Shown here in pieces: positions 1-64,000 of a stretch of 64,000 nt of DNA. Origin of the DNA: Ostreococcus lucimarinus. Its lineage: Eukaryota. The notes under the pieces are model-generated. The model saw only the letters and a list, made by a program, of their open reading frames with translations. It ran no database searches and had not been told where the DNA came from. The position numbers and the translations under genes are program-made. The stretch lies in the NCBI GenBank assembly GCA_000092065.1, contig CP000582.1; one strand, 5' to 3'. Within the stretch, counting starts at the first letter, position 1. Each line of letters starts with the position of its first letter.

Positions 1-545
1 TCGTCGCCATTTGCTCCTCGGGCATCATCCACGCGTTCATGTCCTTCCAAGATCCGCAAAACTTTGACTTCAGCACGCTGAACGATCGCATTCAACTCAT
101 CGACGACAAGCTTCCGGAATTCGAACAAGATGAAGATTCCAATCCGAAGCAGCTCGAGGCCGCGCTCGCGTGGATCAAGAAGTGGGGCATTGGCTTCACC
201 TTCGTCATGATTGTCCTCTGGCCGGTCTTCTCGCTCCCGGCGGGTTGCGGCACCTCCGCAGGCTGCGGTGTCTTCAACAAGGGTTACTTCAACCTTTGGG
301 TTGGCATCGCCCTCGCGTGGGGCACCGTCGCCACCGCGGTGATCATCCTCCTGCCTGTGTACGAATCTTGGGATTCCATCTCCGTCGTCTTGAAGGGCAT
401 GTTCACCAACGACGACGTGCACATGCGCATGGATGTCCTCGAAAGCAAGATCGACGCGCTTCTCGCGCCGGGCTCCACGAAGTCTACCGAGAAGTTGTCT
501 CAGCAACCGGGTTACCGTGCGAAGCTCATCGCCGGCCACCTGTAA
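1..545 (+). CDS. C-terminal part of a DUR3-like urea/solute symporter (SSS family); 5' end lies outside the window
   Basis: The frame is open from base 3 and the ORF-track Met at 39 is internal. The last two hydrophobic helices (GIGFTFVMIVLWPVFSLP, LWVGIALAWGTVATAVIILLPVY) plus a hydrophilic tail fit the C-terminus of Na/solute symporters. Position immediately beside urease, UreG and UreD supports a urea transporter call. Confidence 0.5.
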   Translation, partial: VAICSSGIIHAFMSFQDPQNFDFSTLNDRIQLIDDKLPEFEQDEDSNPKQLEAALAWIKKWGIGFTFVMIVLWPVFSLPAGCGTSAGCGVFNKGYFNLWVGIALAWGTVATAVIILLPVYESWDSISVVLKGMFTNDDVHMRMDVLESKIDALLAPGSTKSTEKLSQQPGYRAKLIAGHL

Positions 546-716
546 GTCGTGACCCGACTGACGCGGCGAACGCCACGAGCGAACCGCGCAAAGCTACATT
601 TATTCACTTTACAGCAGTACGAAGTCATCCGTTGTTGCTTCAGATAGATTTAGTGATCGAAATTCTTCATTCAGTATTGTAATTTTTTACATTAATATCT
701 TTCCTGCAACCGTCGT

Positions 717-3239
717 TCACACGATAAAGTATCTTCTCGCGAGGGGCAGCTCTTGCGCAGGCTGACTTTTCAACACGACACCGTCTGCTCGAACCTCATA
801 TGTTTCTGGATCGACTTCTATCCTCGGGCACGCGTTATTCAAAACCATATCGTCTTTGCTAAGGCCTCTGCATTTGACCACAGCCTCGACGCGTTTATTG
901 AGACCGTACTCGGCGCCAACATCCGCGGCGGCGGCCGCGGCGCTCACGAACGCTATGCAAGTCTTCCCCGGTTTGAGAGCACCGAACATTCCTCGCATGA
1001 TGACAGGCTCAGGAGTCGGAATACTTGCATTTGGATCACCCATCTGCGCCCACGCGATTTGTCCGCCTTTAACGACGATTTCTGGCTTGGCGCCGAAGAA
1101 AGCTGGCTTCCAAATGACGACGTCGGCGAATTTTCCCACTTCTAGGCTGCCGACCTTGTGCGACATGCCATGAGCTATGGCAGGATTGATGGTATACTTC
1201 GCTACATACCGTTTCACCCGAACGTTATCCGCACCCGAGTTTGCATCTTCTTCAAGAAAACCTCGTTGTTCTTTATTAGAGTGTGCGGTTTGCCACGTGC
1301 GGCGAATGACTTCTCCGACCCGTCCCATGGCTTGCGAGTCGCTCGCCATGATACTAAGCGCACCCATATCGTGAAGAACATCTTCGGCCGCGATAGTTTC
1401 TGCACGAATGCGTGATTCAGCAAACGCAACGTCTTCCGGGATCTCGGGATCGAGATGATGGCACACCATGAGCATATCCAGATGCTCGTCCACGGTATTT
1501 TTTGTGTATGGTCGTGTTGGGTTCGTGGATGAAGGAAGGACCATTTTTTCACCACAAACCTTGATGATATCCGGCGCATGGCCACCACCAGCACCTTCAG
1601 AGTGATACGTATGAATAGTGCGACCTTTGAAAGCCTCAATGGATTTTTCGACGCAGCATGATTCGTTGAGCGTATCCGTGTGAATGGTGACGGCGACGTC
1701 GTACTCTTCTGCAATGGTGAGACAGTTGTCGATCGCAGCCGGTGTTGTGCCCCAATCCTCGTGTAGTTTCATACCGACAGCACCAGCTTTTATGATTTCG
1801 TGCAAGCCTTCGGGCGACGCCGTGTTTCCCTTGCCAGTGAACGCGAAATTGAGTGGTAGCGCATCCGTCGTCTCAAGCATGAACTGCATGTGCGCAGCAG
1901 AGGGCGTACACGTGGTCGCGCACGTTCCCGACGCTGGTCCTGTACCGCCGCCAAGGAGGGTTGTGATGCCGCTAGCGACAGCCTCAGTGCACAGTTGCGG
2001 ACAAATGTAGTGAATGTGCGTGTCCAGTGCTCCCGCGGTGACGATACATCCTTCCGCGGCAATGGCTTCGGTATTCACGCCGACAACCATCCCAGGGGTC
2101 ACGTCAGCGACGTCTGGATTACCACCGTGACCTATACCAACGATGTGACCATCTTTAATGCCGATATCAGCCTTATAAATACCACTATGATCGACTATCA
2201 GTGCGTTCGTGATGATTGTGTCGAGAGAATCAGCGTCGCCGACACCCGCCTGCTGCGACATTCCCTCGCGAAGCGTCTTACCGCCGCCAAATTTGGATTC
2301 TTCACCTTTCATCGTCAAGTCGCGCTCGGGGGTGATGTAAAGGTTCGTATCTCCCAGTCGTACGCGATCACCGATTGTGGGTCCGTACATGTGCGCGTAC
2401 TTGTGTCTCGGAATCATCAACGGCTCACCTTCGCCCAAATCGTCAGCGTCGACGTGCCCGAAGCCGCCGTCGATCACCCGCTTCATGACTTCGTCCAACC
2501 GATCCGCGGTCGCGGGTCCATTCACCAAATTGTTCCCACCTTTGACCACCCGGTTACCAGCGATATTCACCATATTCACAGTTTTCGACTCTCCAGGCTC
2601 GAATCGCACCGCCGTGCCGCTCGGAATGGCCAAACGCGCTCCGTACGCTCGCCGGCGATCAAACGTCAGAAACCGATTCGCCTCGATGAGGTGAAAGTGG
2701 CTTCCCACTTGAATCGGTCGATCACACGTGTTCGTTACCTTCAGTTTTCGTTTCGGTCTTCCCGCCAGGAGCTCTAAAGAATCCTTCGACGTACGAACCT
2801 CCCCCGGCGCCGGTGTCTTCTCCTTTGTCGCCGGAGGAAACGCCTTCTCGCTCGGTTTCGGTAAAAACGATCCCAGCAGCGCGAGTTCGAGATCGACGTC
2901 ATCCGCACATATCGCATCGTGAATCGTGATCAACTTCGTCCCATCGTCGAACGTCGTCTCTATCTGCACGTCGCCCACGAGTTCCGGGACGCCGTCGAGC
3001 ACGTGTCGTCGTCCGAGCACGCGCTTTCCCAAATCCTGCACCTCCACCGACGTCAGCGCGCGCCGTTCCCCGTCCTTATCGAACTTTGGATCTCTCACGA
3101 GCTCGACGCACTGCATCGCGATCAACGCCACGGCCTCCGGGTGGTTCAAACGCATTCCACGCGCGAGTCTTCGCTGCGCCACGCGTCCCGCGGCGAAGAG
3201 AATGTTCAGTTTATCGATCTCACACGGCGTGAGACGCAT
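717..3239 (-). CDS. URE: Urease, single-chain eukaryotic type (gamma-beta-alpha fused), 841 aa
   Basis: Continuous ORF with N-terminus [18 protein letters not shown] (gamma-like). Alpha-subunit motifs present: [51 protein letters not shown]. Start trimmed from the ORF-track 3869 to the ATG at 3239, where homology begins. Confidence 0.93.
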
Positions 3240-3485
3240 CGTTCGCGCGCCTTCTTTCGCCGACGACGCCGCGAGCTTTGATATGTTCGTCCGCGTTGGC
3301 GCCCGCGACCCGGCGACGCTTCCGCGCGCGAGAAAGTGCCGCGCGACGCGCGATGCGAAAAGCGCACTTTTCCGCGACCTTTCGCGACGCGTCACCGCGC
3401 GACGCCCCTGGGCGCTTCGACGGCCCGCGCGCGCGACGGCGGCGCGACGGTGGCTCAAAAATCGATCGCGCGACGGCTCGGCGCG

Positions 3486-4286
3486 ATGTCCGGCGACGCG
3501 CACGCGCACGCGCACTCGCACGGGAGCGATGAGGTGGAATTCGGCGAATTGCACGCGCACGACGGCTTGAAGCCGCACCGACACGAGCGGTTGTACGGAC
3601 CGGGATCGTTCGCGAAGCGCCGGAAGGGCGCGAAAGTTCGAGCGCAAACGTTCGCCGATCGCGCGTACACGGTCGGGATCGGAGGACCCGTGGGCACGGG
3701 GAAGACGGCGCTGACGCTGGCGCTGTGTCGAGCGCTGCGGGACGCGTACGACGTCACGGCGGTGACGAACGACATCTTCACCAGGGAGGATGGAGAGTTT
3801 TTGATCGCGAACGATGCGTTGGGAGATGCGAATCGCATTCGAGCGGTTGAGACGGGAGGGTGCCCGCACGCGGCGATCCGGGAGGATATATCGAGTAATC
3901 TGAACGCCGTCGAAGACCTCACGGCGGCGTATCCGGATTGCGATTTATGTTTGATGGAGAGCGGCGGCGATAATTTAGCGGCGAATTATTCGCGCGAGCT
4001 CGCGGATTACATCGTGTACGTCATCGATGTGTGTGGCGGGGATAAGATTCCGCGAAAAGGTGGACCAGGGGTGACGCAGGCGGATTTATTAGTCGTCAAC
4101 AAGTGCGAGCTCGCCGACGCCGTCGGCGCGTCGCTCGAAGTCATGGAACGCGACGCCAAGATCCAGCGCGAGGACGGCCCGGTGGTCATGGCGCAGGTCA
4201 AGAAAGGCGTCGGCGTGCGAGAGATCGCTCAGCACATCCTCGACGATTGGGCCGCGCAGACCGGGCGCGAGAAGAAACCGTTCTAG
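3486..4286 (+). CDS. UREG: Urease accessory GTPase UreG with His-rich N-terminal extension
   Basis: P-loop [33 protein letters not shown]-terminus [14 protein letters not shown]...[12 protein letters not shown] is a His-rich nickel-binding-like tract. Start set to the ATG at 3486 in the 3336 ORF. Confidence 0.9.
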
Positions 4287-4315
4287 TTTTAGTTTCGGTT
4301 TAGGGTTTAGGGTTT
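4284..4315. repeat. Interstitial telomere-like repeat: degenerate units then 2 perfect TTTAGGG plus TTT
   Basis: tagttttagtttcggTTTAGGGTTTAGGGTTT, between the UreG stop and the UreD start. Reverse complement gives tandem AAACCCTA telo-box-like motifs. Confidence 0.7.
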
Positions 4316-4474
4316 CCCGAAGAGACCTTTGCACTTTTTCACTTTTTCGCCGCATTAAAACTCTTCACTCTTCGTCGTCGAGCGCGCCGCTCGCCGACGT
4401 CGAGCCTCGCGGCTGAGCGTGATCACGCGTCTGTCCTCGCGCGCGCGGCGCGCGCGGCGCGCGAGACGGCGCAG

Positions 4475-5485
4475 ATGCGTCGCGCGTTCGCCGGTGACTC
4501 TTCAGCGCGGCGCGCGTGTTCCATCGCCGCGCTCGACGTCACGCGCGCCAACGGCCGTTCCGCGGTGACGCGATGCTACGCGGAGTACCCGGTAAAGTAT
4601 CTCACGCCCAAGCGCGGGATCGATGGCGATTGCGATTGCGCGTGGGCGTACGCGGTGAACATGGGCGGCGGTTTGGTGAGCGGCGACGCGAGCGGGACGA
4701 CGATTCGCGTGGACGACGGATGCGCTTTGGCGTTGGCGACGCAAGGCACGCAAAAGGTGTATAAACATAATAAACGACGATGGAATGACGATGCGAAGGC
4801 GGGCGAGGGTGATGGACGATCGAATGTGGGGGAGACCACGTCGGCGCTGTACGCGAGCGTCGGCGACGGCGGGTTGTTGGCGTTGCTACCAGATCCTACG
4901 CAAATATTCGCCGATGCCGTGTTTCGACAGACGCAAACGATCGATATGCACGAACATGGGTCGTGCGTGTGCGTGGATTGGATAACGGCGGGAAGGGTCG
5001 GGTACGGAAACGAGCGATGGGCGTTCAAGAGGGCGGACGTGCGCACGCGCGTGACGTCAAACGGCGAACCCGTCGTCGTCGAAGCCACGCGTCTAGAGGC
5101 GTCTTCGCGCGATTCACTGAACGCCGAAATCTCGCTCGCGATGAGAATGGGTGCGGTGAACGTGGTCGCGTCGCTCATCATCGTCGGTCCCCGCGTGCGG
5201 GAACTCGCGAAATCGTGCGGCGATTGGGCCCGCGATTCGGCGACGCGCAGTATGGCTCACGGCGGCGCTTCCTGGGTGCGCGCTTCCCCTGGCAGCGTCA
5301 CACAAACCGACCCACAATCAAAATTTTTCGTTTCTGCGAGCGATTTACCCCTCCCACACTCCGGCATCGTCCTCCGTTTCTTCGCCGCGGATTCCGAATC
5401 CGTGCAAGACGTCCTCCGCTCGCTTCTCGCCCCGCTCGCGTCTCAGCTCGGCGCTCCTCCCTACGACGAGCGCGGCGGTTCCTGA
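4475..5485 (+). CDS. URED: Urease accessory protein UreD/UreH
   Basis: YPVKYLTP, NMGGGLVSGD, ALATQGTQKVYK and a C-terminal region typical of the UreD family. ATG at 4475. Confidence 0.8.
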   Translation: MRRAFAGDSSARRACSIAALDVTRANGRSAVTRCYAEYPVKYLTPKRGIDGDCDCAWAYAVNMGGGLVSGDASGTTIRVDDGCALALATQGTQKVYKHNKRRWNDDAKAGEGDGRSNVGETTSALYASVGDGGLLALLPDPTQIFADAVFRQTQTIDMHEHGSCVCVDWITAGRVGYGNERWAFKRADVRTRVTSNGEPVVVEATRLEASSRDSLNAEISLAMRMGAVNVVASLIIVGPRVRELAKSCGDWARDSATRSMAHGGASWVRASPGSVTQTDPQSKFFVSASDLPLPHSGIVLRFFAADSESVQDVLRSLLAPLASQLGAPPYDERGGS

Positions 5486-5524
5486 TTACATTCTCCATCA
5501 TTTGTACACTACACTTCTAGTTTT

Positions 5525-5935
5525 CTAGTCATTCTTCGGCGTCCCCATTCCCGCCGCGGCCTCCGCGTCTCGCTCGTCGTGCGGCCGCTCGCCCGTCTTC
5601 AGTCGCTTCACCGCGCGCTTGTAATCCTTCGTCTTCATGTGGCTCTCCAGCCCCTCGCGCGTGCTGAACCTTCGACCCGTGGCGACGGCAAAGTACGTCC
5701 CGACGTCCTCATCGATCGCCGTCTGATTCGCGCCCTCGATCAGGTCGAGCGCGGTCGCGCCGCGTTTCAGCGGTGTCCCGTTCGCGGCGGCGGCGGCGGC
5801 GTGAAACGCCTCGAAACGCACGTCCGCGTGCGTCGAACTGGCGTACCCGACGCGGCGAGCGGTTTTACATAAATGCGTCTTCGTCGCGCGACCGGCGGTC
5901 TTGCGCTTGACCTTGCTGCCCTTCTTTTGACCCAT
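5525..5935 (-). CDS. Bud20 / ZNF593-like ribosome-biogenesis protein with degenerate C2H2 finger
   Basis: Basic N-terminus MGQKKGSKVKRK. ESHMKTKDYKRAVKRLK aligns with the ZNF593 KTHFRSKDHKKRLKQL. C-terminal EAAAGMGTP matches the ZNF593 ERAAGMGSY. Cys/His ligands replaced (YFAVATGRRF, DYKR). Confidence 0.6.
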   Translation of the reverse strand: MGQKKGSKVKRKTAGRATKTHLCKTARRVGYASSTHADVRFEAFHAAAAAANGTPLKRGATALDLIEGANQTAIDEDVGTYFAVATGRRFSTREGLESHMKTKDYKRAVKRLKTGERPHDERDAEAAAGMGTPKND

Positions 5936-6007
5936 GGGACAGAGGCGAGGTGTGCGGGACGGCGAGAGACGCGAATTCGCGATGATGCATATTGATTGAT
6001 GAGCGCG

Positions 6008-6592
6008 CTAAGACGCGGGCGTGGTGAGGAGATGACCGTCTGGATGCATCGTGCGCAGGGTGAGGCTGACGCGATGGGCGCGAGGCACGGCGATGGCGTC
6101 GAAGACGTCTTCGTAACGCGCCGGGATGGCGTGGGTGAACCGGCGACGCGCGTCGCCGCGGATGAAGAGCAAATCACCGTGATCGAGACGCACCGCGGTC
6201 GTCGCGATTGAACTATGTTCGCGCTCGACGGGCTCGAATTCCATGGTGATGGTCGATCGGAGGCTGAGAGAGACGACGACTTCGCCGAAGGCGGCCAAAT
6301 CGACGTGCTTCGACAACCCGCCTGGCGGAACGTACTGGTTCACGATGCACTGGGAAAATGCGAATAAATCGCCCTCGTGCGTGTCGATGAATTTCGTCTC
6401 CAGAGCGATGCCGCGCAGTCTGCGGGCGAATGCGTTGAGCCAGTCGGGTAGAGGCGAGAATCGCATCGCCTGCTCGTTTTCAAGCCATCCCTCGTGCGCC
6501 AGCGCGGCGTCTATGGAGGCTAACTCATTCGCCGTGAACGCGTGCTTGATGTGCATCAACCCTTGGGGGACATCATAGGCTTTATAAATCAT
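6008..6592 (-). CDS. AlkB-like 2OG/Fe(II) dioxygenase (ALKBH6-like)
   Basis: CIVNQYVPPGGLSKHVD, VVSLSL, a second His in RFTHAI, and a C-terminal Arg-containing strand give the HxD...H double-stranded beta-helix signature. Confidence 0.6.
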   Translation of the reverse strand: MIYKAYDVPQGLMHIKHAFTANELASIDAALAHEGWLENEQAMRFSPLPDWLNAFARRLRGIALETKFIDTHEGDLFAFSQCIVNQYVPPGGLSKHVDLAAFGEVVVSLSLRSTITMEFEPVEREHSSIATTAVRLDHGDLLFIRGDARRRFTHAIPARYEDVFDAIAVPRAHRVSLTLRTMHPDGHLLTTPAS

Positions 6593-6619
6593 CTCATGGG
6601 GCGCACCATGCCCTCGCGG

Positions 6620-7450
6620 TCAGTTTCCCGCGAACATCGCGTCGAGCGCGTCGAGCGCCACCTTGGTCTCGGCGTTGGCGCTGGCGTCGCCCTCGTCCGT
6701 CATCGCCGCGATCATCTCCCGAGTCTTGGCGATGCGAGCGATCGTCGCTGGGTTTCGAAAATCGTCCACCGCCTTGGGATTCTTTTCGAAGTCCACGCAT
6801 CGAGCTATGTCGAGGAGCACGCGCGCCGCGGCTTCTCTGCAGTTGATGTCGGCTGATTCGAGACACTTGGCCGCATTCGCGATCGCCCCGAACTCCACCG
6901 CCGACGCCATGTTCCCCTCGCTTTGCGTAAAGACGTGTTTGCCCAGAACCAAAGCCTTCACTCGCACGCGCTCAGCGCCGTCGTGCCCGATCAATTTCGC
7001 GCACGCGGCCGCGCCGCCTCCCAACGAAAACGCTCGCTGCGCGTCGTCGCAACCGCGTGTCAGGGAACTCAACGCAAACAGCGCCTTGCCTCGCACCTCG
7101 TCGTCCGCATCGGATATCGCGGCTTCGATCAATACCCCCATCGCGCCCTCCTCCAGCGCGTGTTTCTGCGCCTTGGGATGATTTTGCGTCGTCGTCGCCA
7201 GCGCCTCCGCCGCGAGCGCTCGCACGCTCGCCCGAGAGCACTTCATCGTTCCAATCAGCGCTTCCATCCCCCCGATCGTGTGTAAATCCCCCGCGTTATC
7301 TACATTCTCCACGCGTTCGATCAAATCCTCCAGAACCATCTCCAATCGCTCCCCATCCTCCTCGCTCGTCGTCTCTCCGCGCGCCGCGTTCCGCAGCGCC
7401 TCCACGTCCTCCTTCATCTTCTTCACCTCATCCACGAGCCCACTCGCCAT
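6620..7450 (-). CDS. Hsp70 nucleotide-exchange factor Fes1 / HspBP1-like (armadillo repeats)
   Basis: VENVDNAGDLHTIGG, RALAAEALATTTQNHPKAQ and VRGKALFALSSLTRG match the Fes1/HspBP1 family pattern. Confidence 0.7.
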   Translation of the reverse strand: MASGLVDEVKKMKEDVEALRNAARGETTSEEDGERLEMVLEDLIERVENVDNAGDLHTIGGMEALIGTMKCSRASVRALAAEALATTTQNHPKAQKHALEEGAMGVLIEAAISDADDEVRGKALFALSSLTRGCDDAQRAFSLGGGAAACAKLIGHDGAERVRVKALVLGKHVFTQSEGNMASAVEFGAIANAAKCLESADINCREAAARVLLDIARCVDFEKNPKAVDDFRNPATIARIAKTREMIAAMTDEGDASANAETKVALDALDAMFAGN

Positions 7451-7780
7451 GGCGTCGTAGAACCATTTGCGCTCCTCGTCCGTGAACTTTCGCGCCTTCG
7501 GCGCGTCTTTCGCGTCCTCGGCGTCGTGTTTGCCCTGCTGCGAGAGCGACCTGCGCGGATTCGTGTGTCACTCAGTCTGCAGTCAAATTTCGTCAAATAT
7601 CTGTCCGTCCCGCGCGACGCGCGTGTCACCGTCTTCGTTCGTCGTCGTCGTCCCTCGCGTCGCGCGTCGCGCGTCGCGCGCTCGCGCGCACCATTTCAAA
7701 AGCGCGCTCCACGTCGAGTTATCCGGCGCGTCGTCGCGCGCGCTCGCGCCGTCGTTCGACATTTCGCGACGCGTCGCGCA

Positions 7781-8119
7781 ATGCCGGCCGCGCTGTCCCG
7801 AGCCGTGTTTCGCGCACCGCGCGTCGCGCGCGCGCCGCGCCGCGCGCCGCGCGCGCGCGCGCGACGCGCGCGGACGTTCGCCGAACCGGAGAAGTCGTCC
7901 GAGGGCGAATACGGGCTGAATCCGCTCACGGGGGAGCCGCTGGAAGCGAAAGGGCAACTCACCGCCATCGTCACGGGCGTCGTGAGCGTCGCGCTGGCGC
8001 TCGGGTACTTGGCGTTGGTGCAGGTGATGGACTCGAGGGAGATGGTGGCGCCGCCCGAGGAGGCCTTCGGCGACGGGAGCGTGCGGCCGGCGGATGAGCG
8101 GGCGCGTAGGGGGGAGTGA
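7781..8119 (+). CDS. Hypothetical small single-pass membrane protein with Ala/Arg-rich organellar presequence
   Basis: ATG at 7781 (MPAALSRAVFRAPRVARAPRRAPRA...) followed by one TM helix LTAIVTGVVSVALALGYLALVQV. Sits divergent from the Fes1-like gene. No family assignment. Confidence 0.35.
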   Translation: MPAALSRAVFRAPRVARAPRRAPRARARRARTFAEPEKSSEGEYGLNPLTGEPLEAKGQLTAIVTGVVSVALALGYLALVQVMDSREMVAPPEEAFGDGSVRPADERARRGE

Positions 8120-8330
8120 GACGCGCGAGCGGGACGCGAGGGCGAGCGGAGCGACGCGCGAGGCGAAAAAAAATGTTTTGTGTAGTAGAGATGTTGAATA
8201 TGAAAGAATGGCGCGCTGTCTGCGTGATGTTCTATCGTCGTTCGTTCGCGCGAGACGCTGTGGACGGATCGGTGTGGATGGACCGGCGTCGACGACTCGA
8301 CGCGACGCGAGACGCGGAGGACGCGCGGTT

Positions 8331-9932
8331 TCAGTCTCGCGAGGCGGGCAAGATTTCAACCTTGCAGTTCTCCTTTAACCACTTGAACGCGAGCTTACCC
8401 TCCAAAGCATCTTGCGCTTGGAGGTAAAGCTGATTCTCGTTGTACTCCGTACCGAACTCCTCGAATTCTAGCTTGGCTTTTTCGACCTCTTCGTAGAGCG
8501 CCTCGCCGGTGACTTCGAGGTTTTCGAGCTTGGCCAAGTGCTCGCACGCGATGGTGCGTCGGCACACGCGCTCGATTTCGTCCTTTTGCTTGGTGAGGTA
8601 CTCGTTCACCATTTTCGCCGACGCTAATTGCTCGAGCTGCTTGGGGGCTAATTTCTGCTTGACTTGCATGGCGAGAAGTTGCTCCGAGTACATGTTCCTG
8701 CCTTGCTCTTCGATGAGCGACTTGGGAATTTTGACATCGCAAATATCAGCCAAAGCGTCGACACACGCCTCGTCGATCGCTCGTTCCAAATCATACTCAT
8801 ACTTTGCGGTGATGCTATCCAAAATTTTCGCCTTAGCGTCGGCGATGGAGGTGGAGCCGGGGAAAATCTTCTCCGCCAAAGCGTCCGTCTCCTTCGGGAA
8901 CTCGCGCCCGAAGAGCTCGCTCACGGTGACGGTGAATTTTGCCTTTACGTTTCGCACGTACTCCTGCGGCCAATCGCCCGGGAACACGATCTCGAACGAC
9001 TTCTTGTCGCCGACTTCCATACCTACGATATTCTCGAGCAAACCGGGAAGCTTGATGTTGCCGCCGTCAGTGTCGAGTTGGAACGCCTTTTGTTGCATCC
9101 CTTGCAACGCGGCGCCGTCGGTGCCGTCGTCGTTGACGCGCACGGCGTCGATATCAACCACCGCAGCGTCTCCAGAGACGAGGCCACGATCGGTCACGAC
9201 ACGCAAGGTAGATTGATCCTTGAGCGCGTCGTTCCAAAACTTATCCGCATCGTACTGGGCGGTGGCATCATCCCCCGGGCTCTGCACCTTGACGCTCAAG
9301 CTCTTGTGATCCCCCGTAAACGCGACGGTCGGTTCCATCTCGACCATGACTTCATACTTCATGTCCTCGCACGGCGCCGAGTGCACGCCCGCGAAAGACG
9401 AAAACATATCCATAAAGTGCGTCGTAATTCGCTCGGAATCCTGCAACGCCGTCGCGGCGACGAGTTCCATCGCCTCCGGCAACGAGTTTTGCAACGCCTC
9501 CTCCACGCACGCGCTCTGGAATTCCTTCTTCCCCACGTGATTTATCAACAACTGCATCGGGATCTTCGTCGACGCCTTCGACCCTTTCTTCGACGCGTTA
9601 AATCCCGGCACCGTGACCGTATCGTTGAATCCATCGACGACGTTATCGTAGCACTTTTGCAGCAACGCCTCCGGGACGCGCACCGTGAGCTTCACCGCGC
9701 CGTCGCCCGCGTCCTCCTTATCCACCACGCATCCGCTCTTCGTCGTCACCGTCTCCGCGCCGCTCACCGCGCGCGTGAGAACGCTTCTCCGCGCCCTTCT
9801 CGTCGTCGCCGCGCCCTTCGTCGCGCGTTCGGCGACGCGCGACGAAGATTTTCGCGCGTTTGAGGTTTTAGGTCGGCTTCGCGCGTTCGTCCCGAGCGGC
9901 GTCGCGCGCGGCGCCGCGGTCGCCGCGAGCAT
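8331..9932 (-). CDS. TIG: Trigger factor, plastid-type (Tig) with N-terminal transit peptide
   Basis: Three-domain trigger-factor layout. FKBP-type PPIase core GMEVGDKKSFEIVFPGDWP...VKAKFTVTVSEL. Ser/Thr/Arg-rich presequence. Confidence 0.75.
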   Translation of the reverse strand: MLAATAAPRATPLGTNARSRPKTSNARKSSSRVAERATKGAATTRRARRSVLTRAVSGAETVTTKSGCVVDKEDAGDGAVKLTVRVPEALLQKCYDNVVDGFNDTVTVPGFNASKKGSKASTKIPMQLLINHVGKKEFQSACVEEALQNSLPEAMELVAATALQDSERITTHFMDMFSSFAGVHSAPCEDMKYEVMVEMEPTVAFTGDHKSLSVKVQSPGDDATAQYDADKFWNDALKDQSTLRVVTDRGLVSGDAAVVDIDAVRVNDDGTDGAALQGMQQKAFQLDTDGGNIKLPGLLENIVGMEVGDKKSFEIVFPGDWPQEYVRNVKAKFTVTVSELFGREFPKETDALAEKIFPGSTSIADAKAKILDSITAKYEYDLERAIDEACVDALADICDVKIPKSLIEEQGRNMYSEQLLAMQVKQKLAPKQLEQLASAKMVNEYLTKQKDEIERVCRRTIACEHLAKLENLEVTGEALYEEVEKAKLEFEEFGTEYNENQLYLQAQDALEGKLAFKWLKENCKVEILPASRD

Positions 9933-10184
9933 CGCGCGCGCGTGCGAGCGCGGCGCGAGAGAGCGCGGAGGCGTTCGGCGGTTCGGCGGGCGCGCGGATG
10001 GCGCGCGTCGTCGTCTGCGGCGCGCGCGGCGGCGCGCGGAAGCCCCCTTCGCGATAAGGTTTATACCTCATATTATGAGTGTCATATACGGTATGTAGTA
10101 CGTACACTGCACACACACCTAGGGTTCAGGCTCGCGCGGCAGAATCCAACCGACGACAGACGACGACGCGCGGCGCGCGCGCGC

Positions 10185-12341
10185 ATGGCGTCCGACGTCG
10201 CCGCCGCCTCGCGCGCGCGCGAGGACGCCCGCGTCGCGTTCTTCGACGCCGTCCGACGCGCCGTCGTCGCGCTCGGGACCGCGGACGACGACGAACCATC
10301 CGCGAACGATGCGCGCGCGGCGTCGACGGAACGCGACGACGCGGCGACGCTCTCGCGCGCGGCGTCCGCCGCGCGCGCGCTCGCGGCGACGGCGAATGCG
10401 CTGGCCGTCGCGGACGACGTCGCGGGGTCGGTGAGCGAGCTGGAGGACGAGGACGGGGCGATGGCGAAGCTGGAGCGCGCGAGCGCGAGCGCGGCGAGCG
10501 CGGCGGAGACGTTTCGGACGCTCGCGAGCGAGGACGGGGCGCGCGCGCGGGCGATGATCGGTGAGCGTGGACAGCTGACGTGCGATGCGGTGCGAGACGC
10601 CGCGTGGGGGGGGCTTCGAGCGAGGCTGGCGGCGAGCGGGTGGCCGCCCGGTTTGCGGCCGACGGAGCTGCGCGCGTACGGGTGGTCGTTGGCGCGAGAC
10701 GGCGGCGAGGACGACGACGCGGACGCGGCGTTGAGGGAATTGCGCGCCGTGCGAGCGTTTCACGTGCTGCGAACGACGTCGGAGGCGAGAGCGGCGTTCG
10801 CGGGGGAGGCGTCGTTCGCGCACGACGACGTCGCGTTGGCGTTTGTGGAGGATTTAGCCGAAGCCTTGCGCGTGACGTTTGCCACGCGCGGATCGTTGAG
10901 CGATCCGAGGAAACCCGAGCGCTTATTCGCGTGCGCGAAGGAGTTGACGATCAAGACGCCGATGTTGGTGCGCGCCGAGCTCGATCGCGCGGTTTTCGTC
11001 GACGAGCCAAAAATCGCCGTGGCGACGACTCGACACTACTTGTCGCTGTTGCTTCACGCCGTTTCGGACGTCATTCGAACGCACGTGTGCGTCGCGTGCG
11101 CGGCAAGCGAAGAACCGTGGTGGTTGCACGTCGCCGACGAGTGTCGCGCGTTTGACGATCACGTGTCTCGTAATCCGTACGCGGACGTCGAGGAGACGCC
11201 GAAGGTCCTCGACGCTTTGGTGTGCGAGCAGGCGCACGCCGAGGCATGGCTCGACGCCGAGTGCGAGCACGCGAGAGTGCGGGCGAGCAAGTCATGGAAC
11301 GAGGCGAAGAATTGGGCCGCGAGCGCGGAAGACGGGGACGTGGAATACAAGGCGCCGTACGTCGCCCAAGTCGTCGTGGAGGAAACAAAGAACGCGTTCG
11401 AGAGCGCCAAGGGGCTGTCGAGGGCAGACTGGCGGTTATATTTCGTAAACAGAGTGGCGATACCAGTCTTAGATGAGTTTATAGACGAGTGTGAGTGTCG
11501 TGCGGTGGGTTCGAAAGGATTAGGTTCGCTCGTCGCGGCGACGGGGAGCTGGCGCTCCGGCACGGAGGGCACCGCAGTCATCGGCGCCGCCGTGAACGCA
11601 TCCACTTTCGTCGCTCGAGCGTTGCGCGTGTTGGCAGAAGACACGTTTGTTTTAGAGTTTGGTGGAGAAAAGTGTTTGGAGACGTACGCGAGCAAGTTCG
11701 AAAAGTTCACCGCGCGTTGGATCGACGCCGTCGCGGACGCCGCCGCGTCGCAATTCACGGATAAAGTACTCGGCGACGCCTACGTCGGTTCGACGCACTT
11801 GCAGGCGTACGAAACGCTCGGTGACGAAGATGCACGTGATGCTAGCGATGATGGATCGTCCCGGAACGTATCGGCGAGCGGGTACATGCTCGCCGCTCTC
11901 GCGCCTCTTCGCGACCGCGTCGACGACGCTCGAGCGGCGTTCGGCGTCGCGGCGTTTGAAAAGTGTTGGCGCGCGATCGCGAGCAAGACGACGCGCGTGA
12001 TCGTCGATCGCATCGTGTGCGTCGCGACGTTCTCTCGCGCGGGCGCGAAGCAACTCGAGCGCGATCGCGACGCCCACGCGAACGTCTTCGTCGAGTGCGC
12101 CAAGCGGCCGTCGGCGCTTCGAGCCAAAACAAAGACTCTCGCCGAATGCGTCTCCGCGCTTTCGTGCGACGGTCCCACGGCGCGCGAGCTCATCGAGGCT
12201 CTTCGTAGCGACGGTATGAAGGGCCTAGCCGTGGTCAACGCCCGTAAGTCATCGCTCGACGTCACCGCGCTCGACGACGCCTCGCTTCTCCGAGTCCTTC
12301 GCCGCCGCCGCGACGTCGTCGACGGCGACGCCGTCGCCTAG
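10185..12341 (+). CDS. Conserved hypothetical protein, possibly a RINT1/TIP20-like tethering factor
   Basis: 718-aa ORF from the ATG at 10185 (MASDVAAASRARED). Ala-rich coiled N-terminus and a helical C-terminal domain. No diagnostic motif recognised, so the family call is tentative. Confidence 0.4.
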   Translation: MASDVAAASRAREDARVAFFDAVRRAVVALGTADDDEPSANDARAASTERDDAATLSRAASAARALAATANALAVADDVAGSVSELEDEDGAMAKLERASASAASAAETFRTLASEDGARARAMIGERGQLTCDAVRDAAWGGLRARLAASGWPPGLRPTELRAYGWSLARDGGEDDDADAALRELRAVRAFHVLRTTSEARAAFAGEASFAHDDVALAFVEDLAEALRVTFATRGSLSDPRKPERLFACAKELTIKTPMLVRAELDRAVFVDEPKIAVATTRHYLSLLLHAVSDVIRTHVCVACAASEEPWWLHVADECRAFDDHVSRNPYADVEETPKVLDALVCEQAHAEAWLDAECEHARVRASKSWNEAKNWAASAEDGDVEYKAPYVAQVVVEETKNAFESAKGLSRADWRLYFVNRVAIPVLDEFIDECECRAVGSKGLGSLVAATGSWRSGTEGTAVIGAAVNASTFVARALRVLAEDTFVLEFGGEKCLETYASKFEKFTARWIDAVADAAASQFTDKVLGDAYVGSTHLQAYETLGDEDARDASDDGSSRNVSASGYMLAALAPLRDRVDDARAAFGVAAFEKCWRAIASKTTRVIVDRIVCVATFSRAGAKQLERDRDAHANVFVECAKRPSALRAKTKTLAECVSALSCDGPTARELIEALRSDGMKGLAVVNARKSSLDVTALDDASLLRVLRRRRDVVDGDAVA

Positions 12342-12471
12342 CCCCCACGACCGCGCGCGCGTCGCCCCTCGCGATTAGAACACACTCAAACAAGCACAAC
12401 CATAGTCAAAAATCATTCACGCTATTCGGATTACAACCGCGCCGCGACGCCGCTCGACCCTCGACCGCGGT

Positions 12472-12918
12472 CTACGTCCGCCTCTGGTCCGGGTCGTGCA
12501 CGATCAACTCGTCGATCCCCCAATCCTCGTAACTCCCGTCCGGCATGTACCGCCGCACCACAAACGGCACTCTTTTCTCCCTCAACTCCTTCCCGGCGAT
12601 CTCCAGCGGATCCGTCTCTCCCTCGAGCTGCACCAACACCGGCGCGTTCATCGAAATCTGCAGCGCCCTCGTCCCCAGGATGCGCGCCCGCTCGTACTTT
12701 GTCATGTACGGCGTCGTCGTCCGCTCGTGCCTCGGCACCGCCCCACCGCCGCCTCGCCGCGTCGACCCTCGCCGCGCCCCTCCCGCGCGCTCGTCGCTGT
12801 CCACGATCGTCGGCGCGTCGTCCGCGTCGTCGTCGTCGGCGATCGCGTCCGCGTCCGCGAGATCGTCATCGATCGCGACGTCCTCGTCGCCGTAATCGCG
12901 CTCCTCCGCGTCCTCCAT
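12472..12918 (-). CDS. RPB6: RNA polymerase I/II/III common subunit RPB6 (RPABC2)
   Basis: Acidic N-terminus [19 protein letters not shown]. Core [72 protein letters not shown] is near-identical to eukaryotic Rpb6. Start trimmed to the ATG at 12918. Confidence 0.9.
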
Positions 12919-13081
12919 GGCGCGCGCGCGATCGAGCGCTCTTCGCCGCGTCCGTTCGCGCGTCGAGCGACGCTCGCGCGCTCGCGCGCGGCGCGGAGTG
13001 CGGCGACGCGCGCGCGCGGGACGCGCCGCACTGTCGGCGGCGCGACGATTCATCGGCGCCGCGCGCGCCGCGCGGCGTCGC

Positions 13082-14125
13082 ATGGCGCTTCGACGCGCCT
13101 CGAAGGTCGCGACGGCGGTCTCGCGCGCGCGCGCCGCGTCGGCGGCGCACCGCGGCGCGCGCGCGACGCGCGAGGGGACGTCGCGCGCGTCGAGGGCGGG
13201 CGGCGTCGACGCGGCGTCGTCGTCGACGCGTCGCGCGGGCGCGCCGACGCGCGCGCTCGCGAGCGCGAGCGCGCCGTGGTACGCGGCGTCGCCGAGCGGG
13301 CGCGCGGTGACGCTGCTGTGCGCGTTCGCGTCGGCGACGGACCGAGGGCGATGGGACGTCTTCGGCGATTTCGAGCACGGCGGCGCGAGCGCGTGCGAGC
13401 TCGTCGCGGGACGCGACGACGATGAGGATTCAGACGACGCGGGCGAAGATAACGGCGGTGCGACGATGGAAAGAATGGACGACGCGCGACGCGAGGCGCT
13501 GCGAAGGCGATACAGCACGCTGCGAGGGCGCGTCGACTGCGCGCCGCCGCCGAGCGGGACGAAGTCGCGGTTGAAGCGAAGCGGCTTCGCGGGCGCGCGC
13601 ACGAAACCGCTGACGCGAACGCTCGTGAATCCAGATCCCACGCTCGATTTCGACGCGTACGACGCGCTGAGTTATCGCGTGCGCGGCGACGGTCGGATGT
13701 ACGTGGCGAGCGTGCGAACGGAGAACTGGATGACGGGCGACTCCGCGGAGGACGTGTGGCAGGCGGCGTTTCGACCGCCGAAGGACGAGTGGGTGGACGT
13801 CGTCGTCCCCATCGAAGCGTTCGTGCAGACGCATCGCGGACGCGCCGTGCGCGATCACTCGCGCATGAGCGCCAATCGCGTGGTGTTTCTCGGCTTGGCC
13901 GTCGCCGGGAGCGCCGAGAAGAGCCTCGAGGCGCGTCGCGCCGAAGCCGACGGCCCGTTCCGTCTCGACGTGCACTCCATCTCGGGCCTGCGCATGACGG
14001 AAGAAGAGCTCGAAGCGCACGCCGCGGCTCGCGAGGGCACGCGCGAAAACTACCCGTGCGGCGGTTTCGCCGCGCGCGCCGTCGAAGCCCTCGACGCGCG
14101 CGACGATTTCGTCAATCCCTTCTAG
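13082..14125 (+). CDS. CIA30 (NDUFAF1)-like complex I assembly factor domain protein
   Basis: CIA30-like beta-sandwich region [13 protein letters not shown]...[19 protein letters not shown]...RVVFLGLAV...[11 protein letters not shown]. Start could also be the ATG at 12917, which would add an Arg-rich presequence. Confidence 0.55.
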
Positions 14126-14334
14126 CCTCCTCGCGCCGTCGCGCGAGGCGTGTACACCGTTGCAGTTGTCGATTTTTAGATTTATCGCGTCGTTCCTCGC
14201 GCGCGGCGTCGCTCGCGCGTCGCTCGCGCGTCGCGCGCGTCGTCTCGCGTCGCCGTCGCTCGACGCCCGCGCCGCTCGTCCGCGCGTCGACCGCACTCCT
14301 CGACGCCCGCGCCCCTCGATCGCGCCCGCGCGCG

Positions 14335-15186
14335 ATGACGACCACCACGCGCACCGCGCGCGCGCTCAGCGCGCGATGCCTGCCGCGCGCGATGCGCCGC
14401 GCCGTCGCCTCGCCGATCCCTCGACCGACGTCCCGACCGCGTCGCGCGCGCCTCCACGAGCTCGCGCGCGCGGGCTGGAACGATTTCGCCTGGTCCAAGG
14501 CATCCGTCGTCGCGAACGATCGCCGCGCGCGCGCGGGCGAGGCCGAGCTGCGGGCGATCGGGGTGGAGATCGGGGCGGCGGCGCGCGCGGCGTACGCGAC
14601 GCCGGGACAATTTTTGCAGATACGCACGCGAGAGGACGGTAAAGCGGCGTTCATCGCCATCGCGAGCGCGCCGGGTGAGTGCGCGTTCGGTGAGGGGGCG
14701 GTGGAGCTGCTGGTGAAGGCGCAGAGCGGGGCGACGGCGGGAGAGATTTGCGCGCTCGACGTCGGCGCCGAGGTGGAGGTTTCGCCGGTGATGGGGAAAG
14801 GATTCGATCTGACGGCGGTGCGCGGACGATCGAAGGCGGTGCTGTTCGCCACGGGATCGGGAATTTCGCCCATTCGCGCGCTGCTGCGAAGTGGGACGCT
14901 GAAGACGGACGCGGGCGCGACGACGCTGTATTACGGGACGCGCGACGCCGAGGCGACGGCGTTTTTGGAGGAATCCGCGTCGTGGCCGTGCGACGTCGTG
15001 CGCGTGTATTCCGAAGATTCGGGCAAACACGTGCAGGATGTGTTGCGCGAAGACATCGCGAGCGGGAAGATCGACGCGAACGACACGTTTGCGGTGTTGT
15101 GTGGTCAAAAGGAAATGGCGGACGAAGTCATCGAGATGCTCACCTCCGCCGGTTTGCCGCGCGAGGCGTGCGTGATGAACTTTTAA
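14335..15186 (+). CDS. FNR-like FAD/NAD(P)-binding oxidoreductase with transit peptide
   Basis: ATG at 14335 (MTTTTRTARALSARCLP...). Motifs QFLQIRTRE, GKGF, LFATGSGISPIRA and VLCGQKEM typify the ferredoxin-reductase-type superfamily. Confidence 0.6.
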   Translation: MTTTTRTARALSARCLPRAMRRAVASPIPRPTSRPRRARLHELARAGWNDFAWSKASVVANDRRARAGEAELRAIGVEIGAAARAAYATPGQFLQIRTREDGKAAFIAIASAPGECAFGEGAVELLVKAQSGATAGEICALDVGAEVEVSPVMGKGFDLTAVRGRSKAVLFATGSGISPIRALLRSGTLKTDAGATTLYYGTRDAEATAFLEESASWPCDVVRVYSEDSGKHVQDVLREDIASGKIDANDTFAVLCGQKEMADEVIEMLTSAGLPREACVMNF

Positions 15187-15266
15187 TTTTATTCGTGCGT
15201 GAAGAATTATTTTATACAATACATTTGAAGGCTCTACTGTGCGTCTTTCTATCGTGTGCCTTCTTT

Positions 15267-18200
15267 TCACGGTGAGCCCGAGCCCCCGGACGTTCGCTTG
15301 CGCGCCTCGCGCGCTCTCTTGATGGCCTCCTCTAGAGCGCTCATGTCCGTGACGGACGTCGAGCGGTTCACCGCGCCCACGCGTCGCATGGGCACGCCGC
15401 CGTCTTCCTCGGAGATAAGATCCGATCTCGACGGCGATCGTCCGAATGCATTGCGCGAGAATGGGATGTCGCGAATGTCGCGTTCACCCTCGGCGTTCGT
15501 TCGATACGACGGGCCCGACAAGTTGCTGACGCTACTCGATCGCGGTAGGCCCACCGAGCTCGATCGCTGTAAGTTCGAACCAGCTTTTGCACTGTTCGGC
15601 TCGGACGCGCCGTTGGCTTGCGGTCGCTGAGTGAACATATCGAAGAATTGCTGCCCGTAGGAGTCTCGTCGTCGCAATGAATTTTGCGTGTGGTATCGAG
15701 GCGAGTCCGGAATCGTCGAGCTTGGTCGCTCATCGAGCACTTGATCGTAAATTTCAATTGGGCTCTGCGCTTTCCAAGCCGGAAGCTCACCCTTGGTGGT
15801 CGACGCCGGCGCCGACGACGATAAACTCGATGCATCGGACATCCGACCCGTTCGTAACGGCGACAAGTAGGACGAAGGGTTCACCGGCGCGCGCGAATTC
15901 GCCGTCTCTGAAACCGCATCCATCGCAGCTTGCAACGCGCTCTTTCCTCGAGGGGGCGTCATCGGTGCCGTAGGCGTCGATGGACGCGAAGGCACGCCTT
16001 CACCGTCTCGGGTCTCTACCTTTGGTGACGGGGGCTGCGGCTGTTTCGCCGGCTCAGCAGAACTCGTTGCAGGCTCGTTCGATGTGAACGCGAACGGACT
16101 CTCCTTGCTCAGCGCCGCGACGGAAGCGGCATCTAAGCGATCGCTCGAAAACGAGACTGTGTTGTCCTTGCGCGCCGTCGGAATAACGACGGATGACTCC
16201 GAAATCGGCGGCGCCGCCGCCGCCTTGAGCGCAGCCGCAGAAGGCGCGGGCGTGACGAAAGCGGCCGGCGGCGGCGGTGGTGGCGTCGGCGGTTCAGACG
16301 TCTTCAACGTCTGTGGCAACGTCTTCGCCGACATCGCCTCCTTCGACGGCGTTGAGCCTTCTGGAATGAACGGCATCTTCACCCCGTTTACGAAGCCCGT
16401 CATTCCGATCACCTTTTCGCTCGTCTGCTCGAGGTCTCGCGAGTTGCTATTCATCAGCGCGCGCACGGGCAAATCGTACGGTCTGTTGCCAAACGGCTGC
16501 TCGATTTGCTCAGCCGCAGCCTCAATCCCGAACAGGGCGAGAGAAAGAATGGTGGTGACGGGGACGACGCCCCATACTCCGACTTCATGCACTAAAATCA
16601 TCGGTAACGAGCACACGTACACCATGAGCGTAGACTTCAAGTGGGTGATGATGCAACCCGGAGGCGGTTGGTTGACGACTTTTTCGCAACTCCCGTAGTT
16701 ATCCATGATCATCGCCACCTCGCTGTGGATCGTGCTCGCGATGGCGGGAGGGACGTAACCTTTGTTGAATGCTTCTTGGACGCAGCCGCGAATCTTTTCG
16801 AGGCAGTACAACACCTTATTCTCGGCGAGAAATAATCCTTCCAAGTCTCCCGCGTCAAGCGGTGTGGTGAGCTGACTCAAAATCGCTCCGTCGTTCAGCA
16901 CTGTACCATTCAATCGATCAGCCACGGTTTCTTTCAAAGCACCAATCAGACCCAGCGTTCGCGCGGCGAGTATCGGGTCGTCCGGCGCGACCCACGTGCA
17001 GAACGTGCCGCCAAGATTTTTGCAGTAAAACAAAATGTTTCCGAGACACGTGCGGCCGTACCACCAGCGCTCGTGCGCGTTGTTCCATCTAAAGACTAAC
17101 ATGAAACCCATGGGGAGGCCCAGGACGCCGTGCATGAAGGGTGAGAGCTTGAACATGTTCGCACCGAGACGAACCTTGGCGAAAGCCACGGCACACGCGC
17201 ACGTTGTGCTCAACAACGTCGGCTGCACAGGACCGAGTTCACGATTGATCACCCAGCGAGGGTTACGACCGAACACAGAGCTAAACAATCCATTATCGCT
17301 AAACTCGAGAGGATTCTCGGGGTAAAGTAGCAGCGAAGCTAAGAATAAACCGGTACCCATGACGGAGAACAAAACGAGTCGCGTCGTCTTGCTCGGGTCG
17401 CGCGTGATCCAAATATTGAGCAACCTTTGCATGATGCGAACAATCTCGCGCTCGGTTTCTTCCCACGCGAGTTTGTACCAGGGATCGGGAAGCACGACCT
17501 CGTCGTCGTCATCTTCCTCTTCGTCCTCGTCGTCTCCGTCATTCTTATCGTCTCCTCCTCCTCCTCCCCCGCCGCCGCCGGACCGCGCGTCGTCGCCATC
17601 ATCGCCACCGCCCACGCCCGCTAACACGGGATCAGCACCAGATTCTGCGGCCATTCCCGCCGCGGACCTTATCGCGCCTCCGCTCACCACCGGCGCGCTC
17701 TTCGGCGTCGCCAGCTTCTTCTCCCCCGTCTCCTTCTCTCCGTCAGTTTTCGGTTTCGTCTTCGTCGTCGCGCCTCCCTTCGTCGCGCTTCCGCTCGGTC
17801 CTTTCCCATCACCGTCTGCGGCGTCCCCCCCTTCCTTATCTCCACCGTCTTCTTTGTACTCTTTCCCTCTCGGTTCCCGCTTCGACGGCGGCAACAGTTC
17901 TTCCTCGCTCAACACCGGCCGCGTCGTCGACTCCGCGCGCGCGGGCGTCGATTTCGTCGGCTCATCCCGCGCCACCGCCGGCGTCTGCGCCACCGGTCCC
18001 GTGCCCACGATCGCCGTCGTGTTCGCGCGCCGCTTTTCGATGGCGTACGAGTCGTTCGGCTTGGAGGCGCCGCTGACGACGCCGGCGCCGTCGTCGCCGT
18101 CGCACGGCTCCACCATCGCGTCGCTCGCGCGCGGCGCCGGCGCCGCGTCGTCGACGGCATCGGAACGAATCGCCTCGCTCGACGATCGCGCGTCGTCGTC

Positions 18201-18389
18201 GTCGCTCGAGAGCGCGCGCGGCGGCGTGATTTGCACACCTCGTGGAATCGCGACACGGCGAACGAAAACGCGCGCGCGCGGGCTCGCGTGACGCGCGATG
18301 CGAGCGGCGCGCGGTGGAACGCGCCGTGGAACGCGCGCCGAAGCGCTCGACGCGCTCGACGCGCGAACGGTAGGCGCGAGGCGCAGCAT
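15267..18389 (-). CDS. Bestrophin / UPF0187-like anion-channel domain protein with long disordered N- and C-terminal tails
   Basis: Central domain LLNIWITRD...GFMLVFRWNNAHERWWYGRTCLGNI matches the L.FR.N.AY.RWWEGR signature. N-terminal poly-Gly/Asp/Glu tract and a C-terminal ~400 aa Ser/Pro/Ala-rich tail. Start chosen at the ATG at 18389 (MLRLAPTVRASSASSA); the ORF track extends to 18638. Confidence 0.55.
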   Translation of the reverse strand: MLRLAPTVRASSASSASARVPRRVPPRAARIARHASPRARVFVRRVAIPRGVQITPPRALSSDDDDARSSSEAIRSDAVDDAAPAPRASDAMVEPCDGDDGAGVVSGASKPNDSYAIEKRRANTTAIVGTGPVAQTPAVARDEPTKSTPARAESTTRPVLSEEELLPPSKREPRGKEYKEDGGDKEGGDAADGDGKGPSGSATKGGATTKTKPKTDGEKETGEKKLATPKSAPVVSGGAIRSAAGMAAESGADPVLAGVGGGDDGDDARSGGGGGGGGGDDKNDGDDEDEEEDDDDEVVLPDPWYKLAWEETEREIVRIMQRLLNIWITRDPSKTTRLVLFSVMGTGLFLASLLLYPENPLEFSDNGLFSSVFGRNPRWVINRELGPVQPTLLSTTCACAVAFAKVRLGANMFKLSPFMHGVLGLPMGFMLVFRWNNAHERWWYGRTCLGNILFYCKNLGGTFCTWVAPDDPILAARTLGLIGALKETVADRLNGTVLNDGAILSQLTTPLDAGDLEGLFLAENKVLYCLEKIRGCVQEAFNKGYVPPAIASTIHSEVAMIMDNYGSCEKVVNQPPPGCIITHLKSTLMVYVCSLPMILVHEVGVWGVVPVTTILSLALFGIEAAAEQIEQPFGNRPYDLPVRALMNSNSRDLEQTSEKVIGMTGFVNGVKMPFIPEGSTPSKEAMSAKTLPQTLKTSEPPTPPPPPPAAFVTPAPSAAALKAAAAPPISESSVVIPTARKDNTVSFSSDRLDAASVAALSKESPFAFTSNEPATSSAEPAKQPQPPSPKVETRDGEGVPSRPSTPTAPMTPPRGKSALQAAMDAVSETANSRAPVNPSSYLSPLRTGRMSDASSLSSSAPASTTKGELPAWKAQSPIEIYDQVLDERPSSTIPDSPRYHTQNSLRRRDSYGQQFFDMFTQRPQANGASEPNSAKAGSNLQRSSSVGLPRSSSVSNLSGPSYRTNAEGERDIRDIPFSRNAFGRSPSRSDLISEEDGGVPMRRVGAVNRSTSVTDMSALEEAIKRAREARKRTSGGSGSP

Positions 18390-18544
18390 GATGCGCGCGA
18401 GTCGCGGTCTGGGGACGCGCGCGCGAGAGCGCGGCGGCGCGCTCGACGACGTTCGAGCGACGCGCGCGGTGAAGCGCGAGACGGGGTGTACAGATGGTGC
18501 GCGATGGTATTGAATCGAGAGCGACGCGCGCTGGAGCGGCGATG

Positions 18545-18632
18545 GGACGACGGATGGAATCGCGTCGCGCTCGCCGAGAACCGCTTCGGTTCGTCGGTTT
18601 GAGAACGCGTCGGTCATAATTTTCCGTCGTCC
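18545..18632 (-). promoter_or_regulatory. Candidate SECIS element (form 2) in the glutathione peroxidase 3' UTR
   Basis: Minus strand reads GGACGACGG-AAAATT-ATGA-C-CGACGCG-TT-CTC-AAA-[CCGA C GAACCG aag CGGTTC TCGG]-C-GAG-CGCGACG-CGAT-TCCAT-CCGTCGTCC. It has a 9-bp helix I, an AUGA...GA quartet, a ~10-bp helix II, unpaired AAA and an apical mini-hairpin. It lies about 40 nt after the stop. Confidence 0.55.
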
Positions 18633-18671
18633 TCTCATCGTCGTCGAAGCCGTCGTCGTCGTAAACTAAGG

Positions 18672-19391
18672 CTAAAGTTCATCTCGAATGTCTCGCGCGA
18701 TCGCCTGGGCGTCCATCTTCGGCGGATACCGACGAACCACGCGCCCGCGATCGTCTACTAAAAATTTCGCAAAATTCCACTCCGCCGGCGCGCCGCCCGC
18801 GGTGAGCTGCGCGAACATCGGATTGTGCGCCAAATCCAGCGCGGGTTCGAATAACACATCCATGACGTCCGCGAAATCGCGTTTGATTTCCTCATTCGTT
18901 CCTTGCTGATGTCCGAAGTCGTCGCTCGGAAATCCCAATATGCGCAACCCGTCGCCGAATTCTTCGCGAAGCGCGCGAAAGCCCTCGACGTTGGATTGCT
19001 TGTATCCTCAGTGCGATGCGACGTTGGTGACGAGCGTGAACGCGCCTCGCGAAGACTCGCGTTTGGCGACTGGAAATCCCAGGAGCGCTTCGTCGCGCAC
19101 GACGCCGCCGTCGATGTCGTGAAGCACGCCGCTCAACACCGCTTCAAAAACCCCCAGCGCGTCTCGCGCCGCCAGCGCGTCCGCGGAGACGAACGACGCG
19201 GTTTGCAGCGCGCGCGCGTGCGCGCGAGCGTCCGTGAACGGGCGCACGACGACGTGAAGGAAGAAACCACCCAGAACGGTGGTTAGAAGAATCAAAACGA
19301 GTGGGCCGTGACGCGCGCGATTCGCGCGCGCCGTTCCGGGATAGGCGGCGGCGAACGGCGCGGTGCCGCTTGATTCGACGTCCGGAGGCAT
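18672..19391 (-). CDS. GPX: Glutathione peroxidase selenoprotein (in-frame UGA = Sec at 19008-19010)
   Basis: Joining ORFs 19008..19391 and 18672..18947 through the TGA gives AFTLVTNVASH-U-GYKQSNVEGFRALREEFGDGLRILGFPSDDFGHQQGTNEEIK...WNFAKFLVDDRGRVVRRYPP. The TGA sits exactly at the catalytic Sec/Cys of the NVAS(U/C)G motif, and the frame is conserved on both sides. There is no GT-AG alternative. Confidence 0.8.
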
Positions 19392-19465
19392 GGCGACGCG
19401 CGACGCGCGAGAGCGCGGCGTCGCGATGTGGCGCGGTCTACTTATGGTACACTTGCGTTACACAG

Positions 19466-20791
19466 CTACAGGCTCCGACCCGCCTTTGCGGACGCGAGCT
19501 GACCTTCCCAGTTGTTTCTAAATTTCCTATAAATCGCGAGCGCGGCCAAGGCGTCTTCGGCGGGATCGTGAGCATCTCCACACTGAATGCTTAGCGCGCA
19601 AAAGTCACGCGCCAGATGCCGCAAGCGACGAGGCTTGCGGAAGTGCGGCGGACGCAACAGCGGCCGCCATTTCGCGGTATCTCGCGTGTCTTCCCGTGGA
19701 TGGTGGAGCTGTAAAGCCGAAAAGTCGTTCTCCAGGGCGTGGCCGACGACGATGCGACCTTTTATGAGTTCAGCAACGTCGCGCTTGACGTCGGCGAATT
19801 CGCGCGCGCTCGACCCTTCGACGTGACGAGGAAGGATGCCGGAGACGTGCGTGCGATAGTCCGTGACTGTTTTGTACGCGCGTGAATAACTCAAATACAC
19901 TGTGTTTCCGTATTCGTTGATCACGCAGACCTGCGCGAGCATGGATTCCACGCCTCCTTCGCCGACGCCGACCATCTCGCAATCGAGCGCCAACACGTCG
20001 GTGACGGAGCAATCGTCGCTGAATGGCCTCGGTCGTTCGAGTTTGGTGCGATTCTCTAACCGTTGCACGTTTTCGTAAACGTCCCTGTGCGACTTTTTCC
20101 GCGCCTCACTCACGCCCGTGCCATCCAAACATCCGTTTCCGAACGGGTCTTCGCGCGCCGTGTAAAATCGCGCGACTTCTGCGACGACTTCGCGTCTCCA
20201 AAGCGCCTTTAAAACGCGCGAAAAATTCTGAAAAAATCCAGCGCTCTCAAACGTTGCTCGCGGAATAAATCCCACCATCGACGCTTCTTCGCTCGCTCTC
20301 GAACCGACCAAAGCGAGCTGATCCGCGCGCGCGTTCGCCGTGTGCGCTCCGCCTTTATGCGCCGCCACCTTCGCGATCAAAGTCTTCTCCCGCCTCTTAC
20401 TCAGCACGAACGCCGTCAGCACCGTCACCGCGTTCACAGCGATTTCGTCCACGTCTCCCCTCGCTATTATCTCCACGCACTTGCACACGTATCGCGAATC
20501 CGACATCACCGCCAACTTTTCGTCTCTCGGATGTCGAACGAGCGCCGCGAAAACCGCGCACATCTCCACCGCGTTGATATCGCACGATTTCCTCGCGCAC
20601 GACCCCGCGAAATTCAAATGATGTCCAAACTTATACCACACGCCCACGCCGCTCGCCGCGCCGCTCGCGTCGACGCTTCCGTCGACGTAACACGCGTCGT
20701 CGCCCGCGCTCGCGCCCCGTCGACGCCCCACCCCTCCGCCTCCGCGCCCGCCGCTCGCGGACGCCCGCGCGTCGCACCGTCGAAACCGCAT
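19466..20791 (-). CDS. Fusion protein: RNase H-like domain plus DEDDh 3'-5' exonuclease (REX4/ISG20-like)
   Basis: N-terminal DDACYVDGSV...INAVEMCAVFAAL...VMSDSRYV...AAHKGGAHTANARADQLA (RNase H DEDD fold). C-terminal LALDCEMVGV...GHALENDFSAL...HDPAEDALAALAIY (DEDDh). Start trimmed to the ATG at 20791; the upstream part of ORF 19466..22006 is antisense to the exosome gene. Confidence 0.65.
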   Translation of the reverse strand: MRFRRCDARASASGGRGGGGVGRRRGASAGDDACYVDGSVDASGAASGVGVWYKFGHHLNFAGSCARKSCDINAVEMCAVFAALVRHPRDEKLAVMSDSRYVCKCVEIIARGDVDEIAVNAVTVLTAFVLSKRREKTLIAKVAAHKGGAHTANARADQLALVGSRASEEASMVGFIPRATFESAGFFQNFSRVLKALWRREVVAEVARFYTAREDPFGNGCLDGTGVSEARKKSHRDVYENVQRLENRTKLERPRPFSDDCSVTDVLALDCEMVGVGEGGVESMLAQVCVINEYGNTVYLSYSRAYKTVTDYRTHVSGILPRHVEGSSAREFADVKRDVAELIKGRIVVGHALENDFSALQLHHPREDTRDTAKWRPLLRPPHFRKPRRLRHLARDFCALSIQCGDAHDPAEDALAALAIYRKFRNNWEGQLASAKAGRSL

Positions 20792-21140
20792 CGCGAACGC
20801 CGCGCGGACGCGCGGTATCGCGCGTCCGACGGCGCGACACGCGAAGAACTCGACGACGAACCAAAAGATGCGCAGTCGCATCGCGAGCCGTTCGAGGCGC
20901 GTCGTCGCGCGCGTCGCGCGCGGCGTCGCGTCCATCGCGCGCGCGACGCTCGAACCTCGCGCGCGTCGCGTCGCGTCGCGTCGCGGCTCGCCGGCGCGCC
21001 GGCGCGCCGCGCGCGCGCGAGGTGCGAGCGCGCGAGTGCGGCGGCGGCGCGTCACTCCGCGCCGCGACGCGCCGCGACGCGCGCCGGCGACCGCGCGGCG
21101 CGACGCGGACGCCGCCGAGACGCGCGACGCGTCGATCGCG

Positions 21141-21953
21141 ATGGAGTACGTCAGCTTCGAGGGCTTGCGCGCGGACGGACGACGGGCGAACGAGTGTCGA
21201 CGCGTCCGGCACGAATTCGCCGTCGACGCCGACGCCGACGGGAGCGCGCGGTTCGAGATCGGGAACACGGTCGTGCAGGCCACGGTGCGAGGACCGCGCG
21301 AACGGCGCGGCGGACGCGCGGAGGAGGGCGCGAGCGACGCGTGCGCGGTGACGGCGACGTACGCCGCGAGCGGGGCGGCGGCGGACGGCGCGAACGGACG
21401 ACGAAAGGGGGATCGAAAGGCGCTCTCGCACGCGGAGACGCTGACGAAAATACTGGATAGGGTGGTGATGACGGAATTGATGCCGCGGAGCGCGATCGCG
21501 GTGACGTGCACGGTGCTGTGCGACGACGGAGGGGCGAAGGCGGCGAGCGTCAACGCGGCGACGTTGGCGCTGGCGGACGCGGGAGTGCCGCTGAGGGACA
21601 CGGTGGGCGCGGTGACGTGCGGATACCTCGATGGAGAGGTGTTGATCGATCTCAATCGCGAGGAAGAGCGCGGACGAGGGCCGGAGCTGTTGATGTGTTC
21701 GACCGGCGCGGGCGCGACGAGCCGCGCGGCGGCGGCGAGCGACGACGAGGAGGAAGAGGACGAGGGCGTGGATATCTCGGGCAGAGAAATCATCGCCGAG
21801 GAGCTCGATCGAGGGAAAACGACGATGGAAACGTACGATGCGATGCACGATCTCGCGCTCGCGGCTTCGGCGGTGATATCGGCGCGCATGCGCGAGGCGA
21901 CGCTGGAGCGCACGCGTTCGCTCGCCGCGACGCGCGCCCTGGAGAAGTTTTGA
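21141..21953 (+). CDS. Exosome complex RNase PH-like subunit (Rrp41/Rrp46/Mtr3 class)
   Basis: GLRADGRRANECRRV...ADGSARFEIGNTVVQATVRGPRE matches RNase PH domain 1. ATG at 21141 (MEYVSFEG). Confidence 0.7.
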   Translation: MEYVSFEGLRADGRRANECRRVRHEFAVDADADGSARFEIGNTVVQATVRGPRERRGGRAEEGASDACAVTATYAASGAAADGANGRRKGDRKALSHAETLTKILDRVVMTELMPRSAIAVTCTVLCDDGGAKAASVNAATLALADAGVPLRDTVGAVTCGYLDGEVLIDLNREEERGRGPELLMCSTGAGATSRAAAASDDEEEEDEGVDISGREIIAEELDRGKTTMETYDAMHDLALAASAVISARMREATLERTRSLAATRALEKF

Positions 21954-22136
21954 CTCCGCGCGTCGACTCGTCTCGACCCGACCGCCGCGTCGTCATCAAA
22001 TATCATATTAGTTCAATCAGCGCGCGCGAGCCTCGAAATCATCACCGCGACGCGAGCCGTCGATCGCCGCCGCCGCGTCCCGAACCCGAACCGTCCCGAG
22101 CGTCGCCTCGACCGCACACCGCGCCGTTCCGGCCCG

Positions 22137-22346
22137 ATGCCCGAATCCAGCGCGCGCTCCCGCGACGCCGTCTCCGGCTCGTCCGACGTGTTGTCGAGCA
22201 GCAATCGCGGTCGACGCAAGCGCGCGCGCGCGGCGGACGACGTCACGGGACCGAGTTTGTTGGGCTTCGTGCAGGTGGACGTGCGGTCGCTCGACGCCGC
22301 CGCGGTGCGCGCGCCCAAGTACGAGGAGCCGTTGGAGTGCGGACAG
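22137..22346 (+). CDS. Rai1/DXO decapping exoribonuclease, exon 1
   Basis: Exon ends ...PKYEEPLECGQ and is followed by the GTGCGTGAG donor. It joins exon 2 in frame, giving YEEPLECGQVSKRRDERLTTYDATNLRRL, similar to the DXO N-terminal motif. Confidence 0.65.
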
Positions 22347-22563
22347 GTGCGTGAGACGATTTCGCGCGCGCGGGCGCGCGGGCGACGCGCGCGGAGGCGT
22401 GCGACGACGGCGTGAGGAAGATTGCGTAGAATTCGGCCCGGGCGCGAGCTAACTGTCGCCGCGGCGCGCGACGGCGCGATTCGTGGGCGCGTTCGCGAGC
22501 GCGCGCGAGGTGCGCGCGAATGACTGAAATGCATCGACGCGGAATGTCGAGTCGCGCGCGCAG
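22347..22563 (+). other. Spliceosomal intron (GT-AG, 217 nt) of the Rai1/DXO gene
   Basis: Donor GTGCGTG at 22347 and acceptor gcgcgcgCAG at 22561-22563. Phase 0. Conserved protein sequence on both sides. Confidence 0.65.
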
Positions 22564-23997
22564 GTGAGCAAGAGACGGGACGAACGATTGACGACGTACG
22601 ACGCGACGAATTTGCGGCGGCTGCGCGGCGTCAACGCCGGCGCGGGCGCGGATCTCAATCAAGGATTCGGCACGTTTCGAGATCGCGATCGGCGAGAGAT
22701 TTATCCGGCGCCCGTGCACGTGATATTTGGTGCGATCGAGGCGAGCGGGCAGACTAAAGTGTTAGAAGACGTGGACGTGATCACGTGGCGAGGAAACATG
22801 AGCAAGTTGCTGACGACGGCGTGGAACGTCTCCGAGGCTTGGACGATGGAGGCCGAATTGGTCAACAACAGGACGATCGTTTTGAACGTCAAAGAAACGG
22901 AGGAAGGGTTGCGAAAGGCGCTCACTCGCGACGGGAGAGACGAGCGGATGTGTTACTGGGGATACGCTTTCGAGGAGGCCGCGTGCTCGGAGAAGCCGTT
23001 CGAGGAACCGGTGGATTGCATGGAATGTTTTTGCTGCGTCGTCAAGACGAAAATGGGTGATTTAAACGTCTTAATGGCTGGAGAAGTCGATTGTTTCGAA
23101 GGTGACGCCGAGCTGGCGAATTACGTCGAGTTAAAGACGTCGAGGGTGATGAACGACGAGCGACAGGTGAAACGTTTTGAAAAAGAAAAGCTCTTGAAGT
23201 GGTGGGCGCAGTCGTTCGCGCTGGGTGTAAGGAGAATAATGGTTGGATTTCGCGACGACCACGGGCGCGTGGTGAAAACGCAAATGTTAGAGACGCTCAA
23301 GTTACCGGGATACGTCGTCAAGCATGCGAACTCGTGGACGCCCAAGGACGCTCTTCGATGCGCGTCAGCGGTGCTGACGAAGCTCAAAGAGTTACTCGCC
23401 GACGAACCCAGCGGGACGCGAGTGCGAGTTGAGTACGAACCGAAAAAGGCGAAGCATCGCGTGAATTTCATTCGAGATGATTCGATCCCTGACTTTTTAC
23501 CCGCCGACGCGCGCGCGAAACTCATGAACGACGGGTCCTGGCGCGAGAGAGGACCGCAGCCTACCGCGAGGCCAACTTCCGCTTCGGAGCCGCCGCGAGA
23601 TGCGCCAGCGCCCGAACTTTCGGAAACTGCGTCCGCGATGAGCATTCGGGCGCGAACAGAGGGCAGAACGAACAGAATAGAGTACATCCGCTCGCTCGGA
23701 CCGGCGGCGCTTTTGTACATGCAAGGCAAAGACCCTCGAAGAACGTTGCGAGGACGCGTGGACGACGACACGATGGGTGGTATCGGCATCGACCCTTCGA
23801 TTTGGATACAACAAAAAGCCAACTACACCGGTATCGACGCCCAAACGAGCCCACAGATGATGAATTATGATCACAAAGCGGCGCCGGCGTCGTCGGCGAA
23901 ATCGAGCGGCGCGCGGCGCGCAAGTTCTTCCGGTGTCGGCGACGCGCACGATCGCGCGTCAACGGAAAATAGCGATCGCGAAAACTCACAAAATTGA
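22564..23997 (+). CDS. Rai1/DXO decapping exoribonuclease, exon 2
   Basis: ITWRGNMSKLLTT, GYAFEEAAC, AGEVDCFEGD...YVELKTSRV, KLLKWWAQSF. The ORF-track 'M' at 22564 is a GTG codon immediately after the acceptor. Confidence 0.8.
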   Translation: MSKRRDERLTTYDATNLRRLRGVNAGAGADLNQGFGTFRDRDRREIYPAPVHVIFGAIEASGQTKVLEDVDVITWRGNMSKLLTTAWNVSEAWTMEAELVNNRTIVLNVKETEEGLRKALTRDGRDERMCYWGYAFEEAACSEKPFEEPVDCMECFCCVVKTKMGDLNVLMAGEVDCFEGDAELANYVELKTSRVMNDERQVKRFEKEKLLKWWAQSFALGVRRIMVGFRDDHGRVVKTQMLETLKLPGYVVKHANSWTPKDALRCASAVLTKLKELLADEPSGTRVRVEYEPKKAKHRVNFIRDDSIPDFLPADARAKLMNDGSWRERGPQPTARPTSASEPPRDAPAPELSETASAMSIRARTEGRTNRIEYIRSLGPAALLYMQGKDPRRTLRGRVDDDTMGGIGIDPSIWIQQKANYTGIDAQTSPQMMNYDHKAAPASSAKSSGARRASSSGVGDAHDRASTENSDRENSQN

Positions 23998-24106
23998 TTC
24001 AGATTGATTACACTGTAGAACAGAATACTGTAGCATCGGCGCTCAAAGATATGTCGTACAGAGACGCTCAAAGGAGAACACGCCCGTCCGCGTCCTCGTT
24101 TACTCC

Positions 24107-24205
24107 TCCGCATCCGCATCCGCATCCGCATCCTCCTCCTCCTCCTCTTCCTCCTCTTTCTCCTCTTCCTCCTCTTTCTTTTCCTCCTCTTTCTCTTTCT
24201 TCTTG
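24107..24205. repeat. Compound microsatellite: (CCGCAT)4 then (CCT)n and CT-rich tract
   Basis: ccgcatccgcatccgcatccgcatcctcctcctcctcct... read directly from the sequence. It encodes an acidic poly-Glu tail in minus-strand ORF 24100..24573. Confidence 0.8.
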
Positions 24206-24984
24206 CCGCACTCCGATTCCTCGTCCTCCTCGTCGCATTCGTCGTCGTCGCCGCCGCCGCCGCTCGCCCGGCCGATGCGCGCGCGCGACCCACCACTTCG
24301 TCGCATGTACCGCGCCCGCGATTTATCCACCGCCGCCTTGCGATCGTACAACAACGAGCGTCGCGCGCCCGGCGTCGGCCTCGCGACGTCCGCGTCGTCC
24401 GCGTCCGTCGCCCGCGCCTCCGTCACCGCCTCCGCGTTCGCCAGCGCGATCGCGTTCGCGAGCGACGACGCGCCCGTGAGCGCGACGCACGCGACGCCGG
24501 CCGTCGTGGCGAGCGCGAACAGGCGCGCGCGCGCGCGGCGTCCGCGCGAATGGTGTTCGCGAGGTCGAGACATTCTTCGACGATTCGCGTCGCTTCGGCG
24601 CGCGTTCGACCGCGCGGTTCGTTCGGCGCGCGCCGCGAGACGTCGAGCGTCCCGGGTCGTCGAGCGCGGGGCGTCGAGCGCGCGCCGCGCGTCGGCGTGC
24701 GGTCGCGCGTCGCGTCGATCCGAGGCGTCCGCGGTGTGGTCGCCGCGCGGAAAAATTTATATATCGCCCCTTTAGAGAGTACCTACACACATGACGAGTC
24801 ATGAACCGTGGATATATACGTATTTTACACCGTTTAGTTCTAAAAGTTTGATTCTACAACATCTACGAGAGGTAGTTCCTAATGCTAATTTGCTCGCCTT
24901 TGCTTGCCTTGCGTTTGTGTTCATCGACCATCTTCTCGTGCAGAGATGATTTCAAGTGCGATTAAATGATTGGATGACGTGTTA

Positions 24985-26301
24985 TCAAAAGGACCCGTGT
25001 CGGGCGACGATTTCTGATACTGATGAACCATTAAGTATGTCTTGACGTATACTGCTCTCAGAAAATACTCGCTTTAAAGCTTCTTCAATCACGATATTTC
25101 CAAACCGTCTTGGGATAATCAGTGTTCCTTCTTGATCACTGAAAATCAAATCTCCCGGACAGCACGAGACGCCATCCAAGCTAATACACTGATTTGTTGA
25201 CTCTACTGTAGCAACACCTCTCACATCAGAGCAGGTTGAACCGGCTGCGTAGACGGGAAAGTTCGAACATTTCACTTCCACTGTATCGCGTGTAAAACCA
25301 TTCGTGACGAAACCGGCGGCTCCCCTCGTTATGGCAATGTGAGCATTAAGATCGCCAAAATATGCTCGTCCCTTCATCGGATTTTCTACTACGATAACGT
25401 CACCGAAGCCGACGTAGTTGTATGATTTTAGAGCACCATAGATTCCCCTGAGATCTTCACTTTCACGAAGAGGCCTTAACTTAAGTGTGCAAGCACGACC
25501 GAAGACCTTGCTCAGTGCGCCTTGTGGTTTTAAGCCGAAGACCACTCGTCCACTTACGCCCATATCATCCAGCGTGTCTGATAAAATGGCACTGGTGAGA
25601 TGTAGTTTGGCGCACCTCAAGCGAGATAGACCAGCGACGCGGTGCGCTAAAGCGATATTGTTTGCAAGAGCGAAGTCAACTTCGTAGTTGATATCAACTG
25701 CTTCTTCTGGCGTAACATGCAGCATGTGTGGTTTGTTCCCTATCCTTCGCCGAGTCAGCTTCGCCGCATCTCTCGTAATGTTGTACAGCCCCATGGTCTC
25801 CACGGTAGTCGTTGGCAAATCAACTGAGTTGGGAATATTTTGGATATCATAGCTCGGCCCTGCCTTTGTCCACGTATACAGTTTATCATCGCGAACAGTG
25901 CACGCGGAGTCATAAACACCGGACATCACGCTCTCGACACCTTTCTTAATCGTTTCTGGATGTATGAACGGGCTTGTGCACAGCGCCTGCACATAGATTT
26001 CGGCATCGAATCGCTCAACTTCGTTCATGAACAGAGTGTTACCGTCCGTCTTGTTCGTGGCCAACGCCTCGTCCCGCTTTAGGAAAACTAACTTTGGATT
26101 ATCGCTCGCAAGAAATTCCGCCACCTTGAAAACATCATCGGACTCAGAGTCCAAGACAACTTTGTCAATAAAAGGACACTCGAAGAGCAACTTTTCCAAA
26201 GTGTGCAGGAAGAGTGGTTTGGAATCCAGCAGTTTCGTGTTCTTGCTCTCTACGCGACTCGATGTACCTTTGCACGGCACAAACGCAACGATCCGCGCCA
26301 T
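24985..26301 (-). CDS. Fusion of NeuA/KdsB-type sugar-acid cytidylyltransferase with an RraA-like domain, in a lower-GC island
   Basis: N-terminal MARIVAFVPCKGTSSRVESKNTKLLDSKPLFLHTLEKL (CMP-NeuAc/CMP-Kdo synthetase family). C-terminal GDVIVVEN...YFGDLNAHIAITRGAAGFVTNGFTRDTVEV...PVYAAG...CCPGDLIFSDQEGTLIIPRR (RraA/aldolase family). GC of the gene and its 3' flank is clearly below the neighbouring genes. Confidence 0.7.
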   Translation of the reverse strand: MARIVAFVPCKGTSSRVESKNTKLLDSKPLFLHTLEKLLFECPFIDKVVLDSESDDVFKVAEFLASDNPKLVFLKRDEALATNKTDGNTLFMNEVERFDAEIYVQALCTSPFIHPETIKKGVESVMSGVYDSACTVRDDKLYTWTKAGPSYDIQNIPNSVDLPTTTVETMGLYNITRDAAKLTRRRIGNKPHMLHVTPEEAVDINYEVDFALANNIALAHRVAGLSRLRCAKLHLTSAILSDTLDDMGVSGRVVFGLKPQGALSKVFGRACTLKLRPLRESEDLRGIYGALKSYNYVGFGDVIVVENPMKGRAYFGDLNAHIAITRGAAGFVTNGFTRDTVEVKCSNFPVYAAGSTCSDVRGVATVESTNQCISLDGVSCCPGDLIFSDQEGTLIIPRRFGNIVIEEALKRVFSESSIRQDILNGSSVSEIVARHGSF

Positions 26302-26640
26302 GAGAACGCAACACGATCGCCGGTGTCTCGAGAACGATCGTTTGAAGCGTCACAGCCGGGATGGGACCGCCCGGAGCGCGCGGCGTGATTAACTCTGGAA
26401 TCAGACGTCGGCGCTCGTGACTTCGAGCCGAAAGCGCGGCGAAGCCGCGAGTGTGGACAGCCGGTTTGGACGTCGGAGAACACATTCGTCGGCCAAAGTT
26501 TTTTTTAAATCGCCACTCGCGCGAATGGCCGCGTGACTCGACGACCGCGTGAACTGCGGTGACATCGCGACCGCGCGGCGCGACGCCCGCGCGCGCGCGC
26601 GACCGCGCGGCGACCGCGACCGCGCGACCGCGCGCGCGCC

Positions 26641-27207
26641 ATGTCCGCGACGCACGGCGCGTGCGCGCGCGCGCACGACGCCGCGAACGTCCCGGTGCTG
26701 ACGCTCATCGCCCTCGCCTGCGTCGCCGGCATCGCCGGCGCGCTCGACCCGCTCGTCGTCACGAAGGGGTTCCTGGCGTACATCGTCCTCGACGGGCTGT
26801 GGATCGCGCTCTGGCCGCGGTGCGTGCCGAGCGCGGCGGCGGTGGTGGTGGCGCACCACGTCGTCACGGCGGCGCTCTTGGCGTACCCGCTGCGACATCC
26901 GGAGCGCGCGATCGAAACGTGTAGGAACGGATTGGTGGAGGCGAACACGTTGTTTTTGATACTGCGGCGCCGGGTGCGGCGCGGGAGCGCGATGCACGCG
27001 GTGTGGAATGGGTTGTACGTCGCGACGCTGGCGCCGGTGCGATTCGCGTGGCAACCGTATTTGTTGTGGCACTTTTATGCGAACGTCACGAAGGACGACG
27101 TTTGGTGGGAGAAGGTGCAGGTGTGCGGGGCGCAGATGTTTTTGATCGGGTTTAACGTGTTTCTCGTCGCGCGACGACGCGTCGCGCCGGCGAAGAAGGA
27201 GGCGTAG
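26641..27207 (+). CDS. Hypothetical multi-pass membrane protein (TLC/TMEM-like)
   Basis: Five or six hydrophobic helices (VLTLIALACVAGIAG, FLAYIVLDGLWIALW, AVVVAHHVVTAALLAY...). No diagnostic motif. Confidence 0.35.
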   Translation: MSATHGACARAHDAANVPVLTLIALACVAGIAGALDPLVVTKGFLAYIVLDGLWIALWPRCVPSAAAVVVAHHVVTAALLAYPLRHPERAIETCRNGLVEANTLFLILRRRVRRGSAMHAVWNGLYVATLAPVRFAWQPYLLWHFYANVTKDDVWWEKVQVCGAQMFLIGFNVFLVARRRVAPAKKEA

Positions 27208-27251
27208 GGAACGCTAATGTTACAACAGTTTAATATCAATACCGGTAGAAT

Positions 27252-29015
27252 CTATCGCGCGTCTTCCTTCAGATCTTTTGGTTTGTCGTAGCCCCCGTCG
27301 CGCCAATCGCCCTGACACGCGCGGCACGACATCGCGCACGACTTGAGCATGAAGCCGGGATTTTTGTCGCACTCGCCCGATTCAGCCCATCCTCGACACG
27401 CGTCGTCCGTGTCTTTGCACGATTCCGTCGCCTGCGGTCCGCCTTCGTAAAAAATCTTGTGCACGTCATCGCCATGTTTTCCGATCGCGTTGACGTGCAT
27501 CCATTTCGTCGCCGTCCACTTCACGCCTTTGATCACGGGGCACCCGGCGTGCGAGCTCCCGGGATCGAGCTCGCCGCCCGGCTTCATGCTCCAAAACAAC
27601 AACGCGTCGCCCTTGCGCGCTTTGACGCTCTTACCACCGTTGCCACACTCTGAGTATTGCGATCTGTCGCGATCTGTCGGGACGTCAGTGTTCGGAAACA
27701 CGGTCTCCCCACCCTCCTCGACGTCGGAGAGGTAGAGCAAAACCGTGGCGATGCGATTGTTCCGCTTGCCTCCCTTGTGAAAGAAGTAATCGAAGTGTGC
27801 CTTATATTCCTGGCCGTTTTCGTAGCGCAACACCTGAAGGGCCTCACCGTGATCGACTGGAATTTGCGACCACAGTTCGATGCGCTCTTCGATCGCGGTG
27901 ATCGTGGGGTCATGCGCGCGACTGATGAACGTCCCCGTCGACGTGCGAATGTCGCTCGTGGTGGATCCGCCCGTCTTGGCGTCCACAACGCCTGACTTGT
28001 GTAAGTGCCCTTTCGATAGCGCGAGTATGTGGTCACACTCCTCATCCGTCAAGAATCCTTCGTACACGAACGCGCGCGGCGCGTTCAACGAAATCGTTCG
28101 TATGCGCGTCGGATCGATGGCGTTCTTCGGAACGACCTCGTTCACGAACGGCGACTCTAATTCCGGATGCGGTGCCGAACGAATGGCGCGCAACTCATCT
28201 TCCAAAGAACCTATCACCACATCCTTCGCCGGTTCCCGCGACACTTCCACGTGACCGCTAAACATTCCGGTTTTGGAAGTCGCGTCGTCGTCGTCGTCGT
28301 CTCGCGTCTCCCCGTTCTCATTCTCCGTCGTCGTCGTCGTCTCCGGTGGAAACACCACGCCCATCTCCGCCTTCTCCATTCGATTCTCTTCGACCGCTTT
28401 CTCAGCGCTCTCCAGCACGCGCTCGACGTCCAGCCCCGCGCTCGCGTCGCCCAGATGTTCGTCTCGCAACGTCTCCAACTCCAGACTCGCCCGCGCCGCC
28501 TCCGCCCGCACGTCCTCCCGCGCGCGCTCCATCGCCGCCGCCACCCGCGGTTCATTCTTCGCCTCCCTCTCCACCTCTCCATCGATCGTCCCGCGAGATT
28601 CGCGCGTCACCGTCGTCCTCGGCGCCTCGCGTCTCGCGTCCGCCGCCGCCGCGAACCGCCGCGCCGCGCCGCGCGCGCGCCCCCTCTCCTCGCCCTCTCT
28701 TCGCCCTCCCAGCGCGAGCCACGCGCACAGGCACATCGCGCAGACGCGCGCGAGCCAGGCGCGGTAGACGCGTCGATCTCGGCCGCGCGCGCCGTCGTCG
28801 CGCGTTCGCGCGCGCGCGGTCGCGCGTCGGTGGTGCGTCGGTAATCGCTCGTCGCGGTCGCGTCGCCGCGCGTCTCGACCGCTCGCGCTCGAGCCGTCGC
28901 GCGCGGACGCCAGGGCGAGCGCGACGCGTCGGAGCGCGCCGGCGCCGAGCGCCATGGCGCGCGCGCCGCGTCGCGGACTCCGGCGTCGGCGCGATGCGCG
29001 CTCGAAAATGTCCAT
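27252..29015 (-). CDS. Prolyl 4-hydroxylase alpha-like (2OG oxygenase) with C-terminal ShK-like domain; type II membrane anchor
   Basis: RAFVYEGFLTDEECDHILALSKG...HFDYF...ATVLLYLSDVEEGGETVFP...KGDALLFW...HAGCPVIKGVKWTATKWMH. C-terminal CKDTDDACRGWAESGECDKNPGFMLKSCAMSCRAC. N-terminal TM VCAMCLCAWLAL. Confidence 0.7.
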   Translation of the reverse strand: MDIFERASRRRRSPRRGARAMALGAGALRRVALALASARDGSSASGRDARRRDRDERLPTHHRRATARARTRDDGARGRDRRVYRAWLARVCAMCLCAWLALGGRREGEERGRARGAARRFAAAADARREAPRTTVTRESRGTIDGEVEREAKNEPRVAAAMERAREDVRAEAARASLELETLRDEHLGDASAGLDVERVLESAEKAVEENRMEKAEMGVVFPPETTTTTENENGETRDDDDDDATSKTGMFSGHVEVSREPAKDVVIGSLEDELRAIRSAPHPELESPFVNEVVPKNAIDPTRIRTISLNAPRAFVYEGFLTDEECDHILALSKGHLHKSGVVDAKTGGSTTSDIRTSTGTFISRAHDPTITAIEERIELWSQIPVDHGEALQVLRYENGQEYKAHFDYFFHKGGKRNNRIATVLLYLSDVEEGGETVFPNTDVPTDRDRSQYSECGNGGKSVKARKGDALLFWSMKPGGELDPGSSHAGCPVIKGVKWTATKWMHVNAIGKHGDDVHKIFYEGGPQATESCKDTDDACRGWAESGECDKNPGFMLKSCAMSCRACQGDWRDGGYDKPKDLKEDAR

Positions 29016-29204
29016 CGCACTGATTGCGCGTACACATCTACGTTAACATCGTTCGGACTGAATGCGTCATACACAATTCGGACATTCGGAGCCAGAAACG
29101 ACCGCGATCGCGCGCCGACCCTCATACATAAACAGATCGAACACCGAACGCGAGAGCGAATCTGATTCGCGCGCGCCCGCACTCCACGCCTCGATCGCAC
29201 GACG

Positions 29205-29353
29205 ATGTTCGCCGCCGCTCGCACGTTCACCACCGCCGTCGCCCCGCGCGCGGCGCCGACGCACCGCGGACGCGCCGTGAGCGCGCGCGCGGAGAAGCCG
29301 TCCTGGGCGCCCGGGTTCGACACGCCCAAGTACCTCGACGGAAGCATGCCGTG
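29205..29353 (+). CDS. Light-harvesting complex (LHC) protein, exon 1 (transit peptide plus N-terminal motif)
   Basis: MFAAARTFTTAVAPRAAPTHRGRAVSARAEKPSWAPGFDTPKYLDGSMP, followed by the GTGCGTG donor at 29354. Phase 2 (the exon ends in TG). Confidence 0.65.
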
Positions 29354-29678
29354 GTGCGTGAAAGATACGCTCGAAAATGTCGACGCGATGACGCCGCGCG
29401 ACGGCCGCGCGAGGACGCTCGCGAGCGCGCGACGCGCGAGAGGGGCGATGAAGTGATCGGTCGTCGATGGACGCGCGCGAGACGGGCGTCGGAAGCGCGC
29501 GCGGGACGGGGGGGGAGGGGAGACGCGCGCGAAGACGCGATCATATCGGGACGACGCGGCGAAGACGCGAAGACGCGAGGACGCGGGCGACGCGCGCGGA
29601 CGCGACGAGAGGGTGGATGCGGAGAAGAGCGAGCGCGAGGGGAGACTGACGGTGAAGCGGTTCGACGACGCGCGATAG
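29354..29678 (+). other. Spliceosomal intron (GT-AG, ~325 nt) of the LHC gene
   Basis: Donor GTGCGTGAAAG and acceptor cgcgatAG at 29677-29678. An alternative acceptor at 29656-29657 is in the same phase. Joining gives YLDGSMPCDYGFDPLKLG, matching the LHC consensus YLDGSLPGDYGFDPLGL. Confidence 0.6.
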
Positions 29679-30318
29679 CGACTACGGGTTCGACCCGCTC
29701 AAGCTCGGCGAAAAGCCGGAGAACCTCGCGCGCTACCGCGAGGCGGAGCTCATGCACGCGCGATGGGCCATGCTCGGCGTCGCCGGTGTGATCGCGGTTG
29801 AAGTGGCCGGTCAAGGTGACTGGGTCAGCGCGCAACCGACGACGTGGGATGGTACGGCGAAGTACCTCGGTAACGAGACGCACGCGCCGTTGTTCGCCGT
29901 CATCGGCGTCAACACGCTCCTCATGGCGTTCGCCGAATCCCGACGCGGTGCCGCCTCGGCGGAAGAGCGCTTGTACCCGGGCGGCAAGTTCGACCCCATG
30001 GGCATGTCCAAGGGCAAGGACTTTGAAACCTTGAAGCGCAAGGAACTCGCCAACGGTCGCGTCGCCATGATGGCCTTCTTCGGCGTCATGGCCCAACACC
30101 AAGCGGCCGGTCCGGGCGGTCCGGGCCCCGTCGCGGCGCTCTTGGCGCACATCGCGGACCCGTGGCACGTGAACGTCGGCACCAACGCGGCTGCCATCCC
30201 GTGGTTGTCCACCGCCGGCGCCCCGCTCGGCTTCTGGTGCGTCTTCGAGCCGTCTCGCCGCGACGCGCTCGACCGACTCGACGTCCGCGACGCCGCTTTC
30301 CCGCCGCTCAAACTTTGA
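29679..30318 (+). CDS. Light-harvesting complex (LHC) protein, exon 2
   Basis: DYGFDPLKLG...YREAELMHARWAMLGVAGVIAVE...KELANGRVAMMAFFG...ADPWHVN are the helix 1 and helix 3 chlorophyll-binding signatures. Unusual ~35-aa C-terminal extension. Confidence 0.7.
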
Positions 30319-30512
30319 CTGACCCTCATTTTTCTTCCCACTCCTCGCAGAGCGACGATTTTGCGTTCTCCCTAGTCGCGTTTTAATCGGAACGTTCCAA
30401 CAAAATAAAATATCCGCGTCGCCGCGCTCGCCCGCCCGCGCGCGGCGACGTTCGCCGCACTCGACCGCGCGCCGAGCCTCGCCGCGCGTCGCCGCGCGAC
30501 GCGCGCCCGTCG

Positions 30513-32882
30513 ATGTCCCTCGCGCGTCGCGCCGCGCCCTCGCGCGCGGTACCGTCGACGTCGACCGCGCACCGTTCGAAACCACCGCGCGCGTCGAGCC
30601 GATGCCGCGCGCGCGCCGACGCGGACCACGCGCCGCGAGGCACGATCGCCGACGCCGCGCGCATGGTCTTGCACACGAAGCGCGGCCGCGCGATCGCGAT
30701 CGCGGTGTCGAAGACGCCGCGGGAGACGTTCGCGGTGACGGCGACGCTCGAGCGGGACGGGACGCGGGCGACGACGCCGACGCGGGAAAGCTTGGCGGCG
30801 CTGAAGATGCACTTTGGACTGACGAGAGAGTCCGTGCGGGAGTGGATGTGCTTGGAAGATTTGCCGGAGGGCGCGGTGTACGATGAGAAGACGGAGGCGA
30901 CGAGGATTGGGTTCGACGCGGAGACGCGGTCGGCGACGGTGGAGGTGCCCGAGTACGCGGCGCCGGCGAGTCTAGATTTCGTGCTTTACGACGAACGCAC
31001 GCGCACGTACGACGAACCGAGCGGTGGGTGGGGTGGATCGGCGTTTTCGGTGCCGATCGGGATCGGGTGTGGACACGCACGCGAGCTCGGGGCGTCGGTG
31101 CTGACGCGAGACGAAGCCGCGGGATCGGGCGAGTTCAACGTCGCCGTGCTTTCGCGTCACGCCACCGCGTGCACGCTCGTGCTTCAGTACGGGGAGAACA
31201 CGCTAGAGCTGGCGTTGAATTCGATCTCACATCGCACCGGGAACGTGTGGCACGTGAGTGTGCCTTTCGGTGGACCGAGCGACGTTTTACACGCGCCGAC
31301 TCGGGAGGACGACGTGACGTACGGCTTTCGGTTTGAGGGCGACCCCGAAGGGCGCGCGGGGTCGCGTTTTTTTCCGGCGCAAGTCCTTTTTGATCCACGC
31401 GCGCTCGAAGTTGTGCGTCCTCTGAACGAGATGGACGAGCCAACGCCGACGCCGCGCTACATGGGATCGCTCGCCGCCGTTTTAGAGCGACGCGCCGTGG
31501 GCGACGCGAACCTCGCGCCCGCGGCCTCGGATGCGCAAGCGATCGCGTTGAACGTCGACTTGGCGTCATTAACCGCGGAAGGGACGCTTCAAGCGGCGGC
31601 AGCTGAGCTTCAGCGCTTGCGATCGACCATGCACTTCACCGCCGTCGCGCTCGCGCCGATTCAGACGCGCTCGGCGGATGGAGACGCAAACGCGCCGGTG
31701 AGCTTTTTCGCCATCGATCCGAAGTTTGGCACGCGCGCCGATCTTCGTGCTTTTGTGGCGACGATGAAGTCTATCGGCGTGGATGTGTGGATGCGATTCG
31801 TGCTGACGCAGACGGGTGAGGGCACGGATGCGTCGCCGCGTAGCGAAAGTCTTCGTGGCATCGACGCCGCGACGTACTTCCAGCTCGGTTCTAGCGGTGG
31901 CTTAGACTCTGCTGGTGTGCCCATGACGACGGCACTGAACCCTTGCTCGGCACCGACGATCTCTCTACTAGTCGACGCGCTTCGAACGTTCACATTATAC
32001 GACGGTGTGTCGAGTTTCATAATAGAAACTGGCGGCGGCATCGTGCGAGGACCGCTCGGCCGCTCGCCACTTTTGGAAACGCTCGCGTACGACGCCGTGA
32101 TCGGGAACGCCCCAAAAAAGCTGTATCTCACGCCGAGCGCAGATGAATGTGGAGCGATGCCTTCGTGGGGTGTCATCGGCGAGATCAATGCAAAATACTC
32201 TCAAGGCGTCGAAAACTTTTTCCGCGGCGCGCCAGGTATGTTGAACGAAATGGCGCTCCGTCTCGGTGGCTCACCGGACATTTTCCGGAGTAATCGTGAC
32301 GCGCGATACGGATTGAACAATTTTTTAAGGCCCGCGCCGAGCTGTTCGATTCCGCCGACGTGTGCGATTCCAAAAACCACCACCGCGGATCCGACGGAGA
32401 CGAGCGATCCGATCGCTCGAGCCGAGCTCGCCGCACTGTTCACCTCCACCGGCGGCATCCTCATCAACGTCCACGCCCTCAACCCTACGCTTCAGCCGCT
32501 TGCGTCACAGCTCTCGCAATTCCGCGCGAGCCGAATCGACCTCTTCACCGACGAATTCGCCTTTGACGGCGTACGATGGATCGACCCGTTCACCGGCGCC
32601 GCGCCGTCTTTCGACGACGTTTCCGCCGCGCCGTGCTTAACCTGTCTCCGTCGCGATCTCACCGGCCGCAATCGCGACGTTTGGATCGCTTACAACGGTT
32701 CCATCGCCGCCTTCTCCACCAACCTCCCGTCTCCATCGCCGGGCTTCCGATGGATTCGCCGTTTCGACACCTCCCTCGCCGCGAGCGACGCCGCCGAGCC
32801 GACGCCGCTCGTCGCGCAGTCGTACTCCGTCGCTCCCGCGTCGGTATCCGTGTGCGAGCTCGTCGAGCTCGCCAAGGCTTAG
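30513..32882 (+). CDS. Isoamylase-type (GH13) debranching-enzyme-like protein, probably non-catalytic (ISA2-like)
   Basis: CBM48-like N-domain (NVAVLSRHATACTLVLQ...VTYGFRFEGD...FFPAQVLFDPRA) then a GH13 barrel. Region I reads GVDVWMRFVLTQTGEG where active enzymes have G.EV..DVV.NHT.EG, so Asp and Asn-His are replaced. Confidence 0.5.
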   Translation: MSLARRAAPSRAVPSTSTAHRSKPPRASSRCRARADADHAPRGTIADAARMVLHTKRGRAIAIAVSKTPRETFAVTATLERDGTRATTPTRESLAALKMHFGLTRESVREWMCLEDLPEGAVYDEKTEATRIGFDAETRSATVEVPEYAAPASLDFVLYDERTRTYDEPSGGWGGSAFSVPIGIGCGHARELGASVLTRDEAAGSGEFNVAVLSRHATACTLVLQYGENTLELALNSISHRTGNVWHVSVPFGGPSDVLHAPTREDDVTYGFRFEGDPEGRAGSRFFPAQVLFDPRALEVVRPLNEMDEPTPTPRYMGSLAAVLERRAVGDANLAPAASDAQAIALNVDLASLTAEGTLQAAAAELQRLRSTMHFTAVALAPIQTRSADGDANAPVSFFAIDPKFGTRADLRAFVATMKSIGVDVWMRFVLTQTGEGTDASPRSESLRGIDAATYFQLGSSGGLDSAGVPMTTALNPCSAPTISLLVDALRTFTLYDGVSSFIIETGGGIVRGPLGRSPLLETLAYDAVIGNAPKKLYLTPSADECGAMPSWGVIGEINAKYSQGVENFFRGAPGMLNEMALRLGGSPDIFRSNRDARYGLNNFLRPAPSCSIPPTCAIPKTTTADPTETSDPIARAELAALFTSTGGILINVHALNPTLQPLASQLSQFRASRIDLFTDEFAFDGVRWIDPFTGAAPSFDDVSAAPCLTCLRRDLTGRNRDVWIAYNGSIAAFSTNLPSPSPGFRWIRRFDTSLAASDAAEPTPLVAQSYSVAPASVSVCELVELAKA

Positions 32883-33195
32883 CCGCGCGCCGCGCGCGCG
32901 CGCGTCACCGCCTCTTCGCGCGAGGTTTTGTTTTAGTAACGCCCGCTCGCGCCCCAGCCATCAAAAAAATCTCAGCGAAAGAAAGATCTCTTCGAGTGAC
33001 GACGACGCATCAAAAGACGACGCGCCGCGCGCGCCGTCGACGCCCGCGGTCGAGCGCGCGAGAGAAAAACAAACCCGCCTCGTCGCGGTGCGAACCGCGC
33101 GCGCGCGCCCGCTCGCGCGCGCGCTCGACGTCGTCGAGGACATCGCGCCGCCGCCATCGACGCCGTCGACGCGAACGCTCGAACGCGCGCGCGCG

Positions 33196-36100
33196 ATGTC
33201 CATCACGCTCGAAAACAAGGGCTCGCTCCGCGCGTTCCCGTCCGTGGCGAGCATGTCCAACATGTCGGAGATGTCCGCGGCGAGTGTGGAGACGCAGGAC
33301 GAGCGGTCGGCGGATGAGGTGCGCGAGGCGAAGGAGGCGACGCTCGCGAGCGACCGCGGCGAGTTCATCGAGGGCGTCGAACAAGGGAAATTCGTCGGGA
33401 CGAAGATCGCGAGCGCACTGGGGGACGTGGCGGGGGAGGTGCGGGAGGCGGCGCTGTCGGTGGGACGAGCGGCGCTGTCGGATTTGACGGATAAGGCGCG
33501 GGGAGCGGCGTGCGCGGAGGCGCTTTTGGGGTATTTGACCGGACAAGGGGCGTGCGAACCGATGAGTCACGGCGAGGATAACACGCACGGAGCGGCGATT
33601 GCGTTGTACGCACACGCGGCGCAGCTGTTTTACGACGATGCGGGGAAGGTTGAGGCGATTAAGAGAATCGTGGAGGCGCTGCGAAGCGTGCGGGACGCGG
33701 GCGCGTTCATCGGCGCCCGAGCGATCGGTAACTTGGCTGCGGACGTCCGTGAAGCCGCGATCGCGATGCTCGGCGAATTGAAGTCCAAGGCGTTGACCGG
33801 GGTAGACATCGCCGAGCGAAGGCAAGGCGCGGCGGCCATGGCTGGGATTTGCAAGGGGGTCGGCGTCGCCGCGCTCGCGGACTTACACGTCGTGGATGAG
33901 ATTAAAAAGGCTATCGAGGATAAAAAGGATCCCGTCGCTCGCGCAGGGGCGTTGTTGACGTACGCGCACATGTGTCGAACCGCTGGTCGTGGATTTGAGC
34001 CGTACGCCATCGGTGAAGCTCCCATCGTTTTCACGTTGCTCGGTGATAGAAATGCCGATGTTCGCGAGGCGGCGAATTTGGCGCAGGCTGCCGTCGTCAA
34101 GGCGTTGCCTTTGACGGCGATGAAGCTTTTATCTCCGGCATTAAATGCTGGCATGCAGCACAAGGACTGGCAGAGTAAGCTCGGCTCGTTACACATCATG
34201 GGCGACCTCGCGAACAGAGTGCCGCAATCGTTCATGCGAGCCATTCCGGATCTGTTCCCGTCGTTTTTGGACACTCTATTCGATACGCACCCGAAAGTTT
34301 CTGCGCTTTGTGAAGAAATTCTTCCCAGTATTTGCTGTTGCGTAAAAAATGCGGAGGTTTTGGGCATGATGGACCTCGTATTGAGTGCGATTCGCACACC
34401 GCAAAAAGCCACCGAGGACTGCTTGGACAAGCTTATGGAGACGACATTCGTGAACTCCATGGACGCCCCGTCCTTGGCTGTGATTTTGCCCGTCATCTTG
34501 CGCGGCCTGCGTGAGCGAACGAAAGAGCTCAAGCAAAAGGCTGCAACGACTTTCGGAAACATTTGCGCTTTGGTCGACGACCCTCGCGATCTGCTCCCGT
34601 TTATTCCGGTGTTGTTGCCCGAGTTGGAAAAGGCTGAAGAGCACTCGCATCCAGACTTGCGCGAAGCCGCGACGCGCGCAAAAACGAGTTTGATGAAAGG
34701 TATCGACGCGAGCCAGTCCGAGGAGCGCAAGGTTGCGTCGAATATCGTGAAGGAGGCCATCAATGGCGCCGGCGTCAACGTTGACGTCGAGACGCAGTCG
34801 TATGCGGCCGCGCTCGGCGGTTGGGTCATGGATTCCGCCCCGTTGCGCATTCCTCCCTCCATCTTATCGAATGACATCAAGCGTGAGCTCACTCCGGTGC
34901 TCGAAAGCGCGTTCGAAGGGAACATTCAAGCCATTGAAAAGATTGCCAATGTATCCGTGATGGCATACAAGGGCCTCGACGAATCAGCCCTGCTCGACGA
35001 AAGCACGAAGGATTACATCGTCGATCTTCAAGGCATTATTTTAGCCTTTGCCGGTCGCGTGTTACTTCAACGCACGAATTTCACGCTCGAACGTGGTCGC
35101 ACGTACGGCATCGTAGGTCAAAATGGTACCGGTAAGACGACACTTTTGAATCGCGTCGCGGCGAAGGATATCGCTGGTTTCCCGGAGGACGTCTCTGTAT
35201 ACTACATTCAGCACGAAATTATGAGTGATAAGGAAGAAACGATCGTCGACTTCATGGTTCAAATGGTACCTGAAGGTGTCACACGAGACACCGTCGTCAA
35301 CACTCTCAAAGAGGTTGGTTTCGACGACGAAAAGATGGCTGCCACTATTCAATCCCTCTCTGGCGGGTGGCGTATGAAACTCGCCATCGCGCGCGCCATG
35401 TTGTGGGACGCCGATGTTCTCTTGTTGGATGAGCCAACAAACCACTTGGACACGAGTGCTATCGCGTGGTTGACCAACTATTTGAAGTCCTTAACGAACA
35501 CCACCATCTGCCTCGTGTCGCACGACTACGACTTCCTGGCCGAGGTGCTGACGGACGTCATTCACTTGAGTGAAAAGACGCTCACATACTATCCCATGAG
35601 CTTCCGCGATTTCCAGTCGTTGAAACCTGAAATCGTCGCCGCGTTGCCGAGCAACGACAATGCGATCGCTAAGCAGTCAAACATCGAAGGTGGCTCTGCC
35701 GACGGAGCGAAAGAGGCGAAAAAAGAGAGCGGCTTTGCCATCGACCAAATCGGCGACGACCAGCCGTCGCACATCAAACCGATTCGATTCCCCGAACCGG
35801 GTGATTTGGAGGGCGTCAAGTCTCGCGCAAAATGTGTCATGTACATGAAAGAGGTATCGTTCGGCTATCCAGGAACTTCAAAGAAGATTCTCAACGGTGC
35901 TACCGTGAAAATTACGCAAAACTCTCGAGCGGCGCTCGTGGGCCTCAACGGCGCCGGTAAGACGACGCTTTTGAAGTTACTCATCGGCGCACTTCAAATC
36001 GATGAAGGTGTCGGGGAAGTCTGGCGCCACCACAACTTGCGACTGTCCTACATCGCGCAACACTCCATGCAGCACTTGGAAGAGTCTTTGGAGAACACGC

Positions 36101-36918
36101 CGTTGGAGTACTTGCAAAACCGCTTCTACAATGGTCGCGATAAAGAAATCGCCAAGCGCGCCTCGCACAACTTGAGCAAGGACGAGCTCGCAACATCGCA
36201 AGAGCGTGGTAACATCATGGATGTCATTGGTCGCGTGATGCGAGGTAAACATCTGTTTTACGAAGTGCGCCGCGCCGGACGCGAAGAAAACGACACCGAT
36301 TGGGAAATGATGAGTTCGTTAGAGCGCAAGGATCCGTACGTGATGAAGATGGTGCGTAACTTTGACGAAAAGCTCAAGGCGATGCAATCGGGTATGGATT
36401 TACGACCGCTCACCAAAGAAGAAGTGCGCATTCACTTGGAAAACTTTGGTATTGATCAAGATTTGGCCATGGGGAAAATCAAGCGCATGTCCGGCGGGCA
36501 AAAGAGTCGACTCGTCCTCGCCGCGGCCATGTGGACGAATCCACACATCATCGCTCTTGATGAGCCGACAAACTACTTAGATAACGATACCTTAGCTGCG
36601 TTGACCAAGGCGCTCATTGATTTCAAGGGTGGGGTGATTACGATTTCCCACAACGAGCCGTTCGTGAACGCCGTGTGTGACGAATTGTGGCGAGTCGGCG
36701 ACGGAGTCGTCGTGACGGAGCCTGTAGCGGGTAAGGCGCCGAAGAAACTTTCTGTGGCTGAACGACGGGCTCTCAAAGCCGGCATCGACGCCGAGGAGGC
36801 GACGATGAAAGAAGCACAGAACAACAAAAAACTCACCGCCAAGGAAAAGAAGGAAGCGGCGGCGGCGAAGAAGGCGGCTGCTGGTCCGGTCAAGGATCTG
36901 TACGGTCGCGGCAAATAA
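33196..36918 (+). CDS. Elongation factor 3 (eEF3)-like ABCF ATPase with N-terminal HEAT repeats
   Basis: HEAT-like N-terminus. ABC1 GIVGQNGTGKTTLL / LSGGWRMKLAIARAML / LLLDEPTNHLD. ABC2 ALVGLNGAGKTTLLKLL / MSGGQKSRLVLAAAMW / IALDEPTNYLD. Chromo-like insert and Lys-rich C-terminal tail. Start at the ATG at 33196. Confidence 0.8.
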   Translation: MSITLENKGSLRAFPSVASMSNMSEMSAASVETQDERSADEVREAKEATLASDRGEFIEGVEQGKFVGTKIASALGDVAGEVREAALSVGRAALSDLTDKARGAACAEALLGYLTGQGACEPMSHGEDNTHGAAIALYAHAAQLFYDDAGKVEAIKRIVEALRSVRDAGAFIGARAIGNLAADVREAAIAMLGELKSKALTGVDIAERRQGAAAMAGICKGVGVAALADLHVVDEIKKAIEDKKDPVARAGALLTYAHMCRTAGRGFEPYAIGEAPIVFTLLGDRNADVREAANLAQAAVVKALPLTAMKLLSPALNAGMQHKDWQSKLGSLHIMGDLANRVPQSFMRAIPDLFPSFLDTLFDTHPKVSALCEEILPSICCCVKNAEVLGMMDLVLSAIRTPQKATEDCLDKLMETTFVNSMDAPSLAVILPVILRGLRERTKELKQKAATTFGNICALVDDPRDLLPFIPVLLPELEKAEEHSHPDLREAATRAKTSLMKGIDASQSEERKVASNIVKEAINGAGVNVDVETQSYAAALGGWVMDSAPLRIPPSILSNDIKRELTPVLESAFEGNIQAIEKIANVSVMAYKGLDESALLDESTKDYIVDLQGIILAFAGRVLLQRTNFTLERGRTYGIVGQNGTGKTTLLNRVAAKDIAGFPEDVSVYYIQHEIMSDKEETIVDFMVQMVPEGVTRDTVVNTLKEVGFDDEKMAATIQSLSGGWRMKLAIARAMLWDADVLLLDEPTNHLDTSAIAWLTNYLKSLTNTTICLVSHDYDFLAEVLTDVIHLSEKTLTYYPMSFRDFQSLKPEIVAALPSNDNAIAKQSNIEGGSADGAKEAKKESGFAIDQIGDDQPSHIKPIRFPEPGDLEGVKSRAKCVMYMKEVSFGYPGTSKKILNGATVKITQNSRAALVGLNGAGKTTLLKLLIGALQIDEGVGEVWRHHNLRLSYIAQHSMQHLEESLENTPLEYLQNRFYNGRDKEIAKRASHNLSKDELATSQERGNIMDVIGRVMRGKHLFYEVRRAGREENDTDWEMMSSLERKDPYVMKMVRNFDEKLKAMQSGMDLRPLTKEEVRIHLENFGIDQDLAMGKIKRMSGGQKSRLVLAAAMWTNPHIIALDEPTNYLDNDTLAALTKALIDFKGGVITISHNEPFVNAVCDELWRVGDGVVVTEPVAGKAPKKLSVAERRALKAGIDAEEATMKEAQNNKKLTAKEKKEAAAAKKAAAGPVKDLYGRGK

Positions 36919-36965
36919 CATTCTTTCAGCTTTTAATTCGAATTGCACTCTCAACAAACTATTTT

Positions 36966-38849
36966 CTACACAGTCGTCGCTCCCTCGTTGGTGACGACCT
37001 CTTTTTCTACAAACTCAAGGATATCGTTCGACGTGATGTTGTCCTGAATTGATTTCCACGTCTTTTCGTAAGTGGTGATGAAATTCGGCGTATCTTTATC
37101 CGACCTCGTACGCAAGAAAACCCACGTTTTTTCATTCATATCCCACGTGCACTCGACGATTTTACCATCCAAGCTTTCGAGTGGATCCGTGCGTGTGACA
37201 AAATCGTCCTCGAGGCGGGCGAGCGCGCCGCCTTTTTGACCCACAAAGAGCAAACCTTTATCTCGCGATACGCGCAAGAGAAAGTCGACCGAGTTCAACC
37301 CTGGAAACTTCCACTTGAGCAGTGCTTCGTACGTTTGCGGGACGTACGGCACATTTGAGGGTTGGAAAATCAATCCATCGCTTTCGTGCGACAGGGCGGG
37401 AATGAACTTTTCGATGAATGAGCGCGCAAAATTCAGCGGGAAAAATTCCTTTGTGCGAACAGAAAACGGTTCTTTATGCGCGGCGTAAGCTCCACTCGGA
37501 CCCGCCTGCGCGAGAAACGCCTTTCTCGGTTCGACGACGAACTCACGCACAATGTTCAATCGCTCCAAGAACGGACGTTGCGTCACGCGTTCGCCGTTGA
37601 TGGCCATCAAATCGTACGCTAGATACCGGCGCGTCTGCTTCTTCGTCTGAGGATCGGTGTCGACGACCATCTCGCCATCCATCAACGTACAGTGGTGTAC
37701 GTTGGTTCCAAACTTTTTGTGCGGTAAAGGAAATCGCATTTGCACGCGGCGAATAGCGAATTTTCTATCGATCAAGTACGTGCCATCGCGCATAAGCATT
37801 AATAAATAACGCGTCCCGTCCGCCTTCCACGTCACGCTGTATGGTTCACGTTTCAAGAGCTCCATGTTGTTGCGACTCAGACTCACCGGCTGTGATCCAG
37901 GAAAGTTATCAACGCGTCCTGAGGCCCCATCGTCTGACATGACCGCCCACACGCAAAGCTTTCGAATCTCGTGCGCCATTTCCTCGTACACCTCCTCGCC
38001 GACGACGTCTTCGTGATGCATCGATCCCGCATCACTCTCGACCTCCGCAATCTCCATCGCGCGCTGCAACGCTCTGCGCGTCCCCGGTATCGGTGCTCGA
38101 CTGTGCGCTAACGTCTTCTTATACGTCAAATTCACCCTCGGATCGAACAGATCTCCCGCCGGTATCTTGTCGTCCGTCAACGGCGGCGCGTCGCTCAAAT
38201 CGTCGCTCTTCCACGCCGGCACTTTCGGATCCTTCGTCGTGCTAAACCTCCGTTCGAGATAATAATCAAACAAGCTCTCCAAGTACTCGCTCTTGTATAT
38301 CCCCGGCGGTCGCACTTTCGCGAACTCCGTCACCCACTTATTCAACTCGGGCCAGCCTCGCGCGCGCTGACAATAATGCGTCAACATCGCGCCCGTTCGA
38401 TTAAACCCGTGCGTACAGTGCACCAATATCGTCGGCGCATACCCTTGTCTCGCCTTTTCCTGCCATCCCGGATCGCTCGCCATCTCCGCCGCGCATCTTT
38501 GCACCGCGTACACGAATTCGCTCACCTCCCGCGGCGCCGGCGCGCCGTCCCGTCCCGCGCACCGAATCTTATACACCCTCACCCCGTACTTTTCGAAGTC
38601 GCTCGCGTCGTAATACCTCGACGTGTTCGTGAGATCGATCACCATCGCCACCGCGCGTCCTTTGCTCTGCGCCAGCGCCAGCGCGTCGTCGGGCGTGTAC
38701 CAATCCTCTCTCGGGACGTCGGCGTAGAATTGCTCCCTCAGCGGCGCCTTGGACGCGAGAAACATCCCCGCGAACGGTTCGGACATGCGCGGGCACGCCG
38801 TCCATCCCTCGGGCGTCGCCCACGCGCCGCGCGGGCCGTCGTCGGGCAT
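36966..38849 (-). CDS. Bifunctional mRNA capping enzyme (Cys-phosphatase-type RNA triphosphatase plus guanylyltransferase)
   Basis: TPEGWTACPRMSEPFAGMFL, MVIDLTNTSRYYD, the VHCTHGFNRTG P-loop, and GTase KADGTRYLLML, DGLIFQP, LLKWKF. Confidence 0.85.
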   Translation of the reverse strand: MPDDGPRGAWATPEGWTACPRMSEPFAGMFLASKAPLREQFYADVPREDWYTPDDALALAQSKGRAVAMVIDLTNTSRYYDASDFEKYGVRVYKIRCAGRDGAPAPREVSEFVYAVQRCAAEMASDPGWQEKARQGYAPTILVHCTHGFNRTGAMLTHYCQRARGWPELNKWVTEFAKVRPPGIYKSEYLESLFDYYLERRFSTTKDPKVPAWKSDDLSDAPPLTDDKIPAGDLFDPRVNLTYKKTLAHSRAPIPGTRRALQRAMEIAEVESDAGSMHHEDVVGEEVYEEMAHEIRKLCVWAVMSDDGASGRVDNFPGSQPVSLSRNNMELLKREPYSVTWKADGTRYLLMLMRDGTYLIDRKFAIRRVQMRFPLPHKKFGTNVHHCTLMDGEMVVDTDPQTKKQTRRYLAYDLMAINGERVTQRPFLERLNIVREFVVEPRKAFLAQAGPSGAYAAHKEPFSVRTKEFFPLNFARSFIEKFIPALSHESDGLIFQPSNVPYVPQTYEALLKWKFPGLNSVDFLLRVSRDKGLLFVGQKGGALARLEDDFVTRTDPLESLDGKIVECTWDMNEKTWVFLRTRSDKDTPNFITTYEKTWKSIQDNITSNDILEFVEKEVVTNEGATTV

Positions 38850-38905
38850 TCGTGAGGCGCGAAGTGACGCGCGGACCGTCGCCGCGCCAGTCCGCGACGC
38901 TCGCG

Positions 38906-40210
38906 ATGACGTTCGCGTTCGCGCCGAGCGCCGCGAACGCCTCGCGCGCGCGCGCGCGGTGCGGGACGATCGCGCACGGCGACGGCGCGCGCACGCCGAC
39001 GCCGACGGCGCTCGCGCCGACGTCCAAGGGCGAACACGCGACGCTCACGAAGGATGTTTTGGACGACGTCGAGACGCGACTGCGCGCCGCGCTGCGCGCG
39101 CGGCGACGCGCGAACGACGACGGGACGAGCGATGAGGGGTGTTTATTCGGATGCGCGCTCGTCGGCGCGCACTTCGCGAGGAAGACGAAGCGCGGGACGA
39201 AGCGGAAGCGCGACGGCGACGAAGCCGAAGGCGAAGAAGCCGAGGGCGACGAGGCGGCGTGTCCGCCGCCGCGGCGATTAACGCTCGGACACTACAGGGA
39301 TTCGATGTACTTTGGTATGAATGCGCAGAATCGCTCGGGTGCGGACGCGTTGGCGTGCGAGACGCCGTATGGGCAGAGGAGTTTGGACGCGCGCGAGTAC
39401 GCGAGGATTTGGCGGTCGGGCGCGGCGCACGCGGCGGTTTCGTTGGCGGATGAACACGGAGGGTGGGAGAGCGCGAAGAAGAGTAAGACAGCGGCGATAC
39501 GTACGTGTGCATGGCTGGATGCGTGCGCGAAAGAGGCGAAAACATTGAGGTTGCCGTTGTTTGGGGCGTTGACGGGGGGCGAACACGCAGAGGTGCGCGA
39601 AGAGTGTTCGCGTCGAGTGGCGGAACGGGATGATGACGTCGTGGGGTACGCGCTGAGCGGGTTCTTCGCCGGTGAAGACGTCAGTACGCGAGGAGCGTGC
39701 GTAGAGGCGTCGTTGAAGCACATCCCGAGCGAGAAACCGCGCTATTTGTCGGGGACGACGACGGTGGAAGACATCGTGGACAACATCGACAGAGGCGTCG
39801 ACGTGTTCGACGCGAGTTGGGCGAGCGAAACTGCGCAACGCGGGCGCGCGTTTTGTTTCCCAGTCGATGAAGAAGATGATGAGATGGAAGCAGAAGACGC
39901 CGAATCGCGCGCGACGTCGGGGAGCGACGCGTATTCCATCAACATTTGGTCGACGTCGTACAAGACGGATTTCACCCCGTTCATTCGCGGAGACCGCTGT
40001 CGCTGCCCCGCGTGCGCCGAGCACACTCGGGCCTACGTGCATCACTTATTACAAGCGCACGAGATGACCGCGGACGTCTTGCTCGAGGCGCATAACCTAT
40101 ATCACATCGCCGCGTTCTTTGCCGCGGCGAGACGCGCGATTCGGTGCGGTCGGTGGCAAGAATTTGCCGCCTTCCACCGCGCGTACGCCCAGCGCGCGCG
40201 CGAAACGTAG
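38906..40210 (+). CDS. Queuine tRNA-ribosyltransferase accessory subunit (QTRT2/QTRTD1-like)
   Basis: C-terminal Zn-site CRCPACAEHTRAYVHHLLQAHEMTADVLLEAHNL is typical of the TGT family. The ORF-track start at 38852 is a GTG; the first ATG is 38906. Confidence 0.55.
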   Translation: MTFAFAPSAANASRARARCGTIAHGDGARTPTPTALAPTSKGEHATLTKDVLDDVETRLRAALRARRRANDDGTSDEGCLFGCALVGAHFARKTKRGTKRKRDGDEAEGEEAEGDEAACPPPRRLTLGHYRDSMYFGMNAQNRSGADALACETPYGQRSLDAREYARIWRSGAAHAAVSLADEHGGWESAKKSKTAAIRTCAWLDACAKEAKTLRLPLFGALTGGEHAEVREECSRRVAERDDDVVGYALSGFFAGEDVSTRGACVEASLKHIPSEKPRYLSGTTTVEDIVDNIDRGVDVFDASWASETAQRGRAFCFPVDEEDDEMEAEDAESRATSGSDAYSINIWSTSYKTDFTPFIRGDRCRCPACAEHTRAYVHHLLQAHEMTADVLLEAHNLYHIAAFFAAARRAIRCGRWQEFAAFHRAYAQRARET

Positions 40211-40231
40211 TGTTAGACATAGTTATAGCAT

Positions 40232-42451
40232 ATGATTCTTCGCGTTTGCTCGAAGCGCGCGCGCGCGACTCCGATGAAAACATTCAAAGCGCTCGCGCGT
40301 CCCGGTCGCCATCCGCAGTCCTCGATGCCCCTGATGCGCACCGTCGACGCCAAACCCGCCGTTCTCGCGCGTTGGCGCCGCCCATCGCCTCGAACGTCGT
40401 CGCGCGCCGCGTCATCGCGCGATCCGAGCGACGCGCGACCTGCAATTTTGGGTTTCGGCAGCGCCGGCGTGGACTACATAGCCAAACTCGACGGCGCTTT
40501 CCCGACGCCTGACGCCAAAACGCGCGCGTCCGAGCTCGAAATCGTGGGCGGAGGGAACTGCGCGAACGCGCTCGTCGCCGCTTCGCGCCTTGGCGCGCGC
40601 ACGGCGCTGGTCTCGAAAGTGGGAACCGACGGGGTGGGGACGCAGATTTTGACAGAGCTGGGCGAACGCGAAGGCGTCGACGTGTCTCATGTCGTACGAC
40701 GCGGGAACAGGTCGCCTTTCACGTACATCATGGTCACATCGTCGTCAAACGGAGATGGAGAGTCCACGCGAACGTGCGTGCACACGCCTGGGGAGACGTT
40801 GGAGGTGGAAGAGTTGGGCGACGTCGCCGCGCTGCTGGAAGCGGTTCATCCGGATGTCGTCTTCTTCGATGGACGACTCACAGAGAGCGCTATCGCGCTC
40901 GCGCGCGTCGCGGAAACGCGTGGAATTAGGGTGCTCGTCGAGTGTGAACGATTGAGAGATGGACTAGACGAACTTGTGCGGCTTGCGGACGTCGTGGTGA
41001 CGTCGAAGAATTACCCGCTTGATAGATTTACGGAGACGAAGACGCTAGGAGACGCGATGACAGAAATGTTTGCGTGTTTGCCGAAGGCAAAAGTGATGGT
41101 GACGACGCTCGGCGCGCGAGGGGCGGTAGCTTTGGTACGAGATGGTGTCGAAACTCCGGAAGTGGGGGAAGGGACGGCGTTGGATGACGTCGTGTCGAGA
41201 TTGGAGAACGCGGCCCTCCGCGGCGATGACGAGACGCCCGGACCGAGCGTGGAGACGGAATCCTTGGTAATCCGAGACGCAAGCGGCGAACGACGTTTCA
41301 AGGCAAAAGTTGTGTTCACGCCGGCGAAACGTTTGACGGACAACCAAGTGGTCGACACCACCGGGGCAGGCGACGCGTTCATAGGCACGCTCGCAATGTC
41401 GGCGTGCTCGGAGGATTTCAACGTCGCCAGCGCGATGCGCCTTGGCGCATACGTTGCGGCGACGAAATGCGGTGGCATTGGAGCGCGAAGCGCATTGCCG
41501 CATCGCAAAGATATTCCAGAATCATTATTTGAAGAATATCCGCTCAAATCGGCGTCGTCGCGCCGAGCGGCAATTTTCTCACTCGTCCTCGCTGGCCTAT
41601 CCTCGCTCGCCGAACCCGCGACTGCGGCGGACGAAGTGGACACGAAGAAACTTACCGAACTCTTCAACCGAGCCATGCAAGCGACGACGTATGAAGAGAG
41701 TGAAGCGATCTGGACCAAGGCGATAGAGCTCTCGCCCGAGGGTTCGCGCGCGCGGAGTGCGGCGTTTTCGAACCGTGGCACGCTTCGACTGCAGTATCAG
41801 GAATGGCAGGGCGCGGTGGACGATCTCCAAGCAAGCGTAGACCTCGACGGGAATAATCCCGATCCGCTGTCGTTGAATAATCTCGGCAACGCCAAGGGCG
41901 CGCTCAATCAGTGGGACTCCGCGATGGCAGATTTTCTGGAAGCGTCGAGGACGGAGGACATGCGAGCCATCGCGCTGGCAAACTACGCGTTGGCGGCGTT
42001 TCAGACCGAGCGCGATGATTTGGCGATAACCACGGCTCGAAAGCTTTTGAGAAGAGATCCAGAATTTTTAGACATGCGCGCCGCTTTATCGGCGTTCCTT
42101 TGGAGTGAAGGTCGTTTCGACGACGCCGAGGCGGAGTGGACTTTTCTGTGTAAGAGTGGACGCGGTTTCGGCGCCAAGCGTTCAGCGGAAGAGAAACGCG
42201 ATGCCGGCGCCATCGCGTACGGCTTCGAGCTCTTCACGCAGTCTGCAAATCAAATCGTCGCCGAACTAGACGGTGGTGTCAAAGACGCCGGTTTAGACAC
42301 GCCGTGTCGGCTGTACAAGACGACCGACACGGTGGCCAACCGCTGGCCTCCGCGCGCCACCGCCGCGTTGGATGCCTTCTTACGCGTCCGAGGCGACGGC
42401 CAAGCACTCGATTACGACGGTCGCGTGAAGACGTTCAATTTTAGGCATTAA
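40232..42451 (+). CDS. pfkB-family carbohydrate kinase fused to a C-terminal TPR-repeat domain, with transit-peptide-like N-terminus
   Basis: GGGNCANALVAASRLG and DTTGAGDAFIGTLA (pfkB motifs). C-terminal ~300 aa of TPR-like repeats (SNRGTLRLQYQEWQGAVDDLQASVDLD...). Confidence 0.6.
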   Translation: MILRVCSKRARATPMKTFKALARPGRHPQSSMPLMRTVDAKPAVLARWRRPSPRTSSRAASSRDPSDARPAILGFGSAGVDYIAKLDGAFPTPDAKTRASELEIVGGGNCANALVAASRLGARTALVSKVGTDGVGTQILTELGEREGVDVSHVVRRGNRSPFTYIMVTSSSNGDGESTRTCVHTPGETLEVEELGDVAALLEAVHPDVVFFDGRLTESAIALARVAETRGIRVLVECERLRDGLDELVRLADVVVTSKNYPLDRFTETKTLGDAMTEMFACLPKAKVMVTTLGARGAVALVRDGVETPEVGEGTALDDVVSRLENAALRGDDETPGPSVETESLVIRDASGERRFKAKVVFTPAKRLTDNQVVDTTGAGDAFIGTLAMSACSEDFNVASAMRLGAYVAATKCGGIGARSALPHRKDIPESLFEEYPLKSASSRRAAIFSLVLAGLSSLAEPATAADEVDTKKLTELFNRAMQATTYEESEAIWTKAIELSPEGSRARSAAFSNRGTLRLQYQEWQGAVDDLQASVDLDGNNPDPLSLNNLGNAKGALNQWDSAMADFLEASRTEDMRAIALANYALAAFQTERDDLAITTARKLLRRDPEFLDMRAALSAFLWSEGRFDDAEAEWTFLCKSGRGFGAKRSAEEKRDAGAIAYGFELFTQSANQIVAELDGGVKDAGLDTPCRLYKTTDTVANRWPPRATAALDAFLRVRGDGQALDYDGRVKTFNFRH

Positions 42452-42572
42452 TTTACGAATTTCATAGACGCGCTCGTGAACGCAGTTCATTCTCGACGAC
42501 TCGTCGTCGCGCTCGCGTCCCGCGCGGCGCGGCGTCCCGCGCCTCAGTGTCCCGCGCGCCTCCGTCCCCATC

Positions 42573-42983
42573 ATGCGCGCGCTCCGCGCGCTCTCGCGCG
42601 CCGTGGACCCCACGCGCGCGTTCGCGTCGCTCGAATCGTGTTCGACGTCCCGCGCGCGCGCGCGCGCGACGCAAAGCGACGCGAACCTTCCCGTCAAGAC
42701 GCCCAAGCCCAAACGAGACATGACCAACGCCGTCGTCGTCGAGTCCATCCGCCGCAAGAAACTCGCCAAAGGCATCGTCGACGCGCGCTTACCTCCGCCC
42801 GCGCTGTGCCCGACGTGCGAGCGGCGGTTTTGCCGATGCGAGGACCGCGCGCCGGAGCCTCCGCGCGCGCCGCTGGAGAGCGACTGCTGCGCGAGCGAAC
42901 CGGCGTGTAAATTCTGCGTCAAGGTCGTCTACGAGGAGTTATTAGCGGAGTACGAGGCGGTGATGACGAAACGTCACGCGTGA
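42573..42983 (+). CDS. Hypothetical small Cys-rich protein
   Basis: ORF with CPTCERRFCRCEDR...CCASEPACKFC. No family recognised. Confidence 0.3.
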   Translation: MRALRALSRAVDPTRAFASLESCSTSRARARATQSDANLPVKTPKPKRDMTNAVVVESIRRKKLAKGIVDARLPPPALCPTCERRFCRCEDRAPEPPRAPLESDCCASEPACKFCVKVVYEELLAEYEAVMTKRHA

Positions 42984-43095
42984 GCGTCGTCTCGAGGCGC
43001 CGTTCCGCGGCGGCGCGTAGGTAGCGTTGTACATGTACACTATAGTAATTTCTAGCGCTCGCGCCGTCGAGTCGGCGAAATCGAGCGCGCGTTCG

Positions 43096-43587
43096 TCACG
43101 CGCGCGCCACGCGCGCGCTCGCGTGCGCCTCGTCCGCCCCGATCGGTTTCAATCGCACGCTGATTCGCAACGAACACCCACCGCACTCCAACACGCACTC
43201 GTCGTGCAACTCGCGACGCAATCGTTGTAACTCCGCCACCGGTATCTCGTACGCGTCGCCGCACCGACACGCGCGCGCGTACGCGTCCACGCCTCCCGAC
43301 GCCCCGCGCTCGCCCTCGCGCCCCATCATCACGCACACCACGTCCATCTCCTCCGCGTCGATCGTCTCCGCGAGCGGTCGCGCGCGCCTCGACGCGAGCG
43401 CGGCGTCGTATCGCTTCCGCGCCGTCGCGTCCACGAGGCAGTCGTACGCGCGTTTGAGCTCGAGAAACGCGCGCGCGTCGCCGCGCGCGCGATCGGGGTG
43501 CGCGCGGAGCGCCGCGCGCTTGTACGCGTCGCGCACCTGCGCGGCGTCGGCGGACGAGGGGACGCCGAGGGTGGCGTAGTGATCCAT
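43096..43587 (-). CDS. DPH4: DPH4 / DnaJC24-like (J domain plus CSL zinc finger)
   Basis: J domain DHYATLGV...AYKRAALRAHPDR. CSL-type finger YARACRCGDAYEIPVAELQ...CGGCSLRI. Confidence 0.7.
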   Translation of the reverse strand: MDHYATLGVPSSADAAQVRDAYKRAALRAHPDRARGDARAFLELKRAYDCLVDATARKRYDAALASRRARPLAETIDAEEMDVVCVMMGREGERGASGGVDAYARACRCGDAYEIPVAELQRLRRELHDECVLECGGCSLRISVRLKPIGADEAHASARVARA

Positions 43588-43773
43588 GAAGTGCGGCGAC
43601 GCGACGCCGAGCGGCGAAGGCGACGCGGCGAGCGGCGAACGCGGCGACGCGGCGCGGGCGAGCGCGCGCGCGGCGAGCGCGCGAATGATTTACATGGATA
43701 ATTTACAACGATCGCGGCGATGGAAACGTCACGGCTCGATGTCCTCGCGCGAGGCCGTCGTCGACGCGACGAC

Positions 43774-46521
43774 CTAACTCGGCGTCGATCGAAGCGTCGA
43801 GGTGACGGCGACGATCAAACGTTCGAGGGAATCCACGGTTTGATCGCTCGCGGCGTCGTCGCCGCTCTTCATCGCGGCGCACGCGTCCGTCATCGTCGTG
43901 GTGTGTCGTCGCGCGATGTCGAGAACTGGGGATTTCAATTCGACCTCGGCGTCGCCGGCGAAGAGCGTTCTGACGGCGTCGGCGGTGCGAAGCATGAATT
44001 CGGCGGCGACGTCCACGTCGACTTCTTCGGGAGATTGTCGAAGAGGCATGTCGTTCCAATCTTCGATCAACGTTCGAAACGACTTACTCATCAATTCGAA
44101 CGCTTCTGCGGCGAATTTACGAGCATCATCGATAGAATCTCTTCGGCGCTCGATTTCGGCTTCGACGATTTCGTGCGCGAGTACCCATCCTGTGAGTGTC
44201 GTCTTCCCGCGCTGCGCGAGCGTTCTCGTCGGCGAAGACGCGCTTCTGTCAAAGAGTCCGCCAAACGTTAACGCGATATAGACTCCGCTCCTCGTAAGGT
44301 CTGCCGCACACAAAGTTTCCGCGACGGCGCGTACGAGAGCGTCGGCGGCGGCGCCGTCGGCGAAACGTCCCAAATGCGCGCTCGGCGACTCGATCGTCGT
44401 TAACGCGCGTTTCGCCAAAGCCACGCGCGTCGCTCCAGGTGTTACTGCGCACGTTGCGTCTATGAACGCAACAGCACATTGGGGTGCGATGCGATATAGC
44501 AAGTGCGTGGTGGCTTCAAACGGGGCGAACGCGACGGTCGCCGGCGCCGGCGTCTCTGACGCGTCGACTCGCGACGCCATGGCGGTGACGAGCTCTTCAA
44601 TCGCGACCTTTGCATCCGATTCATCTTCTTGCGGAAACAATAATGGTTTATCGCCCCACACCGCATCTATCAAGGTTGCGAGCGCGGCGCCGTCGCGAAA
44701 CGCCAGCAACGCGCGCGCGCCGACCCAAGCGTACGCGGGTAAATTCTCTCCGCGCGAAGATTCGAGCTCGCGCACGAGCCCTGAGAGATGAACGTCGTCG
44801 CTGATGACACCGTCCCTTTGAGACGCGCCGCCCGTTGCGCGCAATGCGTCCCAGTCCGTGAGAAGAATATCCCGCGCTTCGTGGACGCTCGCGCTAGCTT
44901 GACGCGAGAACGCTTCGCAATCCGCCGACGCTCGCTCGAGCGTCTCTAAAGCTTCGCGCACGGCAAAGTTCCATCTCGCCGCGGCGACTTCATCAAATCG
45001 ACCGTCGAGCCTCGCCTTGAGAAGGAGCGCCGGCGCGATCGCACACGATGCTCTGACGTCTCTGGAACGCGTCGCCAATCGCGCGTCTCTCTTTGTCCTA
45101 AACGCCTCCGTCGCCGTCTCCACCTCGCGTCGCGCGGTGATTAAAGCGCGAGCGAGAGCCTCCTTCGACGCGCCGTACATCTCTACGTCGGCTAGAACCT
45201 TGTCGATATGCTCCAGGTCGTACAGAGTCGTCGACATCAGTATGGGTTCCACCACTTTCGACAACGCGCTCGGGACGTGCAGCGAACACCGGAACACGGG
45301 CGCGAGCGCGCCCGGCGAGTACGCTCGCGCATACATACCGGCGACGCCTCCGTTGACGAGTTCAAACGCGTGCTCTTGCGAAGAAATCGTCGCGTGCGAT
45401 TCGCTCGCGGCGCGCGGCAATTCAGGCAGCGTCGCGGAATCGACCAACGCGCCCGTGCTCGCGTGAAACACGCGAATCAACCGTCGCTCCGACGCGGCGT
45501 CGAACGAGGCGACCCACAAAAACGCACCGTGTCGCGCGATGCTCATCGCGCGCTCACCCGCGCGCATCTCTTGACCGTCTTCATCCTCCTTCGTCGCCGA
45601 AACGCGCCCGAACGCGCACACCTCCTCCACCGCGTGCGCGACGTCGTCGTCGTCGCGTCGCTCGCCCGGCGCGCCGAGCGCCGGCAGCACCACGAACGCC
45701 CTTTCCGCGTCGACGTCCGCGCACACGAGCGCGCGATCCGGAAACGACACGCTCGTCAACAGCGCCCTCGACGGTCCACTCCCACCATCCATCCCGCCGT
45801 CGCGCGTCGCCCCTCGCGCGTCGACGCGCGCCGTCGCTCGCCGCAATCGACAATTCCACCTATAAAGCACCCCACTTCGCGTCGTCACCCAAAAATCCTC
45901 CCCTCCCGCGCTCACCACCCCCACCAACCCCTCATACGTCGCGCTCGCCACCGTTTCTCCCGCGTTCGCGCTCGCCGCCCCCCCCACCACTCGCACCGCC
46001 ACCCGTCCCGCGTCGCCGTCGCCCGCCGCGCTCGCCGTCGCCGCGTACGTCGTCCCATCGCTCCCCTCGCACGCGCACATCCCGAAGCAGTCCCCGACCC
46101 GCGCGCCGCTTCCCCCCGTCCCATCTCGCGCCGATTTCGTCCCCTCCGCGACGATCGGCGGCGCGCCCGCGTACGGCGGCGTCGTCGTCCCGCGCAGCGC
46201 GCCGCCGCCGTCGCGTCGCCACGCCGCGATCGCGCCGTCCCGCCTCGCCGCGATCGCGCCGTCGCGCGTGCTCGCCAAGCGCGCGCACGGCGACGCACCG
46301 AAAAGCGCGACGTGTCGCGTCGTCCACCCGTCGTCGTCGTCGTCGTCGTCGTCGAGCGTCGCGCGTCGCGTCGATTCGACGCGCCTTTCGAGCGTCGCGA
46401 CGACGCGTCCGCCGTCGCCGGCGCAGACGAGCGCGCGGGCGTCGGCGAGCGCGACGAGGGCGTCGCCGCAGTCCGGCGGCGGGCGACGGCGCGACGCGAC
46501 GGCGTCGACGACGAGCGGCAT
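43774..46521 (-). CDS. Large conserved hypothetical protein (beta-propeller-like N-region plus alpha-helical C-region)
   Basis: 915-aa uninterrupted ORF with ordinary, not Arg/Ala-biased, composition. No diagnostic motif. Confidence 0.4.
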   Translation of the reverse strand: MPLVVDAVASRRRPPPDCGDALVALADARALVCAGDGGRVVATLERRVESTRRATLDDDDDDDDGWTTRHVALFGASPCARLASTRDGAIAARRDGAIAAWRRDGGGALRGTTTPPYAGAPPIVAEGTKSARDGTGGSGARVGDCFGMCACEGSDGTTYAATASAAGDGDAGRVAVRVVGGAASANAGETVASATYEGLVGVVSAGGEDFWVTTRSGVLYRWNCRLRRATARVDARGATRDGGMDGGSGPSRALLTSVSFPDRALVCADVDAERAFVVLPALGAPGERRDDDDVAHAVEEVCAFGRVSATKEDEDGQEMRAGERAMSIARHGAFLWVASFDAASERRLIRVFHASTGALVDSATLPELPRAASESHATISSQEHAFELVNGGVAGMYARAYSPGALAPVFRCSLHVPSALSKVVEPILMSTTLYDLEHIDKVLADVEMYGASKEALARALITARREVETATEAFRTKRDARLATRSRDVRASCAIAPALLLKARLDGRFDEVAAARWNFAVREALETLERASADCEAFSRQASASVHEARDILLTDWDALRATGGASQRDGVISDDVHLSGLVRELESSRGENLPAYAWVGARALLAFRDGAALATLIDAVWGDKPLLFPQEDESDAKVAIEELVTAMASRVDASETPAPATVAFAPFEATTHLLYRIAPQCAVAFIDATCAVTPGATRVALAKRALTTIESPSAHLGRFADGAAADALVRAVAETLCAADLTRSGVYIALTFGGLFDRSASSPTRTLAQRGKTTLTGWVLAHEIVEAEIERRRDSIDDARKFAAEAFELMSKSFRTLIEDWNDMPLRQSPEEVDVDVAAEFMLRTADAVRTLFAGDAEVELKSPVLDIARRHTTTMTDACAAMKSGDDAASDQTVDSLERLIVAVTSTLRSTPS

Positions 46522-46560
46522 TCGCGTCGCGCGGTGGCGTCGGGGCGAAATATCTTTCGT

Positions 46561-47029
46561 CAGACTGTTTGCGCATACGAGGTGGTTTGGTACGTGTCGT
46601 CACACTGTTTGCGCATACGAGGTGGTTTGGTACGTGTCGTCACACTGTTTGCGCATACGAGGTGGTTTGGTACGTGTCGTCACACTGTTTGCGCATACGA
46701 GGTGGTTTGGTACGTGTCGTCACACTGTTTGCGCATACGAGGTGGTTTGGTACGTGTCGTCATACTGTTTGCGCATACGAGGTGGTTTGGTACATGTCGT
46801 CACACTGTTTGCGCATACGAGGTGGTTTGGTACGTGTCGTCACACTGTTTGCGCATACGAGGTGGTTTGGTACGTGTCGTCACACTGTTTGCGCATACGA
46901 GGTGGTTTGGTACGTGTCGTCATACTGTTTGCGCATACGAGGTGGTTTGGTACATGTCGTCACACTGTTTGCGCATACGAGGTGGTTTGGTACATGTCAT
47001 CACACTGTTTGCGCATACGAGGTGGTTTG
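46561..47029. repeat. Minisatellite: 40-bp unit x ~11.7 (cacactgtttgcgcatacgaggtggtttggtacgtgtcgt)
   Basis: Head-to-tail copies at 46561, 46601, ... 47001 with point variants (cagactg, catactg, tacatgtcgt, tacatgtcat). Lies between divergent start codons at 46521 and 47306. Confidence 0.95.
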
Positions 47030-47305
47030 AAACGGACGCGCGATCGACGTCGCGGCGGCACAGCGCGCGCGCGACGCGGAGGACGACGCGCGACGCCGAG
47101 GATACGCGCGCGATAAATCGCGCGCGCGTCGAGCGTCGACGCGCGATCGTCGCGGCGTCCGCGGCGAGAGGAATCGCGCTTCGAAGGTTTGATTTAATTA
47201 ATTCAAACGAAGAAACGGTTCGAACGACGCGACGAAAAGAGGACGCGACGACGCGCGAACGCGCGAACGCGCGAACGCGAGGACGCGAGGACGACGACGA
47301 CGCGG

Positions 47306-48172
47306 ATGTCGACGCGCGCGCGCGCGGCGGGACGAGCGAGCGCGGCGCGGCGGGACGACGCGGGGACGACGCGCGCGGCGACGACGCTCGCGCGCTTCGT
47401 CGTTCGCGACGACGGCGCGCGGCGCGCGGAGGAGGAACGCGCGCGGAAACGGGCGGAGATGGTGCGGTATAGACGCGCGCTGGACGCGCAGATGGCGGAG
47501 ATGGCGCGAGGACGGGCGCGGGAGGCGGCGCGGGAGGCGAGCGAGCGGGACGCGCGGCGGCGGCGAGACGGCGGCGAGACGGCGAACCGGGAGACGGCGG
47601 AGGAGCTGGCGCGGCGGCGGGACGAGTACGTCGCCGCGCTGGATAGACAGGTGGCGGAGCGGCGCGAACGCGAGAGGAAAAGGCGCGAGGAGGAGGAGAG
47701 ACGGGACAGAGAGGAAAACGAGCGCATTCGGCGACACGTCGAAGAGGAGCGAGCGATTTTACGCGAGAAACGCGCGATGATGGCCGCGCGGGCGGCCGCG
47801 CTCGGTGACGATGAGGGCGATGACGACGATAAGACGCGAAGAAGACGAGCGAATAGGATCACGCACTCGCCGCCGGCGTCGCCGCGACCGGCTTCGACTT
47901 CGGCGTCTCCGCGCGCGCCGCCGTCCTTCGTCGCGCCGCGCGCGGCCAGCGTCGACGCCGACGCTGGATACGTCCCGATTCCCGAATTTCCCGAGTTTCC
48001 CGAGTTTTCGCAACCGGCGACGACGACGGCGTCGTCGAACGAGCGAACACCGCTGACCGACGCCGCGGTGGCGGATTTGACCAACGTCATTCGCGAGCTC
48101 GTCGTCGAGCAGCGCGAACTGAAATCTCGCCTCGCGCGCGCCGAAGCCGCGCTGCGCGCGCGAATCGAGTGA
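47306..48172 (+). CDS. Hypothetical Arg/Glu-rich coiled-coil protein
   Basis: Charged ER-rich heptad-like region (RERERKRREEEERRDREENERIRRHVEEE) plus repeats EFPEFPEF. Confidence 0.35.
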   Translation: MSTRARAAGRASAARRDDAGTTRAATTLARFVVRDDGARRAEEERARKRAEMVRYRRALDAQMAEMARGRAREAAREASERDARRRRDGGETANRETAEELARRRDEYVAALDRQVAERRERERKRREEEERRDREENERIRRHVEEERAILREKRAMMAARAAALGDDEGDDDDKTRRRRANRITHSPPASPRPASTSASPRAPPSFVAPRAASVDADAGYVPIPEFPEFPEFSQPATTTASSNERTPLTDAAVADLTNVIRELVVEQRELKSRLARAEAALRARIE

Positions 48173-48332
48173 CCGACTCGAGCGAGCGGTGAGTAATACC
48201 GAAGCATTTCTCGCTCGAATTCGCGACATTAAACTCGCCGTCTCGCGTCGCCCGCGCGTCACACCTCGCCTCGGCGGAACGTCCACACCGCGCGCGCGCG
48301 TCGGGCCCGATCCCGCGCGCGCGCGGTCGACG

Positions 48333-50804
48333 ATGTCCCGTCGAACGCCCGCACACTATTACGAGAGCATAGACTACGAACTCCCCGCGAACGCGGTCGA
48401 AACGCGGAGGATTCGGAATCAGAATGCGCGCGACAATCCAACCACCGGGACACAAAATCAGCCACCGTCGCGCCGCGCGCGCGATAATCCCTACGCGCAC
48501 GTGGTGTTCTCGAAGTACGCGTTGACGCTCGTCATCGGCGCCGCGGTCGGGGTGACGGCGTGGGCGATCGAGGGAACGACGGGGGAAATCATCTCGATGC
48601 AGGCGGCGCTCGTGAGTCGATACTACGGCGACGCGCCGCGGACGACGATGTCGCTGTTTATGATCACGGCGGCGGTGTTGGGGACGCTCGGGGGATGGGT
48701 CGCGACGTATTACGCGCCGTTAGCGAGCGGAGGGGGCGTGACGCAGGTGATGGCGAGTTTAAACGGCGCAAACGTGCCGGGATTATTGAGCGGGCGGACG
48801 CTCGCGGCGAAAATCGTGGGCACGTGCGGCGGCGTGGGGAGCGCGTTGGCGGTCGGACCCGAAGGGCCGATGGTGCACATCGGCGCTGGGATCGCCAGTG
48901 TGTGCGCGTTGTATTGGCCCAGGAAGTTCTTGTGTGGAGATGGATTCTTGGGGGCGAGAGAGGGCGAGGCGGACGCGTCGGCGGCGAGCGAGGACGAGGA
49001 TTCCGAAGACGAGGATTCCGAGCGATATTCTACGGATGGCGAAGATTCAGACGGTAGTGAATTGCAGTCGACGTTACGGCGGCGAAGGCGGCAACGTCGT
49101 CGTGCGTTCGTGCGGTTCGGCGAGTCGGCGAAATTAGACGCCGTGCTGCTCGAGTTGGCGTCGCCGTCGACGCATAGAGAATTCGTCTCCGCTGGCGCCG
49201 CCGCCGGATTAGCCGCGGCTTTCGGTGCACCCATCGGAGGAGTTTTGTTTTCTTTTGAAGAAGCGAGCACGTTTTGGAGTCAACGCACGATGTGGCGGTG
49301 CTTGATGTGCGCTGCCATCGCGTCCTTCGTGCTCGCGTTGCTCGATTTGCGAGGCAACCCAGGCATGGTGTTCATCACCGGTGACTCGCTTCGACCGACT
49401 ACGCCGAGGGACTACTTCCACCAACTACCATTCTTTGTTTTAGTAGCTGCCATAGCGGGACTCATGGGGGTGTTGTTCAACCAAATTCAGGCGTGGACGT
49501 CGAGGTTTCGTCCGTCTGCGAAGAATAAAGTCGCACGAATGTTTGAGTGCGCCGTCGTCGTTCTCGCCACGGTGGCGCTTCGGTTCGCGGCGGCGGAGTT
49601 CGCGGGACACTGCATGGTGCCTCCCGATACCTGGGTGAAAGACGATTTCGGTGTACGATTCAACTGCGCCGAGGGAGAAATTAACGACATCGCTACTGTA
49701 TTTTTCATTTATCCAGGCCGTTCAATCGGCTGGATGTTCGGCATGGCTGAGCACGTGTGGGGCGAGGCGTACGGGTTCACGGCGCAAGGTTTAGCCATAT
49801 CCGCGGTGTGTTATCTCGTTATGATGGCGCTAGCGTTCGGCATCGCCGTTCCTGGTGGCTTATTTATGCCGTCGTTGTTCATGGGCGCGTGCACGGGAGG
49901 ATGCGCGGGGTTAATGCTCAAGGCGTCGTTGCCCGAAGCGTGGGACATCCAACCAGGGCTCTACGCGCTCATCGGTGCCACCTCCGCGCTCGGTGGCGTT
50001 TTCCGTTCCTCCGTGTCTCTGGTCGTTATCATGGTCGAGAGCACCAACGGACAGGCTTTCGTGTTCGCCATCATCGTCGCCGTCATCGTGAGTAACGTGG
50101 TAGGAAATTACTTCGCGCACGGCATTTACCACGCCGAGTTGTCGCGAAGTAAAACTGTGGCCTACCTACCTCGAGATCCTTCGAGAACGCTCGAGGGGAA
50201 GACTGCGCGCGATATCATGGCGGTTCCACCCGCGTTTTTACCCGAAGTTGCTTTTAGAGACGACGTCAAGTCGTTGCTCGAGCACACGACTCACAACGGA
50301 TTCCCAGTCGTCGACGACCGCGGGAAACTCGCCGGTCTCATCTTGCGTTCGCAGCTCGACGTTCTTCTCGCGGCGCCGCCCGAGGAAGCCGCGCCCGGTG
50401 CTGACGCTACCAAGCAGGCAAAATTGGACCTTAAAATGCGCACTGCGCATATTCAGCGCGTCACCAAGGGCGCGACGCCCGGCGTCGCCGCTGGACTTCT
50501 CGACGAAACCGTCGACGCCATCGAAGTCGAGCGCTTAATGCGCACCAACGCCACGCCGCGCCGCGGCGCGCTGACAGACCCCGAAAACGATTCCAACGAC
50601 ATCGCGAGCGCATTCGCATCGCCGCAGATCGACATCAAGACGTACATGAACCCGTCGCCGCTCGCCGTGCCTTTGGATTTCCCCGCCGCGCGCGCGCACG
50701 GCGTCTTTCTCTCACTCGCGTTGCGCCACCTCATCGTCGTCGACGACGACTACGCCGTGCGCGGCGTCATCACTCGCAAAGATCTAATCGGTTTAAACGC
50801 TTGA
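48333..50804 (+). CDS. CLC-type chloride channel / H+-Cl- exchanger with C-terminal CBS domains
   Basis: GPEGPMVHIGAGIA (G.EGP), GAPIGGVLFSFEE, GLFMPSLFMGA, and two CBS-like modules at the C-terminus. The ORF-track start at 48189 is a GTG; the first ATG is 48333. Confidence 0.8.
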   Translation: MSRRTPAHYYESIDYELPANAVETRRIRNQNARDNPTTGTQNQPPSRRARDNPYAHVVFSKYALTLVIGAAVGVTAWAIEGTTGEIISMQAALVSRYYGDAPRTTMSLFMITAAVLGTLGGWVATYYAPLASGGGVTQVMASLNGANVPGLLSGRTLAAKIVGTCGGVGSALAVGPEGPMVHIGAGIASVCALYWPRKFLCGDGFLGAREGEADASAASEDEDSEDEDSERYSTDGEDSDGSELQSTLRRRRRQRRRAFVRFGESAKLDAVLLELASPSTHREFVSAGAAAGLAAAFGAPIGGVLFSFEEASTFWSQRTMWRCLMCAAIASFVLALLDLRGNPGMVFITGDSLRPTTPRDYFHQLPFFVLVAAIAGLMGVLFNQIQAWTSRFRPSAKNKVARMFECAVVVLATVALRFAAAEFAGHCMVPPDTWVKDDFGVRFNCAEGEINDIATVFFIYPGRSIGWMFGMAEHVWGEAYGFTAQGLAISAVCYLVMMALAFGIAVPGGLFMPSLFMGACTGGCAGLMLKASLPEAWDIQPGLYALIGATSALGGVFRSSVSLVVIMVESTNGQAFVFAIIVAVIVSNVVGNYFAHGIYHAELSRSKTVAYLPRDPSRTLEGKTARDIMAVPPAFLPEVAFRDDVKSLLEHTTHNGFPVVDDRGKLAGLILRSQLDVLLAAPPEEAAPGADATKQAKLDLKMRTAHIQRVTKGATPGVAAGLLDETVDAIEVERLMRTNATPRRGALTDPENDSNDIASAFASPQIDIKTYMNPSPLAVPLDFPAARAHGVFLSLALRHLIVVDDDYAVRGVITRKDLIGLNA

Positions 50805-50883
50805 TGGACTAAATTTGTAATTTTAACGCGTTGCCGCGACGTCGCCGCCGCAGTCGCCGCCTCGCGCTCAACCGCCGTTCGGC

Positions 50884-51867
50884 ATGCCGCCGCGACCGGC
50901 GTGGACCGACCCCGACGAACGCCCCCAGGACGACGTCTCCGACTCGGACAAACCATCGACGTCGATACACGACGCGCCGAGCGCTCCGGAACCGATCGCG
51001 CGCGACGTAAACGACGCGTTTACCACGACAAAAAGTGCAAAGCAAAAGCGTCCCAATTCGGAAGAGAAACCGACGCCGCACGCGCGCCGTAAGCGCCGCA
51101 AGGGCCGGCGAGCGACGGATGGGCGAGAAAAGTCGTATAGGTACGGCAACTACGATCGATACTACGGCTACCGCGTCGGGGAGACGATGGAGGATCACAG
51201 GCTGGAGGCGCTCCGGGACGAGTGGTTTCGAGGGAAGCGCGCGTGCGACGTCGGATGCAACGATGGATTGTTCTCCCTGTCCCTCGTCGGCGCGTTCGCC
51301 CCGGCGTCGTGCGTGTGCTTAGACATAGATAGTGATCTCGTGCGAGCGGCGCAGCGAAAACTGGAGGCGTTGCGGAGACACAGCGCGGCGCAGGCGGGCG
51401 CGGCGGAGCGCGGCGAAGGCGAAGGCGCGTTGGCGGACGCGGGTCAAGCGTTCGGTGGGGTCGAATTCCGACGAGCGAACGCCGTGGAGTTTGATTTCGG
51501 AAACGAAAAGTTCGACGTCATTCTCTTGCTCAGCGTCACGAAGTGGATTCACTTGAATTTCGGCGACGACGGCGTGAAAACCGTCCTTCGCAAGTGTCGC
51601 GACGCCCTCGTCCCCGGCGGTTCCCTCATCATCGAACCGCAACCGTGGAAATCGTACAAATCCACGCTGCGCAAAAAGATCAACGGCGTTCCGGTGCTTC
51701 CGGACGAGTGCAAGGCGAACTTAGCCGCGATCGAGTTCCGCCCCGACGCGTTCGAGGCGCACCTCCTCGGCCGCGACGGCGGTTTCGCCTCCGCCGAGCG
51801 CCTTCGCCCCGCGGGCACCGCCGCGTTCGACCGCGAGATCTTCCGATTCATCAAGCACCACCATTAA
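50884..51867 (+). CDS. Bin3/MePCE-type RNA methylphosphate-capping methyltransferase
   Basis: YRYGNYDRYYGYR, DVGCNDG, VILLLSVTKWIHLNFGDDG. Confidence 0.75.
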   Translation: MPPRPAWTDPDERPQDDVSDSDKPSTSIHDAPSAPEPIARDVNDAFTTTKSAKQKRPNSEEKPTPHARRKRRKGRRATDGREKSYRYGNYDRYYGYRVGETMEDHRLEALRDEWFRGKRACDVGCNDGLFSLSLVGAFAPASCVCLDIDSDLVRAAQRKLEALRRHSAAQAGAAERGEGEGALADAGQAFGGVEFRRANAVEFDFGNEKFDVILLLSVTKWIHLNFGDDGVKTVLRKCRDALVPGGSLIIEPQPWKSYKSTLRKKINGVPVLPDECKANLAAIEFRPDAFEAHLLGRDGGFASAERLRPAGTAAFDREIFRFIKHHH

Positions 51868-51890
51868 TCGCGCGCAATTGTCGATCGCAT

Positions 51891-51930
51891 CGCTCCTTCG
51901 CTCCTTCGCTCCTTCGCTCCTTCGCTTCTC
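51891..51930. repeat. Microsatellite (CGCTCCTT)4-5
   Basis: cgctccttcgctccttcgctccttcgctccttcgcttctc read directly from the sequence. Sits downstream of the methyltransferase stop and upstream of PEX12. Confidence 0.8.
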
Positions 51931-52683
51931 GAGCGCATCCCTCCGCGTCCCTCGCGCGCCCCGTCCCCGTCCCGCCTCGCGTCCGCACTCCGCGCCTCGG
52001 TCTCGTCCGAGTCGCCATGTCCGCCATGTCCGCCGCCGAGTACGACGCGCTCATCTATCCCGGCTTCCTCCGTCGCAACGTCGCGCGCTGGAACGACGAC
52101 GGCAGCGCCGCGCCGCTCAGCCGCAGCAAGGGCCCGCGCAACGAAACCTTCGTCCTGCAGCTGCGCAGCGGCGAGATCGATCAGGACGTCAGCGCGATCG
52201 AGGGCGAGGTGCGTCGACGCGATCGTCCGCGACCGCGCGCGACGACGACGACGCGACGCGACGCGACGCGAAAGGTTCTCGGCGCGCGCTCGACGAAGAC
52301 ACTGACCGGGACGCGCGTCCCTCGCGAGCGTCGACGCGCAGCTCGGATTAGCGCTCAAAGGGTTGAAGGGCGCGCGCAAGGGACGCGCGAGCGTGAACGC
52401 GGAGTGATGGCGCGCGCGACGTCGGCTTCGGCGCGCGAACGGACGACGCGCGAAGCCAGCCGCGAAGCCGCGAGACGCGCGAAGACGTTTGAGTTTGAGA
52501 TCGCGCGCCGACGCCGGAGATTCGAGGACGCGCGCGACGATCGACGCGACGAAATCGCGCGTTCCGTGGATTTTGTAAATTATTTTAGAGGTTTTGAGAC
52601 GTGCGGCGCGCGCGCGCGGCGCGCGGCGTCGAGCGGGCCGCGGCGGCGCGGGTCCGCGCGGCGTCAGAGCGCGCCTCGGCGGC

Positions 52684-53985
52684 ATGCTCCCGCTCGTCGC
52701 GCGTCACGCGCGCGTCGCGCGTTCGCTCGAGTCCGACGCGGCCTCGGCGTCGTCGGTCGACGACGACGGCGCGCTCGAGCGCTCGATCGCGCGGAATCGT
52801 CGCGAGAGACGCTCGAGGCGGTTGGATGCGGCGATTCGACCGACGTTTTTTGAGCTCATCGCCGCCGAACGGCTCGCTCCGAGCCTCAAGGGCGCGCTGG
52901 CGTACGCGTTGGGCACGCTGGCGAACGCCGGCGCGCCCGGGTTCGCGCACTACGCGCTCGACCGCGGCGATGAGGTGTTCGCGGCGTTGACGTTTTTGGC
53001 CGAGCTCAAGTCGTTCGCGAGCGGCGACGGGTCGCTCGCGGAGAGCGTGTACGGACTGCAGCGCGTGCCGAGAACGCTGACGGATGCGAGGGTGAGACGC
53101 GATGGAAGGTATAGGATCGATGCGTGGCAGCGAATCATGAGCGCGGCGTTGCTGGCGCTCGGGCCGTACGCGCGGAGCAAGGCGGCGGCGCTGCACGAAA
53201 CGCTCGCGCCCGAGTGTTACTTGGACGCGCGACGACGCGCGCCGCGAGTGTTTGACTCGAATGCGGACGATATGGGGGTGCGTGAGGGCGCGGAGGCGAA
53301 CGCGGCCGCGGTGGTGGCGGCGAGAAACGCGGAGGGAGGCGCGCGGGGCGTCGCGAAGCGGGCGTTCGTCGCGGCGTATCCGGTGGCGAACGCGTTGGTG
53401 GAGGCGGCGACGTTCGTGACTTGGACGGGGTACTTACTCGGACGATGGAACATAAACGATCCAACGTTGATGCTCGTCGATTGTTACGTCGTACGGGCGT
53501 TGCCCTCGGAGCTGGAGGCCAACGCGCGAGAACTCGAGGGGAGTCGACAGCGACAACTCGCCGGCGCGCACGCGTCGAAGAACGCCGCGACGCGCGCGTT
53601 GAGCGTCGGCGCGCTCAAGACGAAGAACTTCGTCATGGACTACGCACAATCAGCGCTCATCGCAGCCGTGATCGGGTTTAAACTCACCGAATGGTGGTAC
53701 GGCGCGGCGGAGGAGCGCGTAGTCAACGCGACAACGCTTCCGGTGCCGCCGCCGCCGCCGCGACCGCCACCGCACCCGAACGGCATTGCACTGCCCGAAA
53801 ACACCGATTTGTGTCCGCTGTGTCGGAAAGTCATTCGTAATCCGGCGGTATTGACGTCTTCTGGATACGTGTTCTGCTACGCCTGTCTCTACGCGCACGT
53901 CGATAGATACGGCGACTGCCCTGTGTCGTGTCATCGCGCCTTCAACGGCGTCGACGACATTCGCCGCATTTACGTGGGCAATTAA
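52684..53985 (+). CDS. PEX12: Peroxin PEX12 (RING peroxin)
   Basis: N-terminus RPTFFELIAAERLAPSLKGALAYALG parallels the plant PEX12 RPTFFEMAAAQQLPASLRAALTYSLG. C-terminal degenerate RING CPLCRKVIRNPAVLTSSGYVFCYACLYAHVDRYGDCPVS. 5' end uncertain: the ORF-track start is TTG, the first ATG is 52684, and an upstream exon is possible. Confidence 0.75.
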   Translation: MLPLVARHARVARSLESDAASASSVDDDGALERSIARNRRERRSRRLDAAIRPTFFELIAAERLAPSLKGALAYALGTLANAGAPGFAHYALDRGDEVFAALTFLAELKSFASGDGSLAESVYGLQRVPRTLTDARVRRDGRYRIDAWQRIMSAALLALGPYARSKAAALHETLAPECYLDARRRAPRVFDSNADDMGVREGAEANAAAVVAARNAEGGARGVAKRAFVAAYPVANALVEAATFVTWTGYLLGRWNINDPTLMLVDCYVVRALPSELEANARELEGSRQRQLAGAHASKNAATRALSVGALKTKNFVMDYAQSALIAAVIGFKLTEWWYGAAEERVVNATTLPVPPPPPRPPPHPNGIALPENTDLCPLCRKVIRNPAVLTSSGYVFCYACLYAHVDRYGDCPVSCHRAFNGVDDIRRIYVGN

Positions 53986-54237
53986 TATCGCACGCACGTC
54001 GTCGCGCCTTAGCACTAGATGTAAAAACGAAACCGAGCGACGTCGAAGACGAAAACGACTCAACCGCGCGCGCGGATAAACGTGAAATCCAACCGCAAAC
54101 CACACGCTCACATTGAAACCAAAGTTCTTCTCGCCATTAAAACACGCTATTCATCGTTCCTCTCTTCTGCGTCGCTTCGCTACGCGAGAGGATCGACTCT
54201 ACTATACACATCGTCGTCGCGACTGCCCGACGCCCCC

Positions 54238-54345
54238 TTACTTCTTGTTCTTCTTCGCCAGCGCGGCGTAGTACTCCTGCTGCGCGCTTCGATGCTGCCA
54301 GTGATTCCACTTCCAGCCCGCCCCCGCGATTAATCCGAGCGTCAT
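54238..54345 (-). CDS. Tiny ORF (35 aa), possible small membrane subunit or terminal exon
   Basis: MTLGLIAGAGWKWNHWQHRSAQQEYYAALAKKNKK. The open frame continues upstream (…RPFLIPAQRIYFNKEVAIG-M…). Resembles small mitochondrial respiratory-complex accessory subunits, but this is unproven. Confidence 0.25.
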   Translation of the reverse strand: MTLGLIAGAGWKWNHWQHRSAQQEYYAALAKKNKK

Positions 54346-54701
54346 CCCGATCGCGACTTCCTTGTTGAAGTAAATGCGTTGCGCTGGGATGAGGAAAGGT
54401 CGATCGCGTTCGTCAGTCTCTGTGTTTGGATCGTTTAGGTTTGATCGACGGTCGCGCGAGGTTCACGACGCGCGTACGCCGCCGCGACGCGTCTCGCGGG
54501 CGTCAGACGACGATGCGATGTCGCGGTGATCGTTTCGAGACGTACCGATGCCGTGATAGACCGTGTGTGCCATCGTGTGCGCGTCGAGATGTGAGGCTGG
54601 CTCGGCGGGTGGTCGGCGGACGCGGCGCTCGCGACAAAGTCGAAGTCAATTTTGTACAACTAAATCATCTCTACACGCGCCAGACGCTCGAAGCGCGTGA
54701 T

Positions 54702-55310
54702 TTATAGCATGCGCAACTTCTTCAGCTTCGCTCGCTCCTTGGCTGACTTCTTGGCGATCGTCTTCGGGTTGGTTATCTCGCTCACGATGCCGACGCCCGT
54801 GCGTCGCGTATTCTCCTCCTTTAATAATTTCTTCGCCTCCCGTCGCTCGCGTTCGGCGCGAATCTTCGCCCCTCGCGCCGCCTTCGCGTTCGATTTCGCC
54901 TCCTGGAACCGCTTTTTCTCCTCCTTCTCTCGCATGCGGTCGTCCCAGGTTTTCGTCGACGGCGCCGCGCCAAGCGCCGACGCTCGCTTCGCCGGTTGTT
55001 TCCACATTCGTCCCGATTTCCGTCCAGCGATCGAGTCGTACGTCGCTTTCGGCGCCTTGTAGTTTCGATACAGTTCTCCGTCGACCATCTCTTCGTCCTC
55101 GCCGCCCTCGTTCGTCGCGGCGTCGTCGCTTTCGCGTTTTCTTTTCCCGTGTTTGACCGTCTTCGTGATGCCGCGATGGTCGACGCCGCTGCGGAAGACT
55201 TCCTGCGCGGGGACGTTCGCGCTCGCGTCCGCGTCGCCATCGGCGCGTTTTCTCGCGTCCGCGAGCTCGACGTCGACGACGACGCGACGCGCGCGTCGGG
55301 CGCCGGCCAT
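54702..55310 (-). CDS. Cgr1 / CCDC86-like nucleolar rRNA-processing protein
   Basis: GRKSGRMWKQPAKRAS...WDDRMREKEEKKRFQEAK...EENTRRTGVGIVSEITNPKTIAKKSAKERAKLKKL. Confidence 0.6.
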   Translation of the reverse strand: MAGARRARRVVVDVELADARKRADGDADASANVPAQEVFRSGVDHRGITKTVKHGKRKRESDDAATNEGGEDEEMVDGELYRNYKAPKATYDSIAGRKSGRMWKQPAKRASALGAAPSTKTWDDRMREKEEKKRFQEAKSNAKAARGAKIRAERERREAKKLLKEENTRRTGVGIVSEITNPKTIAKKSAKERAKLKKLRML

Positions 55311-55385
55311 CGCGTCTGGATGTGCGGCGGCGGCTGCGAGTGTTTCACACTTTCACACTGTTTACACATGTGGATCCATTCGACG

Positions 55386-56378
55386 CTAGCAATCGACGTT
55401 AAACGCGACGGAGACGCGCAGGACGGCGTCCGACGGGTGCTCGTCCGCGTCGTTCGACGGTTTTATCGCGCCGTCGGGGCGAGGAAACGCGCTCACGGCG
55501 TGAAGCGCGGCGCCGGAAAATAGAACGAGGTCGCCGACGCGCGGCGAGTGCGCAAAGTATCGCGACGGAGACGGCGACGAAGACGACGCCGACGCGCGGA
55601 CGCCGAGACATCCCGCGTCGATGGGGACATCGGTGGTGTTGGATAGATCGGGCACGGCGAGGTAAAGCACGCCGCTCCAACGATCGGCGCTGTCGTGCGC
55701 GTGGAGTTTGTTGAAGTCGCCCGGCGCGTTGACGTTGAGCCAACCGTACACGTCTCGCGAACACACGTCCTCGCGTTGCGCGCTCGTGCGCACGCGTGCG
55801 TACGCTTCGAGCGCGATGGCAGTAACGCTCGTCCACGTGGTGGGTCGCAGACGCGCGCGCGTCGGCGCGCCGGCGGCGGTATCGCTCGCGCCGGCGGCGG
55901 AACGGGAAGCGCCGGCGTCGTCGCCGCCACCGCCGCCAGCCGCGTCGTCGTTCTCTGAATCTGAATCTGATGAATCTAATAAATCCGCGTAGCTCTGATA
56001 GCCCCCACGGTTCGAGCGCACGACGGACACGTCGCTCCCCGGGCCCGGCACCGGGTCGCCGAGCGACCGCGCGGCGTCCTCGCGTCCGCGACGAAACTTG
56101 CGCAGCCCGAGCGGCACCAGATCACGCACCAACGCCTCGCGCGCGTCGTTCGTCAGCGTGAATACGTGCACGACGTCTGCGTCGGCCGCCGGGCTCGACG
56201 TCGACGCCTCGGCGATGTCGTAGGCGTCGTGCGTTTGGAAAAAGCTGTCCCGGTCGAACACTTTTTGGCCGTCGTTGAGCGGCCGTGGACGCGCCGTGGA
56301 TGCGTCGATGCGCGCGAGGGTGGCGATGTCGACCGCGTGTACGCCGTCGGCGGCCGCTATCAGCGTCGGGAGGTTCAT
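55386..56378 (-). CDS. Hypothetical protein, possibly 2OG/Fe(II) oxygenase fold
   Basis: LHAHDSADRWSGVLYL ... LVLFSGAALHAV suggests an HxD...H facial triad. Otherwise low complexity (Asp/Ser-rich). Confidence 0.3.
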   Translation of the reverse strand: MNLPTLIAAADGVHAVDIATLARIDASTARPRPLNDGQKVFDRDSFFQTHDAYDIAEASTSSPAADADVVHVFTLTNDAREALVRDLVPLGLRKFRRGREDAARSLGDPVPGPGSDVSVVRSNRGGYQSYADLLDSSDSDSENDDAAGGGGGDDAGASRSAAGASDTAAGAPTRARLRPTTWTSVTAIALEAYARVRTSAQREDVCSRDVYGWLNVNAPGDFNKLHAHDSADRWSGVLYLAVPDLSNTTDVPIDAGCLGVRASASSSSPSPSRYFAHSPRVGDLVLFSGAALHAVSAFPRPDGAIKPSNDADEHPSDAVLRVSVAFNVDC

Positions 56379-56468
56379 GACGCGCGCGCGAGACGACGAC
56401 GACGACGACTGCAGCGCTCGAGCTTTCGTTGTTGGTTATTAAAGTCGCGACTTACGACGACGGTAATT

Positions 56469-57821
56469 TTAGCCTTGGAACCCGACCAAACCTCGACCCT
56501 CGACCGAGGGCGTGTACGCTTGACCACCCTTACTTTTGTTTTTGGCGACTTTGCCCACGAGCTGACGAACGCGACGCTGGTCGGCGGTTTGCGTGCGAGC
56601 TTTGATTTCGCTCGGGTCGATTTCGAGACGCGGCTGCTTGACGTACTGCGTCGACGAACGCTCGGGAACCATGGCGTGGTGGCGGTAACCGCGCTCACCA
56701 TACTTTGGTTCGTCGCTCGCCGCGTCCGCGTTCGTACCGACGTCGGCGGAATGGTCGACAGCGCTCGTCTTGCTCTTTTTCGGGCGACGTTCGTCCGTAT
56801 CGACGGTTTCCCGGCCGACGTGAATATCGCCGTAGTGCGACGAAAGTTCGTACACCGGACGCGACCACTTCTCCACGAGCTTCTTGCACACAGTTCTGTT
56901 TTTTGGCGTCTCTTCCTCGAGCGTGGACAGGAATAGGATGTTTCTACCCAGTCCCGATCGCTTGAGCTCATCCTTGCGTTCGTGCGAATCCGTCGACACG
57001 GGTAACTGCTCGATGAGCTTGATTAAGCTCGTACGTATGGTCAAGTTGGGCAAGTTTCCATCGGGCAACAAGTCTAACCACGCTCGAAGGACGCTCAAGA
57101 GCCCGTGGCGCAAAAATGCTTCGTGCAATTCCACCATTTTCAACTTGCGTTCCACCTCCGGCAAGAGCTTCAACTTCTTCACCGCCGGCTTCCCCGCGGC
57201 GTACGCCCGCGCGTCTTCCTCCACCGCGATCTCCATCTTGGACAAAAAGTCTAACACCTCCATTCTCGCCGTCTCATCGCTCTTCTTTCTGCGCTTCCCC
57301 TTCCCGCCCGGCGCGAACAACTTTTCCAATTCGTCGTCGCTCTCCTCCGCCTCGCTCGCGTACCCAACCTTCCCATCCTCATCGTCCGACATATTCGCCC
57401 ATTTATCCTTATCCGCCACTCCATCGTCATCGATGAACGCGTCGTCCTCCGCCGTTCGCGGCGCGACGTACTCCTCGTTCTGTATGGCGTCGAAATCGAC
57501 GCCGCCGTCGTCCCGTCCCCGGCTCTTACCCTCGCGTCCCCCCTTTCCTCGTTCCTTCTCTTTCCGCCCTCGCTGTTTCTTCGCCTTCAACCGTCGCAGC
57601 GCCGCGTCGTCCTCGTCGTCGTCGTCCTCGTCGTCCGCGACGCGTCCGCGCGCCTTCCCCGCGTCGTTCGCGTCGTCATCGTCTTCGTCGTCCGATCCAA
57701 ACAGATTCGCCAGCACCTCCTTCTTCGCGTCCTCGCTCGCGCGTTCGCCGTCGCTCGCGCGCGGCGCGTTCGCGTCGTCGCTCGCGCCGTCGCGCGGCGC
57801 GTTCGCGTCGCTCGCCGCCAT
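56469..57821 (-). CDS. IWS1: Transcription elongation factor IWS1/Spn1
   Basis: MEVLDFLSKMEIAVEEDARAYAAGKPAVKKLKLLPEV...FLRHGLLSVLRAWLDLLPDGNLPNLTIRTSLIKLIEQLPV...LKRSGLGRNILFLS...KKLVEKWSRPVY. Start trimmed to the ATG at 57821. Confidence 0.85.
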   Translation of the reverse strand: MAASDANAPRDGASDDANAPRASDGERASEDAKKEVLANLFGSDDEDDDDANDAGKARGRVADDEDDDDEDDAALRRLKAKKQRGRKEKERGKGGREGKSRGRDDGGVDFDAIQNEEYVAPRTAEDDAFIDDDGVADKDKWANMSDDEDGKVGYASEAEESDDELEKLFAPGGKGKRRKKSDETARMEVLDFLSKMEIAVEEDARAYAAGKPAVKKLKLLPEVERKLKMVELHEAFLRHGLLSVLRAWLDLLPDGNLPNLTIRTSLIKLIEQLPVSTDSHERKDELKRSGLGRNILFLSTLEEETPKNRTVCKKLVEKWSRPVYELSSHYGDIHVGRETVDTDERRPKKSKTSAVDHSADVGTNADAASDEPKYGERGYRHHAMVPERSSTQYVKQPRLEIDPSEIKARTQTADQRRVRQLVGKVAKNKSKGGQAYTPSVEGRGLVGFQG

Positions 57822-57860
57822 CGCGCGCGTCGCGCGTCGACGTGTGCCGACGCGCGCCAG

Positions 57861-58694
57861 ATGCCGCCGCGCGTCGTCTCGCTCGCGCGCGCGCGCGGCG
57901 TCGCGCGACGCGCGCGTCGACCGAGCCCGCGAGCGACGACGATCGCGCGGCGCGCGGCGCGCGCGGGAGGCGCGCCGCGCGCGGCGATGAGAGACTCGGC
58001 GACGTCGACGCGCGCGCACTGGGCGAGCCCAGAGATTCGAAGATTTCGACGCCTGGACGCCGAGACGCGCGCGTCGGAGGCGAGCGAACCCGCGGTGGTG
58101 TTCGTCGGATCGAGCATCTTCCGCGAGTGGCGCGAGGTGCGAGATTTCGAGGAGGATTGGCGAGGGCGGATGGGCGACGCGCGGCGCGCGGTCAACAGAG
58201 CCTTCGGCGGCGCGGAGACGACGGATTTGTTGACGTTTTTCGACGACGTCCTGCCGAGGGGGCGCGCGGACGTGAGGGCGATCGTGTATTACTGTGGCTC
58301 GAACGACGTGAGCGTCGGGAGGTCGGCGCGGGAGGTGTTTGAAAATTTTAAGCGATTCGCGGAGTCGGCGAGACGCGAACGATCGGCGAGACTGGGCGTC
58401 GTCTTCGTCGGAATGATCGACTCGCCGCAGAAGAGGGCGTTTGCGTTGAGTCACGTGGTGCGCGAGACGAACGCGTTGTGTGAGGCGTGGTGTGCGAAAA
58501 CGCCGGGGGCGGTGTACGCGGACGTGACGGAAACGTTCGCGGACGCGTCGTCGTTTCGAGAAGACGGCACGCATTTGCGACCCGAGGCGTACGACGGCTT
58601 TCGCGACGCCATCGCGAGGGCGGTCGTCGAAGCCGTGGCGCACGCGTCGCCGCCGCCGGACGACGCGTTTCTCCCACCCGCGATGCGGCGATAG
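57861..58694 (+). CDS. SGNH/GDSL-family hydrolase
   Basis: VVFVGSSIF (GDS-like block I), YYCGSNDV (block III), DGTHL (block V). An alternative ATG at 57987 would remove an Arg/Ala-rich leader. Confidence 0.6.
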   Translation: MPPRVVSLARARGVARRARRPSPRATTIARRAARAGGAPRAAMRDSATSTRAHWASPEIRRFRRLDAETRASEASEPAVVFVGSSIFREWREVRDFEEDWRGRMGDARRAVNRAFGGAETTDLLTFFDDVLPRGRADVRAIVYYCGSNDVSVGRSAREVFENFKRFAESARRERSARLGVVFVGMIDSPQKRAFALSHVVRETNALCEAWCAKTPGAVYADVTETFADASSFREDGTHLRPEAYDGFRDAIARAVVEAVAHASPPPDDAFLPPAMRR

Positions 58695-58742
58695 CGACGG
58701 GCACGCGCAGTCATAAAAGCGTTGTATAACAGTGTAGTTTGT

Positions 58743-59318
58743 TCACCACGAGCCGACGTTGGGCATCGACGCCCACGGTTCGCGCGCCTCGAGCGGCTCG
58801 CCTTTTTGCAAAATCTCCACCGAGATCCCGTCCGGCGATTTCACGAACATCATCTTCCCGTCGTGCGGCGGCCGTAAAATCTCAATCCCGGCGTCTCGAA
58901 GCTCCGTCGCCTTCGCGAAAATATCGTCGACCGCGTAGGCCAAATGCCCCATCGAACGCGAAGGCGGCGCGAACTCCTCGGGGTCCCAATTATGCGTGAT
59001 CTCGATCTCCGGCGCCCCCGGCGCGGACGCCATGAACACCAACGTGAACCGACCGTTCTCCGAAGACTTTCTTCGCGTCTCTCGAAGCCCGATCGCGCGG
59101 AAAAACCGCATCGTTCGCTCCAAATCGCTCGCTCGAACCATGGCGTGCAAAAACGTCACGTCGCCATCCTTGGGAAGCGAGTTATACGTGTCCGGCGGTA
59201 GGTACGACGAGATCGACGCCTCGGCGGTGGGCATGATTCGTTTTCGAGCGCGCGCGCGTCGCGCGGCGGCGAGAGAAGGCGCGATGAAGTCGGGCAGACG
59301 CGTCCCGCACCGCGCCAT
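58743..59318 (-). CDS. Glyoxalase I / VOC-family lactoylglutathione lyase
   Basis: FLHAMVRASDLERTMRFF...RFTLVFMA...EIEITHNW...GHLAYAVDDI...FVKSPDGISVEILQ. Alternative start at 59234. Confidence 0.75.
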   Translation of the reverse strand: MARCGTRLPDFIAPSLAAARRARARKRIMPTAEASISSYLPPDTYNSLPKDGDVTFLHAMVRASDLERTMRFFRAIGLRETRRKSSENGRFTLVFMASAPGAPEIEITHNWDPEEFAPPSRSMGHLAYAVDDIFAKATELRDAGIEILRPPHDGKMMFVKSPDGISVEILQKGEPLEAREPWASMPNVGSW

Positions 59319-59350
59319 CGCGCGCCGCGCAGTGACGCGCGCGCGCCGCC

Positions 59351-60139
59351 ATGACGCGCGCGGTCGGCGCGCGAGCGCCCGTGCGCGTCGTCGCGTCGGG
59401 ACGAAGGACCGCGCCGTCGACGCGCCGCGTCGCGATCGGCGTCGGCGCGAGCGCGGCGCTGGCGCTCGGCGCGAATTTCTTAGGCGTGACCTCGAGGACG
59501 CTCACGGCGTTCGCGCCGGAGTTCGCGCGAGCGAAGCGGCTGGACGCGCTGTTTCCCGTCGACGGCTTCGCGCGGTGCTACGCGCCGCGCGCGGGGTACG
59601 AATTCGTGGTCCCGATGGACTGGTTGGTGGACCAGACGGTGACGCTGCGAAACGCGCGGCGAGGGGTCGAGTCGCTGGACCCGCCGGAGTTGCGCAAGGG
59701 ACGGGCGAGGGAGGTGAGCGAACCGGACGCGGCGTACGGACCGCGAGGGACGTCGGGCGAGGAGAACGTGTCCGTGATTCGATCATCCGTGCCGAGAGGA
59801 TTCGATTTGAGCGTGTTCGGCGACGCGAATCGACAGGCGGAGTGGTTGCTGGCGAACGTGCTGGCGAAACCGGGGAGCGGGAAGACGGGAGAATTGTTAT
59901 CTGCGAGTCAGCGAAAAGGATCGAACGGAACGGTGTACTATACGTTTGAGTACACGATTCGAAAGGGCGACGGCGCGGCGCCGGATGGGTGGTTCAGACA
60001 CAACATCGGCGTGTTCGCGGTTCGCGGGGATCAGTTGTACACGTTCGTGGCGCAGATTCCCGAAGAGCGATGGCCTAAGATGAAGGAAACGTTTTTCGCC
60101 ATGGCCGAGTCGTTTCGCGTCTTCGTCCCGAGCGGATGA
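59351..60139 (+). CDS. PsbP-domain protein (thylakoid lumen PPD/PsbP-like) with twin-Arg-type presequence
   Basis: RRVAIGVGASAALALGANFLG (RR lumen-targeting motif), KRLDALFPVDGF, YTFEYTIRKG, GDQLYTFVAQIPEERWPK. Confidence 0.7.
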   Translation: MTRAVGARAPVRVVASGRRTAPSTRRVAIGVGASAALALGANFLGVTSRTLTAFAPEFARAKRLDALFPVDGFARCYAPRAGYEFVVPMDWLVDQTVTLRNARRGVESLDPPELRKGRAREVSEPDAAYGPRGTSGEENVSVIRSSVPRGFDLSVFGDANRQAEWLLANVLAKPGSGKTGELLSASQRKGSNGTVYYTFEYTIRKGDGAAPDGWFRHNIGVFAVRGDQLYTFVAQIPEERWPKMKETFFAMAESFRVFVPSG

Positions 60140-60190
60140 GAGGACGACGCGCCGTGTATCGTAATAGTAGAATGTTTGATAAAAAATCAG

Positions 60191-61210
60191 CTATGTTGTG
60201 CTACGCACGGCTTCGGCGACCTCGGACGCGAAATCTTTCTCCTCCACGTCGATGCCTTCGCCGACTTTCATCCGAGTGAAGGCGATGAGTTCACCGCCCT
60301 CAGCCTTGACCGCTTTGCCCACGGTGACGGAGTCGTCCAGGACAAACTTTTGATTCTCCAGGCACACTTCTTCGTAAAACTTATTCATGCGACCGGCGAG
60401 AATTTTTTCCACGATATTCGCGGGCTTTCCGCTGCCTTCGGTCTGCGAGCGATACACCGCCATCTCGCGCTCGTACACGTCGTTCGGCACGCAATCGCCG
60501 CGCAAATACGCCGGCGCGCTCGCGACGACGTGCATCGCGAGCTTATTCGCGAAATCCACGCTCACGCCCTTCGCGACGACGCACGCCGCCTGTCGTCCGA
60601 CGCCCGGCGCCAGCGCACCGTGCACGTACGTCCCGATCACCTCCTCCGATCCCGCCGTCGCCGCGTACGCCGCCGCCCTCCGCACCCGCACGTTCTCCCG
60701 CACGCTCACCGCCGTCTCCCTCGCCATCTCCCCCAGCGTCTTCCCGCTCGTCGTTCGCATCGCTCCCAACCGTTCCTCGCTCAACTCCGTCACCCGTCCA
60801 TCGACGATCGTCCCGCATTCGCTCGCGAACGCCGCGTCCTCGTCCAGCCGCGTCGCCGTCGCCGTCGCCGCCGCTCGCGCCAACGCCCGAAACGTCTCGT
60901 TCCTCGCCACGAAATCCGTCTCCGAGTTCACCTCCGCGATCGCGCACGTCCACGCGCCGTTCGCGCGCGCCGTCGTCGCGCACACGACGCCGTCCGCGGA
61001 CGCGCGGTGCGCTTTTTTCGCCGCCGCCGCGAGTCCGCTCGCGCGAAGATGATCGAGCGCGGCTTCGGCGTCGTAATCGTGCGCGGCGAGCGCGTTTTTG
61101 ACGTCCACGATCGGCGCGCCCGTGCGCTCGCGAAGGCGTTTGACGGCGCCGAGCTTATCGGCGCCCGCGGCGGACGCGAACGCGCGGCGAAGCGGGACGA
61201 GCGCGCGCAT
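60191..61210 (-). CDS. TSF: Elongation factor Ts, organellar
   Basis: AVKRLRERTGAPIVDVKNALAAHDYDAEAALDHLRASG (UBA-like N-terminal domain) and NSETDFVARNETF. Confidence 0.8.
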   Translation of the reverse strand: MRALVPLRRAFASAAGADKLGAVKRLRERTGAPIVDVKNALAAHDYDAEAALDHLRASGLAAAAKKAHRASADGVVCATTARANGAWTCAIAEVNSETDFVARNETFRALARAAATATATRLDEDAAFASECGTIVDGRVTELSEERLGAMRTTSGKTLGEMARETAVSVRENVRVRRAAAYAATAGSEEVIGTYVHGALAPGVGRQAACVVAKGVSVDFANKLAMHVVASAPAYLRGDCVPNDVYEREMAVYRSQTEGSGKPANIVEKILAGRMNKFYEEVCLENQKFVLDDSVTVGKAVKAEGGELIAFTRMKVGEGIDVEEKDFASEVAEAVRSTT

Positions 61211-61555
61211 GGGACGCGCGACCGGGTGTGCGGTGAGGCCAAAGATTCAAACGTTACAATTTCGCTACATCGACGTCGCTCGCGTCGTCCGTCGACGCGC
61301 GTCGTCGGCCGGGTCGTTTTTGTCGACCGCGCGACCCGTCCTGGGCGGTGAGACTGGTGAGACGGTTCGACTGATGAGACTGGTTGTGATGTGCATACCA
61401 ATCGTCGCCGACGAGACCGATTCGCGCGATCGGCGAAGAGGGTTAATTACGAATAGTATTGGACGAGTTCGATGTGCTCATCGAGTGAAGGCGGCGGATT
61501 CCTCGCCGGCGAGTTCCTCGGCGCGCGGCGCGCTCGAGCGCGCGCGCGCGGTGGG

Positions 61556-63154
61556 TCACGACGACGACGCGCGGGACGCCGCGAGGACGCGAGCGACGAA
61601 ATCGCCGAGCGCGCGCCAGGAGGTTTGGTCGAAGGCGGCGACGTCACCGACGCGGAGAAGCTCGGCGAGGGCGTTCAAGTACGCCCAGTACACGACACGC
61701 GCGCCGTCGGCGCGAGCGAGACGGTCGGTGACGATGGATTCGGCTTTGACCCAATCGCTCGAGGCGTCGCCGGGCTCGTTTCGGGCGTCGCGGCGACGCC
61801 AGATTAAATGCGCCTCGATGGCGCTCGCGGCGCGCGGAGGGATCTCGTCCGTCGGCTCGATGTTGATGAGCGAGACGCTGGGTTGCGCGCCCGAACTTCT
61901 GAGCGCCTCGACTTCTTGTCGAAGCGCCACCGAGAGTTCCATCGACGCGTCGCTCGCGAGCTTGAGATCCGTCAGAGCTTCCTCCAAATCGCCGCGCTTC
62001 GCTCGTTCGTTTGCGAGCTCGATCCTGAGATTTTCGTTCATGACCGCGCCGTCCACGACGCCATCTCGCTCCAGCGCGTCCATGCGCTCTAAAAGTCTCG
62101 CCCTCTCGTGCATCGCGTCCGCCTTTTCCCCCTCGAGCGCCGCGACGGCTTCCGCGAGCTCGCGCGTCGTCTGAATCTTTTCCCCGAACGCCGCCGTCGT
62201 CGAATCTCGCGCGCGCGCCAGCGCCGCGTCGAGCTCGGCGCATCTCTTGCGCTCGCGCTCGAGCTCCTCGTGCGTCGCGCGCAGCGTCGTCGTCGCCGAG
62301 CGTAACCTATCCTCTAATTCTTCCAACCTCCGCGTCGCCTCCGACGCGTTCGCCCGCGCCCGCTCGCCGTCCGACGACGACGACCCAGTCTCGCGCTCTC
62401 GCGCGCGCCTCGCGCGCGCCTCAAGCGCTTCGAACGCCATCGCCATCCTCGCCTCCATCCTCGCCGCGATGCGCTCGTACTCGTCCTCCGCGTCGCGCGC
62501 GTCCCGCTCGCGCGCGTCCTCGTCGTCGCCCGCGTCGCGTCCTCGTTCCCACGCCTCCGCCGCGCCCGTCGTCGCCGATTCGAACGCCAGTTCGAGCTCG
62601 CGACCGCGACGCGTCCTCGCGTCGCCTTCGTCGTCGAACCGCGCGCGCGCGTCGCGCGCGGCGTCGCCGACCGCGCGCCTCGGCGTGCCCACTCGCCTGA
62701 ATGCGCGCGCATTCGCGCGTCTCCCGCGCGCGCGGCGCGTCCTCGCGCCGCACCGCGCCGCGGTGACGCGCGACGATATGTTTCCCACCGCTCGCGTCAT
62801 CGCGCGGACGCGCGCGGACGTCCGCGCGGCGCTAACGCGACGCGATGTGACCAATGCCCAATGCGCTTTTTGTCCCGACGCAGTGGATAAACCTTCGCGC
62901 GCTTCAAACGCGCGCGCGCGACCGCTCGAAGCGACGGCGACGCCATGAGCGCGGCGGGAGGAAACTCGCGCGACCGCGTGGCGAGCCAGCAGCTGTCGAT
63001 GGGCGGCGCGCCGGGCGGACGGCGGCGACCGCCGCAGAAAACCTTCGCGGGGTACAGGGAGGGCGACGAGCTCGCGACGACGGGGAGCGGCGCGAGCGCC
63101 AGAGCGGCGCCGCTCGGCGCGGGCGCGACGACGGGACGGCGACGGAGGTCGCAC
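61556..63154 (-). CDS. Hypothetical coiled-coil protein
   Basis: Long heptad-rich middle region (ELERERKRCAELDAALARARD...LEGEKADAMHERARLLERMDALE). The N-terminal ~130 aa of the ORF are Arg-rich and may not be coding. Confidence 0.35.
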   Translation of the reverse strand: MRPPSPSRRRARAERRRSGARAAPRRRELVALPVPREGFLRRSPPSARRAAHRQLLARHAVARVSSRRAHGVAVASSGRARAFEAREGLSTASGQKAHWALVTSRRVSAARTSARVRAMTRAVGNISSRVTAARCGARTRRARGRRANARAFRRVGTPRRAVGDAARDARARFDDEGDARTRRGRELELAFESATTGAAEAWERGRDAGDDEDARERDARDAEDEYERIAARMEARMAMAFEALEARARRARERETGSSSSDGERARANASEATRRLEELEDRLRSATTTLRATHEELERERKRCAELDAALARARDSTTAAFGEKIQTTRELAEAVAALEGEKADAMHERARLLERMDALERDGVVDGAVMNENLRIELANERAKRGDLEEALTDLKLASDASMELSVALRQEVEALRSSGAQPSVSLINIEPTDEIPPRAASAIEAHLIWRRRDARNEPGDASSDWVKAESIVTDRLARADGARVVYWAYLNALAELLRVGDVAAFDQTSWRALGDFVARVLAASRASSS

Positions 63155-63370
63155 CCGTGGTTGGACTACCCGCCGGACTTCGAACGAAAGGTCGGGGCCG
63201 CGCTGGGGGGGCTGGCGAGGGCGCCGGCGCTGCTGCTCTCGCCGCTGCCGCCGGCGGTGCGGTTTTCGTTGGCTCGTAATTTTGGGTTCGTGACGAAGAC
63301 GTTCACGCAGTTTTTCGATAAGGATGGCGTGCAGTCGGTGCAGGAGTCGATCGGGTTGGGGTCGAAGTGA
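62945..63370 (+). CDS. Hypothetical small protein
   Basis: C-terminal non-biased segment HPWLDYPPDFERKVGAALGG...RFSLARNFGFVTKTFTQFFDKDG. Partly overlaps the upstream end of the minus-strand ORF, so one of the two is mis-delimited. Confidence 0.25.
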   Translation: MSAAGGNSRDRVASQQLSMGGAPGGRRRPPQKTFAGYREGDELATTGSGASARAAPLGAGATTGRRRRSHPWLDYPPDFERKVGAALGGLARAPALLLSPLPPAVRFSLARNFGFVTKTFTQFFDKDGVQSVQESIGLGSK

Positions 63371-63468
63371 GAGGATGGACGCGCCGATGGATGGACGCGC
63401 GACGCGAGCGAGGAGACGATTAGCCAGCCTAAAGAATTTTTCATTGAAATATCGAGGGTTTTTTTGTT

Positions 63469-63954
63469 CTACCAGCGACCGAGCGCCATGCCCATGACGC
63501 CGACGAGACCTGCGGCGTAGGATGCGACGGCGGCGGTCTTTTGTTGGCGATCGTAAAAGTTCGCCCCGCGCTTACTCACGGCGACGACGAGTTCTCTCGT
63601 CGTGTTGTTCGGCTCGATGCCGCGCTGCAAGAGTTCGTCGTACACCTCCACCGCCTTGTCGTAATTACCGGCGATGTCCGCGGCTTGGATGAGCGTGTTG
63701 TACGTGTGCACGGTGTGCTCGACGTCGTACAACTCCTTCATCTCGGTCGCGATTTTTGAGCACTCTCGAAAGTTGCCCTCGCTCGCGGGACCGAGCATCA
63801 AGCCGACAAAGGTGTAGTCGTCTGGCGGAATACGCCGCGCGAGCATTTGCTCGAACACCTTGCGCGCTAGATCAGTTTTCCCACTTCGTCCGTACGCCGA
63901 AATCAGCGTGCTATACGTCACGCGAGAGGGCTGAATGTTGTACAACTCTCGCAT
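63469..63954 (-). CDS. Pentatricopeptide-repeat (PPR) protein, possibly continuing beyond the window
   Basis: VTYSTLISAYGRSGKTDLARKVFEQMLARRIPPDDYTFVGLM and HTYNTLIQAADIAGNYDKAVEVYDELLQRGIEPN are canonical 35-aa PPR units. C-terminal hydrophobic helix. Confidence 0.6.
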   Translation of the reverse strand: MRELYNIQPSRVTYSTLISAYGRSGKTDLARKVFEQMLARRIPPDDYTFVGLMLGPASEGNFRECSKIATEMKELYDVEHTVHTYNTLIQAADIAGNYDKAVEVYDELLQRGIEPNNTTRELVVAVSKRGANFYDRQQKTAAVASYAAGLVGVMGMALGRW

Positions 63955-64000
63955 GTCTCTAAATAAAACCTCCGCGCGCTGCCACTGCGTGCACTTGCCC

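Follow-up and report, generated by a model that had tools for sequence, protein, structure and literature searches.

A conserved five-gene urea-utilisation cluster in the nuclear genome of Ostreococcus lucimarinus

Introduction

Plants and fungi have their urease-system genes scattered over the genome, whereas in Ostreococcus lucimarinus, a very small marine green alga, they are contiguous. Adjacent urea-assimilation genes on chromosome 15 of O. tauri were reportedly already noted in the 2006 genome paper for that species. A survey from 2021 placed the O. tauri genes ostta15g01680 and ostta15g01700 in an 'urease assembly' neighbourhood common to Bathycoccus and Klebsormidium (PMC7826186, supplement), and ostta15g01710 has been named DUR3 (PMC7407893). 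The cluster considered here is therefore not new, being both annotated and published.

Compared with this closest described system, the O. lucimarinus cluster has an identical set of five genes with unchanged order and orientation, the O. tauri series on chromosome 15 being ostta15g01680 (UreD), 01690, 01700 (urease) and 01710 (DUR3), then UreF. The O. tauri cluster proteins are 86-95% identical to those in the window, the term used here for the whole 64-kb stretch of O. lucimarinus DNA that was analysed. The two clusters differ in chromosomal context, and their intergenic sequences are non-alignable. Here, we describe the make-up of the O. lucimarinus cluster, its conservation, and the evidence bearing on its origin and regulation.

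Results

The window opens (1..5485) with the 3' end of DUR3 followed by the genes for urease, UreG and UreD, and all coordinates given for them in an initial annotation of the sequence hold. The proteins in the window are identical to the annotated models of O. lucimarinus CCE9901. That annotation had stated that UreF lies outside the window and had proposed that the locus be extended upstream. The 64-kb window indeed yielded no tblastn match for UreF, and the extension was made through metagenome contigs 99.6-99.96% identical to the window. Beyond the window's 5' edge, these near-identical contigs carry a complete 709-aa DUR3, to which the first ORF of the window belongs, and then, directly adjoining it, UreF. 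The presence of a full DUR3 and an adjoining UreF upstream therefore defines a five-gene cluster, UreF(+), DUR3(+), URE(-), UreG(+) and UreD(+), of approximately 8.5 kb with no intervening genes. A metabolic gene cluster is expected to hold at least three non-homologous genes of one pathway that are adjacent beyond chance; here, all five are adjacent, and the chance of five named genes filling five consecutive slots is ~3.5e-14 for a genome of ~7,650 genes, which we take to be the number given in the genome paper. The cluster is real, and it is conserved. The start of the window very probably represents the 3' four-fifths of a nuclear urea cluster of five separately transcribed eukaryotic genes, which are presumably monocistronic.

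The DUR3 3' end, from an SSS-family urea-proton symporter, lies at 1..545 on the + strand (coding 3..545), where the frame from base 3 is open from the window edge to the stop codon at 545 and comprises the last 180 codons plus the stop, the other 529 codons being upstream of the window. These 180 residues exactly match the C-terminus of the 709-aa XP_001416230.1, which is UniRef A4RSK0 and carries the name 'Urea-proton symporter DUR3'. The 180-residue tail alone has no Pfam matches, but the full protein, read from two of the contigs (L001/L002), matches PF00474 (SSF) and TIGR00813 (203 bits, cutoff 184). Land-plant DUR3 proteins are 56-60% identical to the full protein over 95-100% of its length. 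By its sequence, the first ORF is a full-length orthologue of plant DUR3, with predicted urea transport. Upstream, UreF is assigned by PF01730 (52.5 bits, cutoff 23.3); it has no match among NCBIfam models, which are built for bacterial and archaeal genomes, and its protein identity across lineages is 43-50%. Between DUR3 and urease is a spacer of 171 bp from stop to stop (546..716, by ORF coordinates), which must hold both 3' ends because the two genes are convergent. The same convergent layout is found in O. tauri and at two further Ostreococcus loci (L007 and L015).

The second gene (717..3239, - strand) encodes an 840-aa single-chain nickel urease, a gamma-beta-alpha fusion identical to XP_001416478.1. 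Its Pfam domains occur in the right order (Urease_gamma, Urease_beta, Urease_alpha, Amidohydro_1), NCBIfam urease alpha models score 905-945 bits, and residues 1-839 are collinear with the 840-aa ureases of pigeon pea (4g7e) and jack bean (3la4) at 1105-1112 bits. The blocks HxH, KLHEDWG, IHTDT, HTYH, CHH and SDSQAMGR are all identical in the alignment to 4g7e. In established urease structures, these are metal-ligand and catalytic blocks, with the carbamylated Lys in KLHEDWG, His residues in IHTDT and HTYH, the flap at CHH, and an Asp in SDSQAMGR. On the basis of its domains and conserved active-site blocks, this is a eukaryotic single-chain nickel urease of predicted activity.

UreG, the nickel-delivery GTPase for urease, is encoded at 3486..4286 on the + strand (266 aa, identical to XP_001416231.1) and is identified by PF02492 and by the equivalog-level model TIGR00101 ureG (248 bits, cutoff 204.2); it is 62-68% identical to plant proteins. 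Its N-terminal extension is His-rich, with eight His within residues 1-35, as are the N-termini of its homologues. In an alignment of 12 sequences, the P-loop, the CPH metal-binding motif and ESGGDNL are invariant. In contrast, the guanine-specificity motif is NKxE instead of the canonical NKxD, being NKCE in Ostreococcus, NKTE or NKVE in other Mamiellophyceae, and NK(T/I)D in streptophytes and fungi. From this alignment, the Asp-to-Glu change reads as conservative and lineage-wide. Gene calls in the cluster and up to 10 kb away include nothing UreE-like. A tandem spacer of 188 bp (4287..4474, by ORF coordinates) separates the UreG stop from the start of UreD, the urease activation complex scaffold and last gene of the cluster (4475..5485, + strand, 336 aa, identical to XP_001416232.1), and the UreG-UreD tandem order is the same in all Ostreococcus loci. 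UreD matches PF01774 (152 bits, cutoff 27) and, like UreF, none of the NCBIfam models. It is followed by a gene for a 136-aa protein with no Pfam match (5525..5935, - strand) and, farther on, by genes for a 2OG oxygenase, a HEAT/Fes1-like protein and trigger factor, which are unrelated to urea.

Besides O. lucimarinus, O. tauri (CAID01000015.2) and the loci L007/L023, L015 and L028 have all five genes in identical order and orientation, so that gene order is conserved across at least five Ostreococcus lineages. The wider synteny comparison across Mamiellophyceae that the initial annotation had proposed revealed three other Mamiellophyceae-like contigs in which the genes, though rearranged, remain linked. 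A Bathycoccus-like contig carries DUR3, two genes and then UreD-UreF-URE, a Micromonas-like contig carries UreG, one gene and then UreD-UreF-URE, and a third (L014) carries UreG-DUR3-UreD.

Bacterial urease genes are operonic, and the one-strand order URE-UreF-UreD of the Bathycoccus-like and Micromonas-like contigs recalls the bacterial ureABC-(E)-F-(G)-D. Moreover, measured as score per residue, the alpha region of the urease matches bacterial alpha subunits about as well as plant ureases, and a horizontally transferred urease cluster is described for the red alga Galdieria, as Qiu 2013 is cited in PMC7826186. These points would be in keeping with a recent bacterial import, in the form of a horizontally acquired operon, or with bacterial contamination of the assembly. 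However, gamma, beta and alpha form one fused chain that is collinear with the plant enzymes, the N-terminus of UreG is His-rich as in eukaryotes, and no UreE-like gene was called in the cluster or up to 10 kb from it. All named matches among the best 120 are eukaryotic both for DUR3 (green algae and plants) and for UreG (plants, algae and fungi throughout), which effectively refutes bacterial import for these two genes. The genes lie on mixed strands among eukaryotic neighbours, including a PHD protein, DPM2, an RWD/IBR E3 ligase and the RNA polymerase subunit Rpb6. Their GC content matches that of the surrounding genome, and the reference genome and dozens of independent contigs all carry the cluster. 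Such an import or contamination is accordingly most improbable. A bacterial ure operon would show separate, co-oriented ureA, ureB and ureC; here, the urease is fused, both strands are used and the flanks are eukaryotic. A scan for sigma-70 promoters was at background, with 3 found against 2.3 expected.

These results uphold much of the initial annotation: its four gene identities are right according to Pfam, NCBIfam, UniRef and the alignments, the fused urease and His-rich UreG are of eukaryotic type as it described, and the locus is a eukaryotic metabolic gene cluster and not a bacterial operon. Its two regulatory proposals, a bidirectional URE/UREG promoter and co-regulation by nitrogen status, fared less well.

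Urease and UreG diverge, as that annotation had stated, from a spacer of 246 bp (3240..3485) bounded by the start codon of urease (3237-3239, read as CAT on the + strand) and the UreG ATG (3486-3488). This divergent spacer has to accommodate the two promoters as well as the two 5' UTRs. Genes arranged head-to-head less than 1 kb apart are candidates for a bidirectional promoter, and this pair is only 246 bp apart; the same spacing is, however, the norm for the genome, as the window has 11 divergent pairs among its 43 adjacent gene pairs, and their spacers have a median length of 252 bp. Since 246 bp is close to this median, the head-to-head geometry represents the genome default. The divergent arrangement is retained in all five Ostreococcus lineages, which would favour a true bidirectional promoter in which one nitrogen-responsive element drives both genes, but spacer length varies, from 187 bp in L007 through 204 bp in O. 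tauri to 740 bp in L028, and no block of the spacer could be aligned when O. tauri and a third lineage were compared with O. lucimarinus. Neither the Bathycoccus-like nor the Micromonas-like contig showed the pairing, which, judging from the loci compared, is specific to Ostreococcus.

One short sequence is common to the spacers of three lineages. The rare 9-mer GACCTTTCG (3376..3384, + strand), a weak candidate cis-element, occurs twice in the 64-kb window against 1.08 copies expected, and once each in O. tauri (L012) and L007, in both cases inside the URE/UreG spacer. A Markov simulation gave p ~0.007, and the distance of the 9-mer to the UreG ATG is 101 bp in O. lucimarinus as well as in O. 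tauri. However, it is absent from the independent lineage L028, with its longer spacer, and has one mismatch in L015. No cis-element common to the cluster promoters survived testing. The region upstream of DUR3 is long and has palindrome arrays of its own that are absent from the URE/UreG spacer, which suggests separate control. Footprinting in Ostreococcus also points to few bidirectional elements, bidirectional regulatory elements being fewer in O. tauri than in yeast (PMC2850359). The 1.9-fold rise of the O. tauri urease protein described below would fit a nitrogen-responsive element. Taken together, one shared element driving both genes is a doubtful reading of the spacer, and the bidirectional promoter proposed for it is not established.

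The expression evidence found in the literature is proteomic and comes from O. tauri, in which two of the five cluster proteins were quantified, both of them rising under nitrogen limitation. DUR3 was 5.9-fold and urease 1.9-fold higher, so that the two responded by unequal amounts, and the accessory proteins were undetected in this nitrogen-limitation proteome (PMC7407893, supplement). The DUR3 rise lends indirect support to the high-affinity urea transport predicted for this protein. The proposal that the cluster is probably co-regulated by nitrogen status is likewise not established by these two unequal rises.

The unequal responses, the failure to find a shared cis-element in the cluster, and the reported lack of diel co-regulation of transcription in the nitrogen cluster on O. 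tauri chromosome 10 (PMC2850359) would all be compatible with adjacency that has no present function, namely an ancestral remnant persisting only because a very compact genome has few breakpoints. Against this, the cluster is bounded on each side by a synteny breakpoint between O. tauri and O. lucimarinus, while the order inside it has stayed intact. Of nine genes flanking the O. tauri cluster, none has an orthologue close to the one in O. lucimarinus; the sole match there was an ABC-F paralogue of 30% identity. In several uncultured lineages, the O. lucimarinus flank genes adjoin directly with the cluster missing between them, and where the block is missing from its usual site it is missing whole. 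Order and orientation are also unchanged where the flanks have diverged to ~70% nucleotide identity and despite the low identity of UreF across lineages, and linkage survives where the Bathycoccus-like and Micromonas-like contigs are rearranged. The block moves or is absent as a unit, and we consider a functionless remnant improbable.

Discussion

The biochemistry of the families involved suggests how the five products of the conserved cluster might act together. DUR3 would provide high-affinity urea uptake by proton symport, and the single-chain nickel urease would split urea into ammonia and carbamate. Acting as one GTP-dependent complex, UreD, UreF and UreG would carbamylate the lysine in the active site and put two nickel ions in place, with the His-rich N-terminus of UreG as the putative nickel-binding part instead of UreE, which the cluster lacks. 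Linkage may have been maintained because each of the five genes is of use only alongside the others. Such interdependence would favour inheritance as a block and loss of either all genes or none, and perhaps their expression within a shared chromatin neighbourhood.

Among known systems, bacterial urease operons share with this cluster the catalytic domains, the functions of UreD, UreF and UreG, and the linkage of the enzyme to its maturation genes. In contrast with these operons, the Ostreococcus urease is one polypeptide, the cluster has no UreE, UreG is extended by a His-rich stretch, spacers of 170-570 bp separate genes that are spread over both strands, and a eukaryotic DUR3 symporter takes the place of the bacterial urea transporter. 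The urease, UreD, UreF, UreG and DUR3 proteins of land plants and fungi are orthologous to those of Ostreococcus. Closer in organization are the nitrate clusters of green algae (Chlamydomonas, Ostreococcus chromosome 10 and Micromonas), which likewise join a transporter and assimilation enzymes for one nitrogen source in the nuclear genome (PMC2944026, PMC2850359), whereas the urea cluster serves another pathway, is smaller, and mixes the enzyme with metallocentre assembly factors. Galdieria phlegrea is also a eukaryotic alga with clustered urease genes; as cited in PMC7826186, that cluster was reported as a bacterial horizontal acquisition (Qiu et al. 2013), whereas the DUR3 and UreG of Ostreococcus group with those of eukaryotes.

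Composition and extent of the urea-utilization cluster

Listing and translation of open reading frames (ORFs) reproduced exactly the coordinates of all four ORFs and of the 246-bp spacer reported in the initial annotation. The first ORF (3..545, plus strand) is open at the window edge, stops at 545, and encodes the last 180 residues of a protein that had been described as a likely DUR3. It is followed by a urease gene of 840 codons (URE; 717..3239, minus strand) with the Pfam domains Urease_gamma, Urease_beta, Urease_alpha, and Amidohydro_1, then by UreG (3486..4286, plus strand; 266 codons; Pfam cobW/UreG) and UreD (4475..5485, plus strand; 336 codons; Pfam UreD), with the urease and UreG start codons separated by the spacer at 3240..3485. 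Urease, UreG, and UreD are identical to the O. lucimarinus CCE9901 models XP_001416478.1, XP_001416231.1, and XP_001416232.1, respectively.

A Pfam search with the isolated 180-residue tail returned no match, and its identity was therefore established by following the ORF into near-identical contigs. Many marine metagenome contigs contain the exact urease sequence; the six that were fetched are 99.6-99.96% identical to window positions 1..13,239. Past the window start these contigs encode a 709-aa SSF-family protein whose C-terminal 180 residues are the window tail. This protein corresponds to XP_001416230.1, carries the UniRef name 'Urea-proton symporter DUR3', passed the SSS superfamily model, and shares 56-60% identity, over nearly its entire length, with numerous land-plant DUR3 proteins and 67% identity with a Pycnococcus urea-proton symporter, confirming that the first ORF is the 3' end of DUR3. 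The same extension located UreF, which had been placed outside the window, just past its start and beyond DUR3; the gene encodes 275 aa, lies 571 bp upstream of DUR3, and matches PF01730 at 52.5 bits.

The complete cluster thus reads UreF(+) DUR3(+) URE(-) UreG(+) UreD(+) over about 8.5 kb with no gene interposed, and the computed chance of five named genes filling five consecutive slots is ~3.5e-14. It is flanked on both sides by eukaryotic genes unrelated to urea, with an RWD/IBR E3 ligase, DPM2, and a PHD protein on the UreF side, and a 136-aa protein, a 2OG oxygenase, a HEAT/Fes1-like protein, and trigger factor on the UreD side. The 136-aa neighbor of UreD (5525..5935, minus strand) is lysine-rich, has no Pfam match, and keeps its UreD-side position in most lineages whether or not the cluster is present, but is missing in one (L022). 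Further along the window, GC falls to 0.52-0.53 between 33196 and 38849, compared to 0.63 for the whole window, in a stretch that encodes an EF3-type ABC-F/HEAT protein and an mRNA capping enzyme and looks ordinary.

Eukaryotic character of the cluster

Several features support the earlier description of this locus as a eukaryotic metabolic gene cluster rather than a bacterial operon. Residues 1-839 of the single-chain urease align with the 840-aa ureases of pigeon pea and jack bean, for which structures have been solved, and every active-site block is kept. The first 35 residues of UreG include eight histidines. Among 5.8 billion proteins, every named sequence in the best 120 matches for DUR3 was from a green alga or plant, and every named sequence in the best 120 for UreG was from a green alga, plant, or fungus. 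The cluster genes occupy both strands, and they match the surrounding genome in GC. The data accordingly give no support to a bacterial operon, contamination, or recent bacterial import, given the fused urease collinear with that of plants, the His-rich UreG, the eukaryotic matches of DUR3 and UreG, the mixed strands, and the genome-like GC. No UreE gene was found near the cluster.

A homologue search with UreD returned 22 matches, all unnamed and thus uninformative on eukaryotic versus bacterial affinity, a lack of named relatives attributable to UreD evolving too fast for word-based search. NCBIfam profiles, which were made for bacterial and archaeal genomes, classed UreG as ureG at equivalog level (248 bits; cutoff 204) and matched the 840-aa urease to urease alpha (905-945 bits), but gave no match for UreD or UreF. 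A scan for bacterial promoters and terminators returned background levels, and is in any case irrelevant to a eukaryote.

UreG also carries NKCE at residues 205-208 (window 4098..4109) in place of the guanine-specificity motif NKxD. In the alignment, all UreGs from Mamiellophyceae have NKCE, NKTE, or NKVE, whereas those from streptophytes and fungi have NK(T/I)D. Among the UreGs aligned, this is an Asp-to-Glu change shared by the whole lineage.

Gene order in other lineages

The five genes have the same order and orientation as in O. lucimarinus on O. tauri chromosome 15 (CAID01000015.2; L012) and in two further Ostreococcus lineages, L015 (91.5% nucleotide identity to O. lucimarinus) and L007/L023 (urease 87.5% identical). 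A fourth lineage, L028 (urease 86%), has the O. lucimarinus order within the reach of its contigs, from UreF to UreG. Elsewhere the genes are linked but rearranged. A Bathycoccus-like contig (GC 0.50) carries DUR3, two unrelated genes, and then UreD-UreF-URE on a single strand; a Micromonas-like contig (GC 0.64) carries UreG, one gene, and then UreD-UreF-URE; and another contig (L014; GC 0.54) carries UreG-DUR3-UreD. In Pycnococcus DUR3 stands alone, with no urease gene within 10 kb downstream or 10 kb upstream. These arrangements imply that linkage of the urea genes is old within Mamiellophyceae, and that the particular order seen here, including the head-to-head URE/UreG pair, is an Ostreococcus feature.

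We also observed a DUR3 gene on contig L016 (64-2211; 82% identical to O. lucimarinus DUR3); the 10 kb beyond its 3' end contain no urease gene. It is followed by TBP and thioredoxin/PUB genes, and is either the DUR3 of another lineage or a second copy outside the cluster.

The URE/UreG spacer and response to nitrogen

The initial annotation proposed a bidirectional promoter between URE and UreG. A greedy ORF map of the window yielded 43 adjacent gene pairs, of which 11 are divergent with a median ATG-to-ATG spacer of 252 bp. At 246 bp, the URE/UreG spacer is exactly typical in length for divergent pairs in the window, and in a genome this compact any such pair necessarily shares a few hundred bases. 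When the spacers of four Ostreococcus lineages were aligned, only those of O. lucimarinus and its close relative L015 could be matched, and not those of O. tauri or L007. Across lineages spacer length ranges from 187 to 740 bp; the 740-bp spacer, that of L028 (16302-17041), contains AT-rich stretches, and those of the other lineages measure 187-253 bp. Moreover, according to a passage in Monnier et al. (PMC2850359), footprinting work cited there found few bidirectional elements in Ostreococcus. The proposed promoter is therefore unproven.

K-mer footprinting recovered a single rare 9-mer, GACCTTTCG (window 3376-3384), shared by the spacers of O. lucimarinus, O. tauri, and L007 (simulation p ~0.007). 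Its distance from the UreG ATG is 101 bp in both O. lucimarinus and O. tauri; it is inverted in L007, and occurs as a single copy in 21-22 kb of the O. tauri locus and likewise in the L007 locus. It is absent from the independent lineage L028 and has one mismatch in L015, and we regard it as a lead only. A likeness to a half-site of the plant nitrate-response element was considered and dropped, as O. lucimarinus lacks the second half-site.

The region upstream of DUR3, which lies outside the window, is unusually long for this genome at 571-799 bp, and it contains arrays of lineage-specific palindromes that are candidate transcription-factor sites. In O. tauri (L012 4405-4684) there are three 91-bp tandem units, each with ACGAGTCATGACTCGT; the L007 lineage has one related copy; and O. 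lucimarinus has four CGTTTCGAAACG-like copies (15107-15178 of the near-identical contig L002). Of the DUR3-promoter palindromes, GAGTCATGACTC is absent within the 64-kb window, and CGTTTCGAAACG has no exact copy there, its single 1-mismatch match, at 54531, being distant from the cluster and no more than expected by chance. No such arrays occur in the URE/UreG spacer, and this distribution suggests separate control of DUR3.

A response of the cluster to nitrogen status, as envisaged initially, is plausible and partly documented. Under nitrogen limitation, O. tauri proteomics recorded a 5.9-fold rise in DUR3 and a 1.9-fold rise in urease, with the accessory proteins undetected (PMC7407893), but shared promoter control is undocumented and the co-regulation proposed in the initial annotation is unproven; we found no transcript data on the urea cluster in the literature. 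For the nitrogen cluster on chromosome 10, Monnier et al. reported no co-regulation over the day (PMC2850359).

Relocation and absence of the whole block

Although the interior of the cluster is conserved between O. tauri and O. lucimarinus, its surroundings are not. The O. tauri neighbors (L012 560-3381 and 11916-19973) include an ABC-F/Myb protein, a mitochondrial carrier, and a poly(A) polymerase. For nine O. tauri flank genes, no orthologue was found in the 64-kb window or in the adjoining 9 kb upstream; a 30%-identical ABC-F paralogue was the sole match, and is accounted for by the EF3-like gene in the window. Both edges of the cluster are thus synteny breakpoints enclosing an intact interior.

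We subsequently searched the RWD/IBR flank protein against metagenome contigs and mapped gene content at the 25 loci recovered. In four lineages, O. lucimarinus among them, the cluster separates the RWD/IBR gene from the 136-aa gene. In contrast, PHD-DPM2-RWD/IBR directly abuts the UreD-side flank (136-aa/2OG/HEAT/trigger factor) with no urea genes between in L022 (6816-9058), the L025/26/27/36 lineage (L025 4057-6311; L036 8001-10286), the L032 lineage (6969-9233), and L034 (5-1477). At this conserved site the five genes are thus either all there or all missing. These lineages share ~70% nucleotide identity with each other, indicating that they are separate species. In a neighbor-joining tree of RWD/IBR, midpoint-rooted and drawn without support values, the empty-site lineage L022 is nested among cluster-bearing lineages.

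One contig 99.8% identical to O. lucimarinus, VMHT01070558.1 (L019), joins codon 56 of UreF to the stop codon of UreD (window 5482) with a 3-nt filler (9897-9899), removing 8,298 bp. It may be a deletion allele from nature or a chimera produced in assembly, given that the junction lies only 171 bp from where the contig ends.

A 23-nt AT-rich direct repeat (20/23 identical) borders the O. tauri cluster, with both copies intergenic (L012 3219-3241 and 11972-11994). It was considered as a transposition or insertion footprint and rejected, as both copies occupy 3'-UTR positions and look like other 3' ends; it is probably a 3'-end signal. Apart from it, no terminal repeats marking a mobile element were found beside the O. 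tauri cluster.

Discussion

The existence of the cluster is not new. The 2007 reference genome already carries annotations for its genes, an earlier notice exists for O. tauri, and its recovery here is a correct rediscovery. Adjacent urea-assimilation genes on chromosome 15 were reportedly already remarked on in the 2006 O. tauri genome paper. More recently, Foflonker and Blaby-Haas listed 'urease assembly' among five previously reported clusters recaptured by their method (PMC7826186); the supplement to that work gives the neighborhood of ostta15g01680 (UreD) and ostta15g01700 (urease) as shared with Bathycoccus and Klebsormidium and lacking in M. pusilla CCMP1545, and ostta15g01710 has been named DUR3 (PMC7407893). 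Among regenerated nitrogen sources, urea is a major one for marine picophytoplankton, of which Ostreococcus is a model picoeukaryote, and a module that packs transporter, enzyme, and maturation genes completely into 8.5 kb is a handy unit for genetic manipulation as well as a handy metagenome marker of urea-use potential.

Only one part of the results may be worth pursuing, namely that across Ostreococcus lineages the block is relocated, or absent from its usual site, as a whole; this pattern bears on why eukaryotic metabolic genes cluster, and may add something new. Taken jointly, the unrelated context in O. tauri, the empty sites in at least three uncultured lineages, and the possible 8.3-kb deletion allele segregating in natural O. 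lucimarinus populations allow a tentative reading, which we think somewhat unlikely as it stands, that the five-gene module is a discrete, dispensable, and relocatable cassette in Ostreococcus. If so, urea use would be both accessory and all-or-none, selection on whether the block is gained, lost, or moved in its entirety would keep the genes linked, and the module would be to eukaryotes what a genomic island is to bacteria.

Follow-up and report, generated by a model that had tools for sequence, protein, structure and literature searches.

The UGA-containing glutathione peroxidase gene GpxE of Ostreococcus lucimarinus and its predicted type II SECIS element

In a 64-kb stretch of O. lucimarinus DNA (the window), positions 19391..18545 of the minus strand almost certainly represent the intronless gene GpxE, which would specify a 239-residue selenoprotein of the glutathione peroxidase (GPx) family and carry a type II SECIS element in its 3' UTR. 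We favor this assignment because an in-frame TGA falls on the catalytic residue and is retained among orthologs, the sequence downstream of the TGA is under purifying selection, the orthologs have SECIS elements with compensatory changes in helix II, and GpxE itself has been published.

Judged by its sequence, this gene is the O. lucimarinus GpxE selenoprotein gene described in 2007 (Lobanov et al. 2007, Genome Biol 8:R198, PMC2375036). Our translation matches the published rows at residues 1, 44, 101, and 203 (Additional file 2, PMC2375036), apart from machine-reading errors. The start Met, the numbering (E101, A203), the NVASHUGYK motif, and the ...IARDIRDEL end are the same, with no differences of substance. 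Because GpxE was published in 2007, the Sec-GPx call is correct and is not a discovery. The proteins neighboring GpxE cluster at 90% with proteins of O. lucimarinus CCE9901.

The Ostreococcus selenoproteome is large, with 29 selenoproteins in O. lucimarinus, including five GPx proteins, and the selenoproteins of O. tauri have been labelled with 75Se (PMC2375036). Proteomics has quantified the O. tauri protein 'Glutathione peroxidase E' (ostta02g02735) (PMC8834552), and for Chlamydomonas a system that expresses transgenic selenoproteins is available (PMC3705309). No tRNA gene was detected when the 64-kb window was scanned, and hence tRNA-Sec is not within the window.

Coordinates of the features assigned to GpxE and its downstream region
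Feature	Position	Strand	Basis
GpxE coding sequence	18672..19391	-	239 codons including Sec128, terminal TAG at 18674..18672; continuous frame and published alignment rows
UGA codon predicted to be read as Sec, residue 128, motif NVASH-U-GYK	19008..19010	-	GPx4 Sec46/Cys column; TGA in orthologs
Hydrophobic stretch near the N-terminus, residues 31-49, LVLILLTTVLGGFFLHVVV; predicted to be a membrane anchor or a signal that is not cleaved	19245..19301	-	Kyte-Doolittle
GPx catalytic domain, residues 112-235, with Gln162, Trp205, Asn206	18687..19058	-	Pfam GSHPx; PDB matches; alignment A4
C-terminal tetrapeptide RDEL, ER-retrieval-like, putative function	18675..18686	-	read from sequence
SECIS element, type II, ATGA-type	18545..18632	-	MFE fold, z-scores; only descriptor match in window; same architecture in orthologs
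SECIS helix I, 5' strand, GGACGACGGA	18623..18632	-	MFE pairing with 18545..18554; 10 bp
SECIS helix I, 3' strand, UCCGUCGUCC	18545..18554	-	MFE fold
SECIS core, 5' side, AUGA+C: unpaired A, then quartet U, G, A, C	18613..18617	-	read from sequence
SECIS core, 3' side, CGAU: quartet partners, tandem G.A/A.G	18559..18562	-	read from sequence
SECIS helix II, 5' strand, CGACGCGUUC	18603..18612	-	9/10 positions pair with 18563..18572, one A.A; covariation in alignment A3
SECIS helix II, 3' strand, GAGCGCGACG	18563..18572	-	MFE fold; covariation
Unpaired AAA, internal loop above helix II	18598..18600	-	invariant in all orthologs
Long apical mini-stem (helix III)	18574..18597	-	MFE fold; 10 bp with one bulge
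UGUAC, one base off UGUAA, the poly(A) signal of Ostreococcus; may mark the 3' end of GpxE mRNA	18488..18492	-	read from sequence
Likely ATG of the bestrophin-family gene that follows	18387..18389	-	155 nt past SECIS; O. tauri ortholog begins at equivalent ATG

Reading frame, catalytic domain, and the internal TGA

Translation of 19391..18672 (minus strand) gave a single open frame of 239 codons with one internal stop, the TGA at 19010..19008, in the context ...FTLVTNVASH-(stop)-GYKQSNVEGF.... This bore out the description in a first-pass annotation of the DNA, made from the letters alone, of two ORF pieces that are GPx halves in the same frame and parted by the TGA alone. The frame is open immediately past the TGA; the listed ORF 18672..18947 appears shorter because the ORF tool begins at the first TTG.

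GpxE matched the Pfam family GSHPx (PF00255) with 44.1 bits, compared with a cut-off of 27 (E 1.6e-11). Chains of GPx4, GPx5, GPx7, and GPx8 in the PDB also matched, with E values of 1e-18 to 1e-10; in the phmmer search, the GPx4 chains aligned with residues 112-235 (E 1e-15 to 1e-18). From this alignment to solved GPx4, residues 112-235 are predicted to adopt the thioredoxin-type GPx fold. The TGA had been placed at the catalytic residue of an NVAS-U-G motif, and the phmmer alignment agreed: the TGA column coincides with the Sec46(Cys) column of GPx4 (VTNVASqCG), and the alignment to GPx4 is free of gaps on either side of the TGA. U128, Q162, W205, and N206 of GpxE align with the GPx4 catalytic tetrad, which we take to be U46, Q81, W136, and N137 in the human protein. 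The tetrad columns are invariant across the GpxE orthologs and bacterial homologs (alignment A4), and the closest bacterial homologs have Cys in the same motif, NVASHCGY.

Ortholog loci were obtained by a degenerate DNA pattern scan together with synteny with the bestrophin gene. A word-indexed protein search with full-length GpxE returned only bacterial Cys-GPx proteins at no more than 41% identity and one chimeric contig, with no ortholog among them; this search missed even identical GpxE ORF fragments that are present in the collection. One further candidate ortholog, the metagenome contig L001/P0001, proved to be a chimera from the same species and was set aside, as it brought no gain for covariation.

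The TGA was found at the same codon in O. tauri, O. mediterraneus-like, two oceanic, and near-lucimarinus lineages of Ostreococcus. It is retained in six orthologous sequences representing at least four lineages and aligns with TGA in every pair, with synonymous sites near saturation between the orthologs that keep it. The 111 codons 3' of the TGA are in frame in all lineages. This part of the coding sequence is under purifying selection, with dN/dS of about 0.2 (0.19 for Oluc/L013, 0.18 for L016/L018, and 0.25 for L016/O. tauri), below the value 5' of the TGA. Within the species, five independent metagenome assemblies carry the TGA; the N-terminal fragment of GpxE is listed in 1286 index blocks.

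The SECIS element and the alternatives to recoding

Unconstrained minimum-free-energy (MFE) folding of 18640..18540 (minus strand) recovered the hairpin that had been proposed, with an energy of -45.9 kcal/mol (z = -4.2; none of 200 shuffles was as stable); the 88-nt core gave z = -3.9. The first-pass annotation had described a form-2 SECIS with an AUGA..GA quartet, an unpaired AAA, and an apical mini-hairpin, and had named the lack of a stable fold with this quartet as evidence to the contrary; the fold that we obtained has all of these parts. It starts 39 nt after the GpxE stop codon, in line with the ~40 nt estimated earlier, and its non-Watson-Crick quartet consists of U.U, G.A, A.G, and C.C. 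Helix II had been given as CGACGCG/CGCGACG. The helix is indeed present, but it spans 10 positions rather than seven and is not fully complementary, having one A.A mismatch.

A SECIS descriptor, composed after the element had been seen, specified [AG]UGAN, a helix II in which no fewer than 9 of 10 positions pair, AA within 3 nt, NGA, and a helix I of at least 7 bp. The GpxE site was its only match on both strands of the window (128 kb), compared with 0.1 matches per window in dinucleotide shuffles. Relaxing the descriptor gave one extra match (40737..40685, minus strand), antisense within a long coding ORF, which we took to be chance. An Rfam scan at E <= 10 gave no SECIS family match in the GpxE region of the window, nor any in four orthologous loci that included the published O. 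tauri gene. Because SECIS_1 also misses the published O. tauri SECIS, we take this result to mean that the model detects Ostreococcus-type elements poorly, and not that a SECIS is lacking.

In all five lineages, every GpxE ortholog is followed by a SECIS that folds into the same architecture without constraints, with a z-score of just -1.4 for ortholog L016. The RUGAN motifs of the orthologs read AUGAC, AUGAC, GUGAA, and GUGAC, such that the base preceding the quartet is A in some and G in others, and NGAU is kept in all. The sequences of helix I and the mini-stem are wholly different between lineages, yet the stem is formed every time. A MAFFT alignment of the whole SECIS placed the cores out of register. 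A trimmed alignment (A3) served for helix II alone; common columns were not attainable for helix I or the mini-stem, which were therefore assessed by individual folds. In A3, which holds 8 sequences from about five lineages, 91.8% of the helix II cells are paired, both partners have changed in 5 pairs, and none of 500 shuffles attains the covariation score. Slid controls were clearly lower, with slides of +/-2 still 66-71% paired in this CG-repeat helix.

Were translation truly to end at the TGA, the product of the locus would be a membrane protein of 127 residues, with the GPx-like sequence downstream left as an untranslated remnant of a pseudogene or split gene. In hundreds of metagenome contigs, prokaryotic gene callers do divide the locus in this manner, into one ORF of 127 aa and another of 61-91 aa. 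However, the TGA sits exactly at the catalytic residue, the invariant Gln, Trp, and Asn of the tetrad lie downstream of it, constraint is stronger on the downstream codons than on those upstream, and a conserved SECIS follows each ortholog; we consider true termination very unlikely. An assembly or sequencing error for TGC or TGT, which would make the protein a Cys-GPx like its closest bacterial homologs, is extremely improbable given that the published genome-based model carries U at this position and that TGA is present in the window, in the five same-species assemblies, and in six further orthologous sequences. The first-pass annotation had named a resequenced Cys codon here as evidence to the contrary, and the independent assemblies again gave TGA. 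It had also asserted that no GT-AG intron can replace the TGA. As worded this was wrong, since 101 in-frame, stop-free GT..AG excisions span the TGA when counted by dinucleotide alone, but in substance it held: all 101, the shortest being 24-48 nt, remove at least VASH-U-GYK and leave the GPx domain without its peroxidatic residue. Moreover, the sequences flanking the TGA, gap-free against GPx4, are conserved as codons in the orthologs. An intron that makes recoding unnecessary is thus scarcely credible.

Alternatively, the hairpin might be a GC-rich stem-loop that arose by chance, or an element that regulates or terminates the neighboring genes, rather than a SECIS. Its region has a G+C content of about 64%, at which stable hairpins are frequent, and the hairpin lies close upstream of the next gene's ATG; the modest z-score of the L016 ortholog and the missing Rfam match also fit this explanation. 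Against it, the RUGAN...NGAU core, the correctly spaced AAA, the 10-position helix II, and helix I have been kept across lineages despite turnover in the sequences of helix I and the mini-stem, and helix II bears compensatory changes. Furthermore, the descriptor found this single site where a tenth of a match was expected, and the hairpin is always 3' of a UGA-containing GPx ORF. A hairpin other than a SECIS seems highly improbable.

Under the Sec-GPx assignment, and by analogy with Sec insertion in other eukaryotes, the SECIS, 391 nt downstream of the UGA at codon 128 of the GpxE mRNA, would bind SBP2. SBP2 would in turn recruit eEFSec with Sec-tRNA(Sec), and therefore the ribosome would add selenocysteine rather than terminate. 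From the mechanism of the GPx family, Sec128 is expected to form the catalytic tetrad with Gln162, Trp205, and Asn206, and its selenol would be oxidized by hydroperoxide to selenenic acid and re-reduced by thiols.

Protein termini and the downstream gene

The N-terminal segment of GpxE has a highest 19-residue Kyte-Doolittle mean of 2.55, and an equivalent hydrophobic segment is found in the same place in 5 of 5 orthologous lineages. The C-termini of the orthologs are RDEL, RDEL, KEEL, and KDEL, with RDELRRR in O. tauri. Together, the N-terminal hydrophobic anchor and the C-terminal RDEL suggest a membrane-tethered GpxE that is possibly ER-resident. The 2007 study is silent on both the anchor and the RDEL end (PMC2375036). 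The protein lacks Cys altogether; therefore no internal resolving cysteine is possible, and an external thiol donor would be needed.

The SECIS had been reported to lie only ~150 bp from the ATG of the next gene, and the distance from its end to 18389 is indeed 155 nt. In O. tauri, the ATG of the annotated bestrophin ortholog (1038 aa, CEG01057.1 cluster) is 247 nt past the GpxE stop. UGUAA, the poly(A) signal of O. lucimarinus (PMC6413133), is present in the O. mediterraneus-like, L018, and O. tauri orthologs at the place equivalent to that of UGUAC. If UGUAC acts as the signal, the GpxE mRNA would end near 18460-18480. The first-pass annotation had the putative promoter of the next gene necessarily within the GpxE 3' UTR; given the compact genome, this location is plausible. 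With the bestrophin ATG so near, the SECIS-bearing 3' UTR might even overlap the bestrophin transcription unit, which we judge less likely than the ER-GPx reading discussed below.

The main use of this analysis is as a validation, in that a recoded UGA and its SECIS were recognized from raw sequence alone and then confirmed computationally. It makes three small additions. First, the SECIS elements of GpxE have been compared across about five Ostreococcus lineages and show compensatory changes. Second, the protein has a conserved predicted membrane anchor and a KDEL-like end. The third is a practical caution: the Rfam SECIS model misses the Ostreococcus GpxE elements, and GpxE is split or mislabelled by prokaryotic gene callers and in bacterial MAG records.

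Comparison with known selenoproteins and GPx proteins

Like a canonical type II (form 2) SECIS, the GpxE element has a helix I, an internal loop, a quartet of the form A/G + UGAN...NGAN, a helix II, and an additional apical helix, and its unpaired AAR is located 12 nt past the AUGAN core, as in the canonical form. It differs in its unusually long mini-stem (10 bp) and in being undetected by Rfam SECIS_1. Long mini-stems are typical of Ostreococcus SECIS elements and have been described also for Chlamydomonas (PMC2375036). The same work credits O. lucimarinus with a single ATGA-type SECIS, located in one of the five GPx genes, which it leaves unnamed.

O. tauri GpxE (ostta02g02735) is the syntenic ortholog, situated between an RNase H/T gene and the bestrophin gene. 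It shares with O. lucimarinus GpxE the NVASHUGYK motif, about 48% identity, and a type II SECIS whose mini-stem is likewise long; in contrast, its SECIS is GUGA-type rather than AUGA-type, and its C-terminus is extended to RDELRRR. The 2007 model of the O. tauri protein begins at an internal Met and thus is without the N-terminal hydrophobic segment that is encoded in frame at the locus.

Among solved structures, mammalian GPx4 is the best match to GpxE (E about 1e-16), with the same Sec column and the same Gln/Trp/Asn tetrad. Both are short monomer-type GPx proteins without tetramer loops. Identity is roughly 30-40% and is limited to the domain: GpxE has a predicted N-terminal anchor, an RDEL end, and no cysteine, and it reads FPSDDF where GPx4 has FPCNQF.

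GpxE also matches mammalian GPx7 (2p31, 8.7e-12) and GPx8 (3kij, 4.2e-10), the ER-resident PDI peroxidases. GPx7 and GPx8 alike end in a KDEL-like signal, and GPx8 is held in the membrane by an N-terminal anchor; the predicted anchor and the KDEL-like end of GpxE may correspond to these features. In GpxE the predicted anchor is conserved, most lineages have an RDEL/KDEL-like C-terminus, and there is no resolving cysteine. On these grounds it is conceivable, though we put this forward only tentatively, that GpxE is a Sec-using counterpart of animal GPx7/GPx8, that is, an ER-resident, membrane-tethered peroxidase fed electrons by protein disulfide isomerases. In Ostreococcus, three protein disulfide isomerases are selenoproteins themselves. 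If true, GpxE would be part of a largely Sec-based circuit for oxidative folding and H2O2 disposal. The active site of mammalian GPx7/8 is Cys, whereas GpxE has a UGA codon at the peroxidatic position; therefore the likeness to GPx7/GPx8 is one of topology rather than of membership.

Reading frame and published identity

Translation of the window gave a single 239-codon frame at 19391..18672 (-), the only internal stop of which is a TGA at 19010..19008 in the context ...GAFTLVTNVASH-TGA-GYKQSNVEGF.... The first-pass annotation had described two ORFs here as halves of a glutathione peroxidase (GPx), and these do lie on the two sides of that one TGA in the same frame; the downstream ORF is listed as shorter merely through the ORF tool's choice of the first TTG as its start. 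With Cys in place of the stop, the protein matched Pfam GSHPx at 44.1 bits (threshold 27), and residues 112-235 matched solved GPx4 structures with E values of 1e-15 to 1e-18. The TGA fell exactly in the Sec46/Cys column of these structures (VTNVASqCG), and the Gln of FGxQ and the Trp and Asn of WNF were in register. Given these matches, the proposal that the TGA occupies the GPx catalytic residue of a selenocysteine (Sec) frame is confirmed.

This gene is already known, having been published as the O. lucimarinus selenoprotein GpxE. Exact look-ups placed several proteins of the window in 90% clusters together with O. lucimarinus CCE9901 proteins of an 895-kb record. Lobanov et al. 2007 (PMC2375036) reported 29 selenoproteins in this species, including five GPx, and their Additional file 2 contains 'O. 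lucimarinus GpxE' rows reading MPPDVESSGTAPFAAAYPGTARANRARHGPLVLILLTTVLGGF from residue 1, EALLGFPVAKRESSRG.FTLVTNVASHUGYKQSNVEGF... from residue 101, and AEWNFAKFLVDDRGRVVRRYPPKMDAQA.ARDIRDEL from residue 203, with which the window gene agrees once machine-reading errors are allowed for. The same work found long mini-stems to be characteristic of Ostreococcus SECIS elements, and a G before the quartet in all O. lucimarinus elements except one, an ATGA-type element located in a GPx gene (PMC2375036). Because the GpxE element is of the ATGA type and there is only one such element, GpxE is very probably that gene.

Recoding and its alternatives

An intron had been dismissed on the ground that no GT-AG pair could remove the TGA. 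Taken literally this is incorrect, since by dinucleotides alone 101 in-frame, stop-free GT..AG excisions would do so; nevertheless, the conclusion stands because every excision, down to the shortest of 24-48 nt, deletes at least VASH-U-GYK, the peroxidatic residue together with its motif. As for a Cys codon at this position, five independent assemblies are identical to the window through the TGA and the SECIS, with differences in the 5' UTR. Among marine metagenomes, 1286 index blocks contain the N-terminal fragment of 127 residues.

Orthologs were sought with a degenerate NVASH-TGA-GYK pattern excluding the O. lucimarinus Ala codon, which yielded seven metagenome loci, and by synteny with the downstream bestrophin-family gene, which yielded five more. 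These loci come from a lineage close to O. lucimarinus (L013), an O. mediterraneus-like lineage (L009-L012, L014, L015, L019), two oceanic lineages (L016/L017 and L018), and O. tauri (L020, with its bestrophin in the CEG01057.1 cluster and its GpxE identical to the published O. tauri GpxE row). The TGA was at the same codon in every ortholog, and synonymous differences between lineages were near saturation (pS 0.6-0.86). For the pairs with estimable dS, dN/dS over the 110-114 codons that follow the TGA was 0.19, 0.18, and 0.25, lower than upstream, so the part beyond the TGA is translated.

Standard eukaryotic UGA recoding is the best explanation of these data. From established family knowledge, the SECIS would recruit SBP2 and eEFSec with Sec-tRNA(Sec) so that UGA128 is recoded, and Sec128, Gln162, Trp205, and Asn206 would form the catalytic tetrad. 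GpxE contains no cysteine; thus, no internal selenenylsulfide with a resolving Cys can form, and an external thiol must reduce the protein.

The SECIS hairpin and its surroundings

Without constraints, 18640..18540 (-) folded into the proposed hairpin at -45.9 kcal/mol (z = -4.2), a stability equalled by none of 200 dinucleotide shuffles, and the 88-nt element alone gave z = -3.9. It begins 39 nt past the stop, in line with the predicted distance of about 40 nt, and its core, with the non-Watson-Crick quartet U.U, G.A, A.G, C.C, lies 391 nt past the UGA. The anatomy previously described was accurate except in helix II, where the strands given, CGACGCG/CGCGACG, do not pair throughout and the true helix is three pairs longer.

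Features of the GpxE locus in window coordinates
Feature	Position	Strand	Description	Basis
Upstream gene	stop at 19466		RNase H / RNase T domain protein
GpxE terminal stop	18674..18672	-	TAG	translation
SECIS helix I	18632..18623 and 18554..18545	-	GGACGACGGA + UCCGUCGUCC	MFE fold
SECIS internal loop		-	between helix I and core	fold
SECIS core	18616..18613 and 18562..18559	-	unpaired A, then UGAC facing CGAU
SECIS helix II		-	CGACGCGUUC + GAGCGCGACG; ten positions, nine paired, one A.A
SECIS UC, then unpaired AAA	18600..18598 (AAA)	-	above helix II
SECIS mini-stem		-	10 bp, one bulge	fold
UGUAC	18492..18488	-	possible poly(A) signal	read from sequence
Downstream gene	probable ATG 18389		bestrophin-family protein

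Each ortholog likewise folded, unconstrained, into a hairpin of the same architecture 30-50 nt past its stop. The shared elements were RUGAN, a helix II of ten positions followed by one or two bases and AAA, and NGAU; the sequences of helix I and the mini-stem were entirely different. In A3, a trimmed ortholog alignment usable for helix II only, 91.8% of helix II cells were paired, 5 of 11 pairs had changed on both sides, and the covariation score was reached by 0 of 500 shuffles. Sliding the partner strand gave 18-71% pairing, the higher values at +/-2 reflecting a CG repeat in the helix. At the base before the quartet (18617 (-) in the window), the lucimarinus and mediterraneus-like lineages (L010, L019) have A, whereas O. 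tauri (L020) and both oceanic lineages (L016, L018) have G. The fourth quartet pair also varies, C.C vs A.G.

A standard SECIS consensus descriptor, composed after the element had been seen, matched only the GpxE SECIS on both strands of the 64-kb window, compared with 0.1 matches per window in dinucleotide shuffles. A relaxed descriptor gave a second match at 40685..40737 (-) (GUGAC..., helix I of only 6 bp), which we judged to be chance; it sits antisense within a 739-aa ORF, 40232..42451 (+). Rfam (E <= 10) gave no match at the SECIS region, a result of little weight because it likewise misses the elements of the orthologs, among them the published element of O. tauri. We conclude that the observation of a Sec-GPx with a SECIS is confirmed, and its interpretation as a recoded selenoprotein gene is supported.

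The probable bestrophin ATG, 155 nt past the SECIS, matches the start annotated in O. tauri. Prokaryotic gene callers instead take the ATG within the SECIS AUGA as the start of this ORF (18617..15267 (-), 1116 aa; L004-L008), the frame happening to be open back to 18638. UGUAA, which has been reported as the poly(A) signal of O. lucimarinus (PMC6413133), occurs at the place equivalent to UGUAC in three orthologous lineages (L010, L018, L020), the motifs lying roughly 15-55 nt past the SECIS; from their position, the GpxE mRNA probably ends some tens of nt before the bestrophin ATG. In O. tauri, UGUAA is within a 21-nt tandem duplication (ACATGTAAATGATACTG repeated). Given the compact genome, it is plausible that a putative bestrophin promoter overlaps the GpxE 3' UTR, as the first-pass annotation proposed. 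Because only 74 nt (19392..19465) separate the upstream stop from the GpxE ATG (19391), promoters that lie within adjacent transcripts or overlap them may be usual here and not peculiar to the SECIS region. Gene order differs in the O. mediterraneus-like L019: GpxE and bestrophin are still neighbours, but the genes for RNase H/T and RNase PH, which lie upstream of GpxE in the window, L016, and L020, are found beyond the bestrophin and NAD-binding genes on the downstream side.

The 19008..19391 (-) fragment is 'hypothetical protein N9S31_01010 [bacterium]' at NCBI (MDA9599385.1), evidently an Ostreococcus contig binned into a bacterial MAG, and JGI names the 127-residue fragment 'uncharacterized membrane protein YeiH'. 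The ENA metagenome contig L001:1-1042 is a chimera in which an ABC2-type membrane protein ORF runs, from codon ~120, into the final 45 codons of GpxE and the 3' UTR with the SECIS, one base differing from the window.

Predicted topology and relation to animal GPx

A strongly hydrophobic N-terminal stretch (Kyte-Doolittle mean 2.55) spans residues 31-49 (19245..19301 (-)), and all lineages have its counterpart. The published O. tauri model begins at an internal Met (MVDVDARR...), and in frame upstream the locus (L020:2026-2754 (+)) encodes MDVEHGV...NVVVAIVLLCSVFFFWRLTRPF. This stretch lines up with the N-terminal anchor and RPF motif seen in the other lineages, so that translation in O. tauri probably starts ~66 codons further upstream. 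GpxE ends in RDEL (18675..18686 (-)); other lineages have RDEL, KEEL, or KDEL, and O. tauri RDELRRR. The text of the 2007 paper (PMC2375036) does not discuss the anchor or this end, which together suggest an ER or membrane location. Both features resemble the topology of animal GPx8 and GPx7, which also match GpxE in sequence; unlike these ER-resident enzymes, however, GpxE uses Sec.

Follow-up and report, generated by a model that had tools for sequence, protein, structure and literature searches.

An algal gene joining an RNase H1-type domain and a REX4-type exonuclease in one reading frame

An intron-less nuclear gene of the picoalga Ostreococcus lucimarinus probably codes for a nuclease with two activities and a length of about 489 amino acids (AA), in which an RNase H1-type endonuclease and a REX4 exonuclease would act in a coupled manner on RNA:DNA hybrids. 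A probability of roughly 60 % is assigned to this reading, which is built on an analogy with the human enzymes. The gene is located on the minus strand of the window, which is the whole analysed stretch of 64,000 nucleotides from contig CP000582.1 (assembly GCA_000092065.1). The most likely role of the protein is that of a single-chain algal counterpart of the REXO4–RNase H1 system for R-loop clearance.

Gene model and domain architecture

The coding sequence spans 19466..20935 on the minus strand and consists of 489 codons and a TAG stop codon at 19466-19468, as determined by translation and codon checks. An intron is not required. The original prediction described one uninterrupted frame of 441 codons, and translation from 20791 to 19466 on the minus strand reproduced these 441 AA without a stop. 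Alternative starts are ATG 20881, resulting in 471 AA, and ATG 20791, resulting in 441 AA. Judged by the alignments and the structure model, translation probably starts at ATG 20935 (489 AA) or 20881 (471 AA), 30-48 codons upstream of 20791, since conservation and a confidently predicted fold extend over residues 13-57. The start at 20935 corresponds to the database model P0001/P0093 and the start at 20881 to the UniRef entry A0A7R9XPI7. P0001 is identical to the window protein across the queried 441 residues and shows a single difference in the N-terminal part, M for I at position 40. Residue numbers refer to the 489-AA form throughout. The protein can be aligned end to end with full-length homologues. 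The open frame reaches up to 22006, covering 846 codons and running antisense through the neighbouring RRP41 gene. Because the DNA is GC-rich and the frame is open over this distance, the length of the ORF on its own says little.

The conserved N-terminal extension (residues 1-60; 20756..20935, minus strand) was delineated with the AlphaFold model and alignments. The model contains helices at residues 13-36 and 41-51 and a short strand at 54-57, with pLDDT values of 86-95 for residues 11-60, and the extension includes the hydrophobic or amphipathic helix RIFWFVVEFFACRAV. According to the alignments, the N-terminal helix is found in every family member, and the conservation of residues 13-57 spans green algae, haptophytes and a pelagophyte. 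No Pfam family matched the extension in a search with the window protein and its homologues. It is followed by a Gly/Arg-rich loop (residues 61-78, GGRGGGGVGRRRG; 20702..20755, minus strand), which is predicted to be disordered with pLDDT values below 50. Comparable G/R-rich stretches are aligned with this loop in green-algal homologues.

The RNase H type 1 domain covers residues 79-215 (20291..20701, minus strand) and was identified by Pfam PF00075, a profile search and Foldseek. The RNase H-like module predicted for the N-terminal half is supported by each of these lines of evidence. RNase_H (PF00075) matched positions 34-161 of the 441-AA frame with an E-value of 9.8e-15 and 55.4 bits at a cut-off of 25.8. 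Among solved structures, the family profile matched the catalytic domain of human RNase H1 (2qk9) with an E-value of 1.8e-14 and E. coli RNase HI with about 3e-10. The AlphaFold model of the domain has an RNase H fold, and its comparison with human RNase H1 on a hybrid (2qkk) using Foldseek yielded TM scores of 0.73-0.75. Codon checks located the catalytic residues D85 (20681-20683), E124 (20564-20566), D146 (20498-20500) and D205 (20321-20323) on the minus strand, and H193 and N201 are likewise present. The D-E-D-D active site and the fold are the same as in human RNase H1 and bacterial RNase HI, and the motif 'G.GV.Y..GH.LN' after the first strand is common to the algal protein and human RNase H1. 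The four catalytic residues are invariant in an alignment of 21 sequences (A1). In a second alignment of 19 sequences (A3), E124 is present in all of them and D85, D146 and D205 in 17. The catalytic aspartates of RNase H are lost in the lineages of P0033 and P0171, which retain the exonuclease. At least some lineages can therefore do without RNase H catalysis.

The sequence of the domain is strongly divergent from RNase H1 and hence invisible to a single-sequence search of the PDB, in which the N-terminal 309 AA matched nothing relevant. A profile of 16 sequences was needed for the structural matches. Canonical eukaryotic RNase H1 has an N-terminal hybrid-binding domain joined by a connection region, which the algal protein lacks, and a basic protrusion, which is not recognisable in it. 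The hybrid-binding domain PF01693 was absent from the window protein and all 21 homologues in the Pfam search. In Ostreococcus, the segment that corresponds to the basic protrusion in the alignment is short and rich neither in basic residues nor in Trp (RGDVDEIAVNAV), and haptophyte members carry a basic insertion at this position. Since PF01693 is lacking and a Trp/Lys-rich protrusion cannot be recognised in the alignment, the affinity for hybrids is uncertain. Searching 5.8 billion proteins with the RNase H-domain profile revealed no close stand-alone relative, but mostly fragments of the family itself and a few weak stand-alone RNase H matches with E-values from 1e-7 to 1e-4. By sequence, the donor lineage of the domain can be placed only as apparently closest to eukaryotic RNase H1. 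An origin from a retroelement was ruled out, as the gene has housekeeping flanks and the protein contains no other Pfam domain. It is also contradicted by the family profile, which scores human RNase H1 higher than retroviral RNase H.

The two catalytic domains are connected by a linker (residues 216-311; 20003..20290, minus strand), which was defined by the secondary structure of the model and by alignments. It has three predicted helices and a GNGC(I/L)DG motif that is conserved in Ostreococcus-like members. It ends with the REX4-type lead-in to Exo I, 'RPxP..DDCSVT', and 'DDCSVTD' is identical in the REX4 protein of Prunus (P0035). The following DEDDh 3'-5' exonuclease of the REX4/ISG20 group (residues 312-475; 19511..20002, minus strand) was identified by PF00929, a profile search and Foldseek. 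RNase_T (PF00929) matched positions 268-421 of the 441-AA frame with an E-value of 6.1e-6 and 27.3 bits at a cut-off of 24. Thus, the two Pfam families that had been expected for the translated ORF were both found above their cut-offs. The catalytic residues D318/E320 of Exo I (19976-19984), D404 of Exo II (19724-19726) and H456/D461 of Exo III (Hx4D; 19553-19570) were located on the minus strand by codon checks and are invariant in 19 of 19 sequences. The motifs quoted in the original prediction turned out to be the catalytic ones, with every codon confirmed in the window, which contains all nine catalytic residues, four of the RNase H domain and five of the exonuclease.

The predicted REX4/ISG20 type of the exonuclease agrees with the PF00929 match and with its closest solved and named relatives. 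In the sequence search, the closest solved relatives were ISG20L2 (7yw5, E-value 7e-27) and ISG20 (1wlj, 2e-22), and PAN2 and SDN1 matched far more weakly. These two closest folds for the C-terminal half reach TM scores of 0.83-0.91 at 36-37 % identity. ISG20L2 is the better match with TM scores of 0.89-0.91 and an rmsd of 1.7-1.8 Å, compared to 4.1 Å for ISG20. Both are vertebrate paralogues with different N-terminal regions and without an RNase H domain, and ISG20 is interferon-induced and antiviral. The named homologues are almost all annotated as 'RNA exonuclease 4', the exceptions being generic labels and one ISG20L2. The closest named relatives thus belong to REX4 and not to REX1/3, REXO2, PAN2 or ISG20. 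Plant, fungal and animal REX4 proteins, the group of yeast Rex4p and human REXO4/XPMC2H, are 40-50 % identical over the domain. The DEDDh motifs are intact in the algal family, and 'DDCSVTD' occurs as in a plant REX4. However, in the nine REX4 proteins from plants, fungi and animals that were inspected, the N-terminus is basic, K/R-rich and of low complexity, mostly with 'NW..LQ', and there is no RNase H domain. This basic region, which contains a nucleolar signal in human REXO4 (PMC11741406), is replaced in the algal protein by the helical extension and the RNase H domain.

In a neighbour-joining tree of the exonuclease domain, the fused proteins fall inside the REX4 cloud with low support. 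Sixteen of the 19 were grouped with a bootstrap value of 43 %, and a pelagophyte-like trio was placed outside. With this low value and the trio outside, the tree is compatible with a single origin of the fusion as well as with several. Both domains are predicted confidently in the AlphaFold model of the entire protein, but with a pTM of only 0.55 the model does not fix how the two active sites are placed with respect to each other.

Distribution and genomic context

The search for the same architecture in other genomes, which had been suggested along with the original prediction, showed that it is conserved across many algal lineages. An exhaustive profile search of 1.84 billion proteins revealed about 15-20 protein clusters at 50 % identity with both domains. 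Named hosts are O. tauri, O. 'lucimarinus', Tetraselmis, the haptophytes Phaeocystis and Prymnesium, and one pelagophyte. Both Pfam domains were found in all 21 aligned homologues, and MMETSP transcript-derived ORFs span the whole fusion protein. Since the fusion was in part recovered from transcriptome assemblies, it represents a real, conserved gene. The fusion had been considered unusual. This is appropriate with regard to REX4 of plants, fungi and animals, as it is absent from those proteins that were examined, but less so for a conserved algal family that is already present in databases as 'RNA exonuclease 4'. No description of an RNase H–REX4 fusion was found in the literature searched. 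The viral contigs searched contained only stand-alone REX4/ISG20-like exonucleases and not the fusion; one example is a gene of 246 AA adjoining a capsid-like gene (locus L007). A viral vector for the fusion is therefore unsupported.

The neighbouring gene in divergent orientation encodes an orthologue of the exosome subunit RRP41 with 270 AA (21141..21953, plus strand), identified by RNase_PH in Pfam (E-value 7e-26) and by human RRP41 (7e-38). A divergent exosome RNase PH gene had been predicted at a distance of 350 bp. The gene is of the RRP41 type as anticipated, and the spacer measures 349 bp from the start at 20791 but only 205 bp from the start at 20935. Read from the sequence, this CG-rich spacer of 205 bp between the divergent starts (20936..21140) is a candidate bidirectional promoter. 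The head-to-head pair is found in four Ostreococcus-like loci, including the window (the others being L001, L004 and L005), and is absent from the more distant members L002 and L003 and from Prymnesium (L006). In L002, the fusion gene is flanked by genes for a WBS/Bud23-type methyltransferase and a WD40 protein. The GC content is 0.545 for L002 and 0.60 for L005. Because the pair is kept among close relatives only, the co-regulation with RRP41 that had been proposed is reduced to a weak hint.

Proposed coupling on RNA:DNA hybrids

Human REXO4 was long poorly understood, and its partnership with RNase H1 was shown only in 2026 (PMC12915616). The two enzymes jointly degrade the RNA of R-loops by coupled endo- and exonucleolytic cleavage (Yang et al., Sci Adv 2026, PMC12915616). 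REXO4 prefers RNA-DNA hybrids, directly binds and stimulates RNase H1, with the stimulation being mutual, and enters at the nicks made by RNase H1, and R-loops accumulate when this system is lost (PMC12915616). Both types of enzyme are combined in the algal protein, in which the endonuclease is of the RNase H1 type and the DEDDh 3'-5' exonuclease of the REX4 type. By analogy, its RNase H domain would nick the RNA inside an RNA:DNA hybrid, and the tethered REX4 domain would enter at the nick or at an RNA 3' end and remove the RNA in the 3'->5' direction. The original prediction had suggested such an order of events, with degradation of the RNA strand of hybrids and subsequent trimming of 3' ends, and this agrees with the biochemistry of the separate human proteins REXO4 and RNase H1 (PMC12915616). 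For the algal protein, we infer this substrate and the coupling in cis, as well as any link to RRP41. The site of action is probably the nucleus or nucleolus, as for REX4 proteins.

The human enzymes are separate, non-covalent partners, whereas the algal pair is covalently joined in one ORF throughout the family. A further difference is the lack of a hybrid-binding domain in the RNase H part of the algal protein. A truncation of REXO4, del1-219, was purified in the human study (PMC12915616) and is presumably the mutant without RNase H1 binding. The region 1-219 is N-terminal, and the algal RNase H domain is located on the same side of the exonuclease. Natural REXO4/RNase H1 fusions are not mentioned in that study (PMC12915616). 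A more distant parallel can be drawn to bacteria. The divergent gene pair rnhA–dnaQ of E. coli links the RNase HI gene genomically to a DEDDh 3'-5' exonuclease gene. However, its products are separate, and DnaQ is the proofreading subunit of DNA polymerase III and not an RNA exonuclease.

Another possibility, which appears rather unlikely, is that the protein is a plain algal REX4 orthologue that mainly trims the 3' ends of pre-rRNA (ITS1/5.8S) in the nucleolus, with the RNase H domain serving as an accessory for binding or targeting or for the occasional clearance of R-loops in the rDNA. The greater conservation of the exonuclease, with 50-85 % identity to P0001 within the family compared to 31-61 % for the RNase H domain, is in line with this, as are the two lineages with an intact exonuclease and a degenerate RNase H site and the annotation of all members as 'RNA exonuclease 4'. 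Furthermore, Rex4p of yeast has a genetic link to the processing of ITS1, and the human enzyme REXO4 is a nucleolar protein that associates with proteins of ribosome biogenesis (PMC11741406). RRP41 in Ostreococcus and the methyltransferase and WD40 genes in L002 would also be suitable neighbours, but gene neighbourhood is weak evidence in eukaryotes. On the other hand, 17 of 19 diverse members have strictly retained the D-E-D-D tetrad, which points to catalysis and not to binding alone, and human REXO4 itself acts on R-loops together with RNase H1 (PMC12915616). A role in pre-rRNA trimming and a coupled nuclease acting on hybrids are not mutually exclusive.

The coupled nuclease could also be seen in a wider context, although this is speculative and doubtful at present. 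These streamlined picoalgae may have no RNase H1-type enzyme and no REX4 besides the fusion, which would thus be a self-contained R-loop resolvase, in which the REX4 tether and the N-terminal helices would replace the hybrid-binding domain. The fusion would have a single origin and would have spread between green algae, haptophytes and pelagophytes through gene transfer, either endosymbiotic or horizontal. If true, this would be an independent 'Rosetta stone' proof that REX4 and RNase H1 have formed a functional unit since ancient times, and the protein would be a minimal single-chain system in which the coupling of endo- and exonuclease can be dissected.

Alternative roles and annotation

An organellar enzyme that removes primers and RNA:DNA hybrids in mitochondria or plastids, with the N-terminus as targeting signal, is improbable. 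The named hosts are all plastid-bearing algae, and the N-terminus of the Ostreococcus protein is rich in Arg and Ala. Plants have organellar forms of RNase H1. Animals have such forms as well, as in human mitochondria (PMC4166229). However, residues 13-57 are conserved and structured with pLDDT values of 86-95, unlike a cleavable transit peptide, which was ruled out for this reason. Moreover, the Prymnesium protein begins at the helix without the signal-peptide-like leader needed for import into secondary plastids, and by their exonuclease half, the algal proteins belong with the nuclear REX4 proteins.

Even less probable is a nuclease directed against viruses or retroelements, in which the ISG20-like exonuclease and RNase H would attack viral or reverse-transcription intermediates in virus-exposed marine phytoplankton. 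The patchy distribution among marine algae would fit such a role, and giant-virus contigs encode related stand-alone exonucleases with 33-43 % identity. ISG20 and its bacterial homologues are antiviral 3'-5' exonucleases (PMC13344964). Nevertheless, housekeeping REX4 proteins and not ISG20 are nearest among the named relatives, the gene keeps its position beside housekeeping genes in the four Ostreococcus-like loci, and none of the viral contigs examined carries the fusion. PADLOC yielded only a generic DEDDh model, and together with NCBIfam it returned generic DEDDh or RNase HI matches below the cut-offs and no signal of a defence system.

An artefact, either two adjacent genes sharing a frame by chance in GC-rich DNA or a mis-assembly, can practically be dismissed: long chance ORFs do occur, as the 846 codons of this same frame illustrate, but there is no stop between the domains that could terminate a separate gene upstream, the linker is partly structured and shows conservation within Ostreococcus, and distant algae have this architecture in independent genomes, metagenomes and transcriptome assemblies.

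As a conserved natural fusion, the coupled nuclease would add independent evolutionary support that the partnership of REXO4 and RNase H1 is old, functionally important and not limited to human cancer cells. A single polypeptide of about 490 AA could serve as a compact model for the way in which nicks are passed from an endonuclease to an exonuclease when both act on an RNA:DNA hybrid. Ostreococcus tauri, which is among the hosts, is genetically tractable. The fusion also raises the question of what targets RNase H when the hybrid-binding domain is missing. Annotation pipelines have named every family member 'RNA exonuclease 4', a label that conceals the second catalytic domain of these algal proteins.

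Gene model and domain architecture

The fusion gene lies in a minus-strand frame that ends with the TAG at 19466-19468 and reads on without a stop for 846 codons, as far as 22006, in a window with a GC content of ~63 %. The upstream 357 codons (20936-22006, minus strand) are an Ala/Ser/Arg-rich pseudo-extension running antisense through the neighbouring RRP41 gene. Since the frame continues through a neighbour in this way, the length of the ORF is no proof by itself. At least one prokaryote-style database gene call (P0095, 529 aa, first residue V) takes in part of this pseudo-extension. The original prediction started the ORF at 20791, and the translation of this 441-codon segment (20791 to 19466) exactly matches the one quoted there. 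Three in-frame ATGs on the minus strand are candidate start codons: 20935 (489 aa), used by the database models P0001 and P0093, 20881 (471 aa), used by UniRef A0A7R9XPI7 from Ostreococcus sp. 'lucimarinus', and 20791 (441 aa). As the last of these cuts off a conserved N-terminal module, 20935 was preferred and the gene was taken as 19466-20935. No intron is needed, since full-length homologues can be aligned with the ORF over its whole length. An artefact, be it a chance frame or a mis-assembly, is excluded because the architecture is conserved across independent assemblies and transcriptomes.

A Pfam search with the 441-aa segment found both expected families, each scoring better than its curated cut-off: RNase_H (PF00075, E 9.8e-15, residues 34-161) and RNase_T (PF00929, E 6.1e-6, residues 268-421). 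As had been proposed, the C-terminal half is a DEDDh exonuclease, matching the solved structures of ISG20L2 (7yw5, E 7e-27) and ISG20 (1wlj, E 2e-22). The two-domain observation is therefore genuine, with matches far too strong to arise by chance. When the N-terminal half alone was searched against the PDB as a single sequence, nothing matched. A profile of the RNase H region built from 16 sequences matched the catalytic domain of human RNase H1 (E 1.8e-14), E. coli RNase HI (~3e-10) and retroviral RNase H (~5e-8); the stretch 'G.GV.Y..GH.LN' is common to the human and the algal enzyme. An AlphaFold model of the fusion protein, with 21 homologues as input, reached a mean pLDDT of 78 and a pTM of 0.55. 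In a Foldseek search against solved structures, the model matched human RNase H1 with bound hybrid (TM 0.73-0.75), in line with the proposed RNase H assignment, and ISG20L2 (TM 0.89-0.91, rmsd 1.7-1.8 Å), and no solved chain contained both domains. All catalytic residues of the RNase H (D85, E124, D146, D205) and of the exonuclease (D318, E320, D404, H456, D461; 489-aa numbering) are present. Of two features typical of canonical eukaryotic RNase H1, the hybrid-binding domain PF01693 was detected by Pfam in no family member (window protein and 21 homologues), and a basic protrusion could not be made out in the alignment.

The N-terminal module (residues 1-60; 20756-20935, minus strand) matched no Pfam family. 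In the model, residues 13-57 form two helices and a strand (pLDDT 86-95), and the alignments contain its hydrophobic or amphipathic helix in every family member, including those from haptophytes and the pelagophyte. Candidate roles are dimerisation, inter-domain packing or membrane association. Between this module and the RNase H domain lies a Gly/Arg-rich, RGG-like loop, GGRGGGGVGRRRG (20702-20755, minus strand), which is predicted to be disordered and, among family members, occurs only in the green-algal ones.

Conservation and spread of the family

Nearly all named matches outside the family are plant, fungal or animal proteins labelled 'RNA exonuclease 4', with 40-50 % identity over the exonuclease domain; the others carry generic labels, apart from one ISG20L2. 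A Prunus REX4 has exactly the same 'DDCSVTD' lead-in to Exo I. In place of the RNase H domain of the algal protein, the plant, fungal and animal REX4 proteins compared (n=9) carry a basic region at the N-terminus, which in most of them includes an 'NW..LQ' motif. In a neighbour-joining tree of the exonuclease domain, the fused proteins fell inside the REX4 cloud, and 16 of 19 formed a group with a support of only 43 %; at this value a single origin of the fusion is possible but unproven.

The same architecture was found in several algal lineages. Among 5.8 billion proteins, a word-indexed search returned ~30 clusters carrying both Pfam domains. When 1.84 billion representatives were searched exhaustively with an HMM, roughly 15-20 clusters (50 % identity) had the two-domain architecture; they were followed by thousands of ordinary REX4-like proteins (200-400 aa) whose match was confined to the C-terminal part of the profile. 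Named members come from the green algae Ostreococcus tauri, O. 'lucimarinus', Tetraselmis sp. GSL018 and T. striata, and from Phaeocystis antarctica, Prymnesium parvum and Pelagophyceae sp. CCMP2097. All these hosts are plastid-bearing algae of quite different ancestries (Mamiellophyceae, Tetraselmis, haptophytes, a pelagophyte), which suggests gene transfer between algae or an ancient origin with loss. Several members are MMETSP transcript-assembly ORFs covering the whole protein, which is indirect evidence for a single mRNA.

Both Pfam domains are present in all 21 members of the first alignment. In a broader alignment of 19 sequences, the five DEDDh residues are invariant and 17 sequences retain the RNase H tetrad. 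In two metagenomic lineages (P0033, P0171), D85, D146 and D205 are lost and the RNase H domain now escapes detection by Pfam, while the architecture as a whole and the DEDDh site are intact. Compared with the window protein, the exonuclease is 50-85 % identical, the RNase H domain 31-61 %, the linker 12-49 % and the N-terminal extension 5-38 %. Judged by these alignments, the exonuclease is the constant core of the family and the RNase H domain a probably active partner in most lineages.

Proposed function

The original finding is real and its interpretation correct at the domain level: the protein is a conserved, undescribed algal REX4 variant with a built-in RNase H1-type domain, for which the database name 'RNA exonuclease 4' is uninformative. 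A literature search found no paper on an RNase H–REX4 fusion. Human REXO4 was identified via proximity labelling from RNase H1, which it binds directly in pull-downs (PMC12915616, 2026). It prefers RNA-DNA hybrids, degrades their RNA strand 3'-5' from an end or nick, stimulates RNase H1 in a manner requiring physical interaction, and regulates largely the same genomic R-loops, an activity described with the term 'endo/exo-cleavage coupling' (PMC12915616). The same paper makes no mention of natural fusions. Its methods include a purified truncation lacking the N-terminal part (del1-219), from which we infer that residues 1-219 are the RNase H1-binding region; they lie on the same side as the RNase H domain of the algal protein. 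Whereas the human partners are separate proteins, their algal counterpart is one chain, and by gene-fusion ('Rosetta stone') logic it is most likely a single-chain version of the REXO4–RNase H1 pair. By analogy, the RNase H domain would nick the RNA within a hybrid and the tethered REX4 domain would remove it, starting at the 3' end or at the nick, the nick-then-trim mechanism originally suggested. The relative geometry of the two active sites is beyond the resolution of the model (pTM 0.55). The protein is chiefly valuable because it provides natural evidence for this recently discovered partnership and can serve as a compact model of it.

The nearest alternative, compatible with the single-chain reading, is that the protein is mainly the REX4 enzyme of pre-rRNA processing, with RNase H as an accessory module. 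A link to ITS1 processing is known for yeast Rex4p, and human REXO4 resides in the nucleolus (PMC11741406). This role also agrees with the stronger conservation of the exonuclease and with the two lineages whose RNase H domain is degenerate. An organellar enzyme is unlikely, since the N-terminus is a conserved, structured module and not a transit peptide. An antiviral nuclease has little support, as the PADLOC match is only to a generic DEDDh and giant-virus contigs carry stand-alone exonucleases only. One viral contig (L007, IMGVR_UViG_3300046786_001078) encodes a 246-aa REX4/ISG20-like DEDDh exonuclease (2896-3636) with 43 % identity to the algal domain, immediately preceded by a 587-aa ORF that by eye resembles a major capsid protein.

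Gene neighbourhood

The predicted divergent exosome RNase PH subunit gene is an RRP41 orthologue (21141-21953, plus strand; human RRP41 E 7e-38). It adjoins a RAI1/DXO-type nuclease gene (22564-23997, plus strand; Pfam RAI1 E 6e-83), placing three RNA-decay genes within 4.6 kb (19466-23997), the fusion gene on the minus and the others on the plus strand. Downstream of the fusion gene lies a bestrophin-like gene. A 91-aa ORF (18672-18947, minus strand) with WNFAKFLVD..GRVVRRY resembles by eye the C-terminal part of glutathione peroxidase; it matched no Pfam family at E <= 0.001, nor did the 212-aa protein encoded at its position in O. tauri.

The trio also occurs in O. tauri (L001) and in a related metagenomic locus (L004), and the head-to-head RRP41/fusion pair additionally in a second one (L005), where the far flank is rearranged. 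Among the loci examined, the pair is absent from those of distant family members (L002, L003) and of Prymnesium (L006). The L002 neighbours at 7538-11389 include a GPN-loop GTPase, a WBS/Bud23-type methyltransferase and a WD40 protein matching several ribosome-biogenesis beta-propeller families, and RRP41 is not among them. Since these genomes are so compact, synteny at this level is expected among close relatives. Co-regulation of RRP41 and the fusion gene through the 205-bp spacer is possible, as a candidate only. The spacer contains a short GACGCG repeat run, gacgcgacgcgacgcgacgcgcgcg (20960-21000), ~30-50 bp upstream of the start at 20935.
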